Virus record (IMG/VR): IMGVR_UViG_3300028412_000003
DNA length: 64,000 nt
From: a virus
Taxonomy: Duplodnaviria; Caudoviricetes
Reading direction: 5' to 3' (one strand)
Shown: in pieces, positions 1 to 64,000 of the stretch
Position numbering within the stretch: the first letter of the stretch is position 1
How the letters are laid out: each line of letters opens with the position of its first letter
Translations under genes and position numbers: made by a program
The notes under the pieces: model-generated
Told to the model about the DNA's origin: nothing
The model's input: only the letters and a program-made list of their open reading frames with translations
Databases searched by the model: none

Positions 1-53
1 GCTCGCACTTATTGCGTGCAGACTGCTACACGTTACATGGGATCGATGCGCGC

Positions 54-234
54 ATAAAAACAACTTAAAAGTGTGCAACAAATAGTTGCACACTTTTTAG
101 TTTAAAAAATTCTCGAGGGGTGGGGGGGATCAGCCGCCCGATAAAAACAACTAAAAAGTGTGCAACAAATAGTTGCACTGTGCAACAAATAGTTGCACAC
201 TTTTTAGTTTAAAAAATTCTCGAGGGGTGGGGGG
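54..234. repeat. Two ~75-bp direct repeats (54-128, 141-234) carrying three copies of the palindrome GTGCAAC-AAATA-GTTGCAC
   Basis: Read directly. Copy 2 has an internal 20-nt tandem duplication (159-178, 179-198). Copy 1 has a 13-bp stem AAAAGTGTGCAAC/GTTGCACACTTTT at 67-97. Both copies end in GGGGTGGGGGG. Confidence 0.95.
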
Positions 235-348
235 CATATAAAAAGAATTACAACTATAGCGTGCGCAAGCGCAAAGCCTAATTAATCTAATTAAATCTTT
301 TTAATCTTTTAAATCAACGCTTTTTAAAAATGGGGTGAGTTAGAATCA

Positions 349-498
349 CCACCCAGAATTGATAAGTACTTCTACTAAAATTTTCTGCGGGCTATTTTTT
401 TAATCCTGCAGACCCCTTTTCGGGCCACCCAGAATTGATAAGTACTTCTACTAAAATTTTCTGCGGGCTATTTTTTAATCCTGCAGACCCCTTTTCGG
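349..498. repeat. Near-perfect tandem duplication of a 75-bp unit (349-423, 425-498)
   Basis: CCACCCAGAATTGATAAG...GACCCCTTTTCGG occurs twice; copies differ only by T7 vs T6. Confidence 0.95.
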
Positions 499-581
499 AC
501 CGGCCCGAGGAATTTTGGTGCCGGCATGCGGCCGGTTGAGACTGGGCTCCGGCCGGCGAACCACACAACCAAGTTAATAAC

Positions 582-610
582 TTGACAACCAAGTTTGATT
601 CTGCTACACT
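582..610 (+). promoter_or_regulatory. sigma70-type promoter TTGACA-17-TACACT
   Basis: Perfect -35, 17-nt spacer, near-consensus -10; points into the + strand small-gene array. Confidence 0.7.
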
Positions 611-652
611 GTAAAAACAGTTAAAGTTATAGCTCAAGAAAGAAAAATCACA

Positions 653-1039
653 GTGTCAATTACAGAAACAATCCGGTGCCAGCACCGACAGAACCGACCG
701 ACATGCGGGCCGTCCCCGACCAAGGTTGAACCGTCTGATTCAAATATAATCACCGTTCAAACTCTTGATCAGCCGGTGCGGGCGGTCGATCGCCGGTTCG
801 AGAAGCAATCGGTGCAGCCGGGCGGCGAGCGGTTCGAGAAGCAATCGGTGTGGCGTCCGAGGGTGAGCGGCCGGTTCGGTCTCGGCGATGACGGGCCGTG
901 GCAAAAATTCGCAATCCGCTTCCGCTGTCGCGGCTTCGCAGAAAGAACGGTTGTCGGCTGGGTCAGCACCGGGTTCAACTCAAGAAGTCGGCTTTGTAAA
1001 ACAAACTTCCACAGTATTCATGTCGATAGAACCGATTGA
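653..1039 (+). CDS. Doubtful GC-rich ORF (128 aa, GTG start) with an RFEKQSV repeat
   Basis: Follows the 582-610 promoter and overlaps the next start like its neighbours, but composition is atypical for this genome and no family is recognised. Confidence 0.3.
   Translation: MSITETIRCQHRQNRPTCGPSPTKVEPSDSNIITVQTLDQPVRAVDRRFEKQSVQPGGERFEKQSVWRPRVSGRFGLGDDGPWQKFAIRFRCRGFAERTVVGWVSTGFNSRSRLCKTNFHSIHVDRTD
794..850. repeat. 21-nt direct repeat CGGTTCGAGAAGCAATCGGTG x2 (794-814, 830-850)
   Basis: Read directly; period 36 nt. Confidence 0.9.
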
Positions 1040-1253
1040 TCTTTGGACACATCTTTACCAAAATCATTGTGATCCACGTCGAGAATTTAATATCGATCAA
1101 AGTTTAAAATTTCGTTATCCGGATATAGTTAGAGTAAATGTAATGAACGATCCCGGGCTACGTCAACGATTAGACCTTGCCGTTCATTTTAAGAATGAAG
1201 TAGCAGTAACTAAATTTTTGATGACAAGCGAATTATCTGTTTATACAAGGTGA
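1020..1253 (+). CDS. Small paralogue-array protein (HFKNEVAVTKFLM)
   Basis: ATG at 1020 inside track ORF 888..1253, where AT-rich composition begins; shared C-terminal motif. Confidence 0.7.
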   Translation: MSIEPIDLWTHLYQNHCDPRREFNIDQSLKFRYPDIVRVNVMNDPGLRQRLDLAVHFKNEVAVTKFLMTSELSVYTR

Positions 1254-1262
1254 GGAAAGACT

Positions 1263-1561
1263 ATGGTAATTAATTTATATTTCACTTCTCCTTCTTTTCA
1301 AAAAGAAGATCTTGAAGACATTACTTTTCAAGATGCAATCACTCCACAAGCAGATCAGCTAACAGAAAAATTATCGGCCCCGCAATTTAAAGTCTATTCA
1401 GGTGCTAATAGGAAAAAAATCCTGAAACGTTCTTTTATCCTTGGACGAAAGTAACCGTTCATGATCCACAGCTCGAATCGATTTTTTGGTTATTGGCTGG
1501 TTCTTTTATATCAGAAGACAACTTGGTTTTTATAAGAAGGGAAGAATTTTTAGATGAATAA
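1263..1561 (+). pseudogene. Frameshifted paralogue-array gene (shift at A7, 1413-1419)
   Basis: SD GAGGA + ATG 1263. Adding one A gives ...RKKNPETFFYPWTKVTVHDPQLESIFWLL...EEFLDE*, ending at 1561 over the next ATG. Confidence 0.6.
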
Positions 1562-1865
1562 CAATTTTGATAATTTGTTTACAGTCGAAGAACCAAGTGA
1601 GGATAGTTGCATCACGCTTCCTATTAATAATAAAGATCTTAAATTTTCTTTATCCAACATGTGGAGAATAAAAGCATTATGCAAAGATTTAAAAAAGGGT
1701 GTTGGAGAAAGATTTGATATTTCATATGACGTGATCAGGATTGACAGGCGTGGCGTAGCAATTTTTAATATAACAGTAGAATATGAAAAACCAAGTGATG
1801 CTACTTTGTTTTGGATGAAATTTAACAGTCTTGACCGACAATTGTTAAATCACTTTGTAAGATGA
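1554..1865 (+). CDS. Small paralogue-array protein (EYEKPSDATLFWM)
   Basis: ORF track, coupled start/stop, shared motif. Confidence 0.8.
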   Translation: MNNNFDNLFTVEEPSEDSCITLPINNKDLKFSLSNMWRIKALCKDLKKGVGERFDISYDVIRIDRRGVAIFNITVEYEKPSDATLFWMKFNSLDRQLLNHFVR

Positions 1866-2167
1866 AAAAAGATCGTTTTATAACTTTGAGAATAAGTCCC
1901 TGGGATATGTTACCATCCATGGCGGAAGACGAGTTAGCTCAAGCTGTTGTTGACCAATTGAGCCAAGCGTCTGGTCCTAGTTATTCTATATCCTATCATA
2001 AATTTTCTACTTGTAAATATATGATCGGTGGTAACGAATTAAACCTTCAAATTTACACTATTCTTGTATATTTTGAACATGAACACGAAGAAAGTTTATT
2101 TTGGTTACGCGGCTCCGAAGTATTAAAAAGAATAAAATTTATAAAAAACGATGAAAATTGTATCTAG
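1862..2167 (+). CDS. Small paralogue-array protein (YFEHEHEESLFWL)
   Basis: ORF track, ATGA overlap, shared motif. Confidence 0.8.
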   Translation: MKKDRFITLRISPWDMLPSMAEDELAQAVVDQLSQASGPSYSISYHKFSTCKYMIGGNELNLQIYTILVYFEHEHEESLFWLRGSEVLKRIKFIKNDENCI

Positions 2168-2185
2168 TAATCGTCAACGTTTCTC

Positions 2186-2214
2186 TTGACTCTTGTTTTA
2201 GAATCCTGCATAAT
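2186..2214 (+). promoter_or_regulatory. sigma70-type promoter TTGACT-17-CATAAT
   Basis: Near-consensus hexamers with 17-nt spacer in the gap before 2248. Confidence 0.7.
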
Positions 2215-2247
2215 ATAATACTATAGTTATAAAAGAGGTTTTGTTTT

Positions 2248-2490
2248 ATGGATTATTCAGTTACAATTAGCCTTTCTTTTACAGAAGTCTTAGAGTGGAT
2301 AGAGGTTAACCTCTATCCACTCGTTAACGACTACAATTTTAATCGTTTGTCCAAAAAATTAAAAAAACAGCATCCTTATATAATTAAAATAACAAATGAC
2401 GCGCCTTATGAATTTCAAATCTTCTTTAAAAAAGAAAGTGATGTTACTTTCTTTTCTTTAAAAAATACGATTGGAGAAATAATAAAATGA
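2248..2490 (+). CDS. Small paralogue-array protein (FFKKESDVTFFSL)
   Basis: ORF track, SD GAGG, shared motif. Confidence 0.8.
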   Translation: MDYSVTISLSFTEVLEWIEVNLYPLVNDYNFNRLSKKLKKQHPYIIKITNDAPYEFQIFFKKESDVTFFSLKNTIGEIIK

Positions 2491-2750
2491 TAACTCAAAG
2501 ATTGTTAGTTCCTCCAATGGTGTTTTTAGAGTACATCTATTCAATTCCAGATGCCTGTCATAATTTTACTCCAGATGAATTTAGCCAAAAATTTATAAAA
2601 GAACATCCTGTTGTCGATAAAATGTATTATATTATTGATAATAATGTCAATAATTTCAACGAACCACATATTTTTGAATTGTCTTTCAAAAAGAAAAGTG
2701 ACGTTACTGTCTTTTTATTAACAAGCTCATATGGTAGGTATTTAAAATGA
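2487..2750 (+). CDS. Small paralogue-array protein (SFKKKSDVTVFLL)
   Basis: ORF track, ATGA overlap, shared motif. Confidence 0.8.
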   Translation: MITQRLLVPPMVFLEYIYSIPDACHNFTPDEFSQKFIKEHPVVDKMYYIIDNNVNNFNEPHIFELSFKKKSDVTVFLLTSSYGRYLK

Positions 2751-3004
2751 AAACAGTTGTTGAATTGAAAATGACCAAACGAGCATTTGCCAAATATCAT
2801 AATTTAGCCAACGACAGATTTTATGATATACCTAGTTTTATAATCTCTTTGAAGAATCATTTTAATCTCGAACTTGTTTTTTATGAACATCAAACTGTTT
2901 ATCGCGAATACGTTTTTAAGATACATTTTGAAGAAGACATCGAGGTAACTAAATTTTTAATGATGGTTTCATTTGGGCGTTATAAAATAATAGAGGGATG
3001 GTGA
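2747..3004 (+). CDS. Small paralogue-array protein (HFEEDIEVTKFLM)
   Basis: ORF track, ATGA overlap, shared motif. Confidence 0.8.
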   Translation: MKTVVELKMTKRAFAKYHNLANDRFYDIPSFIISLKNHFNLELVFYEHQTVYREYVFKIHFEEDIEVTKFLMMVSFGRYKIIEGW

Positions 3005-3007
3005 AAA

Positions 3008-3286
3008 ATGAGAATAGAGAGAACATTAAGAGTTTTGGACCGCCTTCTGTTAGATTTAAATGATATTCCCTTTCCAAAAACTGTTCATCAATTTACAGAC
3101 TTGTTCAAAGAAACATATAAACCTTATATAGAAAGTATCAAATTTCTTCATAGTGTATCTAATCTTAAAGAAAAAAGAATTGAACATTATTTTATCGTCA
3201 TCTTTAAAAATGAAAAAAACGAAACTGCTTGTTTCTTATCAGATAAGTTGTACGGGAAAGTAATTTATGATAAAGAAAATTTTTAA
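3008..3286 (+). CDS. Small paralogue-array protein (IFKNEKNETACFL)
   Basis: ORF track, shared motif. Confidence 0.8.
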   Translation: MRIERTLRVLDRLLLDLNDIPFPKTVHQFTDLFKETYKPYIESIKFLHSVSNLKEKRIEHYFIVIFKNEKNETACFLSDKLYGKVIYDKENF

Positions 3287-3549
3287 ACTTTCTGACACAT
3301 CTAGCCTCTCTTATATTTATTTTATATTACTTTATAAGGATTCTCCTTTGGTAATAAGATTGTACTAGGATCAAAGGAGATTTTAATGAAGGTCCTCCAA
3401 ATACATTTATATATTTTTTAGAATTAACATTTGATAACGAAAAATCAATGACGATGTTTCTTTTAAGAGATATTACATTTGGGATAAAAGATATACTATC
3501 GTTTGAATTAATCGAAGACGAAGAAATTTTAAGAACCCTCAAACATTAA
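3267..3549 (+). pseudogene. Frameshifted paralogue-array gene (one extra base near 3357)
   Basis: ATG 3267 gives MIKKIFKLSD...SPLVI; removing one A continues as DCTRIKGDF...ELTFDNEKSMTMFLLRD...KH*. Confidence 0.6.
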
Positions 3550-3793
3550 AGAGATAGTTATTCCAACAGTAACAATAAAAAATCTCAATAGAGATCCATT
3601 AATAACAGAATGGAAAGAGGTTGTCTCTAAATCTTTAACCGATTGTAAGTATGTAACGTCTTTTAGGGTTAGAAAAACGATCACACTGATAGATGAAATT
3701 GAAATTAAATTTGACTCAAACGTTAAGAAGACAGCGTTTTTGCTTTCTTCTAATCTTAGTAATTGGACTGTGATAGAACATGACGATAACTAG
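3545..3793 (+). CDS. Paralogue-array protein without a canonical start (possible ATT at 3545; KFDSNVKKTAFLL)
   Basis: Open frame IKEIVIPTV...EIKFDSNVKKTAFLLSSNLSNWTVIEHDDN*; missing from the ORF track because it has no early ATG/GTG/TTG. Confidence 0.55.
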   Translation: MKEIVIPTVTIKNLNRDPLITEWKEVVSKSLTDCKYVTSFRVRKTITLIDEIEIKFDSNVKKTAFLLSSNLSNWTVIEHDDN

Positions 3794-4043
3794 AAAATTT
3801 AAGATAGTTGAAAACACTTCATTACGTACTGAAGAAATTGTATCTTTAATTTGCGAAAATAGATTTGTATATAAGGTCGCATCTAAATTACCTGGTAACT
3901 TAGGAAAAGATTCAAATAATAATTATGTTTGGTATACTTCTATAATCTTTAAAGATGAAAAAAATCTAACTGCTTATTTAATAAGTGATACAACAATTAA
4001 TGAGAAACTAAAGTCAGTTACTTTAGTGGAGGAAGAATTATGA
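3780..4043 (+). CDS. Small paralogue-array protein (IFKDEKNLTAYLI); recent duplicate of the next gene
   Basis: ORF track; close amino-acid and nucleotide similarity to 4040..4300. Confidence 0.85.
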   Translation: MTITRKFKIVENTSLRTEEIVSLICENRFVYKVASKLPGNLGKDSNNNYVWYTSIIFKDEKNLTAYLISDTTINEKLKSVTLVEEEL

Positions 4044-4300
4044 TAACTAGAAAATTTAAAATAGTTGAATCAAGTTCAGTAGATCTTATACAAATTGTCC
4101 CTTTAATTTGCGATAATAGATTTGTACATAAGGCTGAACTTTCTTCAACTGATCAGCTTGAAAGAAATAAAGATCTTAGTTTTGTTTGGTATGCTAATTT
4201 AACTTTTGAAAATGAAAAAAATCTAACTGCATACTTAATGAGTGACACAACAATTAATCAAATTTTGAAGTCGATTACTTTAGTAGAGGAAGAATTATGA
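4040..4300 (+). CDS. Small paralogue-array protein (TFENEKNLTAYLM)
   Basis: ORF track; same MITRKFKIVE start and TLVEEEL end as the previous gene. Confidence 0.85.
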   Translation: MITRKFKIVESSSVDLIQIVPLICDNRFVHKAELSSTDQLERNKDLSFVWYANLTFENEKNLTAYLMSDTTINQILKSITLVEEEL

Positions 4301-4558
4301 TAGAAATAAAACTTAAAATTAGACTTGAAAAAAACTAAAGATACCACACATCAATATTTTATATTACACAGTGCTATGTCAGAAAGATTAAAAGAATCTA
4401 AAATAGATATAATTAAAGAGATAATGCCACCAACACCAAATCCTAATTGTTTTGAGGGATATGATCCTTCATATTGGGTCTTAAAATTTAAAAATAAATT
4501 AGACCTGACAAGATTTTATCTAACAACTAATTTAAGTGATTGGATCGTAACAGAATGA
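4297..4558 (+). pseudogene. Paralogue-array gene with probable frameshift at A7 (4328-4334); KFKNKLDLTRFYL
   Basis: Coupled ATG at 4297 gives MIEIKLKIRLEKN*; deleting one A joins it to track ORF 4325..4558. Confidence 0.55.
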
Positions 4559-4601
4559 AGAAAAAATTTTAATAGAAATTTATAATAATGATATATAATA
4601 T

Positions 4602-4838
4602 GTGCTCACTAATTTCTATGTTCGTTTTCACGAACCATTAAACAACTGGCCAGGCGTAAGACTTGCTATGATAAAAAGCATAGCAAGTGAATTAAAATCT
4701 CGTGGATTCTCGGTTACTACTTTAACCGGAGATATAATTCAACTTGAGCATCAAAAACTTTCATCAAAAACTCAAGTTGCTATTATATTAGGAAGTCTTA
4801 GTCGTTACTTTAGTATAGACGAAGATACGCAAACTTAG
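4602..4838 (+). CDS. Hypothetical protein (78 aa)
   Basis: ORF track; last gene of the + strand block. Confidence 0.6.
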   Translation: MLTNFYVRFHEPLNNWPGVRLAMIKSIASELKSRGFSVTTLTGDIIQLEHQKLSSKTQVAIILGSLSRYFSIDEDTQT

Positions 4839-4994
4839 AATCTAACAAGACGTCTAAAGAGTCATGTATTTAAAAACCTGCACTTAACCAGCAATACACC
4901 GCGCTGCAATGCGCGTACAATGCTGGTGTTTGTTTTTTTGTTAAGTTATGCGCTGCGCGTATAGTGTTAAGTCTACACGCAGGACACCGTGTTA

Positions 4995-5014
4995 TAACCG
5001 GTTTAAACCGGTTA
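4995..5014. terminator. Perfect 20-bp palindrome TAACCGGTTTAAACCGGTTA at a gene convergence point
   Basis: Read directly; overlaps the helicase stop codon; terminator role inferred from position. Confidence 0.45.
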
Positions 5015-6427
5015 ATCTTCAGCATCGTAATTTTTCAAAAAATCTCTAACTTTTGAAGAACTAGACACCGCTCTTACTTTAGCTTCGGGAGCATCTTCAT
5101 TATCTGATGCTCCCGTCCGCTTTAATTTACTCAACATAGATGTACCACCACTTTTTATCCCTGCATTGATAGGAGCGTCATCATCGTCTTCTCCTAGATC
5201 AAAGATTCGAAGTGTGTCAATATTATATCCTAAATCAATATTAGTGCCAACCCCAGATGACGATCTTGTTTTCATCAACTGTAATTGATACCTTCCTCTT
5301 TCTCTCATTGCTCGAGAAGTAAAGATGCCAAATACATTATCAGCAGTTTGAATCTTACTTAACCCTCCAGATATATGAGAATGATCAAATTCAATTTCTT
5401 CAACTGCTCCTCTGTTTAACTGAGAAGCTGTAACGAAAATCATGTTTAATTCCATAGCTAGATTTCGTAGTTCTTCCGAAACATACTTGTCTTTTATGAA
5501 AAGATTCTCTGGACTAATTTTAACCGAAATAGGCATCAACAGGTCTAAGTAGTCAAGTAAGATTACATCATACTTTATTCCACCTTTTATTTCAAGTTCC
5601 TTTATATAAGCCCGAACATCATTTGCAGTCTTTCCTGATGGCATATATTTGATTTGAACGCTGCCTGATTTCTTGCCAATCATCTTAACCTTAAGTTCAA
5701 CATCATCAATGCTCTTAAAGATATCTCTACTCGGTATGTCTGTTAGCATCGAATCAAGTCTCATAGACACCAACGGCTCACTTAATTCTAAGGTAAGATA
5801 TAAAACATTTAATCCGGCCCTTGCCCAATTAACTCCAAGGTTAGCAAGGAACAAAGATTTACCTGCACCGGATGCTCCTGCAAATATATTCAATTCTCCT
5901 CGGTTCATTCCACCAAAAAGTTTTCGGTCTAATGCTTCCCATCCCGTACTTATTTGCCCATTCTTTTCTTTTATGCTTAACAATCTTCCTCTCGGGTCAG
6001 CAAAGTAATCTGTACCCATATCTTTTTGTAACCCAATTTGTACAGCCTTCTTTATTTGTTCTTCAACTGGTCCATAATCTCCTTTTTCAAGAAGTTCAGC
6101 CGAATCCATAATAGCTCGTTCTAATGCTTTGTGACGCGTAAATGTTTCAAATTCATCCATTAACCAGTCATAATGATTACTTTCTAATTGAGATACATGT
6201 CTCAAATCTGTAGAAGCTGCTGAGTTGACAATTTCAACTAACGGTAATGCATTATATTGAGTAACATAATCATTTATAAATTTTGCTGCTGGACGCAAGC
6301 GTCTATCAAAAAGTGTGTCATCAAATATATTTTGACATCTAACAAAGGTTACTGCATCAGACAGTAGCATTTCTAAATAAACTTTTTGTATATCATATCC
6401 ATAGTCTGTATTTTGTCTAGTTGCCAT
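5012..6427 (-). CDS. gp41: Replicative DNA helicase, DnaB / T4 gp41-like
   Basis: Walker A GASGAGKS, Walker B ILLDYLD, TASQLNR, C-terminal MKTRSS. Confidence 0.93.
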   Translation of the reverse strand: MATRQNTDYGYDIQKVYLEMLLSDAVTFVRCQNIFDDTLFDRRLRPAAKFINDYVTQYNALPLVEIVNSAASTDLRHVSQLESNHYDWLMDEFETFTRHKALERAIMDSAELLEKGDYGPVEEQIKKAVQIGLQKDMGTDYFADPRGRLLSIKEKNGQISTGWEALDRKLFGGMNRGELNIFAGASGAGKSLFLANLGVNWARAGLNVLYLTLELSEPLVSMRLDSMLTDIPSRDIFKSIDDVELKVKMIGKKSGSVQIKYMPSGKTANDVRAYIKELEIKGGIKYDVILLDYLDLLMPISVKISPENLFIKDKYVSEELRNLAMELNMIFVTASQLNRGAVEEIEFDHSHISGGLSKIQTADNVFGIFTSRAMRERGRYQLQLMKTRSSSGVGTNIDLGYNIDTLRIFDLGEDDDDAPINAGIKSGGTSMLSKLKRTGASDNEDAPEAKVRAVSSSSKVRDFLKNYDAED

Positions 6428-6434
6428 TCGTTAT

Positions 6435-7409
6435 TTAATTTCCCCATACACCATCAATACTAACCGGTTTACGATAATGCCAAAGTACTGCTCCAATTGC
6501 AGATCCTGGATCGCCCGGGTATTGAGGTACATGTACATTATACCACTGTTTTCGTATCTTGTCAATTGATCTTTTATTCATTGCACATCCACCCGTTATT
6601 GCAAGATCATTTGCTCCGGTTAATCTCTGTGTATGATATGACAGATGTTCAATTGCTGCTTCAAAAAGATATTGTGTGCATGAAGCAAATTGTTCTTTCG
6701 TAAAGCCGTCATCCTCTTTCCAGGATCTACATCCTCGATGAAGGTTGGTTTTCAATTTTACAAAAGGTTTTCTGTTCTGTAGTTCAAATATATCATCTAA
6801 CATATGTTCTAATAATTTTCCTCCCTTAGTCTTGTCTGTGTCTCTAATTTCTGCTATTTTATATTCATCTTGTTGAGGTATCAATCCCATACGTTGAGTC
6901 ATAGCCGAATAAAACAATCCAAGACTATGAGGATAACCTTGAGAATATACCTTTTTTAGGGTCCATTCTTTAGTGCCTTTCCAAATAGATATAGTGTCAA
7001 ATTCTCCAATAGAATCTATCACCAAAACTGCACACTCTGGATTTTCTTGTGTATAATATCCATAAGCGGCATGAGACTGATGGTGTAATGTATATGTGAT
7101 AGGTGCTGTTGCATATGAGAATTTTTGAGGTCTATTGTTGATAAATCCCTGTCCTGCACGTAATTGTCTGATAGATTTAAGTGGTGGATTTTCATACCAA
7201 AATATTTTATCAGGATAACCAAAAAGATCTATTGCATCCTTTTCCATGTCTGGAGATATAAAGTTGTCTCCTTTCATTCCTGAGTATTCACTTGCTAGCC
7301 GTGCCCATAATGGCCATGGCTTTTTGGTGTAAGATAATCCTCTTACACCAAAATTATGTACCGATAAACTTGCATCATGGCTTCCACCTGTTGCTCCCCA
7401 AATTATCAT
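6435..7409 (-). CDS. Carbamoyltransferase, NodU/CmcH family, N-terminal (Kae1-like) domain only
   Basis: HDAS, HHQSHAA, VIDSIGE, GGCAMN, PGDPGSAIGA; ends where the C-terminal domain would begin. Confidence 0.8.
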   Translation of the reverse strand: MIIWGATGGSHDASLSVHNFGVRGLSYTKKPWPLWARLASEYSGMKGDNFISPDMEKDAIDLFGYPDKIFWYENPPLKSIRQLRAGQGFINNRPQKFSYATAPITYTLHHQSHAAYGYYTQENPECAVLVIDSIGEFDTISIWKGTKEWTLKKVYSQGYPHSLGLFYSAMTQRMGLIPQQDEYKIAEIRDTDKTKGGKLLEHMLDDIFELQNRKPFVKLKTNLHRGCRSWKEDDGFTKEQFASCTQYLFEAAIEHLSYHTQRLTGANDLAITGGCAMNKRSIDKIRKQWYNVHVPQYPGDPGSAIGAVLWHYRKPVSIDGVWGN

Positions 7410-7417
7410 CTAATTTC

Positions 7418-7540
7418 CTATTTGTAAATGAAAGGATCTCTTTCTTGCATCTTCTTTAATCTTTTTTTAAAGGCTCTTTCTTCTTGCCACCATGTATAGG
7501 GGTAAGTGATCCATTCCCAAACCTTTTTTAAAAAAACCAT
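7418..7540 (-). CDS. 40-aa hypothetical protein MVFLKKVWEWITYPYTWWQEERAFKKRLKKMQERDPFIYK
   Basis: Translated by hand; fills the gap between primase and carbamoyltransferase. Confidence 0.6.
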   Translation of the reverse strand: MVFLKKVWEWITYPYTWWQEERAFKKRLKKMQERDPFIYK

Positions 7541-8514
7541 TTTCTCTTCCTTAATCTAATCTTTAATGGTGAATATTCAGCTGCACTGATTATGCTATGT
7601 AAAGTATATAGCCTTCCGTATCTTTCAGCTGCTGCTCCAACATCATTTATGTCAGAGTCCCATTCTGGTAAAGAAACCATCCAACCTTGATCAATTGCGG
7701 GTTCAATCATATAAGAACCTTTCTTATCTCTATCTGGTACAAATATGATATCTTTGCCTAAAGAATTGATTAACAGAGCTTGCTCATCTTTTAACTCAGA
7801 GCCAAGAAGAGCCATTCCATCTACATGTATAGCATCAATTGGACCTTCTACTAATATAGAGAAAACTCTTTTATAATCTTGTTGTTGATCAATTCCATAG
7901 ACATACCCAGGTTGTTGTTCAGAAATATATTTAAAGTTTTTCCCATCAAGAACGTCTCTAGCAGTCCATCCAACTATCTTTTTTTCATAAAAAAATGGAA
8001 TTATAAGTCGATTACGATACTGAAGATTAGGACTCCAATAAAAAGAAGTATCTTCAAGATATAAATTTCTTGAGCGCATGTATTCAACTAATTTGATTAT
8101 ATATTTGTTATCTTCACCTGACCATTCTTCTAATGGTTTTGCGTCGGGCGGAAGGTTTTTAATTTCAAACTTTGGAAGAACTGCTACTCTATTTTTGGTT
8201 ACTACTCCTTCTTTATCACGCAATAATTCAAATGCAATTTTCATTATTACGTCATCTGGTACACCTATCCATTCAAATAATTTTCTCATGCGGTGTTGAA
8301 GAAGTAATCCTTTACTCCAAGATGCTTTATATCCACAATTAAAACAATGATAGGAAACGGTGTCATCTTCCTGTCGGAGACCACCTCTTTTTTTATTATC
8401 TGCTGTTTCACCATTATGTATGCAACAAACTGCATTAAATGACATCCATCCAGACGGAGTATGTTTACGATTACTAGGAAGATATGCAATTAATGTATCG
8501 TATACTAAACTCAT
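7528..8514 (-). CDS. gp61: DNA primase (DnaG / gp61-like)
   Basis: Zn finger CCxH...CFNC; TOPRIM ILVEGPIDA and PDRD. Confidence 0.9.
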   Translation of the reverse strand: MSLVYDTLIAYLPSNRKHTPSGWMSFNAVCCIHNGETADNKKRGGLRQEDDTVSYHCFNCGYKASWSKGLLLQHRMRKLFEWIGVPDDVIMKIAFELLRDKEGVVTKNRVAVLPKFEIKNLPPDAKPLEEWSGEDNKYIIKLVEYMRSRNLYLEDTSFYWSPNLQYRNRLIIPFFYEKKIVGWTARDVLDGKNFKYISEQQPGYVYGIDQQQDYKRVFSILVEGPIDAIHVDGMALLGSELKDEQALLINSLGKDIIFVPDRDKKGSYMIEPAIDQGWMVSLPEWDSDINDVGAAAERYGRLYTLHSIISAAEYSPLKIRLRKRKWFF

Positions 8515-8519
8515 GTGTT

Positions 8520-8547
8520 AATATAACATAAGTTTAGAAAATGTCAA
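8520..8547 (-). promoter_or_regulatory. sigma70-type promoter TTGACA-16-TATATT, 5 nt before the primase ATG
   Basis: Read on the minus strand; no SD between -10 and ATG. Confidence 0.65.
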
Positions 8548-9327
8548 TTATATTCTTACGAGGATTTTCGTAATATTAGATGGATCTAATGTTGTTTTAA
8601 ACCGTACATAACTTACCATCCCGTTGAAATTAACATACGATGGTTCATTGTTATTTAATATACTTATGGTAGCTATATCAGCCCAATCAGTATTTGGAGT
8701 AAGGGCATTTTCAAGAGTACCTTGAACTATTATATCTCCAACAAAGTCTCCAGGATAGACTGCTGCCGTATGTAATGCTTCATTTCCATTAAGTGAAGGC
8801 ATAGCATCAACTGGATCACTTATCCATATACTAGAATTAAATCCTGTTTCTGCAAAATTATCAACAGACTGGCTTGTACTAGGACCAGGAAAGGCAGATG
8901 ATGAAAGATATATAATACCAGTTGCGTCAAACCATTCGTTTGCATAAGTCAATACTCGTGTACTTTCGGAATCAATTAGATAAACATTATAGCTAAGATA
9001 CTGTTGATCGAGATTAAGTAAACTATTTTCGGTTATTGTAACTTCAAATGTTCCTCTTGTAAACGAAGAACCATCGTCGAGTACTGTACCTGTTAGGTCC
9101 AATACCATATTTTGGTTTTCGTCAAATGCTACAAAACGAGGGACGTAGTTGATTATATTAACTGACTTCTGATCCGCGTTCTTTACCTGGAACTGAAGCT
9201 TATTGTCTATTCCTTTATAGACTTGTAGGTTTCTTTGATACACTGGTTTATACTCCACGGTGAAGCCTGTCTGATCTAGTACCACAGTAGTTCTATTGTT
9301 GACTAAATATCTTGGCGTTAGCTGCAT
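8548..9327 (-). CDS. Hypothetical protein, probably virion-associated (259 aa)
   Basis: Beta-rich, acidic; preceded by late-type GGTAAATA at 9333-9340. Confidence 0.6.
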   Translation of the reverse strand: MQLTPRYLVNNRTTVVLDQTGFTVEYKPVYQRNLQVYKGIDNKLQFQVKNADQKSVNIINYVPRFVAFDENQNMVLDLTGTVLDDGSSFTRGTFEVTITENSLLNLDQQYLSYNVYLIDSESTRVLTYANEWFDATGIIYLSSSAFPGPSTSQSVDNFAETGFNSSIWISDPVDAMPSLNGNEALHTAAVYPGDFVGDIIVQGTLENALTPNTDWADIATISILNNNEPSYVNFNGMVSYVRFKTTLDPSNITKILVRI

Positions 9328-9342
9328 GGATATATTTACCGT

Positions 9343-9711
9343 ATGTTATTAAAAGATATTAATGAGAACTTTCCCTTTATAAGCGTTGTCACTTATGGTG
9401 GCAATGAATATGTCGGCATCATTTCAAATCAAGATCAGTATGTTACTAATCTTTATAGTTATAACCTTATCAAAACATTAGATGAGAAAAAACTATTTTT
9501 AGATCTAGGTGACATATGGTGGTGGGAATCAAATAGAATGATTCCTATCAATATCTTTTTAAGAAATGAAATGGAAAAATTTGGATATTGTGTTCTGTCA
9601 ATGAATTCAAAAGATGTTAGAATAGTAACAGGACCAACTGTGAATTTAAGCAATCTTGCTGTAAAAAGAGTTAAACGAAAATCAGTTCAACTTGTCCGAA
9701 TACCTAAATAA
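9343..9711 (+). CDS. Conserved T4-like phage hypothetical protein (WWWESNRMIPINIFL)
   Basis: ORF track; motif recalled from T4-like phage hypotheticals. Confidence 0.7.
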   Translation: MLLKDINENFPFISVVTYGGNEYVGIISNQDQYVTNLYSYNLIKTLDEKKLFLDLGDIWWWESNRMIPINIFLRNEMEKFGYCVLSMNSKDVRIVTGPTVNLSNLAVKRVKRKSVQLVRIPK

Positions 9712-9719
9712 ATAAAATT

Positions 9720-10073
9720 ATGAGATATAGAGAAATTATAAAGTTAATAGAAGATTCTTCAATGGAAGACGGATCTAATAGGTCCGAGCAACTAATTGGA
9801 AATCCAAACGTATTAGCAGTTGATATTTCAAATTATGAATTATCTAAATTAGTACAAGAATATCCGAACAACGGAATATCATATGGCAAAGCCGGAACTA
9901 AGGCTTTAATTATGTTTTATACTGAAGAAGAAAAACAGAAATTTGAAAAGGATTTAAGATCAAAAGGTATATCTTTTGAAAATATAGTATCAGCTGGAGG
10001 AGCATCCGAATTAGCTGATACTAATACTAAAAGTCATGTTATTCAATATAAACCTACTAGAATATCTAAGTAG
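9720..10073 (+). CDS. Hypothetical protein with capsid-targeting-like N-terminus (MRYREIIKLIE)
   Basis: ORF track; AATAAATA 5 nt upstream. Confidence 0.65.
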   Translation: MRYREIIKLIEDSSMEDGSNRSEQLIGNPNVLAVDISNYELSKLVQEYPNNGISYGKAGTKALIMFYTEEEKQKFEKDLRSKGISFENIVSAGGASELADTNTKSHVIQYKPTRISK

Positions 10074-10974
10074 AACGATAATCCATTATAATGTCTGCCA
10101 TCTTTAATATCTTATCATGCCATGCAAGAACTTCTAACCATTCTTTAGGAATATTCGAATATCCATAAAATGCTCCTGCTATTTGCCCAGTTACGGCAGC
10201 AACTGTATCAGCATCGTCTCCTAAATTAGCTGCTAACAACACCGCATCTTTAAACGATTCAGTCTTTTCAACACACCAAAATGCTGCTTCTGCTGTATGT
10301 ACGACATATCCGGAAGAACTTATTTGTGCTCGGTATTTTTCAGCAACATCCCAGCGATCTTCAACTTTGGTTCCGCCTGTATCAATTATATCCCAAAGTA
10401 CTCCTCCTAGATATTCTGCCATGTCTACACAATCTGGAGATGCATGTGTAGTAATTGATTGAGCAACGGAATATTCTACTGCTTGTTTTCGAGTCTTAGC
10501 AATCATAGGAGCCGGTGCAAGTCTCATTATACCACCGTTACCAGAATCAAGTCCGTGTGTTGAACCACAAACTGGTTCAATTTGGCCGCCTTTATCAAAT
10601 TTATCAATTGCTGTTCGAGTAGTATTACCTATATCAAAACAGAGATTATTGTGAGAAAATGCACCTTTATTATACCAATCACTAAAGTTCTTAAGTATGT
10701 CAACTTGATTGATGCCTTTATAGCTAATAATAGAACGGGCTAAGGCAAGCGCCATACTTGTATCATCTGTCCATTCACCTGGTTGTAAATTAAATGCTCC
10801 GCCGCCTCTCATCCTAGTTACTGGATCGTACGTATCTCGTTCCTTAAATTCAACCGAAGTACCTAATGCATCGCCTATTGCTAATCCAATTAAGCATCCT
10901 CTACCTCTATCTTTTATACCTGTCATTGTGTTACTCTCTTTGTTAAATCTTTTTCGTTCTTTTCCTGAAAGCAA
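10066..10974 (-). CDS. ADP-ribosylglycohydrolase (DraG/ARH family)
   Basis: GLAIGDALG, GEWTDDT, GNGGIMR, GDDADTVAAVTGQIAGA. Confidence 0.93.
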   Translation of the reverse strand: MLSGKERKRFNKESNTMTGIKDRGRGCLIGLAIGDALGTSVEFKERDTYDPVTRMRGGGAFNLQPGEWTDDTSMALALARSIISYKGINQVDILKNFSDWYNKGAFSHNNLCFDIGNTTRTAIDKFDKGGQIEPVCGSTHGLDSGNGGIMRLAPAPMIAKTRKQAVEYSVAQSITTHASPDCVDMAEYLGGVLWDIIDTGGTKVEDRWDVAEKYRAQISSSGYVVHTAEAAFWCVEKTESFKDAVLLAANLGDDADTVAAVTGQIAGAFYGYSNIPKEWLEVLAWHDKILKMADIIMDYRST

Positions 10975-10977
10975 ATA

Positions 10978-11535
10978 TCAATTTTGCAATTCTTCACATA
11001 GTAGATTCATATGTACAATCACTGCCATAGCATAACTAAAAGCATGAGATTTTTTAAAGAAATATTGATTGTCTGTTGGCTTTTCCCACACTTGCTTTAG
11101 TATAACATCCCATGTACTGTTTGTCAAATGTTTCTTAGCAGGCCTTATTATAGCCAAGACTGCTGCTAACTGTTCAACAGAACGAGGGTTTAATTTCTTT
11201 AATAAATCGGTATATCCATTTATATGAAAAACTTGATCTACAAATTCTTGATGATGTAATAGATCCCAAACAGGTTCTTTCATTAGAGAAACAAGATGTT
11301 CTTCATCTTTTACTTGTTCATATATACTTACATTCAAACAATCAACTTTAAAATATCCTCGTGAGTCTGCAGTTTTATAATCAATCGTTGATACATTGGT
11401 AATAGGATTGTACGGAATTTCTGTAAAATAAACACCAGTGTTGTGTTTTTTACCATTCTCTAAACATGCAGATCGATGGCTTAATCTTGAAAGTAAGTCA
11501 TCTCGATCTGCAAAATCTATATCAATATCCGGCAT
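10978..11535 (-). CDS. Miniature DNA polymerase III alpha (DnaE)-like protein, 185 aa
   Basis: PDIDIDF, HNTGVY, GYFKVDCL, LAIIRP and YFFKKSHAFSYA match DnaE motifs in the correct order. Confidence 0.8.
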   Translation of the reverse strand: MPDIDIDFADRDDLLSRLSHRSACLENGKKHNTGVYFTEIPYNPITNVSTIDYKTADSRGYFKVDCLNVSIYEQVKDEEHLVSLMKEPVWDLLHHQEFVDQVFHINGYTDLLKKLNPRSVEQLAAVLAIIRPAKKHLTNSTWDVILKQVWEKPTDNQYFFKKSHAFSYAMAVIVHMNLLCEELQN

Positions 11536-11779
11536 TTATTTCTTTATATTCTTTTTCTAAACCAACAATTAAACTTAAAAGAAGTTGTTCTTTTGTAGTA
11601 TTCCTATAACTAGAATCAATTTTATCTGAACATCTAAATTTTACATTATGAAACTTTTTTCCATTAATTGAAAAAGAATATTCCCATTGAGTTATTCCAT
11701 CATCTCTTATAATCTTTTCTTCGTGTACTTCTATTTCAAAATCTAATTTTCTATTTAGGTCGTTTCTTAGTATCATCAT
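11522..11779 (-). CDS. Hypothetical protein (85 aa)
   Basis: ORF track; coupled to neighbours. Confidence 0.6.
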   Translation of the reverse strand: MMILRNDLNRKLDFEIEVHEEKIIRDDGITQWEYSFSINGKKFHNVKFRCSDKIDSSYRNTTKEQLLLSLIVGLEKEYKEINAGY

Positions 11780-12288
11780 GATATTTTCTTTCTTATTTTT
11801 TCAAGTTTTGTCTTAGCACGATCCCATTTCATTTTGCTAACTCTATCTTTAAAAACAATACCCTGTAAATGATCATACTCATGTAGAAACACACGGGCAG
11901 AATATCCTTCAATCTTTACAGTTTGCTTTTCGAGATTTTCATTATAGAATTCAACTAGTATTTCTTTTGGTCGTGGTACCTTAACAAAAATTCCAGGAAA
12001 ACTAAGACACCCTTCATACTCAAGTGTTGATTCGATAGTGTGTTGTAGAACCATTGGATTAATTGCCATAGTTAAATTTTTCTTATCGGATCCAAATACA
12101 AAGACTTGAGCATCAAGTCCTACTTGATTAGCTGAAAGTCCAATTCCACCGTTGTCAACCATAACAGCAGTCATTCTTTCTTTTAATTCTTTAACGTCAA
12201 ACCCCGGATTTTCAATATCAACCGTTGCTACTTGCTGATCGAGTATCTCTGCAGGATATTTGATTAAATGAAGATCATTTATATTCAT
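11776..12288 (-). CDS. def: Peptide deformylase
   Basis: GIGLSANQVG, EGCLS, HEYDHLQG. Confidence 0.96.
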   Translation of the reverse strand: MNINDLHLIKYPAEILDQQVATVDIENPGFDVKELKERMTAVMVDNGGIGLSANQVGLDAQVFVFGSDKKNLTMAINPMVLQHTIESTLEYEGCLSFPGIFVKVPRPKEILVEFYNENLEKQTVKIEGYSARVFLHEYDHLQGIVFKDRVSKMKWDRAKTKLEKIRKKIS

Positions 12289-13058
12289 AATTTTGCATCC
12301 TTTACTATTTCTTTTACTAACTGAACATTTTCTGGTTCTCTACCAAATCTAATTGTCCATTTCTTTGGATCAACAACGTTGTAGATCATATCGAGTTGTT
12401 CATCGTTTAATTTATTTAACATGTCTTTTCCGCTTTTACAATTTAACATTAACCACGGAGAAACTTTTCCATCTCTTATATCACGTACAATTCTGTTTGA
12501 AGATGCATATAAAAAATAATGTTGATAACTGCTATTATTCTCTTTTGCCCACTCTACCATAGTATTAATCGATCTTTCTAAGGCAACAGTACAATCTTCT
12601 TTAAGAATATAATTAAGAGCGTATTCTTCGTATAATTTATCACTACACCAATTATCTAACTTAACACCACTTGTTACTATATAATCAATATATTTTTCAG
12701 GATGCAATGGTTTTACATTTGAAAGATACGAACCAAATTTTACAAAAGCATTATAATAAGGAGAAGAAGAAAACTCTTCGTAAGTTTTTTCTGTTTTTGA
12801 TTGTCCTACACTTAATTTAAAAAATCTTTTGTAGGTAAAATAACCAAGCCTTACATGTTTTTCATCTTTTGCAAGTGCACGCCGTTTCTTTTCACACAAA
12901 TGCGCAAATAGTGTCTTTTCTTTTACAAATCCATTTCCACAATATTCACAGCGAAAAGGTTTGTCAGATTGGGATATCTTTTGTTTCGTAACCAAGGTCT
13001 TTAGCCAACTCTCTGATTTCTGTTTTTGTAGATATTCTAGCAAGGAGTTCAACCTCAT
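12285..13058 (-). CDS. Hypothetical protein with N-terminal C2HC zinc-finger-like motif
   Basis: CEYC...HLC; ORF track. Confidence 0.7.
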   Translation of the reverse strand: MRLNSLLEYLQKQKSESWLKTLVTKQKISQSDKPFRCEYCGNGFVKEKTLFAHLCEKKRRALAKDEKHVRLGYFTYKRFFKLSVGQSKTEKTYEEFSSSPYYNAFVKFGSYLSNVKPLHPEKYIDYIVTSGVKLDNWCSDKLYEEYALNYILKEDCTVALERSINTMVEWAKENNSSYQHYFLYASSNRIVRDIRDGKVSPWLMLNCKSGKDMLNKLNDEQLDMIYNVVDPKKWTIRFGREPENVQLVKEIVKDAKL

Positions 13059-13425
13059 CTTCTTTCATATTTGGATATAAATCTTTAAGGAATTTTTCAA
13101 CTTTACTATTGTTTCCTTCCTTCTTTTTAAATCCGATCCATTTGTGTTCCTGGATTTCTCCTAATCCAGACATACAAAGCAATTGCCACAGCAATTTACG
13201 ATTATGTTTGATTCCAATAGTATTCCAGTTTTTGTTATAGAATTCATTTGTCTTAAGAACTGCCAATGCAACATTATCTTTGCTAGTACCAACTACACTA
13301 CTGGTGTATCGATTTAACAACCAAAAATTAACTTCTTTTTTTTGATCATCATCTAACTCGTCCCATATTTCTATACCATTAGAATCAATGCAAGCAAGTA
13401 TATCTTTTAAAGGAAAATGTTTCAT
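12964..13425 (-). CDS. Probable clamp-loader small subunit (gp62-like)
   Basis: W(x)ELDDDQKK...FWLLNRYTS pattern, size and replication context. Confidence 0.5.
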   Translation of the reverse strand: MKHFPLKDILACIDSNGIEIWDELDDDQKKEVNFWLLNRYTSSVVGTSKDNVALAVLKTNEFYNKNWNTIGIKHNRKLLWQLLCMSGLGEIQEHKWIGFKKKEGNNSKVEKFLKDLYPNMKEDEVELLARISTKTEIRELAKDLGYETKDIPI

Positions 13426-14123
13426 ATTATTTTTAATTCTTGAACATAATTGTTAACATGAGTATGTTCAATAATATACCCATCGTTGTCATTTGGTTGA
13501 TATAATTGAACTGGTCCATCACAAGACGAGCTGCCATTATATATAACAACCATTTTATTTTTTGGACAATTCTTAGTTGGGTGCATTTTCATCATATCAA
13601 GATACTTGCCGTTGTCACGGATATCAGAATTTTTAAGCAATTTTTGATTATCAGGATGATAAATTAAAACATTACCAAAACCTCTACGAGAGAGTCTTGC
13701 AATATAGTTTCCCATTCTTACAATCTTTGGAGAAGGAATTTTTCGATTAAAAATTGAAAAATGTACATCTCTTGATGGCCATTTTCTATGTAGGAATTCG
13801 TATTCTACATCACCAAGGTTATCTAAATTAATCTTTTCTTCTGGTCCTACTTCCTTTTTTAAGATTTGAAGTTTTGTTGTTTGAGAAAATGGTAAATTAT
13901 TATCTCTTGTTACAATTTGTTGCAATTCATAAACCAGATGGTGATCATTAAATATAGGATCTTTTTTATTCCTTGCTAGATTAAAAAAGGTTGTGTTGGG
14001 TGTGCTTACCACCGACCCAACATTAGTTTTTGCTAATGTTGGGCGAGGTAGTAGTGTAGCACCTATACCGGTACTAATACTATATAAGAATTTTCTCCGA
14101 GACAAATCTTGTAATATTTTCAT
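13422..14123 (-). CDS. Hypothetical protein with Tat-like signal (SRRKFL) and a gp23-like IARLSRRGFGN segment
   Basis: Motifs read from the translation. Confidence 0.6.
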   Translation of the reverse strand: MKILQDLSRRKFLYSISTGIGATLLPRPTLAKTNVGSVVSTPNTTFFNLARNKKDPIFNDHHLVYELQQIVTRDNNLPFSQTTKLQILKKEVGPEEKINLDNLGDVEYEFLHRKWPSRDVHFSIFNRKIPSPKIVRMGNYIARLSRRGFGNVLIYHPDNQKLLKNSDIRDNGKYLDMMKMHPTKNCPKNKMVVIYNGSSSCDGPVQLYQPNDNDGYIIEHTHVNNYVQELKII

Positions 14124-14129
14124 ATTGTA

Positions 14130-14158
14130 ATTATACAGTCTTTGTCGTTATTTGTCAA
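14130..14158 (-). promoter_or_regulatory. Perfect consensus sigma70 promoter TTGACA-17-TATAAT, 6 nt before ATG 14123
   Basis: Read on the minus strand. Confidence 0.9.
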
Positions 14159-14159
14159 A

Positions 14160-14371
14160 CTATATTTCAAATTCTTGGAAAGCTATTTCTGAATTACCTT
14201 CACCGGCTCGTCTCATTATCCAAAATTCAAAGACTTCAGTAAAATATTTCTCTAAATTTTCTCTCATTGGATTTGTATTATTCTTCATTCCATCAATGAT
14301 TTCTTTTCCTTTGTTTGATGGTACATTTCCTACATTAACATAGAGTATACGATAAACAGTATTTTAGACAT
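14160..14371 (-). pseudogene. Probable frameshifted small gene with a portal-like motif (RILYVNVGNVP..K)
   Basis: ATG 14371 gives MSKILF...*; adding one A to the A4 run gives a 70-aa MSKNTVYRILYVNVGNVPSNKGKEII...EFEI*. Confidence 0.5.
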
Positions 14372-14609
14372 TTTTATTACTTTTAACCATATAATATATA
14401 GTTAACGCTTTCTCTAAATGTTGTCTTAATATGGGATTCTCTTCAGACAGTTCTATCATTTCTAACCAATCTGCCCAACTCGGCAAATCTTCATTTACAT
14501 TTAATCCTACTACCCATCTAGGAATTTCTGATTTATCTCTATATTTTGCATATATTTTTGTACCAACTTTTTCATAGATGATTGCTTCACCGGGTATTAA
14601 ATCACCCAT
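14364..14609 (-). CDS. Hypothetical protein (81 aa)
   Basis: ORF track; coupled. Confidence 0.65.
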   Translation of the reverse strand: MGDLIPGEAIIYEKVGTKIYAKYRDKSEIPRWVVGLNVNEDLPSWADWLEMIELSEENPILRQHLEKALTIYYMVKSNKNV

Positions 14610-15240
14610 CTTTGTGTAACTTTTTCTCAGCTATTAATTCGGTAGTAAGTATCTTGAGAAGTTCTTCTCTTACTAAATCATCTATGCTGCTAATTCCAAT
14701 TTCATTATTATTGTATTCGGGATACCAAGTACATTTGTAAATAAAATCATCTTCAACATCACGGAATTTTGTTATTCCTGTTTCAACTTCAATTAGTTCA
14801 ATTTCAAATGGCAAATTCTTTGATAATTCCTTTAACATATTCATTATTTTTTCATCCTTTTTAATCTGAGTTCCAATAGTTCTACGAACTATATCGTTGT
14901 GATTAAATTCAGCCCAATATAATTCAAATGCTACTCCGTCTTCAACACCTTCAAATTGATGTATCTTGCCTGGTTTTACTTGAGTAAAATCTCCCGGACC
15001 AAGAACAGTTTCATCAATTAATCCTTCTTGGTCGCTGTCTTGCCACACTCGTACAATCATCTTTCCTGACTCAACAAAGAATCCATTCCATTTATATTGA
15101 TGAGAATGTTCGGAGCATTTGTATCCTCCTTTAAATTCAATTCTGTGGAATTCTAAAACTCCGTTTGCATGGATAAGCTCTGTAGCCCCCCATATTTTAC
15201 CTGCTTTAATTGACATTATAAATATCTCCAATCTCGCCAT
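14602..15240 (-). CDS. Cupin-domain protein with unrelated C-terminal extension (likely start 15216)
   Basis: KIWG...CSEHSH...FFVESG...KIHQF cupin pattern; SD GGAGA upstream of MSIKAGK. Confidence 0.7.
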   Translation of the reverse strand: MARLEIFIMSIKAGKIWGATELIHANGVLEFHRIEFKGGYKCSEHSHQYKWNGFFVESGKMIVRVWQDSDQEGLIDETVLGPGDFTQVKPGKIHQFEGVEDGVAFELYWAEFNHNDIVRRTIGTQIKKDEKIMNMLKELSKNLPFEIELIEVETGITKFRDVEDDFIYKCTWYPEYNNNEIGISSIDDLVREELLKILTTELIAEKKLHKDG

Positions 15241-15500
15241 GCTATGTCTGGCATAGTAATTATATTGAGAGCGTCTTCATTTATAATTTCCTGAATACGT
15301 TCTCTTATTTCGATTTCTGACCTTATTCGTTTGTACCAACGTTCTTTGCTATTATAATCAGATATGTATCCTTCTTTTACAAGTTGATCAAACATCTGAA
15401 TTAAAGGTTTGTTAACTACTCTAGAGGCTGATACTATCATATTATTTCCTTCCTGCGTTAAGTCGAGGATAACTCCCTGTTGCTCTTTCAATATAATCAA
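15216..15500 (-). CDS. Hypothetical protein
   Basis: ORF track. Confidence 0.55.
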   Translation of the reverse strand: MIILKEQQGVILDLTQEGNNMIVSASRVVNKPLIQMFDQLVKEGYISDYNSKERWYKRIRSEIEIRERIQEIINEDALNIITMPDIAWRDWRYL

Positions 15501-15966
15501 GGTACAACAATTCTAAGTCTTTATGAATTGTTGAACTTATACCAAATTCAAGACCACAAATAATATGTTTTATCCTGATTGTGTTGCATCTCCTGGCCCA
15601 GATGCTAACTTTACCTTCTATACAATCTTCGTATAATTCAGTTCTTATACGTAGGTCTGTATCTTGGTCCCCTGAACTTCCATGGGAAGCAAGTCGACCT
15701 AATCGAGATTTTGTACCCGTTATTGGTTGATCACTATACGACTTTTCAATTCCAAGAGGGTTACCTGTTTCTCCAATTTTAACTATTGTTTCTCCAGAAA
15801 CAATCATGTAGACCCAACTACGATGACTAGCATACATCAGCTCGTTATTAATACTTTTATATATAAATCGTTTGCCATGTGACATAGCTACATCACACAC
15901 TTTTTCAAAACCATCTTTGATATAGGAGTTAATATTTAATTCTTCTTTTATTGCTGTAACCAGCAT
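15442..15966 (-). CDS. Hypothetical protein, possibly GIY-YIG-like nuclease
   Basis: WVYMIV...VKIGET pattern; weak. Confidence 0.4.
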   Translation of the reverse strand: MLVTAIKEELNINSYIKDGFEKVCDVAMSHGKRFIYKSINNELMYASHRSWVYMIVSGETIVKIGETGNPLGIEKSYSDQPITGTKSRLGRLASHGSSGDQDTDLRIRTELYEDCIEGKVSIWARRCNTIRIKHIICGLEFGISSTIHKDLELLYLDYIERATGSYPRLNAGRK

Positions 15967-15979
15967 ATGTTTTTAAACC

Positions 15980-16486
15980 TTATAGTAATTTAGCGTAGTC
16001 AATCAATTCACTCTGTCTACTAATTTCTTTTACTATGTAGATACATTGCGGATTGTTGCCTTCTTCAAGAGGTAAGGCTAATAATTGCCCATTCCTCATC
16101 TTTGGAAAATACCAAGTCACGTCGTTGTAGAAATTAACCACCTTGACGTGTTCAAATCTAGTCATACCGCTTGTTAGAGGATTAAACAAGAATGCTTCAA
16201 ATCCTCTTAAATTTAGACTGGTAATAGGTAATATTTCAATATCATTTCCTGTTTCTCTATCACCTAATGCGATGTGCCAATCTAAAGGTACCATAATTTC
16301 TTTATTTCCTACTTCAATAACTACTGCTGGAGAACTAAATGATTCCAGCAAAATAAGAGGAACAAAAAAGAAATCTGGATTTTTTGAGTCAGAGTTATCT
16401 AACACAGCAAATCTAATATCATCATCAATTTCATCTGGTAAATTTGTTAGATTGAATGTACTATTTTCAAGTGTTAAAATTCTCAT
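15980..16486 (-). CDS. Conserved hypothetical protein downstream of uvsW
   Basis: ORF track; tight coupling. Confidence 0.7.
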   Translation of the reverse strand: MRILTLENSTFNLTNLPDEIDDDIRFAVLDNSDSKNPDFFFVPLILLESFSSPAVVIEVGNKEIMVPLDWHIALGDRETGNDIEILPITSLNLRGFEAFLFNPLTSGMTRFEHVKVVNFYNDVTWYFPKMRNGQLLALPLEEGNNPQCIYIVKEISRQSELIDYAKLL

Positions 16487-16487
16487 A

Positions 16488-17948
16488 TTAATTCCAATCT
16501 ATCTTCTCTATTGAGAAAGGATATTTGGCTTCTTTGTAGTATTTCTTTCTTTCTCGCAAATGCCTTTTGGCAAATTTGCATGTTGATGTTATATCCCATA
16601 TCTGTACAAAATCCTTATCTTTTGCTTTACGAATTCCACGTCCGATAGATTGTATTACTCTCACAAAGGATTTGCCAGGTTCGACTAGTATTAAATTAAA
16701 AATACGAGGAATGTTAATTCCAACAGCAGCAACTCCATATGTAGCGATAATCACTTTATGATCGGACGTGTTTACGCCATCATATTCTTCTTGTCGATCT
16801 TTAATTTTAACTGCACCGTTAATAAAAATCGAATCAGGTATAATTGCCTCTAATTCTTTGCCTGTTGCTATCCTATCAACTAGGATTAATGAGTTGCCTG
16901 TTTTGCTTATGTTTGTGAATAATTTTCCTAAATATTCTACTCGTTGTTTATTTGTTACTAGATATTTTAATTCTTCTTGATAACCCTCAAATTCTTTAAC
17001 ATCTATTAATTGTGTGACATTAACTTGTAGGTTTGATAAAACGCCTTTATCTTGTAACTCGTGCGCATATATGTTTCCGACAACTGGTCCAATTGCGGCA
17101 AGTATGCCTATAAATTCATATTCTTCTTTAGGAACCGTCCCTGTTAATCCCCATCTTACAGGAGCATTCTTTAAATTTTCAGTTAATAATTTAGTTAACA
17201 CTTCGGCTTTAGCCATGTGAACTTCGTCAACTATAACGGTTTGTACTCCGTCAAGAAATTCTGCCAAGGTGAGTAAAGTTGTATCACCTTTTTTACTTTT
17301 TTTGTCTAATATGTTGAGACTTTGCCATGTGCAAACTGTGTGAGTTTTATTTAGATCTTTTCGATCACCAAAATAAACTCCAACGTCTAATCCAACGTTT
17401 ATATAATCTTTTTCAGTTTGTGTAACTAGGCTTTTATTTGGGACAATAATTAATGATCGCCCCAACGGTTCTACTATCTTTGATAAAGTAGCCGTCATAA
17501 TTGTTTTGCCAGCGCCAGTGGCAATCTGCTGTAATGATTGGGGATTCTTTAAAAAGTCATTTATTGCAGTTACTTGGTAATCTCTTAATTCAATTGGTTC
17601 GCCGGCCTTTTCGTGTCCTTCTGGCCAAAAAGATCCTTCCCAGAAGTTTTCGTCTATTGTTGTTAATCCTATGTCAATAGTCTGTCGACGATCATCAATT
17701 TCCGATACTTCGTAACCTTCTTTTTTTAAGATTGGTAAAAGTCTATCTAAATGATTTAAGTATCCATTTCCACCTATACCAAAATAACCTTTAGTACCGT
17801 CCCATCTTCCTAATTTATATTTTTCAGAATATCTTGCATGAGGAATTTCAAATTTCATCGAACTTGAAAGTTTCCTTCTTACACTTGGCGGTAATCCATC
17901 TATCTTAATATTAACTTCATCATAAATTATTATTTTACATGTAGGCAT
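16488..17948 (-). CDS. uvsW: SF2 DNA helicase, UvsW-like
   Basis: ATGAGKT, VDEVH, GLTGT, VGINIP, QSIGRGIR. Confidence 0.92.
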   Translation of the reverse strand: MPTCKIIIYDEVNIKIDGLPPSVRRKLSSSMKFEIPHARYSEKYKLGRWDGTKGYFGIGGNGYLNHLDRLLPILKKEGYEVSEIDDRRQTIDIGLTTIDENFWEGSFWPEGHEKAGEPIELRDYQVTAINDFLKNPQSLQQIATGAGKTIMTATLSKIVEPLGRSLIIVPNKSLVTQTEKDYINVGLDVGVYFGDRKDLNKTHTVCTWQSLNILDKKSKKGDTTLLTLAEFLDGVQTVIVDEVHMAKAEVLTKLLTENLKNAPVRWGLTGTVPKEEYEFIGILAAIGPVVGNIYAHELQDKGVLSNLQVNVTQLIDVKEFEGYQEELKYLVTNKQRVEYLGKLFTNISKTGNSLILVDRIATGKELEAIIPDSIFINGAVKIKDRQEEYDGVNTSDHKVIIATYGVAAVGINIPRIFNLILVEPGKSFVRVIQSIGRGIRKAKDKDFVQIWDITSTCKFAKRHLRERKKYYKEAKYPFSIEKIDWN

Positions 17949-19185
17949 TGTCTCTTGTTAGTTTCTCCGCTTTTATTCTTCTCCAGCTAGTCATTTCGTT
18001 ATCATAATGAATTTTCAAATCAACGTTATTTAAAAACCCATTAATTTTTGACGAACAATGACTACTATTGATCAATATAATTGACTCTGGATGCCAGTCA
18101 GCTTTTAATAAAGTCTTAGGCAATTTAGTCTTTATAATATAAACTACTTTAGTCGATTTGTCAACCTGATTGTTTAATCCATTTTCTTTAACATATTGAT
18201 TATAATTTTTACCTATGCCTTTATTATCCATTCGATACATCACAGAAATACTATCTTTGGATATTTCTTCCGGCAATTCACCTATTGATTCTTTTAACTG
18301 TGAAAATGCTTTGTTTTGATCTAACAAAATTAGAATAGGAAATCTGTTCAATTCCATGAGACCGTTAATGATTTCTCTTAATTTAAATTGATCTGGTGCT
18401 GCTTGGATAACTTGGTTTTCTCTCGTTGCCAGAGAAACGGCAATATTACTAAATTTCTTAGCAGATTCTAAAAGAGCTTTTCTTTCTATATATTGAATGC
18501 TGAACATTAGAGATATATCTTTATAGAAAATAAGATTATCAACAGTTGGATTGCCAAATTTCTTATAAAGATATTCTGATGCCGGTTTTGAAAAATTCTT
18601 CAATTTATAATCAATTATACACGGAAGATAATCATGAGGATTCATTTCATAATTTTTAGCTATTTCATACAATTCTAATATTTTCTCGTCAATTTCAAAA
18701 TTCTTATCTTGTAGTGAATTTATAATTTTGTAAACATTTTCTAAAGTGGCAGGAAATTTATGGGTCTTGTTTTCTTTTTCATAATAATGACCTTTTAAAG
18801 ATCTTAATTCTTTGATAGTATTAATCAATCGACGATTAAACAAAAATCTAACTGAAATTAAATTTTTATCGTTTTCGGTTATCAACTCTATCTTTCTCTC
18901 ACGATTAACTCTTCGTAATCCCAATGACAATGTATTAATAGCTAAATCAAAGTTATACCCGTTTGTTTCAAGAAGGTCTTTGTATTTTAGTAACATTTCT
19001 TTTAAAAGAAGATACTGTTTATCTGTTAACGATAAACCTTTTCGAAGTATCTGTTGAGAAACAGAGTTTAAGAAACTTTGATCTTCTTCATTACTAAGTT
19101 TTTTTATTGTTAAATGATTTATCATAGACTCGATGTTATCATAAGCAATCATGTCATACCCTCTAGGATTTGTGCGTTGTCTCAT
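17935..19185 (-). CDS. Hypothetical protein (416 aa)
   Basis: ORF track; has its own promoter. Confidence 0.7.
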   Translation of the reverse strand: MRQRTNPRGYDMIAYDNIESMINHLTIKKLSNEEDQSFLNSVSQQILRKGLSLTDKQYLLLKEMLLKYKDLLETNGYNFDLAINTLSLGLRRVNRERKIELITENDKNLISVRFLFNRRLINTIKELRSLKGHYYEKENKTHKFPATLENVYKIINSLQDKNFEIDEKILELYEIAKNYEMNPHDYLPCIIDYKLKNFSKPASEYLYKKFGNPTVDNLIFYKDISLMFSIQYIERKALLESAKKFSNIAVSLATRENQVIQAAPDQFKLREIINGLMELNRFPILILLDQNKAFSQLKESIGELPEEISKDSISVMYRMDNKGIGKNYNQYVKENGLNNQVDKSTKVVYIIKTKLPKTLLKADWHPESIILINSSHCSSKINGFLNNVDLKIHYDNEMTSWRRIKAEKLTRDNAYM

Positions 19186-19190
19186 GATTT

Positions 19191-19219
19191 ATTATAGCTT
19201 ATTATAGACGAGAAGTCAA
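19191..19219 (-). promoter_or_regulatory. sigma70-type promoter TTGACT-17-TATAAT, 5 nt before ATG 19185
   Basis: Read on the minus strand; no SD. Confidence 0.8.
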
Positions 19220-20035
19220 GCGAGTAAGCGGCAACCCATCTTTTATTTCTTCTATTGTCCATTCAGTATATGCTATGTCATTTAACCATTGTGTTCTATC
19301 CGGCATAAGAGGATTTTCTAAAGTAGTATAATCATGATTTCCTACATCATAGGCAAGGCTGTCGTGTTTAACAAAAACAGGTATTCCGTCCAATACTGCT
19401 TGTGTAGCAGGATTTGATGATTGATTAACAACTGCCCATGCGTCAATGGGAGCAAAATCAAAGTCGTCATATGTTCCGGGTATATGTATAGGAACCTGTT
19501 GTATCACTTTTGAACAAAGACCTCTTTCAATTGGTGGTAATCTGTATCTTGGATGTGGTCGTAATATAATTTGCCGGTCGGTTTTCTCTCTTATTCCTAA
19601 TATAGTTTCTCTTACCCAATCACTTGGACTAGATTGATGTTCCATCTGTTTTGAAAAAGGATTTTGACAACAAACTATTATTGGGCCGGTTGGATTGGGA
19701 TTCCATGGTTTAAGAGATAATCCCAATTTTTCTGCTCGATCAGAGTTATTCTCCATTGGACCAAAATAGGCTTGTCGGTTGATGCCACCGATCGCAACCT
19801 TCCATGTTTTATTGCGTTTTAGGCCGCCCACTTCTAGTACAATAGTATTGGGGGTAAAAATCTCTTTGTTGCGAGACATTTTACCTCTCCATAAAACGCT
19901 CCAAATGACATCTTTGTCAGCGCCTTTTTCATTATAAACAACTTCATGACCTGCTTTCTGCAGGCTTTCTGCAAAGGCTGCAAACACAGGAACTGAATTG
20001 CGAGCACCATAATTTGTCCATAAACTAAATTTCAT
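19202..20035 (-). CDS. KpsS/capsule-synthesis-like GT-B protein, paralogue 1
   Basis: ILRPHP, SSNPATQAVLDGIPVF, RTQWLNDIAYTEWTIEEI. Confidence 0.6.
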   Translation of the reverse strand: MKFSLWTNYGARNSVPVFAAFAESLQKAGHEVVYNEKGADKDVIWSVLWRGKMSRNKEIFTPNTIVLEVGGLKRNKTWKVAIGGINRQAYFGPMENNSDRAEKLGLSLKPWNPNPTGPIIVCCQNPFSKQMEHQSSPSDWVRETILGIREKTDRQIILRPHPRYRLPPIERGLCSKVIQQVPIHIPGTYDDFDFAPIDAWAVVNQSSNPATQAVLDGIPVFVKHDSLAYDVGNHDYTTLENPLMPDRTQWLNDIAYTEWTIEEIKDGLPLTRLTSRL

Positions 20036-20870
20036 TCCAGTATGACTCTTTTCGATTAACCATTAAATCTTTCTTTAAAGAGTGTCCTTGGTTTTTTCGG
20101 CCACCTTTCATATGATCAAACCATGTTCCTAATACACAATTAATAAATGGATGGCCGCCGCCCCCTGTCTTGGCTGTATTAAGATATAAGTCTTCAGAAT
20201 AATCAAAATATCCTGGATGATTAGATCTCATTTTATCCAATATGTGCCCAAAGATGAAGGAGTCGTGCCATTCATCAAGTGTGAAGATTCCGGTTTCTGC
20301 TTCCTCGTAGTATCTTTCAAATTCTTGGAGAAACGATTGGGCTGATTCGTGTCGTAAATTGAGACCGTAGAATCCACATTCCGGCCAGGTCTGACTTCCT
20401 TTACCTCGTCCGACATATGTGATCCATTTTCCTTCTGGGAGCAATTCCTCGAATTGCTCCCCTGAGATGGGGCTGTGGACGTAGGTGTCTGCGTCCAACC
20501 ACACAAGCCAATCCGCTTCGGTTTTGCGCGCCGCTTCGAAGACGGCATAGGTTTTGTTTGCAAAGCGAATTGCATGCCATTTAAATTCTTTGTGGTAATC
20601 TCTTGGTCTTTTTTCGGGGTGGGGACATTGTCCATTTGCTTTTGGTTCATTCTTCCATTTTTCCTTAAATTGGTTAAGTTTTGGTAAGTTTTCTTTTGCA
20701 TCTAATATTGTTATTTGTTCTGGGTTAGGATTAACCGGAGAACAATCCTCTGCATAAACAGTTAGTCTAATACTCAAATCAACATTTTTTGCAAAACTAT
20801 CTAAAAAACGTTGTCCATATACATCAAGACCTTCTTTATGAAAAGTGGTAACAACTTCAATTTTTTTCAT
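20025..20870 (-). CDS. GT-A fold glycosyltransferase-like protein
   Basis: WLVWLDADT DxD motif; cluster context. Confidence 0.65.
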   Translation of the reverse strand: MKKIEVVTTFHKEGLDVYGQRFLDSFAKNVDLSIRLTVYAEDCSPVNPNPEQITILDAKENLPKLNQFKEKWKNEPKANGQCPHPEKRPRDYHKEFKWHAIRFANKTYAVFEAARKTEADWLVWLDADTYVHSPISGEQFEELLPEGKWITYVGRGKGSQTWPECGFYGLNLRHESAQSFLQEFERYYEEAETGIFTLDEWHDSFIFGHILDKMRSNHPGYFDYSEDLYLNTAKTGGGGHPFINCVLGTWFDHMKGGRKNQGHSLKKDLMVNRKESYWNEI

Positions 20871-21816
20871 TATTTTCTTCCTCTATATTAACCCATTTTC
20901 TCATATGAGACCAAGCTTCTCCTGATTTTAATTCTTCAAGAGTCCAGTGCATTTGTGCTATCTTTTGTATCCATTTTTCTCTATCAAATTCTCTTAAATT
21001 AGAAATATCTTTCAATGAATGATGAGAAACACCGGCTGCTTGTGATCTTTCTGGATCTAATACTATAACAGGAACACCTTCAATTGCTGCTGCAACCCCT
21101 GGTGAAGAGTTATAGGTTACTACTGCATGAGCTTTTCGAAAATCATCTAATAGACTAACTTTAGACGAACTATAGGAAATATTGGGCATTCGCATACTTA
21201 ACATCTTTTTAATGTGTTCTTTATTCCCTTTGTCACCCGGATGAAATCTTACTCGTATTGGTAAATGAGAAAATCTACGAAGCTGTGTTATAGTTTGAAC
21301 TAGCCAAGGAATAAGACTCTGTCCTCCCATACTCCAACCTCCATCTCTCTGACAACATATCAATATATACCTACCATGCTTCATTCTCCATGGTTTTAAA
21401 TTAATACGAAGATCCTTTTGTATTTTAAGCCAACGATCGGGATCTGGATCATCATTACAATATTCGCCTGTGTTAGGAAATACTCCATCAAAAGAATATC
21501 TTAAATAAGTCTTGGTATTTCCAGGATCTGCGTATAAAAATAAATTACTATCAGCTATGATAGATCTCCTACCTAATGCAGCCTGTGTATCAATTATTTG
21601 TTTTCTAAGTATTAAATGAGGAGATTGTTTACTATTCTCGTGGACAAATCCTTGTATTAATGCTACATCCGATTCTTGTATATTATTGTCATCTATTAAC
21701 ATTCCGGAATCTCCTGTTTTATTAACGCCCTCTATAAAATTTCGTAATAATGCAGGTTTTTCCGGATTAGTATTTCTAGGTGGAATACCTTTTAAATATG
21801 CTGCTACTTTTATCAT
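20857..21816 (-). CDS. KpsS/capsule-synthesis-like GT-B protein, paralogue 2
   Basis: RVRFHP, NSSPGVAAAIEGVPV, REKWIQKIAQMHWTLEEL. Confidence 0.6.
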   Translation of the reverse strand: MIKVAAYLKGIPPRNTNPEKPALLRNFIEGVNKTGDSGMLIDDNNIQESDVALIQGFVHENSKQSPHLILRKQIIDTQAALGRRSIIADSNLFLYADPGNTKTYLRYSFDGVFPNTGEYCNDDPDPDRWLKIQKDLRINLKPWRMKHGRYILICCQRDGGWSMGGQSLIPWLVQTITQLRRFSHLPIRVRFHPGDKGNKEHIKKMLSMRMPNISYSSSKVSLLDDFRKAHAVVTYNSSPGVAAAIEGVPVIVLDPERSQAAGVSHHSLKDISNLREFDREKWIQKIAQMHWTLEELKSGEAWSHMRKWVNIEEENNEKN

Positions 21817-22619
21817 AAATTAAATTCCTTTTGTATTGCCCACGCTGTTCCATCTCTTAATTCATTTGGAGTATATTGACAGTATGATAGATATTTTAAG
21901 AATTTAACTACTTCTTCTTCTGGTGGATAATAAGGAGTTTCTATAATAGAAAGATCTTGAGAAGCAAAAAATTGTGCAGTATTTGGTGCTAACGTAAAGG
22001 CTGAAACCCCTGCATGTATAGCTTCTATTGCTGCAATGGAATTATATGTAACAAGAGCATGAACACTATCTCTTTGTAATTGATGATATAACGAATTTTC
22101 TCCTATGCGTTCTCTTCTTAATGGTTTATCTCTTATTATTATCTTTCTGTCTGTATATTGTTTAATAGTTTGAATGGTATCTTCTAACCATTCTGTTCTA
22201 TCAATATTATAAAATTTACAAGGTTTGTCTGACGGAGTGACTATTAATATAGAATCACCGGCTTTTTGTTTTCCTTTATATTTCATATAGGATTTCCATT
22301 CGCATAGTGCATCGTATCGATCACTTGGAACCTCTATTATTCCTTTTAAGTGTTGCACGTTATTTTTGACAACCCTATGAAATTCTTTTCTCTTTCCTAA
22401 ATTACCAATATAACCAGTATCAATATAATAAAAATCCCTACCTTCATTCCATAATTTTCTTATTAATTTTCTTCGTGTAAGTGAACGAAATGCAATTGGT
22501 AATTCTAATGGATATTCATTTCTCTTTTCGGGGTCAATAAAGATACCATGTGATCCAACTAACCAATCATTTACTATCATATCAGTGTTATCAACACCTA
22601 ACATCTTTGTTTCAATCAT
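21813..22619 (-). CDS. KpsS/capsule-synthesis-like GT-B protein, paralogue 3
   Basis: IIIRDKP, NSIAAIEAIHAGV, LSYCQYTPNEL. Confidence 0.6.
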   Translation of the reverse strand: MIETKMLGVDNTDMIVNDWLVGSHGIFIDPEKRNEYPLELPIAFRSLTRRKLIRKLWNEGRDFYYIDTGYIGNLGKRKEFHRVVKNNVQHLKGIIEVPSDRYDALCEWKSYMKYKGKQKAGDSILIVTPSDKPCKFYNIDRTEWLEDTIQTIKQYTDRKIIIRDKPLRRERIGENSLYHQLQRDSVHALVTYNSIAAIEAIHAGVSAFTLAPNTAQFFASQDLSIIETPYYPPEEEVVKFLKYLSYCQYTPNELRDGTAWAIQKEFNL

Positions 22620-22629
22620 TTTTATAAAC

Positions 22630-23319
22630 CTAATATCCTCTCATCATGCTAGATAATTCACTTTTCCATACATGATTTAATTCACAAAAACGATAGTTTT
22701 CAAACCAAGGACCTCCCGAAGTATAATGCAGACCTCTTGGATATCCATCTTTACCAGGAACATACCAATCAACTAACCAGTTCCACTCATGACTAAATTC
22801 TCCAATTTCACTATCTTTCAACCAACTAAACCTATGAAGAAACGCGCCGGTTGTTTTTGGATCATTTACTAATTCTTTTGTTAAGATTTTATTTGAAGGA
22901 TGACCACAATTAACTAACATAACCGAACTCCAATTTTTACGAGGATATTGTGTTTGCACTTGATTATCCATTTTTATTCCGTCTGTTGGATTATAATCAT
23001 GTTTTGCACACATCACTGCATATTTTTCATCTGCTAAATTAAATAAATTCTGTATATCATCTCTAAAAATAATATCACAATCACAAAATAAAGCCCATCC
23101 ATCGAATTTGTTTAATTCAGCTATTAAAAATCTAGTAAAGGTAAATTCAGTTGATGCAAGCGGATCTATTTCTCTTGAATAAATTCCATAATTTCTAAGT
23201 TCTGTTTGTTTTAGAGGTATAACTTCTATATTTGAATTTCGGGACTCGATGCTCCATTTACATACTTGGTATGCAATGTCTTCTCTCGGATCATATCCAA
23301 TATACACTTTGTTTTTCAT
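22630..23319 (-). CDS. Glycosyltransferase, GT8-like
   Basis: YIGYDPRE, FTFTRF, LFCDCD, RKNWSSVML, WNWLV, HYTSGGPWF. Confidence 0.75.
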   Translation of the reverse strand: MKNKVYIGYDPREDIAYQVCKWSIESRNSNIEVIPLKQTELRNYGIYSREIDPLASTEFTFTRFLIAELNKFDGWALFCDCDIIFRDDIQNLFNLADEKYAVMCAKHDYNPTDGIKMDNQVQTQYPRKNWSSVMLVNCGHPSNKILTKELVNDPKTTGAFLHRFSWLKDSEIGEFSHEWNWLVDWYVPGKDGYPRGLHYTSGGPWFENYRFCELNHVWKSELSSMMRGY

Positions 23320-23342
23320 AATACTCTTTCAGTTAGTATAGG

Positions 23343-23373
23343 TATTTATATATGCACTTTAAACTGATAAATA
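23343..23373. promoter_or_regulatory. Divergent pair of T4 late-type boxes (TATAAATA on - at 23343-23350; GATAAATA on + at 23366-23373)
   Basis: Sequence match to the gp55-type TATAAATA consensus. Confidence 0.6.
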
Positions 23374-23376
23374 TAT

Positions 23377-24093
23377 ATGATGAATAATAAACCCTTAATT
23401 TATGCAGGATCAGATTCAACATTTTTTAAAATGTTTGGAATTAGTTTTGTCAAAAGTTTTAAACATTTTAATCCAGAGATGGATATCCTTTATCACATTA
23501 TGGATCCTAAAGAAGAAGACCTAGAATTATTAGAGTTACTGCCTTGTGAATACACGGTTAGTTACACTGATCAAAATTACATAAACGAAATAATAGAAAA
23601 ATACAAAGATGTAAAATGGTTATTAGATTGCTCTGATAAAAATTTAGCAATCAAAGCAACATGGTATCGTTGCTGGAGATTTATAGAGATTAGCCGTATA
23701 TGGAATAGTAATCAATTATTAATGATATACGATGTTGATACTGTTGCTATAAACAAGATGTTTGATTATACTAATGAAATTTGTAACGATACAGATCAAG
23801 GATGTCTTGATGTAAAAGGAAACCAAGTTGTAAGTTTGACTGCATTTCGAAACAACAGTCGTTTGTTAAAAGAATGGGGGGAATTGCTTGAACATAATAT
23901 AAATGAGAAAATATTTCATCCTACTATGGACCAAAATATTTTTATTAATTGTGCAACCAAATATGACGTACAAAAGATTAATCTAAGTTATTGTAATTAT
24001 TCTAAAAAGAATTATGGATTTGCATTAACTGGTAAGGGCATAAAGAAAATAGAAAATGCTCGATTTATAGAACACGTTGAAAAATGGAGATAA
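23377..24093 (+). CDS. Glycosyltransferase-like protein
   Basis: YRCWRF, IYDVDT (DxD), DQNI. Confidence 0.5.
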   Translation: MMNNKPLIYAGSDSTFFKMFGISFVKSFKHFNPEMDILYHIMDPKEEDLELLELLPCEYTVSYTDQNYINEIIEKYKDVKWLLDCSDKNLAIKATWYRCWRFIEISRIWNSNQLLMIYDVDTVAINKMFDYTNEICNDTDQGCLDVKGNQVVSLTAFRNNSRLLKEWGELLEHNINEKIFHPTMDQNIFINCATKYDVQKINLSYCNYSKKNYGFALTGKGIKKIENARFIEHVEKWR

Positions 24094-24727
24094 AATGATA
24101 ACAATACCGGTTCAGGAGTCAAAACACTTTCCGGAATTTAAGGGTTTAGATATCCTTGAATTTGGTAATAAAAGGTCTAAGAAAGGTCTTTATAAAGATG
24201 AATATCTTTATAATGGTGCTTCTAGTTATGTTTCAATAGACATCAATGCACAAGACGGTGCTATTCCTGTTGATTTAAGAGAGTTTAGTGCACCAGATAT
24301 AATTATCGAAAAGACCAAAAAAGAAAAATATGATCTTATTGTTAATATTGGAACTTCGGAACATGTAACGAGTCAACAAACATTTTGGTATACAGTCCAT
24401 CAATTATCTAAAAAAGGAACATATCAAGTTCATTGTGTTCCTAAAGCAGAAAAACATCTAGACCACGCAAATGCAGGATCATGTTGGCATCCATATCCTG
24501 AATTTTTTCAAAAATTAGCTGAATTAAATAATTATAAGATTGATTATTTTGAAGTTACTCCTGCACAAGAACTTATGAATAAAAAAGAAAGACGCTGGGG
24601 AGATTTAATCTTCTGTCGATACATTGTATTAGAAGATAATAAAACTTTTACTTGGAACAAAGAGTTAGATTCTTTATTTTGGAAAAATACTAATTATAAA
24701 GAATCTGATTGGGTTTATAAGTTATAA
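24077..24727 (+). CDS. SAM-dependent methyltransferase-like protein
   Basis: ILEFG...YVSIDIN, YDLIVNIGTSEHV. Confidence 0.65.
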   Translation: MKNGDKMITIPVQESKHFPEFKGLDILEFGNKRSKKGLYKDEYLYNGASSYVSIDINAQDGAIPVDLREFSAPDIIIEKTKKEKYDLIVNIGTSEHVTSQQTFWYTVHQLSKKGTYQVHCVPKAEKHLDHANAGSCWHPYPEFFQKLAELNNYKIDYFEVTPAQELMNKKERRWGDLIFCRYIVLEDNKTFTWNKELDSLFWKNTNYKESDWVYKL

Positions 24728-25405
24728 TGGTGCAAAGGCTTTATCATGTTGCCAGTCAAATATCATCTTATAACCAAAAGTTTCAATTAAAGAAATAACC
24801 CGTTTATCGGTCCATCCAAATTTATCTCCTGAATTATTAGTTTCAATAACTATAATCGGTCGATGTTTCTTAATAGTTTCGGTTGCTCCAATTAATGCCA
24901 TAGCTTCATATCCCTCTATATCAAGATGAATCAAATCAGGTACAAGTTCTAAACTATCTATTGTAATAACCGGGATTTCACCTTTTACTTTAGGATTAAT
25001 ATGTAATGCCCCAAGGTTATCTCTTCCACCCTTTCCTGGCGGCGCAATGAGAGAAACGTTAGAAATTTTATCTCCTAAACAAACAGGTCTACAAATGATA
25101 TTTTGTTCTGTGCAATTGAGTCGAAGACATTCTCTCCATTCGTCATCTGGTTCAAATGTATTAACTTCTTTAAAGTATTCAGAGTAAATCTTTGGATATA
25201 ATCCTGCATTTCCTCCTGCTTGTATCACACAATTTCTTTTATTTTCTGGAATTAATTCAACTATTTCTCTTGGAATATTTGCTGAATGATATGCAAATCC
25301 ATTAATCCAATGTGTGTGTTTATTAAAGAATCGCCAACACATGGAGTCATCGGATCTCCATGCCCAATTATCTCCAAAGATTTTACTATTTCTATATTCT
25401 ACCAT
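24722..25405 (-). CDS. FkbM-family methyltransferase
   Basis: VIQAGGNAG, TFEP, IHLDIEGYE, RPIIVIE. Confidence 0.88.
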   Translation of the reverse strand: MVEYRNSKIFGDNWAWRSDDSMCWRFFNKHTHWINGFAYHSANIPREIVELIPENKRNCVIQAGGNAGLYPKIYSEYFKEVNTFEPDDEWRECLRLNCTEQNIICRPVCLGDKISNVSLIAPPGKGGRDNLGALHINPKVKGEIPVITIDSLELVPDLIHLDIEGYEAMALIGATETIKKHRPIIVIETNNSGDKFGWTDKRVISLIETFGYKMIFDWQHDKAFAPL

Positions 25406-25417
25406 GTTGATTTCCTG

Positions 25418-25699
25418 TTATATTAAATTATATAGTCCGATTAGGTTCATTAAGGTATACCATGTCATAAGAGTGAATAACCAAGATGCTCCTCTTTTAA
25501 AAGTTGTATATTGGAGGCACAAACTTCCTACTAGATAGAAAGAAAAAACAAACAGCATATTAGGCATTGGAGACCCAACGGCCATAGCTAAAGAAGCTAA
25601 CACACTGGTTACTGTACCAACAGTATCAACCCAAAATAATTTTTTTGATTGTCGGTATGAGTTAATCCAAAAATCAACAATTTCTTTTATTATATCCAA
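25418..25699 (-). CDS. Small membrane protein
   Basis: Three hydrophobic stretches. Confidence 0.65.
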   Translation of the reverse strand: MDIIKEIVDFWINSYRQSKKLFWVDTVGTVTSVLASLAMAVGSPMPNMLFVFSFYLVGSLCLQYTTFKRGASWLFTLMTWYTLMNLIGLYNLI

Positions 25700-26346
25700 T
25701 TTTTCCTCACTATGTCTAGGTCAATGTTATTATAGGGTTTTTCGTGTTTGCTTGTAAAAACATAAAACATTGGATCTTGATTATTTTGATCTCCTAAATG
25801 ACTTCTCCAGTTAAAACAAGGATCTTCAATATCATTTAAAAAAACAGCTCTAGTTTCATCGTATATAAAACCTTGATCTCCGATTACAGGATTATTCTTT
25901 TTCCAGTACTTAGAGAAAATTTCTTCATAATTTTTATAACACTTATCCCATATATAAGAATAATCTCCATCCCAATACATTATAGAACTATTTGGAGTAT
26001 TCTTGGGAGGTTCTAATAACATATGAAAATTCTTCTCATTAAATCCATTAAAGAAATTACTAAAATCTTTGCACAAGAGTACGTCTAAATCAAAATAAAC
26101 AACCGGACCATTAAATAATCCTGGTCGAAATAATTCTACTTTAGACCACCATCCTTTCCAATCTGTTACTAATGGAATAGTTTCAACATCAGTATCAACA
26201 TTTGACAAACAAACAAATCGAAAAGGATTTTTGTAATTTCTTTGTACTGCTCGGTATAGTTTATTAACCCATTCTTTATCATAAGGAACAGGTTGTTTCT
26301 TACGGAGATCTTCATCTATTCTTAATACACAAACAAATGTTATCAT
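25690..26346 (-). CDS. GT-A glycosyltransferase-like protein
   Basis: GWWSKVELF, VYFDLDV, NSSIM, GDQGFI. Confidence 0.7.
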   Translation of the reverse strand: MITFVCVLRIDEDLRKKQPVPYDKEWVNKLYRAVQRNYKNPFRFVCLSNVDTDVETIPLVTDWKGWWSKVELFRPGLFNGPVVYFDLDVLLCKDFSNFFNGFNEKNFHMLLEPPKNTPNSSIMYWDGDYSYIWDKCYKNYEEIFSKYWKKNNPVIGDQGFIYDETRAVFLNDIEDPCFNWRSHLGDQNNQDPMFYVFTSKHEKPYNNIDLDIVRKNWI

Positions 26347-27050
26347 GGATCTGTCCTTGTATATGAGTTTATTGACTTACGTTTCTTAGGTAACCAGTAT
26401 GTTGGATTTACTCTACAGAGACTTGAGTTTGTAACCAAAAGATTGCATGAGATAGAGTTTACATGTACGTCGGCTGGTAATACTCCGTATTCATATGTAA
26501 ACTCTATCAAGTCTTTTGCACCAGCTGGTTTAATAATATAGGCATGTAATCCCTTTATTGAAGTATCATCAAATGTTTGCCAATTACGAGAAAAAGCAGG
26601 AGTTTCAACTATATTTTTCCTTATTCCTGCTATTAAAGGTTTATTCAAATGTTCTTCGTAATCTTCAGCAGTTCTACTATATGCATCTAAATTTAATACA
26701 CCAAAAGAGTAATTTAATATAGAATCGGGAATATCTTTTATTACTAATGCATCATGTTCAAGTATAAGCATTGGTTCTTTTGTTTCAATAACTTCTTTCC
26801 ATAGTTGAAAATGAGAAAGGAAACATCCTCTTACACCTAATGTATCTCGGCTTTTTTTAATATTGTAGAAGGGACGTAGTTGATATTTTTCATATTCTTT
26901 TATTACGTTTTCTTCCCCCCAGACCGCATGGTGTATCTCTGCGTCAATATTGTGTTCTTTACAAGAATCTATAGCGGCACGAGATAAGGTTTCGGATATT
27001 TCCTTTCCTATCATAGTTATAACTTTAGTCTTTATTTTAGACTGAAGCAT
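26343..27050 (-). CDS. Glycosyltransferase family 25-like
   Basis: GCFLSH..LW, LILEHDA, HAYII.P.GA. Confidence 0.8.
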   Translation of the reverse strand: MLQSKIKTKVITMIGKEISETLSRAAIDSCKEHNIDAEIHHAVWGEENVIKEYEKYQLRPFYNIKKSRDTLGVRGCFLSHFQLWKEVIETKEPMLILEHDALVIKDIPDSILNYSFGVLNLDAYSRTAEDYEEHLNKPLIAGIRKNIVETPAFSRNWQTFDDTSIKGLHAYIIKPAGAKDLIEFTYEYGVLPADVHVNSISCNLLVTNSSLCRVNPTYWLPKKRKSINSYTRTDP

Positions 27051-27492
27051 CTTCCATTCCTGCTACTCTTAATCTAACAATGTTAGTTATTTGCCATTGT
27101 TTTTGATCAAGACCTTTCATTATTGCTAACCACTTATTTCTTAATAATGCAAATTCATTTATTAAATCTTCGTAAGTTATTACTTCGGATTCTCCATCAA
27201 CATACTTTTCAACATCGCGACTACTTAAAGATCGTTGATAATGTTCAAGATACTTTTTAAACCATTTACTACGAATTTTTCGTAATTGTATTTCGAGATG
27301 TCTAAGTATTGCTTCTATTTCTTGTAATTGAGCAAATCTATACTCAATTATTCCAGGCATTTTTGCTGCGGATTTTTCTACAACTCCGTTCAACTGTACC
27401 TCTTTACGTGCTTCAATTAGCTCGTTTTCAAAGTAAGTGATAGCATTTGGTATTTCTGATAAATCATCAGAAACTTTGCTATACCACCCCAT
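27037..27492 (-). CDS. uvsY: Recombination mediator, UvsY-like
   Basis: Helical ~150 aa, DVEKYVDGE, position after uvsX. Confidence 0.7.
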   Translation of the reverse strand: MGWYSKVSDDLSEIPNAITYFENELIEARKEVQLNGVVEKSAAKMPGIIEYRFAQLQEIEAILRHLEIQLRKIRSKWFKKYLEHYQRSLSSRDVEKYVDGESEVITYEDLINEFALLRNKWLAIMKGLDQKQWQITNIVRLRVAGMEDASV

Positions 27493-27707
27493 TAATAATC
27501 CTCTTCGTCTTCTCCGTCAAGATCAAGATAGTATCGGATGGCTTCATCTAATGAGCCATCCGAACCTAGTGCATTTGTAAGTGATTCTTCATCAACACCG
27601 TAATCAGCAAGCATATCAATATACTTTTCTGCTACTATCTCTATTTGCTTTTTATCAAGGTATTCTCTAAAAAGCATCCACGTGTCAATAATCCTGTTCT
27701 CTTCCAT
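27492..27707 (-). CDS. Hypothetical acidic protein (71 aa)
   Basis: ORF track; coupled. Confidence 0.7.
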   Translation of the reverse strand: MEENRIIDTWMLFREYLDKKQIEIVAEKYIDMLADYGVDEESLTNALGSDGSLDEAIRYYLDLDGEDEEDY

Positions 27708-28809
27708 CCAGCTCTAACTCCTCGGCTTGGTTGTCTTCGCCGATTAATTCGGCTTCGCTCTCTTCGCTCTCTTCGCCGATATTTACCTTGCTGTTTGTTT
27801 TTTCTTCAAAATCTGACATAACTAGATCAAGCATTTTGCCATTCCAGTCTTTTCTATATGCTAAGTGTTCTTTACCAAAAGAATCAATATATTTTAATCG
27901 ATTTCCTTGTTGGGTAATTAATCCCTTCTTCTCAAATAAATCAACTAACCCACTATAAGGATCCATTCCTGTAGAATACGGAATTTTTATTTGTACTGCT
28001 TCAAATGGCTTAGAGTATCTCGACTTAACTACCTTACAGGCCGCGCGTATTCCATGCACTTCAGATGTTTTCTTTCCGTCTTCGTCTTCTTTTAATTTTA
28101 GCTTCTTTATTGCTACTACAATAGAAGAAGCATAAATGAATCCTGCTCCTCCGGATATCTTATCATCCGGATCAAACATATCTTGTGAAGCATAGGTATG
28201 GTTAGTTGCTACCATACCTACATTGTGTGCTCCAAACATGTTTACACAGTTAGTAACCAGGGTCTTAAGTGCTTTTGCCTTACGACCCATATCACCTTTC
28301 ATATCTCCTGCATCAAATTGATTAACTTCAGTTGGGGTCATTAACATACCAAGAGAGTCTACAACAAAGAGAACCTTTTGTCGTTCTTCTTCTGCTTGTT
28401 CTTTATAACCTTTCATAAACATTGATATTGTCTTAGCGACGTCGTCTATCATTGCCATGTTTAGTTTGAGCAATTTTTCTTCAGATGTGTCAACATCTAA
28501 TGCTTTTAGCCAAGTTTCATCAAGTGCATTTTCTGTATCAATTAATACAACAAAAATATCTTGAGCTTGTGCTGCTTTGATAACATTACCTGCACAAATA
28601 TATGATTTTCCCGAACCGGATTCTCCTGCAAATACACTAACCTTACCTAAAGGAATTCCTTTATTAAAATTACCACTTACAAGATAATTGAGTGCATAAC
28701 TACCAGTTGATATCCAATCGGTTGGATCATGAAATCCAGCACTCATACCATTTATTGATTTTGTTAAGTCTTTTCGAAATTTAGTGGGATCGAAGCTCTT
28801 GTTCGCCAT
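27685..28809 (-). CDS. uvsX: RecA-like recombinase UvsX
   Basis: GESGSGKS, IDTENA, VVDSLG, SGGAGFIYASS. Confidence 0.93.
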   Translation of the reverse strand: MANKSFDPTKFRKDLTKSINGMSAGFHDPTDWISTGSYALNYLVSGNFNKGIPLGKVSVFAGESGSGKSYICAGNVIKAAQAQDIFVVLIDTENALDETWLKALDVDTSEEKLLKLNMAMIDDVAKTISMFMKGYKEQAEEERQKVLFVVDSLGMLMTPTEVNQFDAGDMKGDMGRKAKALKTLVTNCVNMFGAHNVGMVATNHTYASQDMFDPDDKISGGAGFIYASSIVVAIKKLKLKEDEDGKKTSEVHGIRAACKVVKSRYSKPFEAVQIKIPYSTGMDPYSGLVDLFEKKGLITQQGNRLKYIDSFGKEHLAYRKDWNGKMLDLVMSDFEEKTNSKVNIGEESEESEAELIGEDNQAEELELDGREQDY

Positions 28810-28834
28810 ATTTTCTCCTTGATTGTTGAAAGTT

Positions 28835-28856
28835 GGGGCGACATTGCTGCCGCCCC
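28835..28856 (-). terminator. GC-rich hairpin after gp32
   Basis: GGGGCG/CGCCCC stem with a weak U tract. Confidence 0.5.
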
Positions 28857-28863
28857 GTTTTTA

Positions 28864-29856
28864 TTAGCTTGCGTTTTGACGGCTACGGATCTTTGCTAAG
28901 ATGTCCATAGCATTATCATCTGCTGCTGATTCGGTCTTTTGTGCAATTGGCTTGCCACCATCAAATGGTGGTTCATCGTCATTGTCAACCTTATTATCAA
29001 CTACTGGTGCCTTTACTTCTGCTGGCTTGACATTAGTAGGAGAAGCCGAATCATTTTTATTCGGATCACCAGTTGTTGCTATCATGCCACTTGGACGGAA
29101 GTAATTGCTCCAACGATCTGGATCATATGGTTCTCCATCAACGCTCGATTCGAACATTTCAGAAATAACCTTTAATTCTACTTCGGTTGGCTTCTTTGGA
29201 ATAAAATCACCAAGATTGTGAAGTCCGTGTGTTTCGACACTTTCTAATTCTGATGCCGAAAGCGGACGTTCACGACGACTCCATGACGAAGTTGAATAAT
29301 CAGCAAAGCTTCCCTTACTGGTCTTTGTGATTTTAAAATCAAGTCCGTTAACGTAATCAGTTGGCATATGCTCTAAATCAGGATCAATTATTCCAGAATA
29401 GATAATTTGATAGATTTGAGGACCAATTATAACCCTACGTACTGGATTTTCTGGAGGAGTTTCGTCCTTTAATGCCGAGTCAATAACTAGACCCTGGAAT
29501 ATATATGAACGCTTTTTCCAATATTTACGTCCCATATCTTCCATGCTAGGATCCTTAAACCATCCTCTTACTTCAGAAAGTACAGGACAAGTTTCCTTGT
29601 ACATTTCCATGCAAGGAACATTAACAGTAATTGGACGTGAATCCGATTGACCCTTAACACCTGCAAAAGGTAGTTTAATCATCAAACGTTCTTTCCAAAA
29701 GAAATCTGCTGACTTGTCACCGTCAGGTAGGAAACGGAAAACCGAAGTTTCACCTTCCTTCATATTCCAAAATGGAAAAATTGCGTTATCGACTGGTCCG
29801 GAACTTTTGACCTCTTGTTCCTTGAGTTTTGCTCTAATTTCTGCTAGTGTAGCCAT
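28864..29856 (-). CDS. gp32: Single-stranded DNA-binding protein, gp32-like
   Basis: RFLP, CPVLSEVR, YWKKRSY, FKITKT..G.FADYSTS, acidic tail. Confidence 0.88.
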   Translation of the reverse strand: MATLAEIRAKLKEQEVKSSGPVDNAIFPFWNMKEGETSVFRFLPDGDKSADFFWKERLMIKLPFAGVKGQSDSRPITVNVPCMEMYKETCPVLSEVRGWFKDPSMEDMGRKYWKKRSYIFQGLVIDSALKDETPPENPVRRVIIGPQIYQIIYSGIIDPDLEHMPTDYVNGLDFKITKTSKGSFADYSTSSWSRRERPLSASELESVETHGLHNLGDFIPKKPTEVELKVISEMFESSVDGEPYDPDRWSNYFRPSGMIATTGDPNKNDSASPTNVKPAEVKAPVVDNKVDNDDEPPFDGGKPIAQKTESAADDNAMDILAKIRSRQNAS

Positions 29857-29931
29857 AGTATTTGCCTCCTTATTTTAAATGCCTTCTATGTGCTTATAAT
29901 TTTGCCTATAGTGCAACAATACTAATAATTG

Positions 29932-29961
29932 TATTATTACACAGAGTATTTATCTTGTCAA
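29932..29961 (-). promoter_or_regulatory. Overlapping sigma70-like (TTGACA...AATAAT) and late-type (GATAAATA, 29947-29954) promoter for gp32
   Basis: Read on the minus strand. Confidence 0.55.
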
Positions 29962-30012
29962 GTCGAAAAGCGGCTAAAAGTGGCCTATTTTAGATTAAAA
30001 TTATTGAACAAA

Positions 30013-31893
30013 TTAACGGAGTAAAGTAAGACCTGCAAGAGTTTTCATACGAGTTATATCCTCATATGGTCTTTGTTGTTCTTCGTCTGCAAGAGGCTCC
30101 ATGTCAGAATCAACAGTTATTCCCGTGTGCTCTCTATAAATTTCCTGTATTCTTTCAATGAAATTTTTAGCAGGATTAATAAATTCGTTTCCATAATCTT
30201 TTTCAATTGCAGTAAGTACCGCAGTTTCGCCTTTAGGGAATCGTCCGTTGTCTCGATCAAATAATGAAAGAATATATTCAGGCAATGGTGTTTGAGGTTT
30301 TTCTTCCTCTTCTTCTCCATCCGGACATTCTTGTGCATTATTTGGATGATTTTTAATCAATTGATCTTTTATTTGATCTAAGTATTCGGTTGTAAAATAT
30401 TCCATAATTCCATCATAAAATCCTTCTGCACCTACATTTTCGATTGCAGTATGTATTAAATCACTTGCTGCATCGCTCATATATCCTTTGATGTCATCAG
30501 GATCAGTTAAATCATCATAACGAGAATAATCATAATTTTGGATAAGATTTTTAATTTCATCCATGACTTCTTCTTGTGCTCGTTCTTCTCCAGGTTCAGG
30601 TGTTCCCTGCGAACGATCAAATGCTCCTTGATCAAAGTCGTCTGGATAATTTCCTATCTCATTCATTGTTTTTTCAAAACTATTCATGTAGATGTCATTT
30701 TCTGCAATACCAACATACTTTAAACGCACATTACCTGCTAAACGATTCTTTTTACGAAATAACTCTGCAGCTTGACTTATATTCATGTTTGGTTGTGTAA
30801 GGAATGATGTTTTTATATTCTTCTTTTTACCCTCATCATATGTTACATTCCATTCTTTTTGTCCGGCGCGTGTATATGAAGATGTTTTTGGTGAGTCTTC
30901 TCCAACTAAATCATCAGCATTTAATTCTTTTGGTCCAGATTCTCCTATCAACTTATAGATATATGGAAATACGTCTTTAAGTTCTTCGTTAAATTGTTCA
31001 ATCGTAAGTTGCTTGATCCAATCTTGTTTTACATCTTCTGGTACTTCAGTTAATTCTGAACTTTCAAAAGTTTCAATTTCTTCTTTATAAAAGTTTTCTT
31101 TTTGTAGTTTATTGATACGATTCTTAACAGTTATAACTCGTTCTTTTACAACATCCATGTATTGTCCGAGTCCTTCTGCCATAACAGATGATCGACCCAT
31201 GTATGTTTTAAACTTCTTGAGGTTGGCCAATTCTTCAGATAATCCAGTTATATGTTTACCAAATTCGTCATGTGGTACTCCGCCTTCTGATACATGTCTT
31301 GCCATTGCCCTTGCGCCAGATATGTGTTTAAACGGATATTTAAATCTTTCTCCGTTGTCGCTCTCAATAAAAATACCCTCTATGTGTTGAGTTCTACCGG
31401 CGGGTATATCATTATTGACGCGCTGGGTGTGCTGAAGTCTTAATCTAGCATTCCCAATATCTTGAAAACTTACCTTTGATGTTCCGTACATCTTTGATTC
31501 TGTCATTTTATCATCTCCTGGACTCGTAGCGAGATACGAGTAATCTCTCTTTTGTAAATTGTCACGCTCTATATCTCTTGTTTCAAAATTAAGAGCTCTC
31601 TTTCGAGCAAATTTTCTAAGTTCTTTAAGAAATCCATACCATTGTGATTTAGCTATTCCATTTTCTATTGCTATAGAATCACTATTAAAGAGTATAACTA
31701 CTCCTTCTTCTTCACTTAAACTAACTGACACTTTGCCTTGCGAGTCTGAATTATTTTCGTAACTAAAATCAAAAAATCTTGCCTCTGAAGGTTCATTTGT
31801 TACTTGTCCTTCAGCGGTACCTATTGATACCGACGGAAATCTTCCTCGTATTTTGTTAAAAAGTTCTTCGCCTATTGTGTCTAAATCTCTCAT
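30013..31893 (-). CDS. Large acidic hypothetical protein (626 aa), likely late/virion
   Basis: ORF track; GATAAATA 4 nt upstream. Confidence 0.75.
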   Translation of the reverse strand: MRDLDTIGEELFNKIRGRFPSVSIGTAEGQVTNEPSEARFFDFSYENNSDSQGKVSVSLSEEEGVVILFNSDSIAIENGIAKSQWYGFLKELRKFARKRALNFETRDIERDNLQKRDYSYLATSPGDDKMTESKMYGTSKVSFQDIGNARLRLQHTQRVNNDIPAGRTQHIEGIFIESDNGERFKYPFKHISGARAMARHVSEGGVPHDEFGKHITGLSEELANLKKFKTYMGRSSVMAEGLGQYMDVVKERVITVKNRINKLQKENFYKEEIETFESSELTEVPEDVKQDWIKQLTIEQFNEELKDVFPYIYKLIGESGPKELNADDLVGEDSPKTSSYTRAGQKEWNVTYDEGKKKNIKTSFLTQPNMNISQAAELFRKKNRLAGNVRLKYVGIAENDIYMNSFEKTMNEIGNYPDDFDQGAFDRSQGTPEPGEERAQEEVMDEIKNLIQNYDYSRYDDLTDPDDIKGYMSDAASDLIHTAIENVGAEGFYDGIMEYFTTEYLDQIKDQLIKNHPNNAQECPDGEEEEEKPQTPLPEYILSLFDRDNGRFPKGETAVLTAIEKDYGNEFINPAKNFIERIQEIYREHTGITVDSDMEPLADEEQQRPYEDITRMKTLAGLTLLR

Positions 31894-31903
31894 ATCGTAT
31901 TTA

Positions 31904-33289
31904 TCAACCCATTGTTATAAACATCGGCATTGGTCTTACATCGTAATAATCGTCGGGGTCGGCTTGAACAAATGTTTGATATACAGCAGGGTCCCAATCT
32001 TTCATTACGGTTAATACTCTTATTGTAAGAAGAATAGCAGATACTAAATCATCTGGTCGATCGTTCTTTCCTTTGTAGGTTGTAGAATGAGCAACAAAAT
32101 CCTTTAATTGAGAAATAAGAGGTTTAGAATTAATTTTAAATTTATCGTTTTCGATTAGAGTTTTTAACTTAGCACAAGCTGAAATTTTAGTTCCGTGCGT
32201 GGTATTAAATCCTTTTCGAAATTTGCGTATATGTCCTTTTCTCATAGGTTCTGATACAAACAATCCAGGAATAGTTTCTTCACCAAAATCTTCAATAACA
32301 ATAAGAGCAGCTTCTCCTATTGTATTGTTTTCAACACTCCAATAAATGTTAGACGAGGAGCCGCACATTTCTTCAAGATAATTACATATTTCTCTTAGTA
32401 CTCGTATTTGTCCAGGAATAGCTGTAGAGTTATGTTTCCATTCTCCTATTTGTTCATATGTAGGAACTTCAAATACTTGTATAGCAGCATCGTTACCGCC
32501 GGTTCCCATAGAAGGATCAAGTGCAACAACATAACTAAATTTCTTATTTGGTTTTTTATACCAGCGTGTTTGTCCCATGTTAAGTAATGGTTCTCGCCCG
32601 GGCATGTTTGCTAATTTAATAGAAGATATAAGAGTTTCGTCAAATACAAGGAATTCACACCCATATTCACGCCGGAATCTTTCTTCACCTATACGACCTG
32701 TTTCTGCTTTTTTCCATTCCTCATCACGGTCCGGATGTTCGTTCCATGCAACAGTAAAAGAATGAAATCCATTTTCTCCCACTGTGCCTTCATTACCATA
32801 TTCGTCAAATTTATTTTCTGCTTCTTTCCAGATAGTAGCAAAAGTATCTTCGTCTGAGTTTGGTGTAGATGTTATAATAGCACGTCCACCAGTTGCTAGA
32901 GTAGGTGATATAGAAGTCCAAAATTCTATAGCAATGTTAGGTGGAACAAACGCAAACTCGTCACAATTTTTAGTTGTAATATTATTAGCTATAAACTTAT
33001 GGTTGTCTTCATCTACTTCAATTATATCATAAACTACCGACGACGGGTTTTCTGTAATTGATATAATTTTTTCATGGGTATTATTTGTTTCAATAATATC
33101 ACCAACCAACAAATCGGCTACTTTTCTTCTTTCATTGTTAATAAAAAAATAATGCCCCAATGTTGCATTAATACTATTATTATCTGTAACAATATTGTAT
33201 GTAATTTTTTCACCAGCACACGATACTCCTCGGAAATCTTTCCATCCTGTTGGAGTTAATATTTCATATTCATTGTTTTCAACAAACAT
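31904..33289 (-). CDS. terL: Terminase large subunit, C-terminal part, fused to a split-intein IntC (aa 1-108)
   Basis: IntC ends KFIANNITTKN then C-DEFAFVPP (Walker B); ITSTPN; nuclease ALDPSMG, VENN, DDLV; own SD AAGGA. Confidence 0.93.
   Translation of the reverse strand: MFVENNEYEILTPTGWKDFRGVSCAGEKITYNIVTDNNSINATLGHYFFINNERRKVADLLVGDIIETNNTHEKIISITENPSSVVYDIIEVDEDNHKFIANNITTKNCDEFAFVPPNIAIEFWTSISPTLATGGRAIITSTPNSDEDTFATIWKEAENKFDEYGNEGTVGENGFHSFTVAWNEHPDRDEEWKKAETGRIGEERFRREYGCEFLVFDETLISSIKLANMPGREPLLNMGQTRWYKKPNKKFSYVVALDPSMGTGGNDAAIQVFEVPTYEQIGEWKHNSTAIPGQIRVLREICNYLEEMCGSSSNIYWSVENNTIGEAALIVIEDFGEETIPGLFVSEPMRKGHIRKFRKGFNTTHGTKISACAKLKTLIENDKFKINSKPLISQLKDFVAHSTTYKGKNDRPDDLVSAILLTIRVLTVMKDWDPAVYQTFVQADPDDYYDVRPMPMFITMG
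32966..33289 (-). mobile_element. Split intein C-fragment (108 aa)
   Basis: Block B TLGH, block F VYDI, block G ...TKN with Cys at +1. Confidence 0.9.
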
Positions 33290-34191
33290 ATAATTTCCTT
33301 TACGATTAGGTCTTGCGTTGATTGCCAGATGTAATATGTTAAAAATTGTCTATTTTTAAATAACGAACGGGCTTTATTATAGTCATATGTTAATACTTCA
33401 TCTGCAGATTTCTTCTTACCTCTAGGTGGTTTCCAATCCTTCCATTCTGATTCAGAAAGAGTTGGATCTGCATGCCAGGCCGTTGATTGATATTCTATTG
33501 CCATCTTAAATTTCGGAATAGTTAAATCCCAAAAATAATAATTTTCAGTCGCTGTATCTTTAATCCCATATTCGTTTTTATCAAAATAATATTTGATTTC
33601 GTTTTGATCTAACCAATCAATAATCGGTTTCAAAACTCTTTTAGAAAGTTTGCTAGCACCACCGGTGCCTGTTTTATTGTTTTTAATTAAGGTTTGTTTC
33701 TGTTTTTTGTGTGCATTTTGTTCGATGGTTAAACCGTTGGGCAATATTGTAGTTAATCTGGCATCAGCTTGCCGGCGGTAGCCATTCCTACCAAATTCAT
33801 CAACATTTGCCATATGTGTTGCACGAGTTTTTTTACCTTTTTTATCATACCCACTTAGACCATCAGAATCTTTTTGCTTTAAGATTTTTCTCGCTTTGAC
33901 TTGGCCAACTTCGTATTTAGACAAGCCAGTTTCTGCGTCAATCTTTTTAAGACCCATTTTAATATTTCGTTTTCTTGCTTCGCTAACACCTCTAATACCC
34001 GGATACAACCGGTCGTATTCTTCAACTGTCATTTCTAATACGTTGACGATATAAGATGATTTAATCATACTCAATCGTTGATTACTAACCGGACACACAA
34101 TATAATCAATACGCTCTTTCATTTCAGATTGATATAGTTTTTGATTTCTTTTTTGATTACGTTCTATGAACTTTTTAATTTTTATTTGCAT
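33256..34191 (-). mobile_element. Free-standing putative homing endonuclease, Vsr-like PD-(D/E)xK
   Basis: WDLTIPKFKMAIEYQSTAWHAD; lies between the two terL halves and overlaps the IntC start by 34 nt. Confidence 0.75.
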
Positions 34192-34206
34192 ATTACAAGC
34201 TTTCTG

Positions 34207-34845
34207 TTAAACTAGGACCTTTGTGGCTCCTGTTAATCTTACGTATAGATCTTTTAGTGTAACAGTTTCTTCTATTTTTGTCAATTTATTTCGAATTTGG
34301 ACCGTAGTAGTGTCGCCGTCCAAGCAATATAATAATGATATAGCCATACCACGACCGGTATTATTGGTTGTAGTTTGAGCGACAATTCTTGAACCATTTT
34401 CAAAAACAATACTTCCTTTATTATATTCTGTTTGTCCTGCACGTACATGATCAGGACACATTTCATAAGCATACCGTATTCGTTGCATAATTTCTAATGC
34501 ACCGGTATATTTATGAGCCGCAATTAGAATAGTTTGATTAGGATTAAACATTGCATACCAAAGCAAATATCCTGCAGCACAGGTAGTTTTTCCTGTTTGT
34601 CGAGGTAACATATTAATATTAAATCGATATTTGTGATAACTATCTAATAATCTTGTTTGGTAAGAAAATGGGTCAAACAGCAATTCTCCTTTGACAGAAT
34701 GCTGTATGTAGAAGAAGTTCCTTAAAAAATAATGATGTCCATCTTCTGGATCCATACACCTAACTAAATCATCAATTTGGTCTTGTGTATATTTTTCCTG
34801 TTGGTTTGCCTTCTTAACAAGAACTCCGTCTACATTTCTACTCAT
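34207..34845 (-). CDS. terL: Terminase large subunit, N-terminal part (aa 1-173), fused to a split-intein IntN (39 aa)
   Basis: Walker A PRQTGKT, ENGSRI, GRGMAISLLY then CLDGDTTTVQI...LKDLYVRL. Confidence 0.93.
   Translation of the reverse strand: MSRNVDGVLVKKANQQEKYTQDQIDDLVRCMDPEDGHHYFLRNFFYIQHSVKGELLFDPFSYQTRLLDSYHKYRFNINMLPRQTGKTTCAAGYLLWYAMFNPNQTILIAAHKYTGALEIMQRIRYAYEMCPDHVRAGQTEYNKGSIVFENGSRIVAQTTTNNTGRGMAISLLYCLDGDTTTVQIRNKLTKIEETVTLKDLYVRLTGATKVLV
34210..34326 (-). mobile_element. Split intein N-fragment (39 aa)
   Basis: Block A C-L-x-G-D-T; Cys codon at 34324-34326. Confidence 0.9.
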
Positions 34846-34846
34846 T

Positions 34847-36235
34847 TTATAGTCCTGCTAATTTCTTAAGATCCATCATTGATTTAGTACTAGAAGCAAC
34901 TCTTTGATTGCCAACCTTGTGAGTAGCTAAAGCAATAATATCATTTACTTCTTTGCTTTCGGACATAGCTTTCTTATTGTTAATCTTACTATCACCTACT
35001 AATTTACCCTTAGTAACATTCTTCTGTTCAGGACCTGTAGTAGGTGAACTCTTACCAGCTTTGTGGGTTCCCTTTAATTGATCGCCTGGACGAGAAGTCT
35101 TTCCTGTTCCTGAAAACGCTTCTTTGGTCTTTTTGTCTGGACCCTTTGTGTCTCTTGTATTTTCTAAGTTTGGTTTCTTTGTTTCACCAAACTTCCTTAC
35201 TTTACCTTGTCCGTCTTTTGTTAAATGTCCCGAATGGTTCTGTCCTGGCTTCTTACCTGAAGATCCAACTGCCTTTTTAGTTTTACCTTTTTTGAATTCT
35301 CCGGACTTTACCTTCTTTTCGATTTTGTCTTTTTCACCATCTTTGTAAGCGCCTTCTTTTACATTATGATGTGTCTTTCCACACTTTTCACATGGTGACT
35401 TACCGCAATTGCAATTGCATTTGGTTTCTTTTACAATCTTTTCGCTTAGAGCTGCATACAACTGATCGCGTATACTCTCTGTTCTTTTATTATCCATAAC
35501 ACTTAGATCCTCTAATTTCTTTGTTAATTCTTCACCAACAGACATTGGATTGTCTCCGTTGGCTGCAGGCGAATACATCTTACTCTTGGGTCCAGCACCG
35601 CCTGCTAGATCATGTTGCATGTAATCATTATCTTGATAATCTTCGTCTGGTGAATTATCCCATTCTTCAACATCTTCTGATTTTTCTTCTACTCTACCTT
35701 CATTTTCTAAGAAATGTAAAACTGAAACAGCATCTTGACCAGTTGCTTTTTCAACTAAAGCTGCCATCGATTGTGCTTCATCGTATGAGTATTTCTTTTT
35801 CTGCCAATCTTTGTCAACAACTTCGATACACGATTGCATTGATTCCCATCTATCCGAATCATCTTGCGCTGGATCTGTTTCCCGCTCATCAACTCCGTTG
35901 TCCATCATTGCTTCGTGTTCGTCTGCTGCACGATCCATTGCTTTTGCCATTCCATTAGGAGCATCAACATCAATAGGTGCGCCTAGTTCACCGGCGCCTA
36001 TTCCAGTAACTGAAAGTGAAGGTTTTGGAGGACCGTCTGGCATTTCAGGTGGTTTTGACATCTCGGGTGGTGGAGCAACACCAGCATTCTTAAACATTGA
36101 CATAAGTTGTTCAACTTCAGATGCGTTTTCTCCGGTTAATGATAGGTTAACTGAAGCTGTTTCAGTTAATTTATTCTTTTTATCAAGATTAAGATCAATT
36201 TCTTTTATCCTGTTATATACTTTATTAAAATCCAT
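34847..36235 (-). CDS. Low-complexity charged protein, likely internal head/core protein
   Basis: Acidic and K/G-rich segments separated by x-x-E motifs; SD GGAGG. Confidence 0.6.
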   Translation of the reverse strand: MDFNKVYNRIKEIDLNLDKKNKLTETASVNLSLTGENASEVEQLMSMFKNAGVAPPPEMSKPPEMPDGPPKPSLSVTGIGAGELGAPIDVDAPNGMAKAMDRAADEHEAMMDNGVDERETDPAQDDSDRWESMQSCIEVVDKDWQKKKYSYDEAQSMAALVEKATGQDAVSVLHFLENEGRVEEKSEDVEEWDNSPDEDYQDNDYMQHDLAGGAGPKSKMYSPAANGDNPMSVGEELTKKLEDLSVMDNKRTESIRDQLYAALSEKIVKETKCNCNCGKSPCEKCGKTHHNVKEGAYKDGEKDKIEKKVKSGEFKKGKTKKAVGSSGKKPGQNHSGHLTKDGQGKVRKFGETKKPNLENTRDTKGPDKKTKEAFSGTGKTSRPGDQLKGTHKAGKSSPTTGPEQKNVTKGKLVGDSKINNKKAMSESKEVNDIIALATHKVGNQRVASSTKSMMDLKKLAGL

Positions 36236-36236
36236 T

Positions 36237-36812
36237 TTAGCCTCCTATGACCGGCTTGTTATTTTGTTCTGGGGAAATATCTTTGCTTGATCCAACTGGA
36301 GTGTTTTCAATAGCGTTGCCCTCTGTTCGTTCTTGTCTTGCAACTTCAAGTTCTTTTAATAGATCCATTATTCGATGGGTACCTACTTTAGGTTGTGCAT
36401 TAGGATCCGAATTTCCCATTTCTGTTTTTGTCAACAATGGCTCGTATACTCCGTCATTGTCCTTTACAGAATTTGCTATAAGCTCTTCGTAAGGTTCAGT
36501 TGGTGAAGTAACTAATATATGTGATTCGGTAACTCCTAATACATCTCCAATATATTTTCTTAATACCGCTGCTGTTGCAGGATATCTTACCTTTACATCA
36601 TGAGTGTGTATTTCACAATTTTGTATTTGTGGGAAATGTAAAGGAGATTCTTGTATTGGAGACTTTGTTCCAGCCGAAACACTAATTAGGTCGTATTTCG
36701 TTAATGCCAATTTTAACTTATCCGTTATGCCTTCTCCCATTGGACCGGCTACTCTTATTTTAAAATTATATTCTTTTTCGCTTTCGGCGATGTAATCAAA
36801 GAAGGTTTTCAT
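36237..36812 (-). CDS. Hypothetical late protein with T4 capsid-targeting-like N-terminus MKTFFDYIAE
   Basis: ORF track; GATAAATA at 36831-36838. Confidence 0.65.
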   Translation of the reverse strand: MKTFFDYIAESEKEYNFKIRVAGPMGEGITDKLKLALTKYDLISVSAGTKSPIQESPLHFPQIQNCEIHTHDVKVRYPATAAVLRKYIGDVLGVTESHILVTSPTEPYEELIANSVKDNDGVYEPLLTKTEMGNSDPNAQPKVGTHRIMDLLKELEVARQERTEGNAIENTPVGSSKDISPEQNNKPVIGG

Positions 36813-36829
36813 TCTATTCCCCTGTTGTT

Positions 36830-37342
36830 CTATTTATCAGCATTGCCGCGTAGTTGCTTCATCAAACTGTTACGATCAGTTATTACATAACCATCTCCGT
36901 TTACAACATCAGTTGTATTACCAGCGCGATCATTGTCTATTTTTTCTTTTTTAAGTTGAAGATCTACCATTTTTAATTTTTTATCAATCTTTGCAACCTT
37001 AGCATCTAAACTTGTTTTGAGCATGTTACCTGCTACTTCAAAGATACGACCTGCATATCGTCCTTCTACGTTCATACCAAGATCCATTAAATCTTCATAA
37101 GAATTAAGAGCACGCTGAGCAATGTCACCTAGTTCTTCGTCAGCTTTTTGATCTAATCCTCTTACGTGGGGAAGGGCAGCAGCGATCTTATCAAATTTTT
37201 CCATGTCTGTCATGGCTTTCTTTTGACGATCTCGTTCTTGTTTTTCTTGAGACTTCTTAATTGCTATCTTTTCATCTTCTTCTTTTTTAATGATTTCTTT
37301 TGAATCAGGAAGGTTCAAGATCTCTTCTAATTTTTTGGTCAT
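36830..37342 (-). CDS. Probable terminase small subunit (gp16-like), likely start MTKKLEE
   Basis: Helical, GRIFEVAGNML pattern, upstream of terL. Confidence 0.5.
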   Translation of the reverse strand: MTKKLEEILNLPDSKEIIKKEEDEKIAIKKSQEKQERDRQKKAMTDMEKFDKIAAALPHVRGLDQKADEELGDIAQRALNSYEDLMDLGMNVEGRYAGRIFEVAGNMLKTSLDAKVAKIDKKLKMVDLQLKKEKIDNDRAGNTTDVVNGDGYVITDRNSLMKQLRGNADK

Positions 37343-37478
37343 TTGTACACCTTTCACACTGGCAAGAACAGCAGATTTCTTTTTGTCCTAGGCGATCACC
37401 TCGCCAATCTCTTACATCCTCTAATAGAAGTTCATTGCAATGAGATGATTGTCCGCAATTTTTACAATATATTTCCAT
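37305..37478 (-). CDS. 57-aa Cys-rich (zinc-binding-like) protein
   Basis: Hand-translated MEIYCKNCGQSSHC...ICCSCQCERC...; GATAAATA 4 nt upstream. Confidence 0.65.
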   Translation of the reverse strand: MEIYCKNCGQSSHCNELLLEDVRDWRGDRLGQKEICCSCQCERCTNDQKIRRDLEPS

Positions 37479-37493
37479 ACTGTATTTATCGTA

Positions 37494-38096
37494 TCAAAAT
37501 TGATAATTGAATTCTTTGATGTCTTTGATGTAGGTTTTCGCTATAAAATCAACGGTTTTAGGAGTATAATATTCTCGCCATGGTTTAAGTTTGATAGATT
37601 GTACTAAGGTTGGTAATTCGGTATAACAATTTAACCTATCCTGGACTAATCTAAAATCCGTTGAAAGAGTTTCTTGTTTCATTATATAATCACAATGAAT
37701 TACATTTTGATATTGAGGTCCTTGTTTAGATTGAAATAACCAATTTTCAAAACCTAATTCAAGAAATTTTTGTGTTTCAATTAGATATTCTTTATTATGT
37801 TTCTTTTTATGTGAATTAAAATATCTTGGATTATTTAGGTTTTCCATTCTTTCTTGATTTTCAGTTAATTTAAATTCGTACCAACTTACGGCCCATCTCC
37901 AAGGATTTCTTACAGTTGAAAAGGTCCATCCTAAATCTCCAAATATTTCTTTAGACTGTTCAACATTTGCCCCCATTTGTCGTTTAGTAGTATTACAATT
38001 AAAGTTAGATTTAAGCCATGCAGTAATACTCGAACCGCCTGTTTTTGGATTATGAATAAAAGTGCAATGATAAGGTTCTTTTATTATAACTGCCAT
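37494..38096 (-). CDS. Sulfotransferase-family protein
   Basis: 5'-PSB FIHNPKTGGSSI and 3'-PB FSTVRNPW motifs. Confidence 0.8.
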   Translation of the reverse strand: MAVIIKEPYHCTFIHNPKTGGSSITAWLKSNFNCNTTKRQMGANVEQSKEIFGDLGWTFSTVRNPWRWAVSWYEFKLTENQERMENLNNPRYFNSHKKKHNKEYLIETQKFLELGFENWLFQSKQGPQYQNVIHCDYIMKQETLSTDFRLVQDRLNCYTELPTLVQSIKLKPWREYYTPKTVDFIAKTYIKDIKEFNYQF

Positions 38097-38543
38097 TTAT
38101 CTTCTGCTATTTCCTTTTGTGCTTGCAAAGATGTCGTCTTCTGTTACTACTCGAAAGAATATTCCTCTTTGTTTACACCATGCTTTTGCTGCTTCCCACT
38201 TAGCCTGATTCACCAACCACGCAGCCTGATTATGTTTGCTTTTTCCTAAATTTTCTTTTAACGATTGATTCTTTGGTTTTACTTCCATCAATTCAACATG
38301 TTTTTTGCTATTCTTGTCAACATAAGAAACAAGAAAATCAGGTACATAAATTGTCTGTTTTCCGCTTAGTGGGTTTCGATAAGGTATTCTTACTGACTCA
38401 CTTGCCCATTGTTCTACATTAGGATGTTCGTCACAGAATTTCATAAATGTAAATTCCCAACCGGATCGGTAAGTAGGAACCGATTTACCTATATATTTTT
38501 CTGGATTTTTAAGATTATATTTACCCGATGCGTATCTTGACAT
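38097..38543 (-). CDS. gp4: Head completion nuclease, gp4-like
   Basis: YRSGWE..FM.FCD, WASE, YVPDF, EVKP. Confidence 0.85.
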   Translation of the reverse strand: MSRYASGKYNLKNPEKYIGKSVPTYRSGWEFTFMKFCDEHPNVEQWASESVRIPYRNPLSGKQTIYVPDFLVSYVDKNSKKHVELMEVKPKNQSLKENLGKSKHNQAAWLVNQAKWEAAKAWCKQRGIFFRVVTEDDIFASTKGNSRR

Positions 38544-38911
38544 TAGACAATTATATTTCTGGATTCATTCCATTGTGTTTCGTCTTGTACTCGATAACCA
38601 AGTGTACTTGACTTTGGTCTATTGTAATTTAAAATCTCTGCTACTAATGAATTTAATTGTACTTGATTTAGTCCGGTTAGTGTATCAAGTAATTTAAAAA
38701 CTTTAATATCATCTAACTTTGCCTGTTGTAATAATACGGCGGATACAGACCTTGCTGCTTCTTCTTCAAAGCCTCTTTTACGAAAAAATCCAAAAACTGC
38801 ATCAATTTCATTAGCTGGATATGTTAATTTCTTAACAAAATAACGATCATAAAATTCCTTTACTTCTGATGCGCTATCTCTATTTTGTTCGTTTATTCCT
38901 GAACTTGTCAT
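38543..38911 (-). CDS. Conserved hypothetical protein
   Basis: ORF track; coupled. Confidence 0.7.
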   Translation of the reverse strand: MTSSGINEQNRDSASEVKEFYDRYFVKKLTYPANEIDAVFGFFRKRGFEEEAARSVSAVLLQQAKLDDIKVFKLLDTLTGLNQVQLNSLVAEILNYNRPKSSTLGYRVQDETQWNESRNIIV

Positions 38912-38912
38912 G

Positions 38913-40037
38913 TTATCTTCCGTTATTAAATCTTGCTTGTTCTATCCTTGCTCTATAAGCAGGATCAGTCGGATTGCTATTTCCACCAGTTGCAGTTGTA
39001 ATTGAATTTTTACCACCATTACCTAATGATTTTGGAAACACAGTATTACTTATTGATCCGAGCAATGCAGGAGCGGCTGCTGTGGCAACAGTTCCTAACA
39101 AATTTAAACCTTCTTCTCTTAATCCACCTGATGTAAGTTTCTTTGCATTATTGAATGTATTAACACCTTTTAGTATGCTTCCTATTCCAAAATTACCAGA
39201 AGAAATGTCATCAAGAATAGACCCTACACCATCGGCAACACCGCCGGCGCCGAGAATAGTGCTTGTGCCTCCTCCTGCAACTCGTAACGGTGACGGAGTC
39301 AAATCATAATGTGTAGTAGCAAATCCTGCTGGATCTCCTTGTTTTACATTACCTCTTAAATAGAACACAGATTCATACGCAACCGTCATTTGATTAGCAG
39401 TAGGACTACTATCTGAATTATCTAACGAATCATGTCCCCATTGAGTAATAAGCGGATTAACTAATGAAAATCCTGTATAGGTTTGTCTTGCTAATTGATA
39501 TATTGTAATACGGTGAAAGAATGGTCTTCTCGATCCATTGTCTAATCCATATTTTTTTCTGTTTATTTCTGATCCTTTATATGAAGATCTAGGATCAAAG
39601 GATGAAGTAGTTCTCTCATCTACATAATTTCCATCTTTATAATAATAACGATAGTATGCTTCCATTAATGCGGTAGTAACACCAAAATTATCATCATGTA
39701 GTGTTATTTGCACCGGATCATATGTTATAGACGTTTGAAAGTTCTTTTTTCGATTGTATTGATTTCTCATCTCACTTTGTGCTTGAAATTTTGGTAAATC
39801 CACTGCTTTAACCAGCATATTAATTTCTTCTCTGTGTTTATTACTGAGAACAGGATTAAGTGCCAGTGCTTGAGGAGATAGTTCAAATACTACCTGATAA
39901 AGAAATTTACTTTTAGGTGCTAACCTAAAACTGTTTGCATTGTATAGATACGACGAATGTTTAAAATCCCCAAGATTACCTTTAGGATTAAGTGTACCTG
40001 ATACTAAATTATCGAGAAAGCCGTTTATTAAACTCAT
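38913..40037 (-). CDS. Tail-tube-like baseplate protein (gp48/gp54-like)
   Basis: Tube-fold pattern VKAVDLPKF...YDPVQITLHDD...NPLITQWGHD; next to the tube gene. Confidence 0.6.
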   Translation of the reverse strand: MSLINGFLDNLVSGTLNPKGNLGDFKHSSYLYNANSFRLAPKSKFLYQVVFELSPQALALNPVLSNKHREEINMLVKAVDLPKFQAQSEMRNQYNRKKNFQTSITYDPVQITLHDDNFGVTTALMEAYYRYYYKDGNYVDERTTSSFDPRSSYKGSEINRKKYGLDNGSRRPFFHRITIYQLARQTYTGFSLVNPLITQWGHDSLDNSDSSPTANQMTVAYESVFYLRGNVKQGDPAGFATTHYDLTPSPLRVAGGGTSTILGAGGVADGVGSILDDISSGNFGIGSILKGVNTFNNAKKLTSGGLREEGLNLLGTVATAAAPALLGSISNTVFPKSLGNGGKNSITTATGGNSNPTDPAYRARIEQARFNNGR

Positions 40038-40052
40038 ATTGTATTTATCGTC

Positions 40053-40081
40053 AAAAAAAGAGGGAACCTAAGTTCCCTCTT
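40053..40081 (-). terminator. Rho-independent terminator after the tail tube gene
   Basis: 10-bp stem AAGAGGGAAC/GTTCCCTCTT, 4-nt loop, U tract on the minus strand. Confidence 0.85.
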
Positions 40082-40101
40082 GATCTACTTATCTTTAAGC
40101 A

Positions 40102-40737
40102 TTAGCCTGTTGAAAGACCACCACCTGTAATAAGTGTATTGACAGTACGTCCAACATTTGTACCAATACCAGTTCCTTGTGGTGTCTGTACTGCATTATC
40201 ATAACGAATAGACAATGTAATCAATACTGGTTCATTTGAATTATATGCTAATGAATTCCAGTTAGTATTCTGTACTAAACAACCGTAAAGTTCCCATGTT
40301 TCAAGTACTGTTGGTTGGAATTGCCCATTACCTCCATCAAGCATTTCAATCCTTGTGGTAAACTTATAGTCGATACCGGATGCTGCGCTTGCTTGTTCTT
40401 GGAAGTCGAATTGTTTCTGATTTTGCTCGCCTACGAGCTTTTGTACGTTTCCCCCGACGTCGTCGCGCAAGTTTAAAGTAATTGGTTCCCAAGTATGCTT
40501 ACCAACCAAATAACTACGTGAGTTATAAACGTCGATCGTAATTTCTTCAAACGACAAGTTTGGTCGAGTTACATCCGCAACTTGCTTAGTAAGTTCAGTT
40601 CTTGGTGTTGTTACTCCAAAGTTTTCCAGTGTTACCCTAAAGCGATACTGAAGCTTTGGCATCAGCTGTCCCTGAGCGACCGCTGATTGGTCGCTCGCTA
40701 ATGGAACAGTGATCTTTGATAGTGATGAGATTGACAT
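40102..40737 (-). CDS. gp19: Tail tube protein
   Basis: PKLQYRFRV, VTRPNL, WEPITL.LRDD, LSIRYDNA; follows sheath. Confidence 0.85.
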   Translation of the reverse strand: MSISSLSKITVPLASDQSAVAQGQLMPKLQYRFRVTLENFGVTTPRTELTKQVADVTRPNLSFEEITIDVYNSRSYLVGKHTWEPITLNLRDDVGGNVQKLVGEQNQKQFDFQEQASAASGIDYKFTTRIEMLDGGNGQFQPTVLETWELYGCLVQNTNWNSLAYNSNEPVLITLSIRYDNAVQTPQGTGIGTNVGRTVNTLITGGGLSTG

Positions 40738-40766
40738 TTATTCTCTCCTTATTGCTACTATTTATC

Positions 40767-43700
40767 TTAACCTAGACCAGCTATTTCGCCAGTATTCTTC
40801 AATCTCAATGGAATATAGATGAATTCAACTGCTTTGACTGGTTCTATAGCAATATCTAAATATAGCTCATTCCTGTCAATTCTAGATGGCGTATTGTTAG
40901 TTTCGTCACATACGACCAAGTAATCATAAACTCCTCTTAGTCCAACTAATTCAAGTAGCAACGATTCTGCTGCCTGCTTAATTTCGTCACGTGTGATTTT
41001 ATCATTTGGTTCAAACAAGTATGGCTTAGAAAGTGTTGTAAGCTGTCTACGTAGGTAAACTACCAGTCTTGCAACATTAATTCTATCAAGTGATGAAGAA
41101 CCACGTGCTCTTGTCTTTTGCCCGTAAGCAACAAGTCCAGCGCCTGTTATGAATGTAATTGGATTCACATCTACTGAGTAAAGTGTGTCTCTTTGACCTT
41201 CGTTTAGAGCCACTGCTACAAATTCTCCTTCGTTATTTACATAACCGGTTGAAGTTGCATTAGTGATGCCGCCACGTCTGGTTCCTGCCGGAGCAAACCA
41301 AGGATAAGCAATTTGGTCGTTCAGTGCAATTGTGCGTAGCATCATGTGGCTTGGTGGTACAACTACGTTGTTACCAAAGTTATCACTAGTAAAGCCCCAA
41401 GGGTAATAAACGCCCATGTACTCGTCTCTTGACACCAATCCGTCGTCGTTGTCTTCTACAACAGTATTAACGTTAGTACCCCAATTATTAAGTGAAGTAG
41501 CATCAGGTGTGAGCCTTGCAGGCGAGTCTGCTACGACAAATGCCGTTAGTCCACGATCAAAGTTTAGAGTGATCATTTCGCCGATCAATTCTGGATATCC
41601 TGGGCATGCCATTAAGTTGAATAATCTTGATTCGTCGTCTCTGATATCTTGATTGCTGTTAACCAATGCCTGTAATGCCTGTACAACAACCTTACGTTGT
41701 GCCTTACGGCCAAAAGATCCACTACCGTCTATGTCATTTGCTGATTCTGTAACCCAACGATGTGGATAATAACCATCCATGCTTTCGTCGTTATTAAATC
41801 TTATATTGTCGTCATTTACATCAATATAATTGCGCTCAAAACGCTTTACATTGAATCCTGAACGACGCAAATTCCAAAGTAACATTCCTCTTGGATACAA
41901 TGCAGGATCTGGTGCATCAAAGTCTAAAAAGTTGCTTATTAACAACTCATCAATATCTCCTGCAACATTACTGTTTGCTCCGGAAGTATTATAACGAGCG
42001 TCGTCAAACAATATACCGTCTTCAGTTGTTTGATCTGTTTTATCAACTAGGTTCCACTGAAGTAGAGCACCGTCATACTTATAAATTGTAGGATAATTTT
42101 CAATATCTGCTGTATCAATCCAAAGATCACCATTTACTAATGAAGTACCATCACTTTGTGTTGTAGGTTCGGTTGCAGCAACAATTGGTCCTGCTGGATC
42201 TGTTTGTGCCGTATCGTCTACATCATAAAATGGACTGGTTGAATCAAGGTATCCAACCCATGTGTTTCCATTATGTACCATTATATCAACTTCATCAACA
42301 ACTGATGAGTACCAAAGACGTCCGTCAGTTGTAAGTGCAGTTGGAGCATCTTCGCTTGCAGTATATGAAAGGACTTGCCAATTTGTTGCTAAGAAATCTG
42401 ACGAAGCTGAATCTCCAGCTGGAGCAGTATAAAGATTTACTGTACCGTTATTTGCATCAACATATGCACTGAATCCCATCTCTAAAAGTGTTCCAATTGT
42501 ATCATTTAGACGGAATTCACCACCTAACTTATGTTGAATTACAACCCTATTACTTGCGTCAACGCTTGCTACGATGTTAACCAATCCAGCTGAGTTGATA
42601 GCACCTGCTATTACGTCAGCATCGCTTGATGCACCAGTTGCCGTTCCTGTTACAGTAACATCTGCTGCTAATGAAGCACTTCCAATTACTGATTCAAAAA
42701 TATCAAAGCTAAATGCACCTGCTGAAATATTGCTTGTGATTGCCCTTGAAGTTATCGTTGTGCGACCTGATGCCCTACGACGGTATATCTTAAAATCTGC
42801 AAGAACTGGTTCGTCTTCTGCATCATTATACTTAACATAAAGATCACCAACTGCAAGATTTAATCCGCCGCCGGCTGGATCCAAATTAGAAATAGCAGTT
42901 TGGTTATCTGCATAAAGCGGAGCTTCTACATTATCAAAAAGTAATGTATCTCCGTTATATACCTTAACTCTCCATCTTGCTCCTGCATTTGGTTGTGTAG
43001 TCTTAACCCAAATAGAACCTGTTGGACGAGAATTTGTATCTGTTAGTTTATATTGTGGTACATTGGTGTGTCTGCTAATTTGAATCTTTGGAGCATAAAA
43101 TACACCAGCTGTTAATCCTGCCGCTGCTAGGGAACCAGTTCCCTCAGCAAGTGTTAGGTCAATACCATTTGTATAAATTTCAAGTGAACCATCAACTGCT
43201 GCTGCTGTAACACCAGATATCAAAGCACTGTTTATATCATTAGCAAGAACAGTTACGGTTGTGCCACTTGCTGTAACGGTTGATCCATTAATTACAACAG
43301 TTTCACCGTTTGTTATAGTTGGGTTGCTTGCAGTACCACGTACTGTTGGCCAGCTTGCTGCCCAATCACTTGTTCCAACTTCTACCCATGTACCTGTTGA
43401 ATTTTTATAAAATAATTTGTTAAGAGTGGTAGTTGCAACTAGAGCATAATCTCCAATTGCGCCAACTGAAGTCTTTGGAACTCCGCTGCTAACTCTTGTA
43501 GTATCGGTTATAACTAGAACATCCTGTACGGAGAAACTTTGTCCACCTGTTGTAGTCTTAGGATTACCGTTCCATTCAAAAACACCAAAACTAGTATTCT
43601 GTGTGTCAAACCAATATGTTCCATTTGTAGGAGGTCCTGCTGGTTCGTTTGCAGTTCCTTCAATTTCACTTAAATCAATATCTGCACGAACTGCCCACGC

Positions 43701-44018
43701 TCTATTAGAAACACCAAGTATTGAATAAAGTGCTTGCAATCCATATTCATTCTGTTCACCTGCATGAATTGGATTATTGTTAGTGTCGGTCTTAAATATT
43801 GCATCCCCAAACGTTTCGGAAGCATCACGCTGTGATGTAAGCAAATAAGGTACTCCGGCATTCGCTTTAAGCGTGCCTGATGCAGTTCCGGTTCCTGCTG
43901 GATTTGATTTATCTTGTGCTGTTGCAATGAAAACCATTGGAACAGTGCCCGGTTCCGCTGGAGTGTAAAAACTATCGTTAATTACGCTTACTTCTACACC
44001 TGGTGATACTAATGCCAT
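40767..44018 (-). CDS. gp18: Tail sheath protein (1083 aa)
   Basis: SPGVEV, WFAPAG.RRG, NPIT, LDRINVARL, FEPND, C-terminal IEPVKAVEFIYI. Confidence 0.95.
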   Translation of the reverse strand: MALVSPGVEVSVINDSFYTPAEPGTVPMVFIATAQDKSNPAGTGTASGTLKANAGVPYLLTSQRDASETFGDAIFKTDTNNNPIHAGEQNEYGLQALYSILGVSNRAWAVRADIDLSEIEGTANEPAGPPTNGTYWFDTQNTSFGVFEWNGNPKTTTGGQSFSVQDVLVITDTTRVSSGVPKTSVGAIGDYALVATTTLNKLFYKNSTGTWVEVGTSDWAASWPTVRGTASNPTITNGETVVINGSTVTASGTTVTVLANDINSALISGVTAAAVDGSLEIYTNGIDLTLAEGTGSLAAAGLTAGVFYAPKIQISRHTNVPQYKLTDTNSRPTGSIWVKTTQPNAGARWRVKVYNGDTLLFDNVEAPLYADNQTAISNLDPAGGGLNLAVGDLYVKYNDAEDEPVLADFKIYRRRASGRTTITSRAITSNISAGAFSFDIFESVIGSASLAADVTVTGTATGASSDADVIAGAINSAGLVNIVASVDASNRVVIQHKLGGEFRLNDTIGTLLEMGFSAYVDANNGTVNLYTAPAGDSASSDFLATNWQVLSYTASEDAPTALTTDGRLWYSSVVDEVDIMVHNGNTWVGYLDSTSPFYDVDDTAQTDPAGPIVAATEPTTQSDGTSLVNGDLWIDTADIENYPTIYKYDGALLQWNLVDKTDQTTEDGILFDDARYNTSGANSNVAGDIDELLISNFLDFDAPDPALYPRGMLLWNLRRSGFNVKRFERNYIDVNDDNIRFNNDESMDGYYPHRWVTESANDIDGSGSFGRKAQRKVVVQALQALVNSNQDIRDDESRLFNLMACPGYPELIGEMITLNFDRGLTAFVVADSPARLTPDATSLNNWGTNVNTVVEDNDDGLVSRDEYMGVYYPWGFTSDNFGNNVVVPPSHMMLRTIALNDQIAYPWFAPAGTRRGGITNATSTGYVNNEGEFVAVALNEGQRDTLYSVDVNPITFITGAGLVAYGQKTRARGSSSLDRINVARLVVYLRRQLTTLSKPYLFEPNDKITRDEIKQAAESLLLELVGLRGVYDYLVVCDETNNTPSRIDRNELYLDIAIEPVKAVEFIYIPLRLKNTGEIAGLG

Positions 44019-44145
44019 CTTTTGTTCTCCTTCGACTATATAAGAATGTCGTCTGTCTCATCTATATTTAGTTGATGGGAAGAAAAAATAACTCTTATAT
44101 CATGTGATAAAGGGGCACTAAAGGTTTAGTTTGATTAAATAAGTT

Positions 44146-44487
44146 ATGAGACCACTTTGTATATGCGGAATGCGTGCTGCCGCAGTTAATTATAAAAAAG
44201 AAGGACGAACATTTTATAGAAAGAAATGCGAGATTTGCCTCAAACACGGAGGAACAGGTCACGGGATCCCAAGATGGAAACAGAAGGGATACGTTAAAAA
44301 ATCAGAATGCGAAAAGTGTGGATTTAAAAGTAAACACTCGGAACAGTTTAATGTTTTTCATATAGATGGAAATCTTGACAACTGTCGATTAACAAACTTA
44401 AAAACGGTTTGTGCAAATTGCCAAAGAATTTTACATCTAAAAGATGCTAAAACATGGAAGCAAGGCGACCTAAGGCCAGATTTTTAA
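44146..44487 (+). CDS. Small HNH-like zinc-binding protein
   Basis: CEKC...HIDGN..N...NL..VCANC. Confidence 0.7.
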   Translation: MRPLCICGMRAAAVNYKKEGRTFYRKKCEICLKHGGTGHGIPRWKQKGYVKKSECEKCGFKSKHSEQFNVFHIDGNLDNCRLTNLKTVCANCQRILHLKDAKTWKQGDLRPDF

Positions 44488-44983
44488 CTCTACCATATAA
44501 ATGATCTAAATTCGTTTCGAGTTGAGCTATATCTCGATTATTGTCAATTATAAAATCTGCCATCCAAGGTTCTATGCTAATAATAGATGAATCTTCCGGA
44601 GGAAGATGTTCTGACCGGTCAACCCAAACACAATAGTCAAAAACACCCTGTAGTTTCATTGAATTAAGTTCGCGCTTACTTCTACACCCACAATAGATAT
44701 TATATTCAGAAAATATAGATTTACCAAGAGCGGCGGCATCCTCTTCACAAAAATCTGAAATTAATTTAAACCATTCTGCTCGACGATTGTGTCTATCAAT
44801 ATAACAATCTTCTTCTGTTTTATAACCATATTTGTCTTTTAATTGATCAAATATAAAAAGTTTTGAACAAAACTTTGAACTACTTTCAAAAGTAAATCCG
44901 TATTTGTCTCTTAATATTTCACAAGCAGTATCTTTGCCATGTCGTCCGTGACCTACTATCATTAATTTTGGGGTTTGACTCAT
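44447..44983 (-). CDS. Deoxynucleoside monophosphate kinase-like protein
   Basis: P-loop IVGHGRHGKDT, DFIIDNN. Confidence 0.65.
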   Translation of the reverse strand: MSQTPKLMIVGHGRHGKDTACEILRDKYGFTFESSSKFCSKLFIFDQLKDKYGYKTEEDCYIDRHNRRAEWFKLISDFCEEDAAALGKSIFSEYNIYCGCRSKRELNSMKLQGVFDYCVWVDRSEHLPPEDSSIISIEPWMADFIIDNNRDIAQLETNLDHLYGRVKNLALGRLASMF

Positions 44984-45005
44984 ATGTTCTCCTAGTGTTA
45001 AGTAG

Positions 45006-45034
45006 AATATAACATATTTTTAGATAAATGTCAA
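45006..45034 (-). promoter_or_regulatory. sigma70-type promoter TTGACA-17-TATATT
   Basis: Read on the minus strand; shares TATGTTATATT with the primase promoter; SD AGGAG downstream. Confidence 0.75.
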
Positions 45035-45121
45035 CCTATTATACGATCGGGAATCATCATTGTTAATAATTTTAATAAGTATATCTTTCATACACCTATT
45101 TATTCTTAACCAACAAGAAAT

Positions 45122-45880
45122 CTAGCCGATGGTGAAGGAATACCCCACTCCGCCGGCTTCTTGATTTTGTAGTGCTAGGTCGAGTTTTTCCATTTCGGCT
45201 TGTGCTTCTGCTTTTAAAGAATCGCCATTTAGTGAAGAACCACCTTGAGGTCCTGCTATGGTTGCAAATTTAGAACGTGCTTCGCCTAACATATATTTAC
45301 ATGATGCAAGGGTATAATCCTTTATCCATTGCTGAGAAAGATAATCTGCTAACAAAATGCTATCCGGTCTATAATTATAAGCATAAAGCATCACTTCTTC
45401 TTTACCGCGAGGGCGTTGAAAGATTGTTAACTTGCGAGTAGGCATGTCCCATTTGTATGTTATAAATCCACCAAACATACGTCCAACTAGTTCTTGATAC
45501 TGAGCAAAGAAGTCGTAAGTTGCTAATCCGCCCATATTTGAACTTGAAAGTAAGTATGTATTAGTATAAGCAAGGTTGAATGGTTCAAAAACTGTTCCAC
45601 TTCCATCACCACCGCCGGATCTTGATCCAACTGACCTACGAAATATTTTTCGTACTTCTATTACTTCTTTTGGAAGAGTATACTCGTTTTGGTCTTTTAC
45701 TAATTCAAGAAAGATGTAACTTTCTTCAACAGAATTATCCGAACGTTGTCTGTATTTACTAAGTGCTTTTGACAAAGCAACTTCATAATGTATTGGATCA
45801 AGTTCTACATCAACCATACCTCCACCTAAGAAAGCATTAACGTAATCAAATATTTCTTGTTTTTCAGTAGCAGTTGCCAT
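45122..45880 (-). CDS. gp13: Neck/adaptor protein, gp13-like
   Basis: LGGGMVDVEL, WIKDYTLA..K..LGE.R.KF, GPQGG..LNG. Confidence 0.85.
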   Translation of the reverse strand: MATATEKQEIFDYVNAFLGGGMVDVELDPIHYEVALSKALSKYRQRSDNSVEESYIFLELVKDQNEYTLPKEVIEVRKIFRRSVGSRSGGGDGSGTVFEPFNLAYTNTYLLSSSNMGGLATYDFFAQYQELVGRMFGGFITYKWDMPTRKLTIFQRPRGKEEVMLYAYNYRPDSILLADYLSQQWIKDYTLASCKYMLGEARSKFATIAGPQGGSSLNGDSLKAEAQAEMEKLDLALQNQEAGGVGYSFTIG

Positions 45881-45891
45881 AGTATTCCTCC

Positions 45892-45915
45892 ATTCATATT
45901 TAGCTAAATATGAAT
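45892..45915. promoter_or_regulatory. Perfect 24-bp palindrome ATTCATATTTAGCTAAATATGAAT with back-to-back GCTAAATA boxes
   Basis: Read directly; lies between divergent gp13 and gp14-like genes. Confidence 0.75.
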
Positions 45916-45934
45916 AGTAATTAGGAGAAAGATC

Positions 45935-47089
45935 ATTCCACGTCTTAGCTTATATAAACCGGAACGCGGTAAAGATTATCAATTCTTTGATAAAACAATT
46001 GAAGAAATGTTTATTGTCGGCGGTACTGATGTATTTGTTCATAAGTATCTTGGACCAAAAAATCCATCTGACGAAGACGCAACAGCAGATCAACCACAGT
46101 ATGATAGTGTTAATGTCACTAACATACAGGATCTATTGTTTCTTGAGAATCGAGATAGAGATTACGAAGAGGACATTTATACCATTCGTGGAATTTATAA
46201 TGTACAAGATTTAGATTTTGACCTATCTCAATTTGGATTATTTCTCAGCAACGACGTATTGTTTATGACAATTCACATTAATAGATCTGTCAAGACGTTG
46301 GGAAGAAAAATAATAATAGGTGACGTAGTTGAGCTTCCTCATTTAATTGACGATTACGGATTAAATGACTTAGCTTATTCACTTAAAAGATTTTATGTAG
46401 TTGAGGATGTTACTAGAGCAGCTGAAGGATTTTCTCACACATGGTATCCACACCTTTATAGACTAAAACTAAAACAAATTTACGACGGTACTGAGTTTGC
46501 AGACATATTTGATAGACCGGCTGGCGAAAATGATGATACTACGTTGCGTGATGTAATGTCAATGTGTGCAAAAGAAATGGAAATTAATGCAGGAATTTTG
46601 GCTCAAGCCGAAGCCGATGCTAAAAAATCAGGATATGAAACTAATCATTACTACACTCTTGATTTAGACGAGAATGGAAAAGCAGTTATCAATACAGCAG
46701 ACGAAACAGATAGTTTTGTATCTGACGGAACGGTTGATCAAGTATATGGTAATCCTGACCGGTTGGGTTACAAAGGTTATCTAATTGGTTTAGATGAAGC
46801 ACCAAACGGAGCACCATTTGGTTCTGGTATCTCCTTTCCTACTAATAGCGCACCTGGTTCTTATTATTTAAGAACAGATTTTATGCCAAAAAGATTATTT
46901 AAGTACGACGGAACTCGTTGGGTTAATGTGGTAAGTGACGTAAGAGAAACACTTTCAAATACAGACACTCGTAAAACACAACTTGGAACGTTCATTAACA
47001 ATACTAATACTAGTGAAATTGGCGGCGAAACTATACAGGAACGTCAAAGTATCACCAAAGCACTACGTCCGCGCGCAGATAACGTATAA
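45935..47089 (+). CDS. Neck protein, gp14-like; probable ATT start at 45935 (track ORF begins 46007)
   Basis: AGGAG-7 nt-ATT, then PRLSLYKPERGKDY in frame with 46007; GDVVELPH, WYPHLYR. Confidence 0.7.
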   Translation: MPRLSLYKPERGKDYQFFDKTIEEMFIVGGTDVFVHKYLGPKNPSDEDATADQPQYDSVNVTNIQDLLFLENRDRDYEEDIYTIRGIYNVQDLDFDLSQFGLFLSNDVLFMTIHINRSVKTLGRKIIIGDVVELPHLIDDYGLNDLAYSLKRFYVVEDVTRAAEGFSHTWYPHLYRLKLKQIYDGTEFADIFDRPAGENDDTTLRDVMSMCAKEMEINAGILAQAEADAKKSGYETNHYYTLDLDENGKAVINTADETDSFVSDGTVDQVYGNPDRLGYKGYLIGLDEAPNGAPFGSGISFPTNSAPGSYYLRTDFMPKRLFKYDGTRWVNVVSDVRETLSNTDTRKTQLGTFINNTNTSEIGGETIQERQSITKALRPRADNV

Positions 47090-47100
47090 GGAGAGATACA

Positions 47101-48543
47101 ATTTCACAATTTTTTTATGATGGCCAGATTAGAAACTATCTAATTCAATTAATACGCATGTTGAGCAATTTTAAATATAAGGATGCAGGCGGCGAACATG
47201 AAATTCCTATTCTTTACGGAGACATGACACGTCAAGTAGCTAGTATATTACGAGAAAATTCAGAAAACAAAGTTCCTTGTGCACCTCGGATGGGTATTTT
47301 TATCACGGCACTTGAGCAAGATCGAGAAAATACAAGAGATCATTCGTTTGTTGGAAAGGTAAACATAAGAGAGCGTGCTTATGATTCTGACAATAATGAA
47401 TATCTTAACTATCAAGGAAAGAATTATACAGTTGAAAGGTTAATGCCAACTCCTTACAAGATGACAGTGCAAGTTGACCTTTGGACTACTAATACTGATC
47501 AAAAATTGCAGATACTTGAACAAATATTAATGATATTTCGTCCTCAAGTTGAAATACAAACAACAGATAACTATGTAGACTGGACTTCTCTCACTACGGT
47601 TAACCTTGATAGTATTAATTGGTCTAGTAGATCCGTTCCTCAAGGTATTGATGCAGAGATTGATGTAGCTTCATTAATTTTCTCTACACCAATTTGGATT
47701 AATCCGCCAGTTAAAGTTAAACGTCTTGGTGTTATTACCAATATTATTAATTCTATACATGACGAGCGCAAGGGAACAATTGAATTAGGTCTGTCAAGGC
47801 CGGAAGTTTCTGCTTATAGTGATACTGCAAGAGCAGGATCAACCGATGTAAATGGTATTAGAACTGCAACCACTAGCGAAACCGATCAATTAGTTAATAC
47901 CAATCATGAAAATTTTGATATAGTTATTAGTGGTAATACAATACAACTTGGTCAAAATGGATTGTTAAGTAATGTTAGTTGGCAAAGAGTTACTGAACCT
48001 CATCCAGGACAGTATCAAGAAGATATATCAAGAATTTATATTGTTCGTAAATTAAATACCTATATAGAAATGACGGGAACCTTTACTATTAATCCGCTGG
48101 ACGAAAGTAAAATAATAGTTAATTGGGATACTGATACCTTTCCAGACGATACAAGCATATCTGGTCCTGCCCGCAGTACCAATGCGTTTACTTCAATTGA
48201 TTATATAATTGATCCTTTAAGAACTAATCCAACTTCTCTCAAAACACCAGGTCTGCGTATCTTATTATTAGAAGATATAGGTAGTAGTGAAAATTCTTCC
48301 GGACCTACAGCATGGAAGAACTTAAATAATTCAGACTTTATAGCAAATGCAAATGATATAATTGAATGGACTGGATCTAATTGGGTTATAGTGTTTGATG
48401 CAAGTGAAAATACAGATGGATCTCTCACTTATACAACAAATCTAAATACAGGAATACAATATCGATGGGATGGTGAAGATTGGTTGTTGTCTGTCGACGG
48501 TGTTTACCCTGTAGGTACCTGGCGTCTTGAATTAAACGGTTAA
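47101..48543 (+). CDS. Tail completion/terminator protein, gp15-like; probable ATT start at 47101 (track ORF begins 47158)
   Basis: AAGGAG-7 nt-ATT, then SQFFYDGQIR in frame; IPILYG, PTPY, QKLQILEQIL..F.P. Confidence 0.75.
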   Translation: MSQFFYDGQIRNYLIQLIRMLSNFKYKDAGGEHEIPILYGDMTRQVASILRENSENKVPCAPRMGIFITALEQDRENTRDHSFVGKVNIRERAYDSDNNEYLNYQGKNYTVERLMPTPYKMTVQVDLWTTNTDQKLQILEQILMIFRPQVEIQTTDNYVDWTSLTTVNLDSINWSSRSVPQGIDAEIDVASLIFSTPIWINPPVKVKRLGVITNIINSIHDERKGTIELGLSRPEVSAYSDTARAGSTDVNGIRTATTSETDQLVNTNHENFDIVISGNTIQLGQNGLLSNVSWQRVTEPHPGQYQEDISRIYIVRKLNTYIEMTGTFTINPLDESKIIVNWDTDTFPDDTSISGPARSTNAFTSIDYIIDPLRTNPTSLKTPGLRILLLEDIGSSENSSGPTAWKNLNNSDFIANANDIIEWTGSNWVIVFDASENTDGSLTYTTNLNTGIQYRWDGEDWLLSVDGVYPVGTWRLELNG

Positions 48544-48593
48544 TTACATTCAGTTAACCTTTAATTAGTTCTCGGTTTCTGCTAACTATTTGT

Positions 48594-49031
48594 ATGACGC
48601 AGAAAATTACCGCAACAGGATCCTTGTTTTATAGTTTTGAAACAAAAAGATTTCTTTTACTGCATAGAACAGACAATAAACCCTGTTGGGGACTTGTCGG
48701 AGGTAAAACCGAAGAAGGAGAAACTCCTTGGCAAGGTTTGCAGAGAGAAATTCAAGAAGAAATTAGATTTGATGATAAAATTATCAAAACAATTCCTTTA
48801 GAAACTTTTGTTAGCAACGATGATAAGTTTCATTTTCATACTTATTTGTGCATAGTAAAGAACGAATTTGTTCCTATATTAAATGATGAACATGATGGAT
48901 GGGCATGGGTTTCGTACAATCAATGGCCAAAACCATTACATGTAGGTTTAACAAACACATTAAGAAGTAGAGTTAGTCGTACTAAATTAGAAACAGTCTT
49001 AACTCTAATAGACGAATTATTGGAAATTTAA
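48594..49031 (+). CDS. NUDIX hydrolase
   Basis: Nudix box GGKTEEGETPWQGLQREIQEEI. Confidence 0.9.
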   Translation: MTQKITATGSLFYSFETKRFLLLHRTDNKPCWGLVGGKTEEGETPWQGLQREIQEEIRFDDKIIKTIPLETFVSNDDKFHFHTYLCIVKNEFVPILNDEHDGWAWVSYNQWPKPLHVGLTNTLRSRVSRTKLETVLTLIDELLEI

Positions 49032-49402
49032 TGAGCAAACAAGAAGGTTATATAAAAAAAGGTTGGGGATATGAACTAATATGGGCGTCTACTGACAACT
49101 ATTGTGGTAAGATATTAGTTTTCTTAAAAGAAGGAAACAAAACTTCCATGCATTTTCATAAAAAGAAACACAAAACTTGGTTTATAAACTCAGGTAATTT
49201 TACACTAAAGTGGATCGACACTGAACAAGGAGTAGTTTATGAAAAAATACTTGAAGAAGGTAATACTTTTGTTATGAATCCATTAACTCCGCATCAACTT
49301 ATTGCTTTGTCAGACAATGCTTCTATAACAGAAGCAAGTACAACTAATGAATTTGATGATACTTTTAGGATTGTACCAGGAGATTCACAAATTGGCAGCT
49401 GA
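49031..49402 (+). CDS. Cupin (sugar-nucleotide cluster type)
   Basis: KGWGYELIW, TSMHFH, PHQL. Confidence 0.75.
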   Translation: MSKQEGYIKKGWGYELIWASTDNYCGKILVFLKEGNKTSMHFHKKKHKTWFINSGNFTLKWIDTEQGVVYEKILEEGNTFVMNPLTPHQLIALSDNASITEASTTNEFDDTFRIVPGDSQIGS

Positions 49403-50003
49403 TGTACTCGAAACTAGTTCGTTTCAAAACTTCTCAAGATCTAAATGTGTAATTGGTATTGACAGAGACGGTACTATTAATATTGATAAAGGTACTTATG
49501 TTTGGAAACCTGAAGATTTTAATCCTATCCCCGGTAGCTTAGAAGCTATAGCAAAATTAAGAATGATCGGTCACGGCATTGCTATTATAACGAATCAAAG
49601 TGGAATAGATAAAGGACTTTATACACCTCAAGACGTTGATAACACGCATGATTACATGCTAAAATTGCTTGGTGAAGAAGGATGTCCAAGTATAGATGCT
49701 ATCTATTATGCTGCTGGTTCACAAAAACAAGATCCATTTGTTAAACCTAATATTGGTATGTTTAAAAGATGTGAGAAAGAACATCCATACCTTAACTTTA
49801 AACAGGGATATTATGTAGGTGATAAAATAAGTGACTTGAAAGCTGCTTTAAAAGCAGGAGCCATTCCTGTTTTAGTTCGCACTGGCTACGGTAATGAAAC
49901 CGAAGAGCTATTAAACAGATTTACCTATAAGAGCATAGCAAAAAAGACCATGGTCTTTGATGACTTATGGTCTTTCTCATTATATTTAGAACAAATAGCT
50001 TAA
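49347..50003 (+). CDS. gmhB: Heptose 1,7-bisphosphate phosphatase / HisB-type HAD phosphatase
   Basis: DRDGTIN, TNQSG, KPNIGM, VGDKISD. Confidence 0.85.
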   Translation: MNLMILLGLYQEIHKLAADVLETSSFQNFSRSKCVIGIDRDGTINIDKGTYVWKPEDFNPIPGSLEAIAKLRMIGHGIAIITNQSGIDKGLYTPQDVDNTHDYMLKLLGEEGCPSIDAIYYAAGSQKQDPFVKPNIGMFKRCEKEHPYLNFKQGYYVGDKISDLKAALKAGAIPVLVRTGYGNETEELLNRFTYKSIAKKTMVFDDLWSFSLYLEQIA

Positions 50004-51796
50004 TCTTCGTTCTTGACTGTTAGTAATAACTTGTATTCTGGAAGATATATGTATTCAATTTTACTATTTTCCAATGTACGCAATGCATCATCTAATGTTT
50101 CAACAAGTGGTTCTCCACCAAGGTTAAAACTAGTATTAAAGATTACTGGTACTCCGGTTTGTTTATAGAATTCGCTTATAACATCATAATAAAATTGATT
50201 GTCAATTTCTTTAACTGTTTGTATGCGACAAGTTCCGTCAACGTGAATAATACTTGGTATTTTTTCTTCAACACCATCTTTACAATTAACTGCATACATC
50301 ATTGTAGGAGATTCATCCATTCCTCGAAGATCAAACCATTCATGAACATGTTCTGCTAGTATAGACCCAGCAAATGGTCTAAAATATTCACGATTCTTTA
50401 TTTGATTTACAAAGTCTTTTCCGTCTTTAAATGTTGGATCAAACATTAATGATCTATTACCTAATGCTCTAGGACCGTTTTCAGATCTACCTTGCCATAT
50501 TGCTACTATATTCTTTTCTCTCATTAAGTTAACTACTGATTCAACATTGGTTTTTTCTACGGTAGCATTGTATTTGTTGGCAAATTTGTCTATATCATTT
50601 CTGTCATGATCGTATTTTGGTCCAAAATAAACATTATTAACCCTAGGGTTTATAGTTTCGTCTTGGCTTTGTATCCTATACCAAAGCAATGCTACACCAA
50701 GTGCTGTTCCTCCATCATTTGACATTGGTTCAACATATAATTCGATGCCTTCTTCGTTTAATCTATCAAGATAGTAGTAATTGGCTACACAGTTTAATCC
50801 ATATCCTCCACTTAATACAACTCTTTTCTTTCCGGTTAGCTTAGAAGCAGTTAATATCAAGTCTAATACTTTTTCTTGTGTTTCTTTCTGTACTTTATAT
50901 GCCATATCTCTACGGTTTTGTAATAAAGTCATATCTTTACCTTCAATTGGCCAAGGGTCTAATCCGTCGTATTGAAATACATTAAGAGTTGCTCCTTGAG
51001 GATAAGTTGGAATGAAGAGATTCTTATTACTCAATTTAAACTTATCGTCTTTATTAAAGATATTTGGTAGATTGTTATTTTCTTTTCCGTAAGGAAACAA
51101 TCCCATTGTCTTCCCAGCTTCAATTCCAAAAAATCCGCAATATTCAGTAACAGCTTCATAAGTTTTTACAATGCCTGCACTCTGAGATACCATTTCCATA
51201 TGTGTACCTTCTTCATTTAGTCTTTTACTAGAAGCAGTAAAGTCATAATGTGTAGGAACAGGATCTCTAGTTCCAAGATTCTTAAATATTGTTTTAAAAT
51301 AAGCAGGATAAGCACAGTCAAATATTGATTCTATTTCCCATGCTGTAAAATTAACTTTTCCTGCTGTTCCGGACATATTTGAACCGGCGCCGTCTACAAC
51401 AACCGAAACTGCATCTTCAAATCCACTGTGATAGAATGACAATGCTGCATGTATTTTATGATGATGCGCAGATAAATCAATTACTTGAGGATGTCCGTCC
51501 ATATTCCCAATGTCTTCAATTAGTCCTAATTTTCTAGCAAGACCGGTATATACGAAGTCTCCCATAAAATCAATACGAGCACAAGTTTCTTCTAAACTCT
51601 GTGTATGCGATATAACCATAAAATCAATTTTATCAGTGTATTCCTTTACTTTTACTATAGCAGCAAGTGGACCACCATCATATTTTGCACGAGACAATCT
51701 TTCTTCTTCAATTGAAAACACAATTTCTCCGTCTTTTAATAGACATGCACCAGAGTTGTGTCCCCTTGATATTCCTAAAATATATCCTGTTGTCAT
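50000..51796 (-). CDS. Full-length carbamoyltransferase, NodU/CmcH family
   Basis: EEERLSR.K, HHKIHA, GKTMGLFPYG, SGGYGLNC..N, E.GPRALGNRS, RE.FRPFA, NTSFN..GEP. Confidence 0.93.
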   Translation of the reverse strand: MTTGYILGISRGHNSGACLLKDGEIVFSIEEERLSRAKYDGGPLAAIVKVKEYTDKIDFMVISHTQSLEETCARIDFMGDFVYTGLARKLGLIEDIGNMDGHPQVIDLSAHHHKIHAALSFYHSGFEDAVSVVVDGAGSNMSGTAGKVNFTAWEIESIFDCAYPAYFKTIFKNLGTRDPVPTHYDFTASSKRLNEEGTHMEMVSQSAGIVKTYEAVTEYCGFFGIEAGKTMGLFPYGKENNNLPNIFNKDDKFKLSNKNLFIPTYPQGATLNVFQYDGLDPWPIEGKDMTLLQNRRDMAYKVQKETQEKVLDLILTASKLTGKKRVVLSGGYGLNCVANYYYLDRLNEEGIELYVEPMSNDGGTALGVALLWYRIQSQDETINPRVNNVYFGPKYDHDRNDIDKFANKYNATVEKTNVESVVNLMREKNIVAIWQGRSENGPRALGNRSLMFDPTFKDGKDFVNQIKNREYFRPFAGSILAEHVHEWFDLRGMDESPTMMYAVNCKDGVEEKIPSIIHVDGTCRIQTVKEIDNQFYYDVISEFYKQTGVPVIFNTSFNLGGEPLVETLDDALRTLENSKIEYIYLPEYKLLLTVKNED

Positions 51797-51798
51797 TT

Positions 51799-52776
51799 TT
51801 ATCCTTTTGATTTCTTAGTTGTAAAGAATGGTTGATTTACCGGTAATGTTGAAACATTTTTAGGTACACCTAATTTATCTCTAATACTTTTTAATATTTT
51901 TTTATGACTATCCTCGGATAAAATCATATTATTTTCATTATTTCTTTCAGCGATTGGATCAAATGTAATTCTATATGGACTATAGGACCTCATTTCTTTA
52001 CCATTATCAATTATTGTAAACTCTTTGTTAAAAGGATAAGAAATATTATCAGGATAAGTTGATCCAATTACTACCGTAGCCGGTTTACCAAGAGCATGTG
52101 CATAATGCTGTCCTACACTGTCACATCCTAGAAAATAATCAGCAGCTTTGATAATACCCATCCACTGTAATAGGTTTGTATTTTCGGGTATTGCTGCTTG
52201 TATTTGTCGATCTGTTGGTATTTTTTGATTTGACATCATTATTATACCGTAATCTTTTGATAGTTCATCAATTATTTGAAATACGTCTTTTAATTCAAAA
52301 CTACGACCGCTTGTGTCCCAAATGAAATTTCCTTCCATTTTAATACCACTACCAAATGGTTGAAAAACTATAACTTTGTCTTTCTTAAATTGCATCTTAA
52401 TTTGATTTATTAGATTATAACCATAAATTTGATCATTCTTTCCAAGATCTAAATTTATCTTTTTACTTTCTACAGTTTCATCTACGCCATTAATTAACAT
52501 ATCAAATGCTTGTATTAAATTAACTCTTTGATTAAAATAAGCATTTAAACGATAAGGTTCTGGAGAGATTAATTCTCGATCTTTTAAAAGATCAAATAAT
52601 TTTATATGATTAACTGGATAGACATTATTTCTTAATGAAGTTGATAAGAATAATTCCGGCCAACCTTCGGAGACAATAATAACATCATTGTCTACATTTT
52701 GTTTGTAATATTCAAGTGCTGGAACAGCACACAAAACTCTTCCAGCACCACCGTTTATAAAGAACGCTTTTTTCAT
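51799..52776 (-). CDS. GT-B glycosyltransferase, GT9/heptosyltransferase-like
   Basis: GGAGR, IVFQPFG, ADYFLGCDS...H.A.ALGKP. Confidence 0.75.
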   Translation of the reverse strand: MKKAFFINGGAGRVLCAVPALEYYKQNVDNDVIIVSEGWPELFLSTSLRNNVYPVNHIKLFDLLKDRELISPEPYRLNAYFNQRVNLIQAFDMLINGVDETVESKKINLDLGKNDQIYGYNLINQIKMQFKKDKVIVFQPFGSGIKMEGNFIWDTSGRSFELKDVFQIIDELSKDYGIIMMSNQKIPTDRQIQAAIPENTNLLQWMGIIKAADYFLGCDSVGQHYAHALGKPATVVIGSTYPDNISYPFNKEFTIIDNGKEMRSYSPYRITFDPIAERNNENNMILSEDSHKKILKSIRDKLGVPKNVSTLPVNQPFFTTKKSKG

Positions 52777-52839
52777 ATAATTTCCTATTAATTAGTATCA
52801 TTATATATCGTACTAATCTTTAATAAAAGAAATTATTGA

Positions 52840-53874
52840 TTAACATTCCCAACTTACACAAACCATTCCCATACGTCCCGAATCTCCGGTATAAGTTGAA
52901 GCATTATTTCCGCTAGTTACAGTTGCCCCGTATCCTCCGGCACCAGGTATTTGCATTATTCCTTGGTTTGCTCTGTAGCAACATCCACCACAAGTGCTCC
53001 CACACCATGGTAATGTACAAGCGCAATTTTCGTATCCAAAAACAGGACCTGTTTTACTACAACCACAAAAATTATCAAACATTACATAAGACGGATAAAT
53101 TCCATTTAATCCGTAACAAACAGGATTTCTTGCAGGATCACAGCAATTCATGTACCAGCTGCTTCTACTAAAGGCATGACAAACAATACCACGATCGGTA
53201 GCATTATCCCAACAAAAGTTCCAACCCGAACAAGATTGTGCACCACATCCATCAAATGTAGGTAATTGGTTGGCACCACTAGTTGCAGTTATATCTTCAG
53301 CCCAATATTGAATACAACTAACTCCACTCTCTGCACACATACACAACCCAGGACCCATAACCCAAGATGGGCTACCACAAATTCCTGGAGTAGTTTGAGA
53401 AGCGAAACAACAATATGCACATCCTCCACATAGATCATAAATATCTCCCGGAGTTACATCCATAGTTACTACCATATAGGCGCCGGTTACTCCCATTGTT
53501 GAACCGCCACAACAACAGGTACTGCTAGTTCCTGATCCAGGGCCCCATATTTGAAATTGAGCTCTGCTTACGCCAGCAGGAACTGTCCATGCACAATAAG
53601 CATTACATCTTTTTTCAGTGGTTGTATCACAAACTTTAAAACCGTTAGATTGATTAACTTCGACAAGTGGTGTTAAAATTTCTTGCCATTGTTCAGATAT
53701 TAGAGGATTAATGACAGTATTAGAACTATTAGCAACTCGATGCGGATACCCAAGTTGTTCATCTGGAGTAAAATAAAAACTTTCTGTTATACCACTACTG
53801 ATACATAATTCAAGTAATTCTGTGTTTAATTTTTGATTTTCTTTTATTGCTGCATAAAGAATTATATCGCTCAT
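52840..53874 (-). CDS. Cys/Gly-rich tail-fibre-like protein (32 Cys by my count)
   Basis: WTVPAGVSRAQFQIWGPGSG; C-terminal G.GG...G..GMV.VSW. Confidence 0.6.
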   Translation of the reverse strand: MSDIILYAAIKENQKLNTELLELCISSGITESFYFTPDEQLGYPHRVANSSNTVINPLISEQWQEILTPLVEVNQSNGFKVCDTTTEKRCNAYCAWTVPAGVSRAQFQIWGPGSGTSSTCCCGGSTMGVTGAYMVVTMDVTPGDIYDLCGGCAYCCFASQTTPGICGSPSWVMGPGLCMCAESGVSCIQYWAEDITATSGANQLPTFDGCGAQSCSGWNFCWDNATDRGIVCHAFSRSSWYMNCCDPARNPVCYGLNGIYPSYVMFDNFCGCSKTGPVFGYENCACTLPWCGSTCGGCCYRANQGIMQIPGAGGYGATVTSGNNASTYTGDSGRMGMVCVSWEC

Positions 53875-54516
53875 GTTAGATCCTCAATTTCAACTAAATT
53901 TTGAAAAGTTGTAACAAGTATATAAGGAATTCTTGGTATTTCTTTTTCGTCGAGTGTTACATATTTCCACGGACGAGCTTTTTCCAATAATTTTAAATAA
54001 TCTTCTAATCTTTTTATAGTTTCATCTATCTTAAGTTGAATTTCTTCATCAAACTCATAAAGGTTATCATATTTTTTAACAAACGCCAATCTTTTTTCAG
54101 CTTTTTCTTCGTTAACAGTTTTATTTTCTTTTATGATAGGAGATAAAAACAATCCCTCTAACGGAGAATATTCAACTATAAAATAATCTAATATTATTAA
54201 GTTAACTGGACTTTTATGTATACTCCCGTCATGATTTATCTCATCTACAAATTCAATTTCTCTGTTTTCACCAGTCTCTATAAACCAATGAGCAATTTCA
54301 GGATTTTCATTTGCATTTATTTCAATTTCTAAAATATTATCATTCTTTAGTTCATTGCTTTTTGCTAATTCATGATTTAAAACAGCATTGGTTTGAGTAT
54401 TAATTAAAACCCAAATCTTTTCAGGTCCCTCGTATGTCCAGGTTTCTGTTTTATTTTCTTCCCATGAATCTACCCAAATTTCATCAGGCACATTAATTGT
54501 AAATTCTTTTTTCATT
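53871..54516 (-). CDS. Probable fibre-associated/chaperone protein (likely start MKKEF at 54516)
   Basis: Acidic; between two fibre-like paralogues; SD AAGGA. Confidence 0.45.
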
Positions 54517-54526
54517 ATATTTTCCT

Positions 54527-55504
54527 TTAACACCAAGTTACTCGAACCATTCCACCACGACCTGCGTCACCTTGGTGAGTTGTTGAGCCGCCCGTTATAT
54601 GTGTTCCCCAAGCACCGGCACCTGGGAATAATCTAGTTAAAGATCCATTGCACAAGCAACCACCATAACATGCTTGATCCGTAAATGTCCAACAACACGC
54701 ACTTTCTGTTGTACAAGTATGACACACGCTTATAACCGGAGCAGATCCATGATATCCACAGTTGCCAGTATTAAGATATCCGTTTCCAAACACGCTGCTA
54801 AATCCACAAACAGTACCAGAACCAGAAGTACCATGCCATGTATTTCCAGGAGCTATAGCAAATGGAACTTCTCCACAAGTAGCACAACCATTGAAGCAAT
54901 ATTGCGATCCATAACATGTACAAGGACCAGATACAGTACGACCAGGTGCTTGGTATCTAGAACAAGTTGCGTTACTTTGTAGAAACATCTGACAATCAAC
55001 ATTTCCCTGTCCTCCGTCTGCACAAAATCCAGTTAGGTTATATCCTGTTACAAAAGACGGACATCCGTCTGCACAATTACATCCGGATGTAGTACAAGAA
55101 TAACAACAAAGAGCACATCCGGCACAAAGTGTATAGGAACATCCTTCTACTGCATCAATAATAACAGTTGCAAATGCACCGTTAGAACCAAATGGTGCGC
55201 CACCACAACAACAAGGAACTCCTGTGCCTGAACCTGCACCCCAAATTTGAAATTGTATTTTTGAAGCACCTGATGGTACTACCCATTCACAACAGGCTCC
55301 ACATCTTAAATATCCGCTTGCGTTATCATATACGCAAAGACAATCTGTTGGGGAAGCTAATAAAGGAAGCAATTGCCACCCGTATGTATCCCATGGACAC
55401 AAACATAAAGCATTATTGAGTGCTTCTACTTCTGCTGCCTGTATAGTGGTCTGTAATATCTTATTTTCTTCAAGTATCGCATTATATAATGATGGATCTG
55501 ACAT
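54527..55504 (-). CDS. Cys/Gly-rich tail-fibre-like protein (37 Cys by my count)
   Basis: WVVPSGASKIQFQIWGAGSG; paralogue of 52840..53874. Confidence 0.6.
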   Translation of the reverse strand: MSDPSLYNAILEENKILQTTIQAAEVEALNNALCLCPWDTYGWQLLPLLASPTDCLCVYDNASGYLRCGACCEWVVPSGASKIQFQIWGAGSGTGVPCCCGGAPFGSNGAFATVIIDAVEGCSYTLCAGCALCCYSCTTSGCNCADGCPSFVTGYNLTGFCADGGQGNVDCQMFLQSNATCSRYQAPGRTVSGPCTCYGSQYCFNGCATCGEVPFAIAPGNTWHGTSGSGTVCGFSSVFGNGYLNTGNCGYHGSAPVISVCHTCTTESACCWTFTDQACYGGCLCNGSLTRLFPGAGAWGTHITGGSTTHQGDAGRGGMVRVTWC

Positions 55505-55514
55505 TTAATTTCCT

Positions 55515-55802
55515 TTATGATACCGTTACTGTGTCTACTCGACCAGATTCAGCATATGTTACTGTAATTACTTGAGTTAATCCGTCATTTACTTCAGTCC
55601 AACCTGTTACTCTTTTAAACGATCCACTAAAATCTGCATTTACACCAAAATCGGTGTCGTATGTAATAGAGGTATAATCAACTCCATTAGCCGAGTAAGC
55701 AGTTAGATACCCGTCTGCATCAAAAACACTGTTTGAATCAGAATATGATTCTGTTAATTTTTTTTCTGCTTTTGGATCTACTTGTGCTAAAAATCTTCCC
55801 AT
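55515..55802 (-). CDS. Small structural hypothetical protein
   Basis: ORF track; SD AAGGA. Confidence 0.65.
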   Translation of the reverse strand: MGRFLAQVDPKAEKKLTESYSDSNSVFDADGYLTAYSANGVDYTSITYDTDFGVNADFSGSFKRVTGWTEVNDGLTQVITVTYAESGRVDTVTVS

Positions 55803-55811
55803 AATAATTCC

Positions 55812-56129
55812 TTAAGCTGTTGATTCAATTCCGTAAACAACGGCACTAATACTAGCAGCTGATGAATATACAACTAACCTCTGACCTGTTGCTAAAACAA
55901 TACCGGTGCGTTCTAAAACTCCAGAAACAGCAATAGTTAAGTCATATTCAATATATTCAGCAGCACCTGGTGTATCTGTTGTTGCTACTGCTATTCTTAT
56001 ATCGGCGGCGGTAGCTCCTCTGTTGCAAATATTGATGCTTGCTATGGTATAAACAGATGCCGGACAAGTATATACCGTTGTTAGTGTTGTTGCAGGTACG
56101 TCCGAAGCACCTAATCTACCTGTAGCCAT
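55812..56129 (-). CDS. Small beta-rich structural protein
   Basis: ORF track; SD AAGGAG. Confidence 0.7.
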   Translation of the reverse strand: MATGRLGASDVPATTLTTVYTCPASVYTIASINICNRGATAADIRIAVATTDTPGAAEYIEYDLTIAVSGVLERTGIVLATGQRLVVYSSAASISAVVYGIESTA

Positions 56130-56142
56130 TAAATTCTCTCCT

Positions 56143-59100
56143 TTACGAGGTTAAAAAGTATCCCAATGCAAGTGGTGCACCAGATACTGAACCTCTAAAA
56201 TCAACATTACTATTTATCGTTAACGTAGAACCAGAAGTTAATTCAATGACATTAGTTGAAATTTTAACCTGTCCTGCCGTTATACTGTTAACATTAAGTG
56301 TTGCCGCACCACTACCAATTTGAGAAGTGATGTATGTTTTGATTGCTTTCTGTGTTGGTACAATATTATCCGAATTAGCAGTAAAAGATCCATCAGTTGA
56401 GAATTCAGTAATAACCGTTCCTGATCCACCAATTTCAATTTCACCAAGCTGTAGTTCATTTAATCCAGAAATATTAAATGCTTCAACATTCAATGTTGCA
56501 ATACCAGTTGATTGTTCAATGTTAAACAATCCACCAACTCGGAAATTACCGTCTTGGTCGGTCGAAGTATAGAACACTCTTCCTCCCAAGAAATCATTTG
56601 TTTCTTTTTCTGGGTCTAGTGTGTTAACCGGTATTCCGGGATAATTCGTATCAAGTGTATTTCCTGTTCCAATATCTAGGAAGTCGTGTCCGGTTAATCG
56701 AACCTGACTGTACCTTATACGAAGCGTGACATCATCAAGATGTTCTGATGCTTCTTGTATTTCAATACCCGGACTAATCTGTATAGTGGCACTATATGGT
56801 CCTGTACCAGATAATTCTCTTACATTAACTACCTTATAATAATTTCCGGGTATATCATCAAACTCAATATTTGATCCTGCTGCAGGAATATTAGAAAGAT
56901 CTCTCACAAATACATTGGTTCCTGTTTGATAAAAATCTGCAAATCCGTCACCTAATATAGAAATTTCTGATGTAAGATATTGTGTTCCTCTATCAATCCA
57001 TGTTGGTTGTCCAAGAACACCGTTGCTTACTCTTACTTCATACGGTATAGGCGCTGTTTCGTTTGGATCTATTATTTCCATCCTTGGAGGATTATTTGGA
57101 TCATACCCTGTTCCAGGTTCAATAATTCTTATTTCTGTTATTTGATTGTCTGTAACTTTTGCTCTACCAATTGTTGTTATTCCCGATGAAGCAGGTGCTT
57201 CAAAAGAAAGTCTTGGTTCAATAATGTATTCAGTTGTTGCATCAAGTGCAGATTCAATTGCTGAAGAATTAACGTGTTCCCATCCAGCTGTGTCATCACT
57301 TGGTTTCTTAACCGTTGCAATTTTTGTTGCTGAATTGTAAGTGTCAATATAAGCATATTGTCCGGTTCCTGTACCACCTATTATCCATATTGCCATACCA
57401 ACATAAACAGCGGATGCTCTTGGATCTGTAGCAGAAATAGTAATCTGTGTTGAAGTTCCTCCCTGAGATTGCCCTGTTCCAGTAACGTATCCTGCGCCGC
57501 CAAATACATTCTCAGCTGAGTCATCTGGATTTAACAATCTTACTTGATATACTCCACCGTCTCTTATTTGAGCTGCATCAACTACTGCTCCAAATCCTTC
57601 ACCTGTAATAGTAAATCTAGTAGCAGAACCAATTGTATCAACATCAAATGTTACGTTAGCTGCTCCGCCACTTCCTAAATCAGAATCTGATATTGTAATA
57701 GTATCTCCAGGTACATGTCCTTCGCCACCTTTAACAACTACAACACTTTGAGGAAACCCAACATCATTTACAGTAATATCAAATTCTTGTCCTGTTCCTG
57801 ATCCATTAGAAGTACCAACTACTCCTCGGTAAGTTCCTTCGACCCTTAAAGCGTCAATTGCCAATGCGGCAGTATCAAGTGTTAAAATTGCAGACTCAGA
57901 ATTAGTATAATTTTGTCCAGCGTTTACATATTCTAAATGTATAATTTGATCATTATCCGTTACAACATTTGTTACCGCTGCGTTTCTAGTTCTATTATCA
58001 ATTTTACCAGTTATTGCTGTTTCGGTTGAATCAACCCCTTCTGCAACCGAACCAAAAGAACCGTATGAGTTATTCCCGTTTGTTGCACGAATCTTTCCAC
58101 CTTCTTCGGATAGATATCCAATATGACAGTAATAAGTAAAGACTGAAACAATTTCAGTTCTTGCTAGATTTGTACACCAAACTCCAATTCCATCAGATAA
58201 TATCTGTGTAAAGTCGTTTGCTACAATAGAATCATTTCCGCCATTGTGTAAATTTCCATCTACTTTAAGACCAACACACCCGGTTCCAAAAGTAGTAACG
58301 TTTTGAACATATGGAGATCTTGTTCTAATCCATACATCTTCGTCGGGTGGTCCCCAACCTGGATCAAGAGATGCATATGCTCCTGCTGATGGTCGCTTTG
58401 TTCCATTTATGTTTGCAGCACCAAGTGTACCAAATAATCCTCTTACTGTAAGGTTTCTTAAGCCAGTTGCATTTCTAAGATAGAACATATCTTCTGTTAA
58501 TGAACCCTGTACTGAATTAGCATAATACCTTGCAAATAACAAACTCTTATAATTTCCGGTATAAATTAAGTCGTATTTAATTGCATCTATATAACGATTT
58601 ATATCTCTTTCACATGAAAGAATATCATATGAAAATGCAGGATATGTATCTGCAATATAGGCTGTAATTTCAGCTACAATAAAATCTCTATTAGCTTCAA
58701 GTGTTTCAGTTGCGTATGTATATCCAGTTGAACTTTCAGGAGTATTTGATCCTCCTGTTGCCGGGATAGATGAATCTCCCGACACTCCGTTTATTCTATA
58801 ATCTATATAATCATAAATTTGCTGTACTAAGTTTTCGGCATCCGAAGCAGCAGATACCGAACCAGCTGGTCTCGTTGTAATCTGTGTTTCATTATTTCCG
58901 GTTGTTGCAGAAACCGCACTGTTCTGTATGATATCCGATATTATATCTCTTAACCTAGTTATTGCGTTGAGTGTCTCTGGTACATCGTTTGGATCAACAA
59001 AACTACCGCCTGCTACTATTCTTGTTGATCTTAGTCCGTCACCAACTACTGCTGTATATTCTGGTATTATCATTGGTAATACTTCTACAAACTCACCAGT

Positions 59101-61230
59101 CTTTACAAATAGTGTTTTGCTTGCAAAAACAAGAGCTGGAATGTTATCTGTATTTCCATTATTGATTGCGTCGGTTACTATTCCAATAAGTGAAGTACTA
59201 ACTGAGAGAGCGGTTGATTCTTCTGTAAATGTAGTATCTATTACTTGTGTGATCGGAGACCCAACTGCATTTAAAGTTTGATAATTTGCAGCAGGTGCTT
59301 CATTTCTTAATACAGCCGTTATAACTTCAATACCGTATTCAATTGCTGCAACAGTTTCTGCTTCTTGTCCTGTTATGTATGAACCAGAACTATCACCAGG
59401 GTAATAAGCAAGTGCAGCAAGTCTTGATCGTTGATTTCCGCCGTGTCCTAAGTCGTATACTATTGCATCGACTATTAATCCCATATCTCTACGACAGATA
59501 CTTTTATCGTAAGTAAATGCACCAGTAAAAGGAGCAATATCATTAGCAATTTGATAATCTACCCATTCAACTATTTCTGCTTGTATAAACGAACGATTCT
59601 TTTCAATTAAATTTCGTGCATTAAAATACTCTGCACCTTGTTCAATTTGTTCTAATCCGTAACGAACCGATTTCCACGGACGATCAATTGTAACGCCGTA
59701 ATTTGGGGCTTTTTCGTTTCTACCATTAACTGATTCAACATAATAAGTAAAACTAGTTTGTCCAAAATAAGTCCAGACCGGAGCAGTAGAGGTAGAGTTA
59801 ACTACTAATACCTGTCCTGGTGAACCAATTGGTAATCTAGCAGGGCCAGCTGCGCTATAATAAAGAAGATCACCCGTTGTGTTTAATACATTTGATTCTG
59901 CTCCACCTGCCATCAAATTCCAGTTTGTTCCTGCATTTATTTGATCAGGTCGATTAAGAGCAGTAGTTTCATCAGATGTGTGTTCTAAAATAGAAACATA
60001 AGAGTTTTCGTTGTAACTTACTACATCACCTTTATCATAAAAAGTTGCATCTGTCCATGCACCTTTCCAATAAAATCCCTCATTTAATTTTTCCCAGTAT
60101 GTCTGGTTTGGCGGACGATTTCCGTTACTTGAAAGTATGCAAAGATATGTCCACCCACCTACTCTAACTATATCACCCGGTAAGTAATCTTGGTTAGATG
60201 AATCATCTCCATAATCACCGCGGAAATTAAATCCAGTTATAAACACTTCCCAATCTGAAGTATTTGTTGTTGGTACTTTTCCGTTATTGTTAGTTTTTGC
60301 TAGGTAAGTATATCCACCATATGTTACAAGGTCACCAATTTGGTAAAATGTACCTACATCCCAGCTATCTTCAAATTCAAGACCTGGTACAAATACCGAC
60401 CAATTTGCTTGATCTGTTTGTATTGTTGACACGTTACTTGATGTATGATGCGTGGTACAAATATAAAGAGTTCCACCATCTTTAGCAACATCATTTATCT
60501 TATATCTAGTTACACCCGCCCAGTTGCCTTTGTATTCTATACCAGCATGAAAAGAATCCCAATTACCTTGGTCGTTTTCTAATCCAAGTGCTAATGTACC
60601 TGCAGAGGTATGACCGGTGTTACAGAAATAAAGTTGACCTCCATATTTTACAACATCACCGTATACATATCTTGTAGAGACTGACCAGTTATTTTTCCAA
60701 TCAATACTTTCTGAAAATAATGTCCAATTACCTTGATCCTGTTCAAGTCCAAGAGTTGTGGTCGCTGCAGAAGTATGTGCGGTATTAACGAGATATATTC
60801 TCGCTCCGTATTTTACTAAATCATTTACGCGATATCTTGTTGATACTTGCCAATTTCCAGTATAATCAAATCCTTCTGCAAACAGATCCCAACTAGCTTG
60901 ATCATCTTCTAATCCAAGAGCTGTGGTCGCTGCAGAGGTATGTCCGGTATTTGCGATATACAAATATCCACCATACTTGACTATATCATTTACTTTATAA
61001 AAAGTATCTACTTCCCAAGTATCTTTCCATTCTACACCCGAATTTAGTGTCTGCCATTTTGCAGTACTATCATTCAAGTCTGTGTAAAAATCAGGAGATG
61101 ATGTATGTCCAACTAAACAGATGTAAGTTGTTCCACCGTATCTTATTATATCATCCTTCAAATAAGATGTAGAGGTAGACCAGTTACTTTTCCATATAAA
61201 CCTAATTCTACCTAATTTAAATTCTGCCAT
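56143..61230 (-). CDS. Giant virion protein (1695 aa) with eight N-terminal W-x-G-x-W...YGG..Y repeats and a beta-helix-like core
   Basis: Repeats resemble CBM5/12-type modules; C-terminal RLTGHDFLDIGTG and TSTDQDGNFRVG. Confidence 0.7.
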   Translation of the reverse strand: MAEFKLGRIRFIWKSNWSTSTSYLKDDIIRYGGTTYICLVGHTSSPDFYTDLNDSTAKWQTLNSGVEWKDTWEVDTFYKVNDIVKYGGYLYIANTGHTSAATTALGLEDDQASWDLFAEGFDYTGNWQVSTRYRVNDLVKYGARIYLVNTAHTSAATTTLGLEQDQGNWTLFSESIDWKNNWSVSTRYVYGDVVKYGGQLYFCNTGHTSAGTLALGLENDQGNWDSFHAGIEYKGNWAGVTRYKINDVAKDGGTLYICTTHHTSSNVSTIQTDQANWSVFVPGLEFEDSWDVGTFYQIGDLVTYGGYTYLAKTNNNGKVPTTNTSDWEVFITGFNFRGDYGDDSSNQDYLPGDIVRVGGWTYLCILSSNGNRPPNQTYWEKLNEGFYWKGAWTDATFYDKGDVVSYNENSYVSILEHTSDETTALNRPDQINAGTNWNLMAGGAESNVLNTTGDLLYYSAAGPARLPIGSPGQVLVVNSTSTAPVWTYFGQTSFTYYVESVNGRNEKAPNYGVTIDRPWKSVRYGLEQIEQGAEYFNARNLIEKNRSFIQAEIVEWVDYQIANDIAPFTGAFTYDKSICRRDMGLIVDAIVYDLGHGGNQRSRLAALAYYPGDSSGSYITGQEAETVAAIEYGIEVITAVLRNEAPAANYQTLNAVGSPITQVIDTTFTEESTALSVSTSLIGIVTDAINNGNTDNIPALVFASKTLFVKTGEFVEVLPMIIPEYTAVVGDGLRSTRIVAGGSFVDPNDVPETLNAITRLRDIISDIIQNSAVSATTGNNETQITTRPAGSVSAASDAENLVQQIYDYIDYRINGVSGDSSIPATGGSNTPESSTGYTYATETLEANRDFIVAEITAYIADTYPAFSYDILSCERDINRYIDAIKYDLIYTGNYKSLLFARYYANSVQGSLTEDMFYLRNATGLRNLTVRGLFGTLGAANINGTKRPSAGAYASLDPGWGPPDEDVWIRTRSPYVQNVTTFGTGCVGLKVDGNLHNGGNDSIVANDFTQILSDGIGVWCTNLARTEIVSVFTYYCHIGYLSEEGGKIRATNGNNSYGSFGSVAEGVDSTETAITGKIDNRTRNAAVTNVVTDNDQIIHLEYVNAGQNYTNSESAILTLDTAALAIDALRVEGTYRGVVGTSNGSGTGQEFDITVNDVGFPQSVVVVKGGEGHVPGDTITISDSDLGSGGAANVTFDVDTIGSATRFTITGEGFGAVVDAAQIRDGGVYQVRLLNPDDSAENVFGGAGYVTGTGQSQGGTSTQITISATDPRASAVYVGMAIWIIGGTGTGQYAYIDTYNSATKIATVKKPSDDTAGWEHVNSSAIESALDATTEYIIEPRLSFEAPASSGITTIGRAKVTDNQITEIRIIEPGTGYDPNNPPRMEIIDPNETAPIPYEVRVSNGVLGQPTWIDRGTQYLTSEISILGDGFADFYQTGTNVFVRDLSNIPAAGSNIEFDDIPGNYYKVVNVRELSGTGPYSATIQISPGIEIQEASEHLDDVTLRIRYSQVRLTGHDFLDIGTGNTLDTNYPGIPVNTLDPEKETNDFLGGRVFYTSTDQDGNFRVGGLFNIEQSTGIATLNVEAFNISGLNELQLGEIEIGGSGTVITEFSTDGSFTANSDNIVPTQKAIKTYITSQIGSGAATLNVNSITAGQVKISTNVIELTSGSTLTINSNVDFRGSVSGAPLALGYFLTS

Positions 61231-61267
61231 TAAAATCTCCTGCGTACTATATTTATATTAATCATTT

Positions 61268-64000
61268 TTAGAAATTTCTTCCATTCTTTCTTAAGAAGTA
61301 ATATCGAGCAGTTATATCACCTTTCATTGATTGTATGTTAGTATTATCTACATTGAAAATGATATTATTACCAGATGAAACTATTTCATCTTCGTATGCT
61401 GATATTGCTCCTGCATTAAGTCTACTTACTCTAACTGTTGATCCACCGCCTGATATTCTCGATAGTAGATAAGCAGCAATTGCTTTTTGAGTTGGTACAA
61501 TATTGTTGCTATCGGCACCAAAGGTTGGATCTGTTGAAAATTCTCGTATTACTGTTGAAGAACCACCAACTACTACTCCACCTAATCTAATTTCATTTAA
61601 TCCACTAAGATCAAAGAAGTCTGCACTAATAGTGATAATACCAGTTGATTGTTCAACTTGGAAAAGTTCTCCTACACGGAAGTTACCGTCTTGGTCTGTT
61701 GAAGTATAGAACACTCTTCCTGTATTATATTCAATTACCTCATTAAATTGCTGTCTTTCATTTAAAGTAGTTTCTCCGAATATATAAAGATCAGGGTAAT
61801 CAGTATTAATTAAGTTTCCGGTTCCGATATCTAGGAAGTCATGTCCGGTTAATCTTATTTGACTATATTCCTGTCTTATAGTTACATCTTCGTTATTAAT
61901 TGGTGATTCTTGTAATCCTATACCCGGAGATATACTGATACTAGCATCAATAGTTGGTTGAGAACCAGAGCTAGATTCTACTCTAACAATAAAATATGAA
62001 CGATCATTAATACCACTTATTTGAAAACTATCACCTGGATTAGGCAATCTTGACAAATTCTTTAGAAAAACTAGTGTACCGGTTTGGTAAATGTCAGCAA
62101 ACCCGTCTCCACTTGTTATTGTTCCAGTTGCATTAGTATAAGAAGATCCTCTGTTTTTAAAGACAGGTTGTGCTAGAACTCCATTATTTAATCTTACATC
62201 AAATGTAACATCAGAAGTAGATGTATTGTCAACTATAGTTATAGTTGGTTCTGTAGTATATCCACCTCCTACATCATGTAATTCAAATTCACCTATTTGT
62301 CCAGATCCTGGATAGGTTGTTGCAAATGCCTTTGCTCCAACAAAGACAGTATGTGATATATTTGAACTAGAATCTGAAACAGTTACAAATTGATTTGTAC
62401 CATTTAATCTACCACCTGCTACTGCTCTCGTTGAAGTGTTAGTGGATAAGACTTCTGTAATCCAAGATCTAGCATCCCAACTTTTACAAGCAAGAACAGT
62501 ATCGGTTGCATTATATTGATTTGCCGTAGCATAAAATGCACCGTTTTTATCATAAGATATTGAACTCCATTCTGCTACAATTTCAAGCGGAGTTCCTGTA
62601 TATGTAAAATCTGTTATTGGTCCTGCTGACGAATCACTTACACCTGTAACTGTTAGAGTTATATCATTTGCAGGTGTTGTACCACCAACATTAGATCCTG
62701 CTATTATAACAATATCATCATCTGCATAATCATCACCGCCATCAACTAGTGTAACAATATAACGATTGTTTTGTTTGATTACATCAAACGTTGCAAAACT
62801 TCCAAGACTTGGACTCTGTGACGTGCTAGATACTCCGCTGTATGTAATAGGAGGAACAGTTAATTTTCCAGAATTCCAAGTAATACCATCATCTGAATAT
62901 GCAACAGTATTTGAACCAGACGAAACTGCCGCAAACGTTCCCTTACCGTATGTGATTGATTCCCATGATGTTGTTTCTGGTAATGTACTTGACGTCCATG
63001 TAGCGCCAAAATCTGTTGAATATGCTGCTTCATCCGAGTCTTGCGCAATTGCTACGAAAATTCCTTTTCCGTATGCTATAGATTTCCAAACACCCGGACT
63101 TGAAGAAACTGGCAAATCTCTAAAGGAATACGTAGTTCCGTCTTGTGTTAACAACGATGTATTACCGTCGCCTACGGCGATGTATCTATCTGATCCATAA
63201 GCAATACTTTGTATATTGATTACACCATCTGAAAAATTTTCTTGATCTGATGTGATAGTTAATCCAGTTTCTGTCCAACCGGTCGTAAAATCAACTGCTT
63301 GATTTTCTGTTAATACCGAAGAAATAGAACCTTCTGTTTTTTGATATAATCCAAGAGTTGAAGATTTTTCTATTTGAGCTCCCCAAACATAAAAATATTG
63401 TCCTACTGATGGAGCTCCACTATTAAATCTAAAATTAAAATCTAAAAATGTTCTAGTTCCGGTATATGTTAATGGGATTTCATATCTTATCCATTTATTA
63501 AATATTGTTTTTGTTTCCCCGATTGCATAATCAGATGTATCTTGTGCATCACAAACAATAGCCCAATTATTAATTCCGGATTGAGAAGGAACATAAACAT
63601 AAATGCTAATGAAATAATCATTAGCTGGTAATAATGTAATGCTTCTTAAAAATAAACCATTAGCAGTGACAGGGGTAGCTTCAAATTTGGTTCCGGTTAA
63701 CGTGTTATCCGGTGCTAACAACTCATTACTAGATATTGAAAAGAAATTAGCAAGAGAAACTCCTGCTATCCATTTTGATGTCTCAAAATTTTCTGAGTAA
63801 TCAAACAAATTAAAAGATAAAGGATAAGGTGATACAGAATTAGATGCTTCGAATATTGCTCCTCTAACAAATATTCCAGAAGTTCCGTCTCCTAAAAAGC
63901 TAGTTTGATTGTCAGATTGACAAACATTAATACTTACTACTTGAGTAGATACTGTAGCATCTGAAGTTGCTGTTATCGATAGTCTATACCATCCATTTCC
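61268..64000 (-). CDS. Large virion protein, 5' end outside the window; Asp-box repeats; shares C-terminal module with 56143..61230
   Basis: Frame stays open upstream of the track start 63808 (...GAIFEASNSVSPYPLSFNLFDY); YSTDFGATW, YSDDGITW. Confidence 0.7.
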   Translation of the reverse strand, partial: GNGWYRLSITATSDATVSTQVVSINVCQSDNQTSFLGDGTSGIFVRGAIFEASNSVSPYPLSFNLFDYSENFETSKWIAGVSLANFFSISSNELLAPDNTLTGTKFEATPVTANGLFLRSITLLPANDYFISIYVYVPSQSGINNWAIVCDAQDTSDYAIGETKTIFNKWIRYEIPLTYTGTRTFLDFNFRFNSGAPSVGQYFYVWGAQIEKSSTLGLYQKTEGSISSVLTENQAVDFTTGWTETGLTITSDQENFSDGVINIQSIAYGSDRYIAVGDGNTSLLTQDGTTYSFRDLPVSSSPGVWKSIAYGKGIFVAIAQDSDEAAYSTDFGATWTSSTLPETTSWESITYGKGTFAAVSSGSNTVAYSDDGITWNSGKLTVPPITYSGVSSTSQSPSLGSFATFDVIKQNNRYIVTLVDGGDDYADDDIVIIAGSNVGGTTPANDITLTVTGVSDSSAGPITDFTYTGTPLEIVAEWSSISYDKNGAFYATANQYNATDTVLACKSWDARSWITEVLSTNTSTRAVAGGRLNGTNQFVTVSDSSSNISHTVFVGAKAFATTYPGSGQIGEFELHDVGGGYTTEPTITIVDNTSTSDVTFDVRLNNGVLAQPVFKNRGSSYTNATGTITSGDGFADIYQTGTLVFLKNLSRLPNPGDSFQISGINDRSYFIVRVESSSGSQPTIDASISISPGIGLQESPINNEDVTIRQEYSQIRLTGHDFLDIGTGNLINTDYPDLYIFGETTLNERQQFNEVIEYNTGRVFYTSTDQDGNFRVGELFQVEQSTGIITISADFFDLSGLNEIRLGGVVVGGSSTVIREFSTDPTFGADSNNIVPTQKAIAAYLLSRISGGGSTVRVSRLNAGAISAYEDEIVSSGNNIIFNVDNTNIQSMKGDITARYYFLRKNGRNF

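Follow-up and report, generated by a model that had tools for sequence, protein, structure and literature searches.

A tandem array of 14 diverged small-protein genes, with a predicted ferredoxin-like fold, in an uncultured freshwater giant phage

The stretch of DNA analysed here (the window, 64,000 nucleotides of the IMG/VR virus record IMGVR_UViG_3300028412_000003) carries, on its + strand at 1020-4838, 14 consecutive small-protein genes arranged head to tail, which encode proteins of 54-103 aa and belong to one family. Their owner is an uncultured freshwater (lake) giant phage with T4-type core genes, a distant relative of PA5oct with a genome that CheckV estimates at ~360 kb. A plastic block of this genome contains nine near-consensus sigma70-type promoters, and the array occupies its promoter-distal end. 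The explanation that we favour, and hold with moderate confidence, is that a family of small domains has been duplicated and diverged to give binding modules, expressed early through the host's RNA polymerase, for host takeover or counter-defence. A single gene, encoding a small stand-alone domain, would have been copied repeatedly in tandem, after which the copies would have diverged for a long time and some decayed, by birth and death; the proteins, most likely made early by host RNA polymerase, would each act as a small binding module for a different protein of the host or of a competitor. The early timing, the binding function and the targets are what we infer, and an early binding or anti-defence function is plausible.

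Evidence for one family comes from a profile HMM built from the members, a check proposed in the sequence-only reading of this DNA and run leave-one-out, so that it is non-circular. It recovers 12 members, M01 and M03-M13, which rank first among 295 sequences (E 4e-3 to 8e-13), the background being the 294 other frames of the 64-kb window. M02 was not recovered by this HMM, and is placed in the family by its C-terminal motif only, linked via L011c; M14 enters through an orthologue (34% identical, E 1e-14) in L011, the closest relative of this phage. The six motif copies first quoted for the family are indeed all in frame on the + strand (M01 1188, M05 2425, M07 2927, M09 3430, M11 3948 and M13 4487). 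A loose motif pattern matches 13 times on that strand between 1188 and 4487, at intervals of 230-350 nt, and only twice outside the array in all six frames of the 64 kb, a count that is circular because the pattern was derived from the members. One weak but recurrent match, at 46944-47117, proved to be an out-of-frame stretch and was rejected as a member.

The earlier estimate was of about 13 paralogues of 77-103 aa; the array family stands, while the count becomes 14 with the addition of M14, and the range starts at 54 aa. Translational coupling, also claimed, is borne out by ATGA overlaps at 1862, 2487, 2747 and 4040 and by others of 8, 5 and 14 nt. The array opens with M01 (1020..1253; 77 aa with the ATG at 1020 taken as start, the frame being open from 888; leave-one-out E 1e-4), followed by M02 (1263..1561), which reaches ~99 aa on the assumption of a -1 shift in the A7 run 1413-1419. 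The M02 tail, of the FW type, lies in the -1 frame and is 43% identical to L011c over 28 aa, and its truncated 63-aa ORF is found in identical copies on 3 contigs. Two further FW-type members come next, M03 (1554..1865; 103 aa; E 4e-3), which overlaps M02 by 8 nt, and M04 (1862..2167; 101 aa; E 4e-3), which is joined to M03 by an ATGA overlap. After an 80-nt gap there are M05 (2248..2490; 80 aa; E 7.5e-4), then M06 (2487..2750; 87 aa; E 3.6e-6) and M07 (2747..3004; 85 aa; E 8.5e-5), both with ATGA overlaps, and M08 (3008..3286; 92 aa; E 1.7e-5). M09 (3386..3549; ~54 aa; E 1.9e-5) lacks its N-terminal half; it has a Shine-Dalgarno site and ATG at 3386, requires a -1 shift in the T6 run 3414-3419 and is nearest to M12 (46% identical over 37 aa). 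M10 (3545..3793; ~82 aa; E 6e-4), nearest to M13, is without ATG, GTG or TTG, and judging from the letters its candidate start is the ATT at 3545, overlapping the M09 stop (ATTAA). M11 (3780..4043; 87 aa; E 3e-11) overlaps M10 by 14 nt and shares an ATGA with M12 (4040..4300; 86 aa; E 8e-13). The array closes with M13 (4325..4558; 77 aa from a TTG or 60 aa from the ATG at 4376; E 4e-3) and M14 (4602..4838; 78 aa from a GTG), the diverged last member. Directly downstream, a 26-nt + strand block at 4895..4920 with a GC hairpin (CGCGC-TGCAAT-GCGCG) is conserved in both phages and possibly marks the end of the transcription unit.

What do these proteins look like? The AF2 model of M12 (pLDDT 78, pTM 0.67) predicts one compact domain with the order b-a-b-b-a-b (E2-10, H16-24, E31-35, E48-56, H59-75, E79-84), which is a generic ferredoxin-like fold. 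All of its top 50 structural matches (50/50) are ferredoxin-like, among them ribosomal protein S6, ACT, dimeric alpha-beta barrels and the PheRS C-terminal domain; the best superposition is on 3mgj_B (82/86 residues aligned, rmsd 2.9), with a Z of 8.9 that barely exceeds the usual background of 7-8. The M01 model (pLDDT 74) matches the fold in part, having only b2-b3-a2 and N-terminal helices. The common fold proposed from the letters is thus predicted for M12 and in part for M01 and, together with the leave-one-out statistics, supports the amplification and diversification of one small fold. In the model the 'C-terminal motif' corresponds to strand 3 and helix 2 with a capped turn between them, which form the hydrophobic core; outside it, the remaining surface, net charge and length have diverged among members (pI 4.6 to 8.7), which counts in favour of the binding-module explanation. 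The resemblance to generic ferredoxin-like domains (the 3mgj MJ1480 N-domain, S6, ACT, ABM) is one of fold only: secondary-structure order is common to them, with Z 7-9 over at least 80 residues, but identity is 5-16%, and there are no Pfam matches and no common functional residues. So generic a fold carries no information on function.

That host-type sigma70 promoters drive the array had also been proposed, and promoters of this type do lie upstream. A near-consensus site, TTGACA-17-TACACT with a TG upstream (582..610, + strand), lies 410 nt before M01 and is the last of nine of one motif family: TTGACA-N17-TAYACT occurs nine times on the + strand of 11.5 kb, where 0.04 are expected, and 0 times on the other strand. 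One feature of a T4-type early unit is a near-consensus upstream sigma70 promoter, which 582-610 provides. Within the region itself sigma70-like sites are not enriched (25 vs 20.4 +/- 5.4); the only good promoter-like site inside the array is a putative one on the + strand, TTGACT-17-CATAAT (2186..2214; 10/12 matches), in the gap before M05. This scarcity and the distance of 582-610 from M01 weigh against the favoured explanation. The T4 late-promoter motif showed no enrichment, the structure of the 409-nt leader (611-1019) is not unusual (z -0.71), and an Rfam search of 1-5100 gave no match.

The copies are old. M11 and M12 had been taken for a recent duplicate, but they share only 57% protein and 75% DNA identity, with dS ~0.35; they are the closest pair, and between the others dS is saturated, in line with the deep divergence that had been read from the letters. 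The term 'accordion' in its strict sense (recent, near-identical, copy-number-variable repeats) therefore does not apply. On all 3-4 contigs with members the proteins are identical.

Relatives are few. L011, whose helicase is 81% identical, carries an array of 7 genes, of which one is a clear orthologue and another a probable one, and because only one or two are shared, turnover is fast; the sequences support an array evolution that is both fast and lineage-specific. When 80 helicase-linked IMG/VR loci were searched with an iterated HMM, the family turned up in L011 and in none of the 79 others; four near-complete relatives of 256-357 kb have no member, and scans of IMG/VR and metagenomes for M14-like proteins returned the L011 contig only. 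An exhaustive HMM search of 1.84e9 representative proteins gave the phage's own proteins and one spurious eukaryotic chitin-binding repeat protein, a word-index search gave its own proteins only, and blastn against a phage collection gave no match. Nor was there a match in Pfam (17 members, with ACT, RRM and ABM/DABB profiles included), PHROGs (10 members), PADLOC for defence proteins (20 sequences) or NCBIfam (20 sequences); a PDB profile search with 20 sequences gave nothing below E 0.1, and the ESM Atlas only unrelated low-value matches.

The family is probably not fully isolated, since sequence profiles link it weakly to gp209, gp210 and gp237 of PA5oct through B1, a conserved single-copy 94-aa protein of related uncultured giant phages (L103 1471-1755). 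In hhalign the array family scores 23.2 against B1, vs 9.6 +/- 1.8 for shuffled columns (probability 26%, P 7e-4; 0/60 shuffles as good), and the PA5oct trio matches B1 at a probability of 90.5%. Compared directly, the array family and the trio gave no significant match (probability 1.3%), and HMMER found no family members in PA5oct, Phosso or Atu_ph07. The trio, which are hypothetical proteins, and B1 are of the size of the array proteins and resemble them in layout: first a helix with a conserved Trp, next a strand that closes with F-x-F, and after an acidic turn a helix carrying F-x-L. Unlike the 14-gene array, they are single or few per genome. The helix 1 motif W-[CI]-x-E-N is found in P0017-P0019 and B1 and is missing from the array, where M03, M05, M10 and M14 have a Trp near that place and no E-N.

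Is the array real, and does it do anything? We find it scarcely credible that AT-rich DNA gave rise to the motif by compositional accident, or that the array is an assembly artefact (such as a chimera at the GC break near position 1000). An array of 26-30% G+C does adjoin a block of 45-49%, and AT-rich DNA is expected to give K/N/E/F-rich peptides, yet the leave-one-out scores far exceed those of the 294 other frames of the window and the motif recurs in the L011 array at 53% G+C. A 121-aa frame runs across the GC break on two contigs, assemblies from JGI, Logan and ENA provide 3-4 contigs with members, and both compositional parts share one promoter type, all of which argues against a misassembly; the junction frame, together with the lack of DNA similarity outside core genes, also led us to reject a chimera with an L011-like phage. 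More weight is due to the idea, which we still consider improbable, that the array is largely non-functional, a set of redundant copies left behind in a plastic region prone to recombination and on their way to loss. Homopolymer frameshifts affect two members, and there is also one truncation and one missing normal start; part of the array may therefore be decaying. Exact-pattern scans of other contigs for the A7 site, in which this phage's own records may have been hidden, gave no match. Most relatives do without the family, and the overall dN/dS of M11/M12 is 0.84. Against wholesale decay, 11 frames are still open although most pairs are saturated at synonymous sites; the core motif survives, as do Shine-Dalgarno sites and stop-start overlaps; and M14 is conserved across two phages. 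The replacements between M11 and M12 are concentrated in a 28-codon patch (dN 0.90, dS 0.21, statistics inflated because the patch was picked after the alignment was seen), whereas elsewhere dN is 0.11 and dS 0.44 (dN/dS 0.24).

If the proteins function, they might instead serve the phage's own biology, the paralogues cooperating in a hetero-oligomer or a packaged or structural accessory set with ratios fixed by coupling, which we regard as unlikely while taking it seriously. Most neighbours are tightly coupled, ferredoxin-like domains often pair via their sheets, as in the dimeric alpha-beta barrel matches, and the T-even internal proteins are a precedent for packaged, diverged small paralogues. 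A fixed assembly, however, sits badly with a copy number and identity almost wholly different between phages with 81% identical helicases, with near-complete relatives that lack the family, with the tolerance of broken members, and with sigma70-type promoters upstream of a region from which the T4 late motif TATAAATA is absent. Just as improbable as general decay, in our view, are small nucleic-acid- or ligand-binding regulators which, in the manner of RRM, S6 or ACT, would tune transcription, translation or metabolism in infection. Structural neighbours do include RRM, ribosomal protein S6, ACT and the PheRS anticodon-binding domain, but there is no conserved basic surface (pI 4.6 to 8.7), conserved positions being hydrophobic core or helix cap, there is no Pfam RRM or ACT match, and the Z scores are within the range for merely sharing a common fold. 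A bolder form of the binding-module reading, and a distinctly doubtful one, makes the array a one-scaffold binding repertoire within a far larger, unannotated superfamily of early proteins of PA5oct-like and other jumbo phages. A conserved core would then carry a fast-evolving patch (M12 residues about 11-19 and 30-48), single-copy B1 and PA5oct gp209/210/237 would be ancestral, several lineages would independently have gained arrays of 8-50 copies, and the homopolymer frameshifts of M02 and M09 could be switchable (contingency) sites, not decay.

Lineage-specific small-protein expansions are known in jumbo phages, for example the ~35 zinc ribbon copies of Bacillus phage G (Iyer et al. 2021, PMC7824862), where, as here, one small domain has multiplied within a single giant-phage lineage and its function is unknown or guessed; the array differs in its ferredoxin-like fold without metal ligands and in its 14 far more diverged copies, all in one coupled array. 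In the T4 dmd-tifA-adfA island, small early proteins of 60-85 aa act as defence inhibitors and genes are amplified (Srikant, Guegler and Laub 2022, PMC9391042), and it too is preceded by an early promoter of host type and belongs to a plastic part of a T4-type genome. There, and in the poxvirus K3L 'genomic accordion' (Elde et al. 2012, as cited in PMC9391042), copy number rises by recombination-driven tandem amplification, as it would have in the array. The T4 genes are not paralogous to each other, the likeness implies no sequence similarity, and the laboratory amplifications of T4 are identical, unstable repeats, whereas the array copies are ancient and diverged.

Unannotated multigene families of this kind are already known from large phages, and taken alone the array is one further example. 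In giant phages, small genes of unknown function make up a large share of the genome, and arrays such as this are the clearest sign of where these phages adapt rapidly. Here the scaffold is defined, foldable and 80-100 aa long; it comes in 14 natural variants, has a candidate variable patch and is accompanied by a sister array in a related phage, so that a test set is at hand for the question of the binding partners of such families. Should the weak link to PA5oct gp209/210/237 be true, that question could be transferred to a cultured Pseudomonas phage.

The stretch is the minus strand, positions 11414-75413, of an 86,270-bp IMG/VR virus record whose CheckV completeness of 24% implies a genome of roughly 360 kb. 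Its DnaB-type helicase (5012-6427, minus strand) shows 53% identity to its counterpart in Pseudomonas phage PA5oct and 51% to the one in Agrobacterium phage Atu_ph07, and a helicase about 70% identical is encoded on about 600 IMG/VR contigs (one of these, L011, reaching 81%); on these sequence matches we place the phage as an uncultured giant phage and a member of a large environmental clade. The plus strand carries, from 1020 to 4838, 14 consecutive small genes, M01-M14, split by gaps of 80, 99, 24 and 43 nt into M01-M04, M05-M08, M09-M12, M13 and M14. Eleven (M01, M03-M08 and M11-M14) are intact frames with an ATG, GTG or TTG start. M10 (3545-3793, plus strand) is an 86-codon open frame within which none of these three codons occurs; its ATT at 3545 overlaps the stop codon of M09 (ATTAA), an arrangement like that of the ATGA overlaps at 1862, 2487, 2747 and 4040. 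The other two genes are frameshifted, each needing a -1 shift and each at a homopolymer run. In M02 (plus strand, starting at 1263) the family motif lies in the -1 frame past an A7 run at 1413-1419, and reading through that run gives about 99 aa, in line with the adjacent M03 and M04. In M09 (plus strand) an ATG at 3386 with a good Shine-Dalgarno site is followed by a stop after 11 codons, and the motif lies in the -1 frame past a T6 run at 3414-3419; even if read through, the product is only about 54 aa, its N-terminal half missing. The truncated 63-aa M02 product is identical on three contigs and is therefore not an error of a single assembly, bearing in mind that these contigs may share read sets; the two frameshifts may represent decay, a switchable site or low-level slippage.

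The sequence-only reading had seen one motif shared along the array, and leave-one-out HMMs bear this out as more than chance. Each was trained on twelve members of M01-M13, leaving out the one under test (or on the full thirteen to score M14), and run against the left-out member together with 294 other window open frames of at least 50 codons; M01 and M03-M13 each ranked first (E 4e-3 to 8e-13), with the best unrelated frame in the same window usually at E >0.02. M02 and M14 were not recovered by this method. The L011 gene orthologous to M14 (34% identical over 73 residues, E 1e-14) matches other array members of that contig, which in turn match M03 and M04, and the L011 member L011c has 43% identity over 28 residues with the M02 tail read in the -1 frame. 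A loose member-derived pattern, circular by construction, matches 13 times in the array, at a regular spacing of 230-350 nt, and twice in the remaining six-frame translation. The tail type E-x-P-x-x-E-[ST]-x-F-W-[LM] is common to M02-M04 and the L011 members, and F-[KE]-x-E-x-x-x-T-x-F-L-[LM] is that of M01 and M05-M13. M09, M11 and M12 group together, as do M10 and M13, and the order M09-M10-M11-M12-M13 therefore suggests duplication of a two-gene unit. The closest pair, M11 and M12 (57% protein and 75% DNA identity; the ORFs at 3780 and 4040), had been taken for a recent duplicate, but a dS of about 0.35 is not recent in the strict sense and other pairs are saturated at synonymous sites. With no recent copies anywhere in the array, the label 'accordion', strictly used, does not fit.

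The AlphaFold2 model of M12, made from a 20-sequence family alignment (pLDDT 78, pTM 0.67), runs strand 2-10, helix 16-24, strand 31-35, strand 48-56, helix 59-75 and strand 79-84, and falls among ferredoxin-like domains by Foldseek and VIA-align. Against the N-domain of MJ1480 (3mgj) it gives Z 8.9 and an rmsd of 2.9 over 82 of 86 residues, and further structural matches include ribosomal protein S6, ACT domains, dimeric alpha-beta barrel proteins and the PheRS beta C-terminal domain, all of those listed at 5-16% sequence identity. As these scores are barely above the common-fold level, we name only the class: M12, as modelled, has a ferredoxin-like fold, and class alone is what the scores give. 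In a viral structure library its neighbours, none better than E 2.6e-3, are small uncharacterised phage proteins. The model of M01 (pLDDT 74) has the strand-strand-helix core, with helices replacing strand 1 and the final strand absent; its Foldseek matches are insignificant, yet ferredoxin-like as well. The shared small fold that had been proposed is supported by the family statistics, by the M12 model and, in part, by that of M01. The proposed 'C-terminal motif' spans strand 3, the following turn and helix 2, and its conserved Phe, Thr/Ser and Phe-Leu residues sit in the core or cap the helix.

No sequence match to the family was found in Pfam, PHROG, NCBIfam, PADLOC or PDB. A profile search of all 1.84 billion representatives recovered nine proteins of the window itself and, as a single spurious hit, a eukaryotic chitin-binding repeat protein, and a word-index search returned own proteins only; identical array proteins occur on 3-4 contigs of JGI, Logan and ENA assemblies, of which the longest measures 228 kb. 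In L011 (53% G+C) an array of seven members occupies the corresponding position, convergent with the helicase gene. Only M14 and L011e, and probably M02 and L011c, are orthologous between the two phages, and so few array orthologues beside helicases 81% identical indicate that the array turns over much faster than core genes. The remaining 79 helicase-linked loci yielded no array member, and neither did four relatives of 256-357 kb, of which one is rated complete, nor PA5oct, Phosso and Atu_ph07. Both phages have a 26-nt block just 3' of the array (window 4895-4920 and L011 12700-12725; 92% identical) containing the GC hairpin CGCGC-TGCAAT-GCGCG, in surrounding DNA that cannot be aligned.

A more remote link may run through B1, a conserved single-copy 94-aa protein of related uncultured giant phages (L103 1471-1755; G004:C1 about 145873-146157; also L104-L139), found at 36 IMG/VR loci with 66-100% identity. 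B1 is weakly matched by both the array profile and that of three hypothetical proteins of PA5oct, gp209, gp210 and gp237, in which a helix carries W-C-x-E-N and the tail F-x-F...A-x-x-F-x-L. In hhalign the PA5oct trio matches B1 with a probability of 90.5% (P 1.4e-6); the array matches B1 at 26% (P 7e-4, score 23.2), compared with 9.6 +/- 1.8 for sixty column shuffles, none of which reached the real score, and 9.0 for the reversed alignment. Compared directly, array and trio match with a probability of 1.3%. The weak array-B1 score, the strong B1-PA5oct score and the poor direct one, taken together, make a common origin of the array, B1 and gp209, gp210 and gp237 plausible but not established. 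The B1 tail is invariantly I-G-F-E-E-P-K-E-A/S-S-F-F-L and its gene adjoins one for a 392-aa protein; no B1 orthologue was seen in the 86-kb record of the window phage.

Host-type promoters had also been proposed to drive the array. Within 1-5100 sigma70-like sites are no commoner than in shuffles, yet a predicted sigma70-type site, TTGACA-N17-TA(C/T)ACT, at 582-610 on the plus strand is one of nine near-consensus sites of this form. The nine sites, all on the plus strand, lie in the 11.5 kb ending at the array (expected 0.04; none on the other strand of this block), and behind most of them lies a conserved start region resembling GTAAAAGTAAACAGCA. Palindromes at 62-209, terminator-like on both strands, precede the 582 site, and a second good promoter-like site, TTGACT-17-CATAAT, lies in the M04-M05 gap. 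The array thus forms the promoter-distal end of a multi-promoter block that host polymerase would presumably transcribe. G+C is 45-49% in the block, 26-30% in the array and about 33% in the core, with 56% at positions 601-900; a frame spanning the break near position 1000 occurs on two contigs and the AT-rich part also carries promoters of block style, so that the break is probably real.

Several observations surround this region. The nine promoters fall between window -10320 and 610 (G000:C1 about 74800-85730; L009, the locus upstream of the window), and the AT-rich core has five sites of similar type on its minus strand (6565, 11127, 14158, 19219 and 34284). The 62-209 stretch holds three copies of the palindrome AAAAGTGTGCAAC-AAATA-GTTGCACACTTTTT, and T or A runs border every copy on either strand. 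Between promoter and M01, the 409 nt at 611-1019 (56% G+C) have long open frames in both orientations and a direct repeat of 36 nt (774-845), with no Rfam match and no unusual folding energy. L011 is 45-53% G+C despite its 81% identical helicase, a strong difference in composition for two such close relatives. A second lineage-specific paralogue family, four copies of 87-147 aa without a PHROG match, lies upstream on the minus strand of L009 (711-974, 2560-2928, 7500-7943 and 10112-10468); its members begin M-A/T-I-T-N/R-K/T-T-F-D/N-T-A-G-T/V-S-V/T-L-N/H-G-V, and a tRNA-Met is found at L009 7381-7457.

Overall dN/dS between M11 and M12 is 0.84, and their replacements cluster in 28 codons (dN 0.90, dS 0.21; remainder dN 0.11, dS 0.44) covering the start of helix 1, strand 2 and the loop to strand 3, a fast-changing patch that is suggestive only, the partition having been picked post hoc from the alignment. 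An old centre with homogenised flanks is opposed by the lower dS inside the patch. Across the members pI ranges from 4.6 to 8.7, and no common charge property is therefore kept. The best-supported reading of the array is a birth-and-death multigene family built on a small ferredoxin-like scaffold, in a plastic and presumably early part of the giant phage genome. The most likely role of these proteins would be to bind host or rival targets, by analogy with the small early proteins Dmd and TifA of T4 (PMC9391042) and with expansions of small-protein families in other jumbo phages (PMC7824862, PMC13359090).

Follow-up and report, generated by a model that had tools for sequence, protein, structure and literature searches.

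How could a phage make a working DNA-packaging motor when the gene for its large terminase subunit (terL) appears broken in the middle of the ATPase site? The window, the 64,000-nt stretch of DNA analysed here, comes from an uncultured freshwater (lake) jumbo phage with T4-type packaging genes, and its 86-kb record, about 24% of the genome, holds a single terL; another, uninterrupted copy might lie in the rest of the genome. Three tightly packed genes, ORF1, ORF2 and ORF3, lie in this order on the minus strand (Table 1), all of them intact. ORF2 fills the whole gap between the outer two, beginning 15 nt after the ORF1 stop and overlapping ORF3 by 34 nt. The halves of the putative intein, IntN and IntC, have translation signals of their own, a TAA after IntN and an AAGGAA 5 nt before the ATG of IntC, and separate stop and start signals are also found in more than 25 relatives, some of which have no endonuclease gene. 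The late-promoter motif known from relatives is absent from the ORF1-ORF2 spacer, and a scan of the locus for sigma-70 promoters and terminators gave nothing above shuffled sequences.

Table 1. Features of the putatively fractured terL locus, in positions of the window.
Feature	Coordinates	Strand	Remarks
terL N-extein, 173 aa	34327..34845	-	ends ...GMAISLLY, aligned to the hydrophobic strand of Walker B
Walker A GKTT, aa 85-88 of N-extein	34593..34582	-	
IntN, 39 aa	34210..34326	-	Cys1 and block A (CLDGDT), strand, helix (...LKDLYVRL), then linker
TAA stop of ORF1	34209..34207	-	directly after IntN ...KVLV
ORF1, TerL-N + IntN, 212 aa	34845..34207	-	IntN starts at Cys174
Spacer from ORF1 stop to ORF2 ATG, 15 nt	34192..34206	-	weak Shine-Dalgarno GAAAG
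ORF2, 311 aa	34191..33256	-	free-standing predicted homing-endonuclease gene
Shine-Dalgarno AAGGAA of the IntC/TerL-C gene	33300..33295	-	within the ORF2 3' end; 5 nt separate it from the ATG at 33289
ORF3, IntC + TerL-C, 461 aa	33289..31904	-	
IntC, 108 aa	32966..33289	-	blocks B (T43..H46), F (D88, H97) and G (K107-N108)
terL C-extein, 353 aa and stop	31904..32965	-	Cys+1, Walker B Asp-Glu (CDEFAF), RNaseH-like nuclease domain

Both exteins are recognizable as parts of a T4-type terminase. The N-extein matches Pfam Terminase_6N (E 7.7e-10) and two families of terminase large subunits (phrog_5989 and phrog_36964), and aligns to residues 93-253 of T4 gp17 (E 1e-20), ending at ...MIY253. The C-extein matches Pfam Terminase_6C and phrog_36964 (E 1.3e-78) and aligns to gp17 residues 255-549 (E 1.5e-14), its second residue corresponding to D255 of DECAF. 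Since the intein is preceded by the equivalent of Y253 and the second C-extein residue is D255, Cys+1 replaces I254. According to this alignment, the junction lies within Walker B, between gp17 Y253 and I254, just before D255-E256. The intein-less TerL of phage PA5oct (531 aa, 51% identical) runs across the junction without a gap, reading SLVY-LDEMAF. Alignments of PA5oct and of an E. coli Asteriusvirus (EJP2) that reached into IntC turned out to be BLAST over-extensions; both TerLs are without a Walker B intein.

IntC itself reads MFVENNEYEILTP...ITTKN and is followed by extein CDEFAF.... An earlier note on this DNA had placed the split of terL at Walker B, with which the gp17 alignment of both exteins agrees. 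The dimensions that it gave, a 39-aa IntN, a 108-aa IntC and a joined terminase of 526 aa (173 + 353), hold in coordinates and residues, as does its separate IntC reading frame with a Shine-Dalgarno of its own.

Block A is located in IntN, while blocks B, F and G are located in IntC, which amounts to a short-N/long-C split. Cys1 and block A (Cys174 of ORF1, CLDGDT) open IntN; Cys1 is present in 20/20 related IntN segments, and the length of IntN is conserved at 37-39 aa in 20 related loci. In ORF3, block B reads ATLGH (T43 and H46) and block F reads VYD88...NH97KF, followed by N108 and C109 (Cys+1) at the splice junction. N5, H46, D88, H97, N108 and Cys+1 do not vary among 35 diverse family members, in which T43 shows a conservation of at least 90%. 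Where the penultimate His would be expected, IntC has Lys107, whose conservation among these 35 members likewise reaches at least 90%; in relatives inserted at the Walker B site (site b), the residue here is K, H, S, Q or F. The block G His normally assists Asn cyclisation and is usual, not obligatory, in class 1 inteins. All of the splicing residues named in the earlier note (Cys1, TxxH, the block F Asp, the terminal Asn and Cys+1) are thus found, and the Lys that it had remarked upon is present too, but as a family trait and not a peculiarity of this copy.

A contiguous homologue (P0014:172-330, ~55-56% identical in IntC), standing in for the window's two chains, was modelled as a HINT fold (pLDDT 92.5). 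IntN corresponds to the first strand-strand-helix of this model, and the split point falls in its sole low-confidence loop. VidaL, a split intein with a far shorter IntN and another host protein, resembles the model most closely. Among the 65 PDB inteins matched at E≤1e-3, this atypically split VidaL (6VGV/6VGW; Foldseek E 6.7e-9, TM 0.78/0.85, rmsd 2.2) ranked first, at 19% identity, with Cat (TMt 0.80) also among the best matches. At the sequence level, the top PDB match of IntC was CatC (6DSL_B), the AceL/GOS-TerL consensus, with E 2.9e-5 and 27.5 bits; IntC begins 7 residues before the strand aligned to CatC residues 15 onward. IntN alone, too short a query, gave no match in the PDB. These sequence comparisons support a fracture of terL at Walker B by a class 1 intein with an atypical split, of the AceL/GOS-TerL type.

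The same organization recurs in many relatives. The IntC+TerL-C architecture was found in at least 75 metagenomic proteins (90% clustering), and a profile search of a 50%-identity representative library yielded 617 matches at E≤1e-10, a number that also takes in contiguous forms and inteins from elsewhere in TerL. More than 25 independent contigs from metagenomes and IMG/VR (ENA, JGI, IMG/VR) show the three-gene layout, with an ORF2/ORF3 overlap of 31-34 nt, and the pattern is therefore not due to chance. Because the relatives are too diverged, with saturated synonymous sites, divergence was measured as amino-acid identity per part; all five parts are equally diverged (56-66% mean pairwise identity), as expected if selection acts equally on the intein halves and on the essential exteins.

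Several states of the locus coexist among the relatives: a contiguous mini-intein, a split intein with the nuclease gene, a split intein from which the nuclease gene has been deleted, and a split by a stop codon only. At the DNA level, two loci (L026/L027) match two others (L005/L006) with 98% identity, yet 840 bp of the nuclease gene are missing from the former, with the split kept; the presence or absence of this gene between 98%-identical phages shows loss by deletion, not homing. In another locus (L015), only a stop and 15 nt separate the halves. Salicola phage SCTP-2, which has been cultured, carries its homologous IntN(b) and IntC(b) genes on opposite strands at a distance of ~40 kb, so that in this phage the halves can be joined as proteins only.

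ORF2, identified through fold search alone, is on the strength of its model a free-standing Vsr-like homing-endonuclease gene. Its N-terminal ~175 aa, with a CP..S..R motif and four helix repeats, are presumably DNA-binding, while the C-terminal ~130 aa (about 33654..33259) form by fold a Vsr-like (EDxHD-type) nuclease domain. In the AF2 model (pLDDT 86.8), residues 181-309 superimpose on the catalytic domain of I-Bth0305I (3R3P_A) with Z 8.2 and rmsd 3.2 over 94/97 residues, and ORF2 matches Vsr (1VSR/1CW0) with Z 8.0/7.8 (VIA-align); the match is moderate, as a Z of 7-8 can reflect a common arrangement, and the three top matches are all Vsr-type. Foldseek returned the same Vsr-type folds with probabilities of 0.85-0.97. 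D222, E233, H240 and D270, invariant in 17 orthologues, fit Vsr D51/H69/D97 and the family Glu in order and spacing, the two features on which they were compared. Orthologues at the same position number 16 and are 50-68% identical. No sequence-level family was matched by Pfam, PDB phmmer, PDB profile search or per-member Pfam scans, and the only PHROGs match was weak, to a family of unknown function. By predicted fold, the combination of an N-terminal DNA-binding region and a C-terminal nuclease is that of the I-Bth0305I/Vsr-like ('EDxHD') family (PMC3239194; 3R3P), although ORF2 has no detectable sequence similarity to I-Bth0305I by phmmer, profile search or Pfam.

We consider it very probable that the fractured terL is translated as three separate proteins, two of which are trans-spliced to the 526-aa TerL. 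A mini-intein would have been inserted inside Walker B, and its coding DNA would later have been interrupted by the free-standing Vsr-like endonuclease gene, in the part encoding the loop that joins blocks A and B. TerL-N+IntN (212 aa), the endonuclease (311 aa) and IntC+TerL-C (461 aa, with its Shine-Dalgarno inside the endonuclease gene) would then be translated separately, and the 39-aa IntN would dock into the 108-aa IntC to complete the HINT fold. Class 1 chemistry would follow, with an N-S acyl shift at Cys1, trans-thioesterification to Cys+1, cyclisation of Asn108 and an S-N shift, and with Lys107 probably acting in place of the usual penultimate His. Joining ...SLLY to CDEF... would restore an intact Walker B ATPase site. 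We infer this reaction, and its rate, from anatomy, homology, residue conservation, folds and natural variants. Splicing would not involve the endonuclease, whose presumed role is to spread the cassette during co-infection through cleavage of cassette-less alleles, its putative targets. With terL fractured at Walker B by a split intein, an active terminase would require protein trans-splicing.

Alternatively, the intein fragments might bring the TerL halves together without ligation, as a non-covalent two-piece terminase, or the intein might be decayed and the gene dead. Such a reading would accommodate the Lys in place of the penultimate His, and fractured genes without an intein do exist (an SbcD-like locus, PMC2677866). 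It is nevertheless improbable, because Cys1, the block B Thr/His, the block F Asp/His, Asn and Cys+1 are invariant at only 45-60% identity, which is more than mere association would require, and because an unspliced complex would leave ~147 residues within the Walker B strand. Block G differs among site-b relatives (KN, HN, SN or HQ), but N/Q and Cys are retained in every one, and the intact reading frames argue against decay.

Joining before or during translation, whether an ORF2-bearing intron is spliced out of the RNA, the stop codon is read through or the ribosome bypasses the gap, is less likely still than a two-piece or decayed terminase. ORF1 and ORF2 do share a frame, with one TAA and five codons between them, but this relation is not conserved in relatives. 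Group I introns can indeed house Vsr-like endonuclease genes (PMC2677866, PMC3239194); here, however, a group I/II intron or other structured RNA carrying ORF2 was rejected for lack of any Rfam match at E≤1 over 31500-35300 on both strands, and ORF2, filling the gap and overlapping ORF3 in another frame, leaves no room for an intron core. A search for sequencing runs containing the stretch turned up none made from RNA. Endonuclease-deleted alleles keep the stop, the separate Shine-Dalgarno and the ATG, and the distant, opposed halves of SCTP-2 are likewise at odds with joining at the RNA level or on the ribosome. An assembly or sequencing artefact, either a contig of chimeric origin or a contiguous intein gene wrongly given a stop or frameshift, can practically be dismissed even though the window derives from a metagenome-assembled viral contig, given that its IntC+TerL-C protein also occurs on a second contig of 228 kb, that 100% and 92% of sampled words of the stretch are found in lake-metagenome runs of two different studies, and that the layout is identical, overlap included, in the independent contigs described above.

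Trans-splicing being the preferred reading, we compared the insertion site with those of the known terminase inteins. A second TerL site (site c) reads ...EFE, then C or S at the start of the intein, and ...SHN followed by CEF at its end, and it is there that inteins matched by the AceL/GOS/Cat type are found; in the window this site is uninterrupted (EYG-CEF, ORF3 aa 209-213). CatC matches site-c inteins (...SHN followed by CEFLGS) with E 1.3e-13 and 54.5 bits, far better than the window's IntC, and AceL/Cat thus appear to belong to another TerL site. In keeping with this, the 6DSL chain goes on as ...SHA-CES, and the inteins closely related to it are inserted after ...EFE and end in ...SHN, before CEFLGS. 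As Ser1 variants occurred only among site-c inteins in the loci compared, GOS-TerL is most likely at site c as well. The insertion site of AceL/GOS-TerL, judged from the 6DSL chain and homologous loci, therefore appears to differ from the Walker B site of the window. The likeness to AceL-TerL proposed in the earlier note is borne out in homology to CatC and in a split within the same loop, but apparently does not extend to the insertion site.

AceL-TerL and the consensus Cat-TerL (PDB 6DSL) were described by Thiel 2014 and by Stevens 2018, both cited by PMC11766414. The window's intein shares with them a homologous HINT domain, a split just before the YEILTPxGW/KVLTPSGF strand giving a short IntN and a long IntC, Cys1/Cys+1 and TerL as the host protein. 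However, it is only ~25-30% identical to Cat, in which a final ...SHN (Asn changed to Ala in the PDB entry) precedes CE..., compared with ...TKN before CDEF in the window, and the window's IntN has 39 aa as against 25-30 aa in AceL/Cat-TerL. GOS-TerL differs in its lengths (37/115 aa versus 39/108 aa) and in Ser1/Cys+1, compared with Cys1/Cys+1 and the Lys-Asn end in the window.

The arrangement is not new. Dassa, London, Stoddard, Schueler-Furman and Pietrokovski described 'fractured genes' in 2009, among them the Lake Gatun 'Terminase' locus, later GOS-TerL (PMC2677866), and split point, terminase host, Vsr-like endonuclease and gene arrangement were all covered there. As in those loci, half of which have Vsr-like endonucleases, a split intein interrupts a phage enzyme gene, and its halves are separated by a free-standing endonuclease gene; overlapping coding frames and a freshwater-lake habitat are further points in common with the Lake Gatun terminase. 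From the sequences, the only differences from known fractured terminases appear to be the insertion site and the Lys-Asn ending. As a discovery, the locus is incremental.

Its family is an unusually complete series from mini-intein to split intein: contiguous, split by the endonuclease gene, with that gene deleted, with only a stop, and with dispersed halves. For phage biology, it would add one more essential motor made only after trans-splicing. Short-IntN split inteins are scarce and useful for protein engineering, and the 39/108 pair with its Lys-Asn end and low identity to Cat is a candidate orthogonal pair. We tentatively suggest, as a possibility that we hold doubtful, that the Walker B Lys-Asn inteins of TerL form a functionally distinct branch of the atypically split inteins that splices efficiently without the His, does not cross-react with AceL, GOS or Cat, and has a selected endonuclease. 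If so, site-b Lys-Asn inteins would be a new orthogonal short-IntN ligation pair, and the endonuclease, as conserved as the terminase, would be kept by selection and not be a decaying parasite.

No split intein in a terminase Walker B was found in the literature, the coverage of which was incomplete, so that this absence is no proof of novelty. The mycobacteriophage TerL1-e intein, for which splicing has been shown (Kelley et al. 2016, PMC5050341), likewise lies within Walker B of a large terminase. However, TerL1-e is contiguous, groups with class 3 and resides in a Terminase_1 protein, whereas the intein in the window is split, of predicted class 1, and resides in a Terminase_6 (T4-type) protein.

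In the window, the terminase gene terL is fractured, as the earlier note had described: 31904-34845 on the minus strand holds three closely packed ORFs, and the lengths of the two terminase parts (173 + 353, 526 aa joined) and the separate SD sequence of the IntC gene (AAGGAA, 5 nt, ATG) were recovered as well. Residues 1-173 of ORF1 match the Pfam family Terminase_6N and terminase PHROGs. ORF3 begins with the 108-residue C-terminal intein half, IntC (MFVENNEYEILTP...ITTKN), followed by CDEFAF and the remaining TerL, including Terminase_6C. Each part is single-copy in the 86-kb IMG/VR viral contig (estimated 24% complete), and DNA of the locus is present in lake-water metagenomes. Among cultured phages, the closest TerLs belong to jumbo phages (PA5oct, the GAP32 group, Atu_ph07 and SCTP-2). 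Between ORF1 and ORF2, 34192-34209 comprises only TAA and five codons, and readthrough of this stop would yield an IntN-endonuclease fusion; the shared frame is probably due to chance, because relatives do not keep it.

Coordinates of the fractured terL genes in the window and in Salicola phage SCTP-2
Feature	Coordinates	Strand	Description
ORF1	34845..34207	minus	212 aa; TerL-N (173 aa) + 39-residue tail (IntN) from CLDGDT, stop TAA
ORF2	34191..33256	minus	311 aa, endonuclease gene; start 15 bases past ORF1 stop, in ORF1's frame
ORF3	33289..31904	minus	461 aa, IntC + TerL-C; first 34 nt overlap ORF2 end
SCTP-2 terL pieces	L089 2992-5076; L091 1159-2052; L092 1764-1372

The element is an atypically split intein. 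Block A is located in the 39-aa IntN, and IntC carries block B (T43, H46), block F (D88, H97) and block G (K107, N108), with Cys+1 next, so that all the splicing residues originally named (Cys1, block B Thr/His, block F Asp, Asn and Cys+1) are present. When all PDB sequences were compared, IntC matched CatC best (6DSL_B, E 2.9e-5), the C-half of Cat, a consensus of the AceL-TerL and GOS-TerL inteins; IntC starts a few residues ahead of the same strand at which CatC aligns. The fold was modelled on a contiguous natural homologue (P0014:172-330, 41-row alignment), which stands for the two chains of the window. The model displayed a clean HINT fold (pLDDT 92.5), its best structural matches being VidaL (TM 0.78/0.85, rmsd 2.2), itself an atypically split intein, and Cat (TMt 0.80). 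The window's cut point corresponds to the sole weak loop of this model, past the first helix. Judging from sequence, we predict that the intein very likely splices in trans.

The N-extein could be aligned to T4 gp17 as far as ...MIY253, and residue 2 of the C-extein aligns with D255 of DECAF, from where the alignment runs on; the intein therefore lies inside Walker B. The hydrophobic strand is encoded by one gene and the catalytic Asp-Glu by the other, with Cys+1 taking the position of gp17 I254. The TerL of PA5oct, which has no intein (531 aa), is 51% identical to the joined exteins and gap-free at the junction (SLVY-LDEMAF in PA5oct, SLLY-CDEFAF in the window). Both alignments bear out the proposed insertion site.

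A search restricted to the IntC region retrieved 77 proteins, about 65 of which are 452-470 aa long with an IntC + TerL-C architecture, the match ending almost always in ...TKN-CDEFAF. Among 35 diverse members (41-60% identity to the window), N5, H46, D88, H97, N108 and C+1 never vary. K107 is conserved in at least 90% of these members, which makes the penultimate Lys characteristic of the family: its presence in place of His was correctly noted, but it is no oddity of this copy. When 1.84 billion representatives were searched with a profile, 2,419 matched at E<=1e-3, of which 617 reached E<=1e-10. Among the 45 of the 150 top matches listed from this search that a motif pattern could parse, the block G endings of Walker B split inteins varied (KN, HN, SN, HQ and others). 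IntN is well conserved in 20 loci (37-39 aa). Across eight complete loci all five parts have diverged to an equal degree (mean pairwise identity: N-extein 64%, IntN 66%, endonuclease 62%, IntC 56%, C-extein 58%), in keeping with a long shared inheritance under selection.

In the cultured Salicola phage SCTP-2 (MF360958.1; 440 kb), terL is spread over three genes that lie far apart, near 216 kb, 257 kb and 429 kb, and on different strands. The first piece encodes TerL 1-86 and an IntN, the second an IntC, TerL 87-173 and another IntN, and the third, gene 224, the matching IntC and TerL-C; only the last is annotated as a terminase. Two atypically split inteins, at Walker A (GK-T) and Walker B, connect the pieces, and the second and third pieces lie ~40 kb apart on opposite strands. 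With its halves dispersed, this viable phage would depend on a homologue of the window's intein that acts in trans, and this is the strongest indirect support for trans action in this analysis. In a literature search on SCTP-2 and Salicola, no title or abstract appeared to treat a three-gene terL. The Walker B IntC of SCTP-2 ends in Gln (..VSQ-CDEF), and the third piece additionally contains a contiguous intein.

When the three ORFs were mapped on 86 related loci, the window's layout was found in ~27 loci with a Walker B intein, with a gap of 903-959 nt and the same short ORF2/ORF3 overlap. Loci L026 and L027 are 98% identical in DNA to L005 and L006, yet 840 bp of the endonuclease gene are missing from them; this deletion is bounded by two TGCATT repeats, and the IntN stop and IntC start are retained. 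L011 resembles this type, and in L015 the halves are parted by a stop codon and 15 nt alone. As endonuclease-deleted loci are still split, the split form persists without the endonuclease gene. Contiguous mini-inteins of equal length occur in L028 and in proteins P0014, P0058, P0074 and P0050. The deletion allele (L005 3084-3922 versus L026 ~985) leaves an 84-nt spacer that still has the IntC ribosome-binding site. Locus L036 has a partial terL without intein (1-552; equivalent to spliced-protein residues 80-209) immediately 5' of a complete fractured one; this reflects either partial duplication or chimeric assembly.

Three other readings were weighed (ALTERNATIVES). An intron carrying ORF2 that joins the halves into one contiguous ORF, a case raised in the earlier note, is unlikely: an Rfam scan of the locus matched nothing, there is no space for an intron core, the endonuclease-deleted alleles retain stop and start, and the SCTP-2 halves are dispersed. 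Non-covalent assembly of the TerL halves, or a dead gene, is an improbable reading that leaves the invariant splicing residues unexplained. An assembly artefact is excluded, as the same arrangement recurs in independent assemblies. The fractured terL is confirmed as an observation, and its reading as a trans-splicing intein is supported, at the sequence level, by anatomy, junction alignments, intein homology and relatives.

Fractured genes were described by Dassa et al. 2009 (PMC2677866), including the terminase intein later named GOS-TerL. According to PMC11766414, GOS-TerL (37/115 aa, Ser1/Cys+1) and AceL-TerL (25/104 aa) were later demonstrated to trans-splice and were combined into Cat (30/104 aa). 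The window's intein is homologous to all three and split at the same place, so the suggested AceL-TerL type holds in these respects; however, GOS-TerL and AceL-TerL apparently occupy another TerL site, judging from homologous loci and the 6DSL chain, which runs on ...SHA-CE.... Inteins at that second site (...EFE-C or S...SHN-CEFLGS) match CatC far better (E 1.3e-13) and include Ser1 variants whose IntN pieces are 25-43 aa long; the site is unbroken in the window (EYG-CEF). The Walker B intein of mycobacteriophage Gaia differs in being contiguous, class-3 and in a Terminase_1 protein (PMC5050341). A literature search of incomplete coverage found no description of terminase Walker B interrupted by a split intein. 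The fractured-terminase arrangement is already known; what differs is the Lys-Asn block G and, apparently, the insertion site.

In this phage group TerL is a hot spot for inteins: at least three sites are used, namely Walker A (GKT-T), Walker B and EYG-CEF, and two or three of them are often filled within one terL. Walker A inteins (ORF1 residue 86/87) occur in L001, L007, L010, L014, L018, L021 and L029, and EYG-CEF inteins (ORF3 residue ~211) in L009, L011, L014, L015, L018, L025, L038 and L039. Inteins of different sites are homologous (30-40% identity, with the YEILTPxGW strand in common). The window's terL is occupied at Walker B alone.

ORF2 had no Pfam match and no PDB sequence match; 16 orthologues occupy the same position (50-68% identity). 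Its AF2 model (pLDDT 86.8) has two parts: the N-terminal one contains a CPxS..R motif as well as four helix repeats, and the C-terminal one is an alpha/beta domain. This domain best matched the catalytic domain of I-Bth0305I (Z 8.2, 94/97 residues); Vsr itself (Z 8.0/7.8) was among its other top matches, as were Vsr-like domains in AbaSI and PvuRts1I. D222, E233, H240 and D270 are invariant in the family. With a mean pairwise identity of 62% among relatives, the free-standing endonuclease (33256-34191) equals the essential terminase exteins in conservation (58-64%) and exceeds IntC (56%), which is unexpected for a selfish gene, as such a gene should decay once fixed. In L034, L036, L038, L039 and SCTP-2 (gene 225, L089 1883-2908), the endonuclease in the ORF2 position shares the presumed N-terminal DNA-binding region (44-53% identical over ~140-185 aa) and has another C-terminal nuclease domain, with an HNH-like motif recognized by eye in gene 225. 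This looks like a modular swap of the catalytic domain on a common targeting domain.

Over the 25-35 nt past the IntN stop, most relatives (L001, L003, L005, L008-L010, L012, L013, L017, L019, L029) carry an element, TGACGAGTTTGCATTTGTATAAATA, that the stop codon itself opens. It is an out-of-frame copy, ~17 nt long, of the C-extein start (GAC GAG TTT GCx TTT GT, the Walker B codons for DEFAFV), and leads directly into TATAAATA, a late-promoter motif of the T4 type located just 5' of the endonuclease ATG. The element is absent from the window, which has TAACAGAAAGCTTGTAATATG there. It may have been left behind when the endonuclease cassette inserted beside Walker B on an earlier occasion.

Follow-up and report, generated by a model that had tools for sequence, protein, structure and literature searches.

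In an uncultured giant phage from lake water, two adjacent neck genes initiate at AUU behind strong Shine-Dalgarno sequences, in cassettes of likely homing endonuclease origin

The locus described here lies in a 64,000-nucleotide stretch of IMG/VR record IMGVR_UViG_3300028412_000003, referred to as the window, which stems from an uncultured giant lake phage (record of 86 kb, approximately 24% complete). Two consecutive plus-strand genes, termed gene 1 and gene 2, are preceded by a palindrome and a divergent gene, and the features are as follows.

45122..45880, minus strand: divergent gp13-like neck/adaptor gene (phrog_211; weak PDB match to T4 gp13)
45892..45915, no strand: perfect 24-bp palindrome in the intergenic stretch that divides gene 1 from the gp13-like gene, found as an opposite-strand self-match
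45904..45910, plus strand: CTAAATA, late promoter of the gp55 type predicted for gene 1 from the spacing of TAAATA in orthologues
45916..45934, plus strand: predicted 19-nt leader of gene 1, possibly a scar left by insertion of an HNH homing endonuclease gene, from a graded series in relatives
45922..45927, plus strand: Shine-Dalgarno (SD) sequence UAGGAG, 7 nt before AUU (anti-SD duplex of -7.3 kcal/mol)
45935..45937, plus strand: AUU initiation codon of gene 1
45935..47089, plus strand: gene 1, 384-aa virion protein, probable gp14-like neck/stopper at fold level (phrog_11591)
47087..47093, plus strand: UAAGGAG, in which the stop codon of gene 1 merges into the SD of gene 2
47101..47103, plus strand: AUU initiation codon of gene 2 (base confirmed in four runs)
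47101..48543, plus strand: gene 2, 480-aa T4 gp15-like tail sheath stabiliser / tail terminator

The gene 2 product matched the Pfam family PF16724 (T4-gp15_tss) with 79.5 bits (cut-off 25) over residues 5-223, and a match to gp15 was found in the PDB (E = 0.003). For gene 1, a sequence search of the PDB gave no match, and matches were obtained by fold search alone. The top Foldseek matches were the T4 portal-neck-tail complex, gp13-gp14 assemblies, the P1 connector and the stoppers of phages 812 and T1, with E values of 1e-4 to 1e-3 and TM scores of 0.2-0.6 for a query model whose mean pLDDT was only 58; as modelled, the protein appears to resemble the T4 neck/stopper proteins at fold level. 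The orthologues of genes 1 and 2 in phage PA5oct (EST35_0163 and EST35_0162) are virion proteins by mass spectrometry. The view of the first-pass annotation, that both genes encode parts for head-tail joining, agrees with these assignments.

The T4 late promoter box lies at -13..-6, and Aeh1 uses CTAAATA (PMC1524935). If the rule taken from that work (a TATAAATA-like box at -13..-6) applies, transcription of gene 1 would start at approximately position 45916. CTAAATA or GATAAATA boxes were present upstream of sheath, tube, fibre, neck and other genes in the window, and the palindrome carries CTAAATA late-promoter-like boxes on each strand. The gp13-like gene is preceded by a late box, GGAGG and 6 nt before its ATG. 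A mini-ORF of four codons (MNSN; ATG at 45910, stop TAG at 45922-45924) was considered as a coupling device for gene 1 and provisionally rejected, since its ATG lies upstream of the predicted, unmapped late transcription start at 45916.

The start unit of gene 1 consists of AGGAG (45923-45927), 7 nt and ATT (45935-45937), and that of gene 2 of AAGGAG (47088-47093), 7 nt and ATT (47101-47103), the second AUU being located 11 nt past the stop codon of gene 1. Both units, in frame with long ORFs, had been described correctly in the first-pass annotation, as had the encoded peptides PRLSLYKP and SQFFYDGQIR. Its statement that no ATG lies nearby holds for in-frame codons only: besides the ATG at 45910, out-of-frame ATGs occur at 47117 and 47120 (+1 frame), where they open dead ends of 7-8 codons and are a product of conserved Tyr-Asp codons. 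The frame of gene 1 opens only at 45914 (after TGA at 45911-45913), with the first in-frame ATG, GTG or TTG at 46007, and the frame of gene 2 opens only at 47083 (after TAA at 47080-47082), with the first such codon at 47158. An ATC at 45932 was rejected as the start of gene 1, its spacing of 4 nt being poor and the aligned codon of all relatives lying 7-8 nt from the SD.

The codons between each ATT and the first ATG (24 in gene 1 and 19 in gene 2) are conserved as protein, with P2, S5, L6, D14, F17, D19 and E24 invariant ahead of Met25 in gene 1. Compared with the closest relative (locus L083, approximately 75% identical), the codons that differ are synonymous in 11 of 16 cases in the extension of gene 1 and in 8 of 13 in that of gene 2. 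Met25 of gene 1 is a Gln in L083. Matches to family profiles start at residues 2-5 of the AUU-initiated proteins; the PHROG match of gene 1 (phrog_11591) runs from residue 3, and position 2 of the PF16724 profile falls on residue 5 of gene 2. Moreover, both ATTs lie exactly on the codon aligned with the orthologous start codons. Since there is no earlier canonical start and the upstream sequence is conserved as protein, AUU is the only plausible start. The bare motif AGGAG-N7-ATT was not enriched in the window (5 observed against 3.2 expected), and it is by placement that the two units exceed chance, being the only strong-SD near-cognate sites with at least 19 conserved codons before a canonical start.

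The bases were checked in contigs of four lake-water runs (X1-X4), two of which (X1 and X2) are possibly the source of the window DNA. X1 (33x) and X2 span both ATTs, whereas X3 and X4, which come from other studies, span the ATT at 47101, so that position 45935 is covered by X1 and X2 only. No difference from the window was seen in any of them, and the IMG/VR record holds both ATTs as such. Together with the ATA and ATT found at the two sites in L083, these identical bases uphold the earlier argument that the codons are not sequencing errors.

As an alternative, initiation might take place at the downstream ATGs (46007 and 47158) and leave the sequence ahead of them untranslated, or the ATTs, one base away from ATG, might be misread. 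The downstream ATGs are what callers limited to ATG, GTG and TTG report; neither is preceded by an SD, however, and the invariant residues, the bias towards synonymous substitution, the profiles beginning at residues 2-5 and the unconserved Met25 all argue for translation from further upstream. Misreading is opposed by the same bases in two to four independent assemblies and by ATT/ATA at both sites in a relative diverged by approximately 25%. Altogether, this alternative is extremely improbable, and initiation of genes 1 and 2 at AUU is well supported by the sequence comparisons. For annotation, this means that callers restricted to ATG, GTG and TTG trim 24 and 19 conserved residues from two structural proteins. 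No tRNA genes were found in the window, which belongs to a record only approximately 24% complete, and a phage initiator-like tRNA reading AUU is therefore unsupported there.

Orthologues were collected by protein search (approximately 160 loci; n = 144 for gene 1 and n = 160 for gene 2). The first-pass annotation had suggested tabulating the aligned codon in them and counted an ATG there against AUU; an ATG at that codon, however, confirms the position of the start and does not refute AUU in the window. Across approximately 300 loci the aligned codon was ATG, ATC, ATT, ATA or TTG. Gene 1 had ATG in 115 of the 144 loci and ATC, TTG, ATT or ATA in the remaining 29 (approximately 20%), while in gene 2 an ATG occupied the aligned codon or the one after it in 152 of 160 loci, with ATT in eight, the window included. 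L083 carries AGGAG-7-ATA at gene 1 and AGGAG-6-ATT at gene 2, and a stop-GGAG-N6/7-ATT arrangement with an 11-nt gap recurs in L083/L175, L125/L294, L145/L305 and L291.

The start codons of gene 1 go along with distinct upstream layouts. ATG alleles are leaderless, with TAAATA ending 4-8 nt before the ATG and no SD (70 unique contexts), and the anti-SD duplex was -3.9 kcal/mol or weaker in all ATG contexts. In non-ATG alleles, TAAATA ends 21-25 nt before the start, and AGGAG is present with a duplex of -7.3 kcal/mol or stronger. All 50 unique ATH contexts, from at least 117 IMG/VR contigs, had (A/G)GGAG at a distance of 7-8 nt. For gene 2, the start shares bases with the preceding stop codon (TAATG) in 58 of the 74 unique ATG contexts and in none of the ATT contexts, whose gaps are 11, 59 and 543 nt; ATG and ATT contexts of this gene were not separated by SD strength. 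A general rule equating a strong SD with a non-ATG start, which held for gene 1 in the unbiased sample, was thus broken by gene 2 and by SD-led ATG alleles of gene 1 found in a targeted scan of IMG/VR (12 contigs, five contexts). Phylogenetically independent contrasts were few and agreed in 4/4 cases for gene 1 and 4/4 plus two ties for gene 2 (p = 0.125 each). A hairpin bridging the SD formed a clean 7-bp stem in L162/L287 only, and was rejected in L129/L143, where the minimum-energy folds were inconsistent. Taken together, one orthologous gene pair displays three interchangeable architectures, namely leaderless AUG, stop-overlap AUG and SD plus weak codon.

One idea is that the neck genes remain confined to initiation classes disfavoured by IF3, so that the head-tail joining proteins would respond to the host IF3-to-ribosome ratio or growth state. 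All three classes have been reported as IF3-antagonised: leaderless mRNAs (bioRxiv 10.1101/2020.05.06.081141), re-initiation in that IF3 overexpression lowers it (PMC2268962), and non-canonical starts (PMC9723500). AUU mRNAs are in addition poor competitors in the cold and when nutrients are limiting (PMC5499595). The leaderless class is not specific to the neck, however, as a DnaB-like helicase gene and an HNH-like gene in the window, both unrelated to it, are leaderless too, and SD-led ATG alleles exist. No match to IF3 (PF00707) was found in the 86-kb record or in the contigs of five relatives, all of which are incomplete. Coupling of the neck genes to host IF3, raised in the first-pass annotation, is speculation, and we regard it as very unlikely.

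The output expected from AUU bears on a second reading. It has been given as 6-8 times below that of AUG (PMC3592434), and in S. aureus AUU-type starts, which are paired with extended SDs, yield approximately 10% (PMC13009471). We infer that both AUU genes have low output; one-tenth or so of the AUG level would suit proteins present at 6-12 copies per virion. Deliberate low stoichiometry, as put forward in the first-pass annotation, is compatible with the abundant proteins of the window, which use a strong SD with ATG (AAGGAG-5..8-ATG before the genes for sheath, tube and fibre and for the gp32-like and UvsX-like proteins), but is called into question by SD-led ATG alleles persisting in relatives and by the GGAGG-6-ATG of the adjoining gp13-like neck gene. 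Dosage tuning is plausible, yet unproven since leaders with an SD and ATG also exist. In its pure form, it would have an ancestral SD leader retained and the start weakened to AUU for the 6-12-copy neck proteins, with no endonuclease history. An SD leader could indeed be ancestral, as the cultured outgroups PA5oct (TAGGAG-5-ATG) and Atu_ph07 (GAGG-9-ATG) have SD-led ATG leaders. Furthermore, four weak starts (ATT, ATC, ATA and TTG) occur behind one leader type, TTG being more than one step from ATT, and the roughly tenfold cut in output by non-canonical starts with extended SDs in S. aureus offers a precedent.

What this reading leaves unexplained is the presence of endonuclease genes in relatives exactly on the two start codons, with 3' ends that supply the SD and ATT. 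In L269 an intact HNH+NUMOD3 gene separates the promoter from the ATT of gene 1, and five loci (L129, L284, L310, L313 and L315) have an intact GIY-YIG gene between the gene 1 stop and the ATT or ATC of gene 2. At the gene 1 site the intervals form a series of 738, 150, 108, 75, 72, 26 and 21 nt, and an identical 16-nt endonuclease tail is found in L269, L172, L274 and L166; at the gene 2 site the series runs from 563/543 nt through relics of 71 down to 31 nt to the 11-nt gaps. In L186 an endonuclease tail is followed by ATG, and a weak start is not an obligatory companion of a strong SD. A likely homing endonuclease origin of SD-ATT units had not been raised in the first-pass annotation. Pure dosage tuning accounts neither for SD-ATT/ATC units at the 3' ends of three endonuclease families, exactly at both sites, nor for the 16-nt tail common to minimal leaders, and we consider it possible though somewhat unlikely.

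In the window itself, no endonuclease ORF or recognisable coding remnant was found in the 19-nt leader or the 11-nt gap. The gene 2 unit matches the endonuclease tail of L310 at 22 of 26 positions, most of them functionally constrained, and agreement at the unconstrained positions (approximately 6/10) is not significant. Gene 1 of the window has an extra Val codon plus TAA at the junction with this unit. The gene 1 leader shares with the tail of relatives only AGGAGAA, the spacing and ATT, a likeness that is no more than suggestive of homology to the relic series, and the endonuclease-bearing alleles are distant (37-46% amino acid identity). Most likely, the SD-ATT cassettes of the window are endonuclease scars as well, an attribution made by analogy given the non-significant agreement with L310.

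Our preferred explanation, to which we assign a probability of roughly 60%, is that both genes are translated from AUU and that the cassettes are of endonuclease origin, now reduced to scars, with the weak codon tolerated or mildly favoured. The late promoter (CTAAATA, 45904-45910) would give an mRNA from approximately 45916 with a 19-nt leader, whose UAGGAG would set the 30S subunit in place for pairing of fMet-tRNA with the AUU at 45935. As UAAGGAG joins the gene 1 stop codon to the gene 2 SD, the AUU at 47101 would be open to fresh initiation or to re-initiation by ribosomes finishing gene 1. The SD-N7-AUU units represent a cassette type recurring in this phage group rather than isolated point mutations, and in relatives this cassette makes up the 3' end of a free-standing homing endonuclease gene (of the HNH type at the start of gene 1 and of the GIY-YIG type at that of gene 2). 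Such a gene captures the original ATG of the host gene, whether leaderless or TAATG-coupled, and the displaced gene is re-started at the SD and ATT or ATC. In the window both sites are minimal and endonuclease-free, most likely through deletion, and the weak codon would persist by being tolerated, or even slightly advantageous, on low-copy neck proteins.

A different role for the endonucleases would be that the change from ATG to ATT, ATC or ATA was a forced recoding, conferring immunity to an enzyme whose recognition site spans the start. A near-cognate start with a strong SD would then be the only change to the site that spares the protein, and since reversion to ATG would restore sensitivity in co-infections, the weak start would be held in place by conflict with the selfish element and not by dosage. 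We see this as a tentative and distinctly unlikely proposal, though one that the locus makes testable.

The origin favoured above, by endonuclease capture, would mean that architecture switches are tied to selfish endonuclease genes, which seize the start codon and leave AUU-bearing scars. In the literature searched, such a takeover with AUU scars as a consequence of homing endonucleases is not described. The orthologue set also provides natural test material for the trade-off between start-codon strength, SD strength and re-initiation.

With regard to known systems, the module and its gene order are those of T4 genes 13-14-15 and of PA5oct EST35_0163/0162. The window differs in the large C-terminal extensions of both proteins (384 and 480 aa) and in the inversion of the gp13-like gene, and the PA5oct orthologues of both genes start with ATG, that of gene 2 being TAATG-coupled. 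The HNH+NUMOD3 and GIY-YIG/SegE-like genes of the relatives lie between conserved late genes and are patchily distributed, in the manner of the seg (GIY-YIG) and mob (HNH) genes, which are free-standing homing endonuclease genes in T4-like phages (PMC2988022), and their ATG overlaps the preceding stop codon, an arrangement known from nrdA/mobE (UAAUG). Endonuclease genes located on a start codon whose ATG they take, with the host gene begun anew at an SD plus AUU inside the endonuclease 3' end, do not feature in Edgell, Gibb and Belfort 2010 (PMC2988022), nor does decay to short AUU-bearing scars. Initiation at AUU is known from infC and pcnB of E. coli (Butler et al. 1986 and Binns and Masters 2002, both cited by PMC3592434), and AUU or AUA starts with extended SDs from cvfC1, ccpN and infC of S. 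aureus (PMC13009471). In all of these a near-cognate start behind a good SD reduces output, a layout like that of the window, and infC, similar to gene 2, starts a few nt past the stop of the preceding gene. In contrast to the infC/pcnB type, the genes of the window encode phage virion proteins rather than regulators and show no evident autoregulatory logic, and the phage AUU units are recurrent cassettes associated with mobile elements, alternating among orthologues with leaderless or stop-overlapping ATG starts.

The first-pass annotation had two neighbouring neck/tail-completion genes apparently starting at AUU, and both sites were found exactly as it gave them: AGGAG (45923-45927), 7 nt and ATT 45935 at the first gene, and AAGGAG (47088-47093), 7 nt and ATT 47101 at the second. 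These genes and their neighbour are:

45935-47089, (+), gene 1, gp14-like, start ATT 45935; matches the 'virion structural protein' family phrog_11591 from residue 3
47101-48543, (+), gene 2, start ATT 47101; T4 gp15-type tail sheath stabiliser/terminator (Pfam PF16724, 79.5 bits, cut-off 25)
45122-45880, divergent from gene 1, gp13-like gene, start GGAGG-6-ATG

Each ATT is in frame with a long ORF; the two frames open only from 45914 and 47083, and the first in-frame ATG, GTG or TTG codons lie at 46007 (24 codons on, gene 1) and 47158 (19 codons on, gene 2). Ahead of the first ATG of gene 1, an alignment of 37 diverse orthologues showed P2, S5, L6, D14, F17, D19 and E24 to be invariant, and in comparison with the closest relative, L083 (~75% protein identity), synonymous changes made up 11 of the 16 codon differences in the gene 1 extension and 8 of the 13 in that of gene 2. 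These conserved residues and the synonymous bias therefore indicate that the stretches ahead of the first ATG are coding. Met25 of gene 1 is Gln in L083, where the start regions are AGGAG-7-ATA (gene 1) and AGGAG-6-ATT (gene 2). Start codons tabulated for ~160 loci from protein searches fell on the aligned codon, with 115 ATG, 13 ATC, 9 TTG, 6 ATT and 1 ATA at gene 1, and 152 ATG (aligned or next codon) and 8 ATT at gene 2. The ATTs are not an assembly slip: contigs of four lake runs agree without difference, as does the IMG/VR record at both sites; the metagenome runs X1 (33x) and X2, possibly those behind this DNA, span both codons, and two further studies span 47101. The AGGAG-N7-ATT motif by itself was not enriched within the window; among the strong-SD near-cognate sites there, only these two have a long conserved extension. 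Coding extensions, aligned codons, L083 and base agreement together confirm, at the level of sequence, that both genes start at AUU.

The window covers part of the genome of an uncultured jumbo myophage from lake water; the matching IMG/VR record (86 kb, ~24% complete) is a near-identical, separate assembly, differing by A vs G at 45118 and by indels in bases 1-470. Among cultured phages, this one is distantly related to Agrobacterium phage Atu_ph07, Sinorhizobium phage Phosso, Pseudomonas phage PA5oct and the 121Q/Rak2 group. The PF16724 profile begins at residue 5 of the AUU-initiated gene 2 protein, which also matched gp15 in the PDB, and a gene 1 model of moderate quality (pLDDT 58) was nearest to T4 portal-neck-tail complex chains, gp13-gp14 assemblies and phage stopper proteins. 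With the gp13-like neighbour, these identities therefore point to a neck/terminator block of the T4-like 13-14-15 type. The PA5oct orthologues of genes 1 and 2, both detected in virions by MS, are likewise adjacent and are followed by the same NUDIX/MutT-like gene that stands immediately after gene 2 in the window (48594-49031), a gene order conserved between very distant jumbo phages. A small HNH-like ORF with a leaderless-type start (44146-44487, (+); PHROG HNH endonuclease 3e-5, Pfam HNH below cut-off) separates the sheath gene from a dNMP-kinase-like gene and may represent a free-standing homing endonuclease near the neck module. One relative, L163 (237-kb contig, G001:C1:121276-121425), encodes a homologue of ribosomal protein bS21 (PF01165, 63 bits), which was not found in the window's own ~24% complete record.

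Pattern scans of IMG/VR, prompted by a 543-nt gap in L129, yielded ATT, ATC or ATA starts of gene 1 in at least 117 contigs (50 unique contexts, with an SD in 50/50). In one relative, L269, an intact HNH+NUMOD3 endonuclease gene (Pfam) runs from the leaderless ATG to across the gene 1 start, the SD lying within its last codons and followed by ATT. A collapsed relic of 48 codons is present in L172 and relics of 72-108 nt in L254, L207 and L273, while L274 (26 nt) and L166 (21 nt) keep that same 16-nt tail, identical to the one in L269. At gene 2, GIY-YIG genes whose ATG falls on the stop of gene 1 end 1-18 nt before ATT/ATC (L129/L284, L286, L295, L315, L310, L313). Remnants 71 to 31 nt long keep the endonuclease's first codons and/or tail, and an 11-nt form, stop-GGAG-N6/7-ATT, occurs in five lineages, the window included. 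In L308 and L310 a dead mini-ORF ahead of the endonuclease gene or scar still holds the former start of gene 2 and its opening 4-6 codons (MQQF and MQQFFY, respectively), the live start being a downstream second copy beginning ATT (I-S-Q-F); the cassette therefore carries a duplicate 5' end along. In L186, TAA-ATG comes immediately after a GIY-YIG-type tail (...KRVWMEI stop), and thus not every insertion at the gene 2 site left a non-ATG start. In L162/L287, AAGGAGG stands ~26 nt from the gene 2 ATT with a clean 7-bp hairpin between (TTACGGT...ACCGTAG), in a stretch left over from the tail of a GIY-YIG gene. By analogy with T4 genes 38 and 25, this hairpin may bring the SD close to the start.

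The two start states of gene 1 also differ in leader architecture. In the ATG state (70 unique contexts) there is no SD, and 4-8 nt (mode 5) separate the end of TAAATA from the ATG; by the T4 rule, which places the late box at -13 to -6 from the transcription start (PMC1524935), the transcript is therefore predicted to begin at the A of ATG, as a leaderless mRNA. Every non-ATG context has the box 21-25 nt upstream and AGGAG 7-8 nt before the start, and the duplex energies of the two states fall into separate ranges (-7.3 or stronger for non-ATG, -3.9 or weaker for ATG). The window's promoter elements are:

45904-45910, (+), CTAAATA late box of gene 1, inside the palindrome
45892-45915, both strands, perfect 24-bp palindrome ATTCATATTTAGCTAAATATGAAT, with a CTAAATA box each way

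The palindrome reads as a compact bidirectional late promoter for gene 1 and the gp13-like gene, whose leader begins at GGAGG, and the predicted gene 1 transcription start, 45916, would give a 19-nt leader. The inverted pair TATTTATC...GATAAATA is also present in relatives. Elsewhere in the window, GATAAATA or TTAAATA stands 4-5 nt before ATG, without an SD, at gene starts 40037, 31893, 37478, 23377, 44146 and 6427 (including a tube-like paralogue, a virion protein, the HNH-like gene and a DnaB-like helicase), which probably yield leaderless late mRNAs. The gene 2 ATG usually overlaps the gene 1 stop (TAATG; 58/74 unique contexts) in a coupled layout, and ATT never occurs in it, being preceded by gaps of 11, 59 or 543 nt. 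A tree built from both proteins requires four changes for each non-ATG state; the informative independent contrasts all run in one direction and are too few for significance.

For the window's own SD-ATT units, we consider a scar origin somewhat favoured, at roughly 55-60%. The gene 2 unit resembles the L310 tail at 22/26 positions, and an extra Val codon and TAA stand at the gene 1 end, at the junction with this unit. The estimate is held down because functional constraint applies to most of the matching positions and because the phages with endonuclease genes are distant (37-46% identity). Recoding, by ATT, ATC or ATA, of a nuclease recognition site spanning the start codon is a further possibility.

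The interpretation originally offered, AUU initiation for deliberately low stoichiometry or for coupling to IF3, is supported in part. AUU yields have been put at 6-8 times below AUG (PMC3592434) and at ~10% of AUG (PMC13009471), so that low yield of two 6-12-copy proteins would be the natural consequence; in the window a strong SD ahead of ATG is characteristic of genes for abundant proteins (sheath, tube, fibre, gp32-like, UvsX-like). Low yield may have been selected, but SD-led ATG alleles exist (12 contigs); further counter-cases are gene 1 of PA5oct (TAGGAG-5-ATG), the ATG after the L186 endonuclease tail and the GGAGG-6-ATG of the gp13-like neighbour. Coupling of neck-gene expression to IF3 would be speculation only, conceivable because leaderless AUG (bioRxiv 10.1101/2020.05.06.081141), re-initiation (PMC2268962) and AUU as a non-canonical start (PMC9723500) are all reported as disfavoured by IF3.

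A start codon taken over, the host gene restarted from SD plus AUU, and decay to AUU scars were not found together in the literature searched. Its elements are known separately: AUU initiation from infC and pcnB (as cited in PMC3592434) and from S. aureus genes (PMC13009471), and free-standing HNH and GIY-YIG genes from T4-like phages (PMC2988022).
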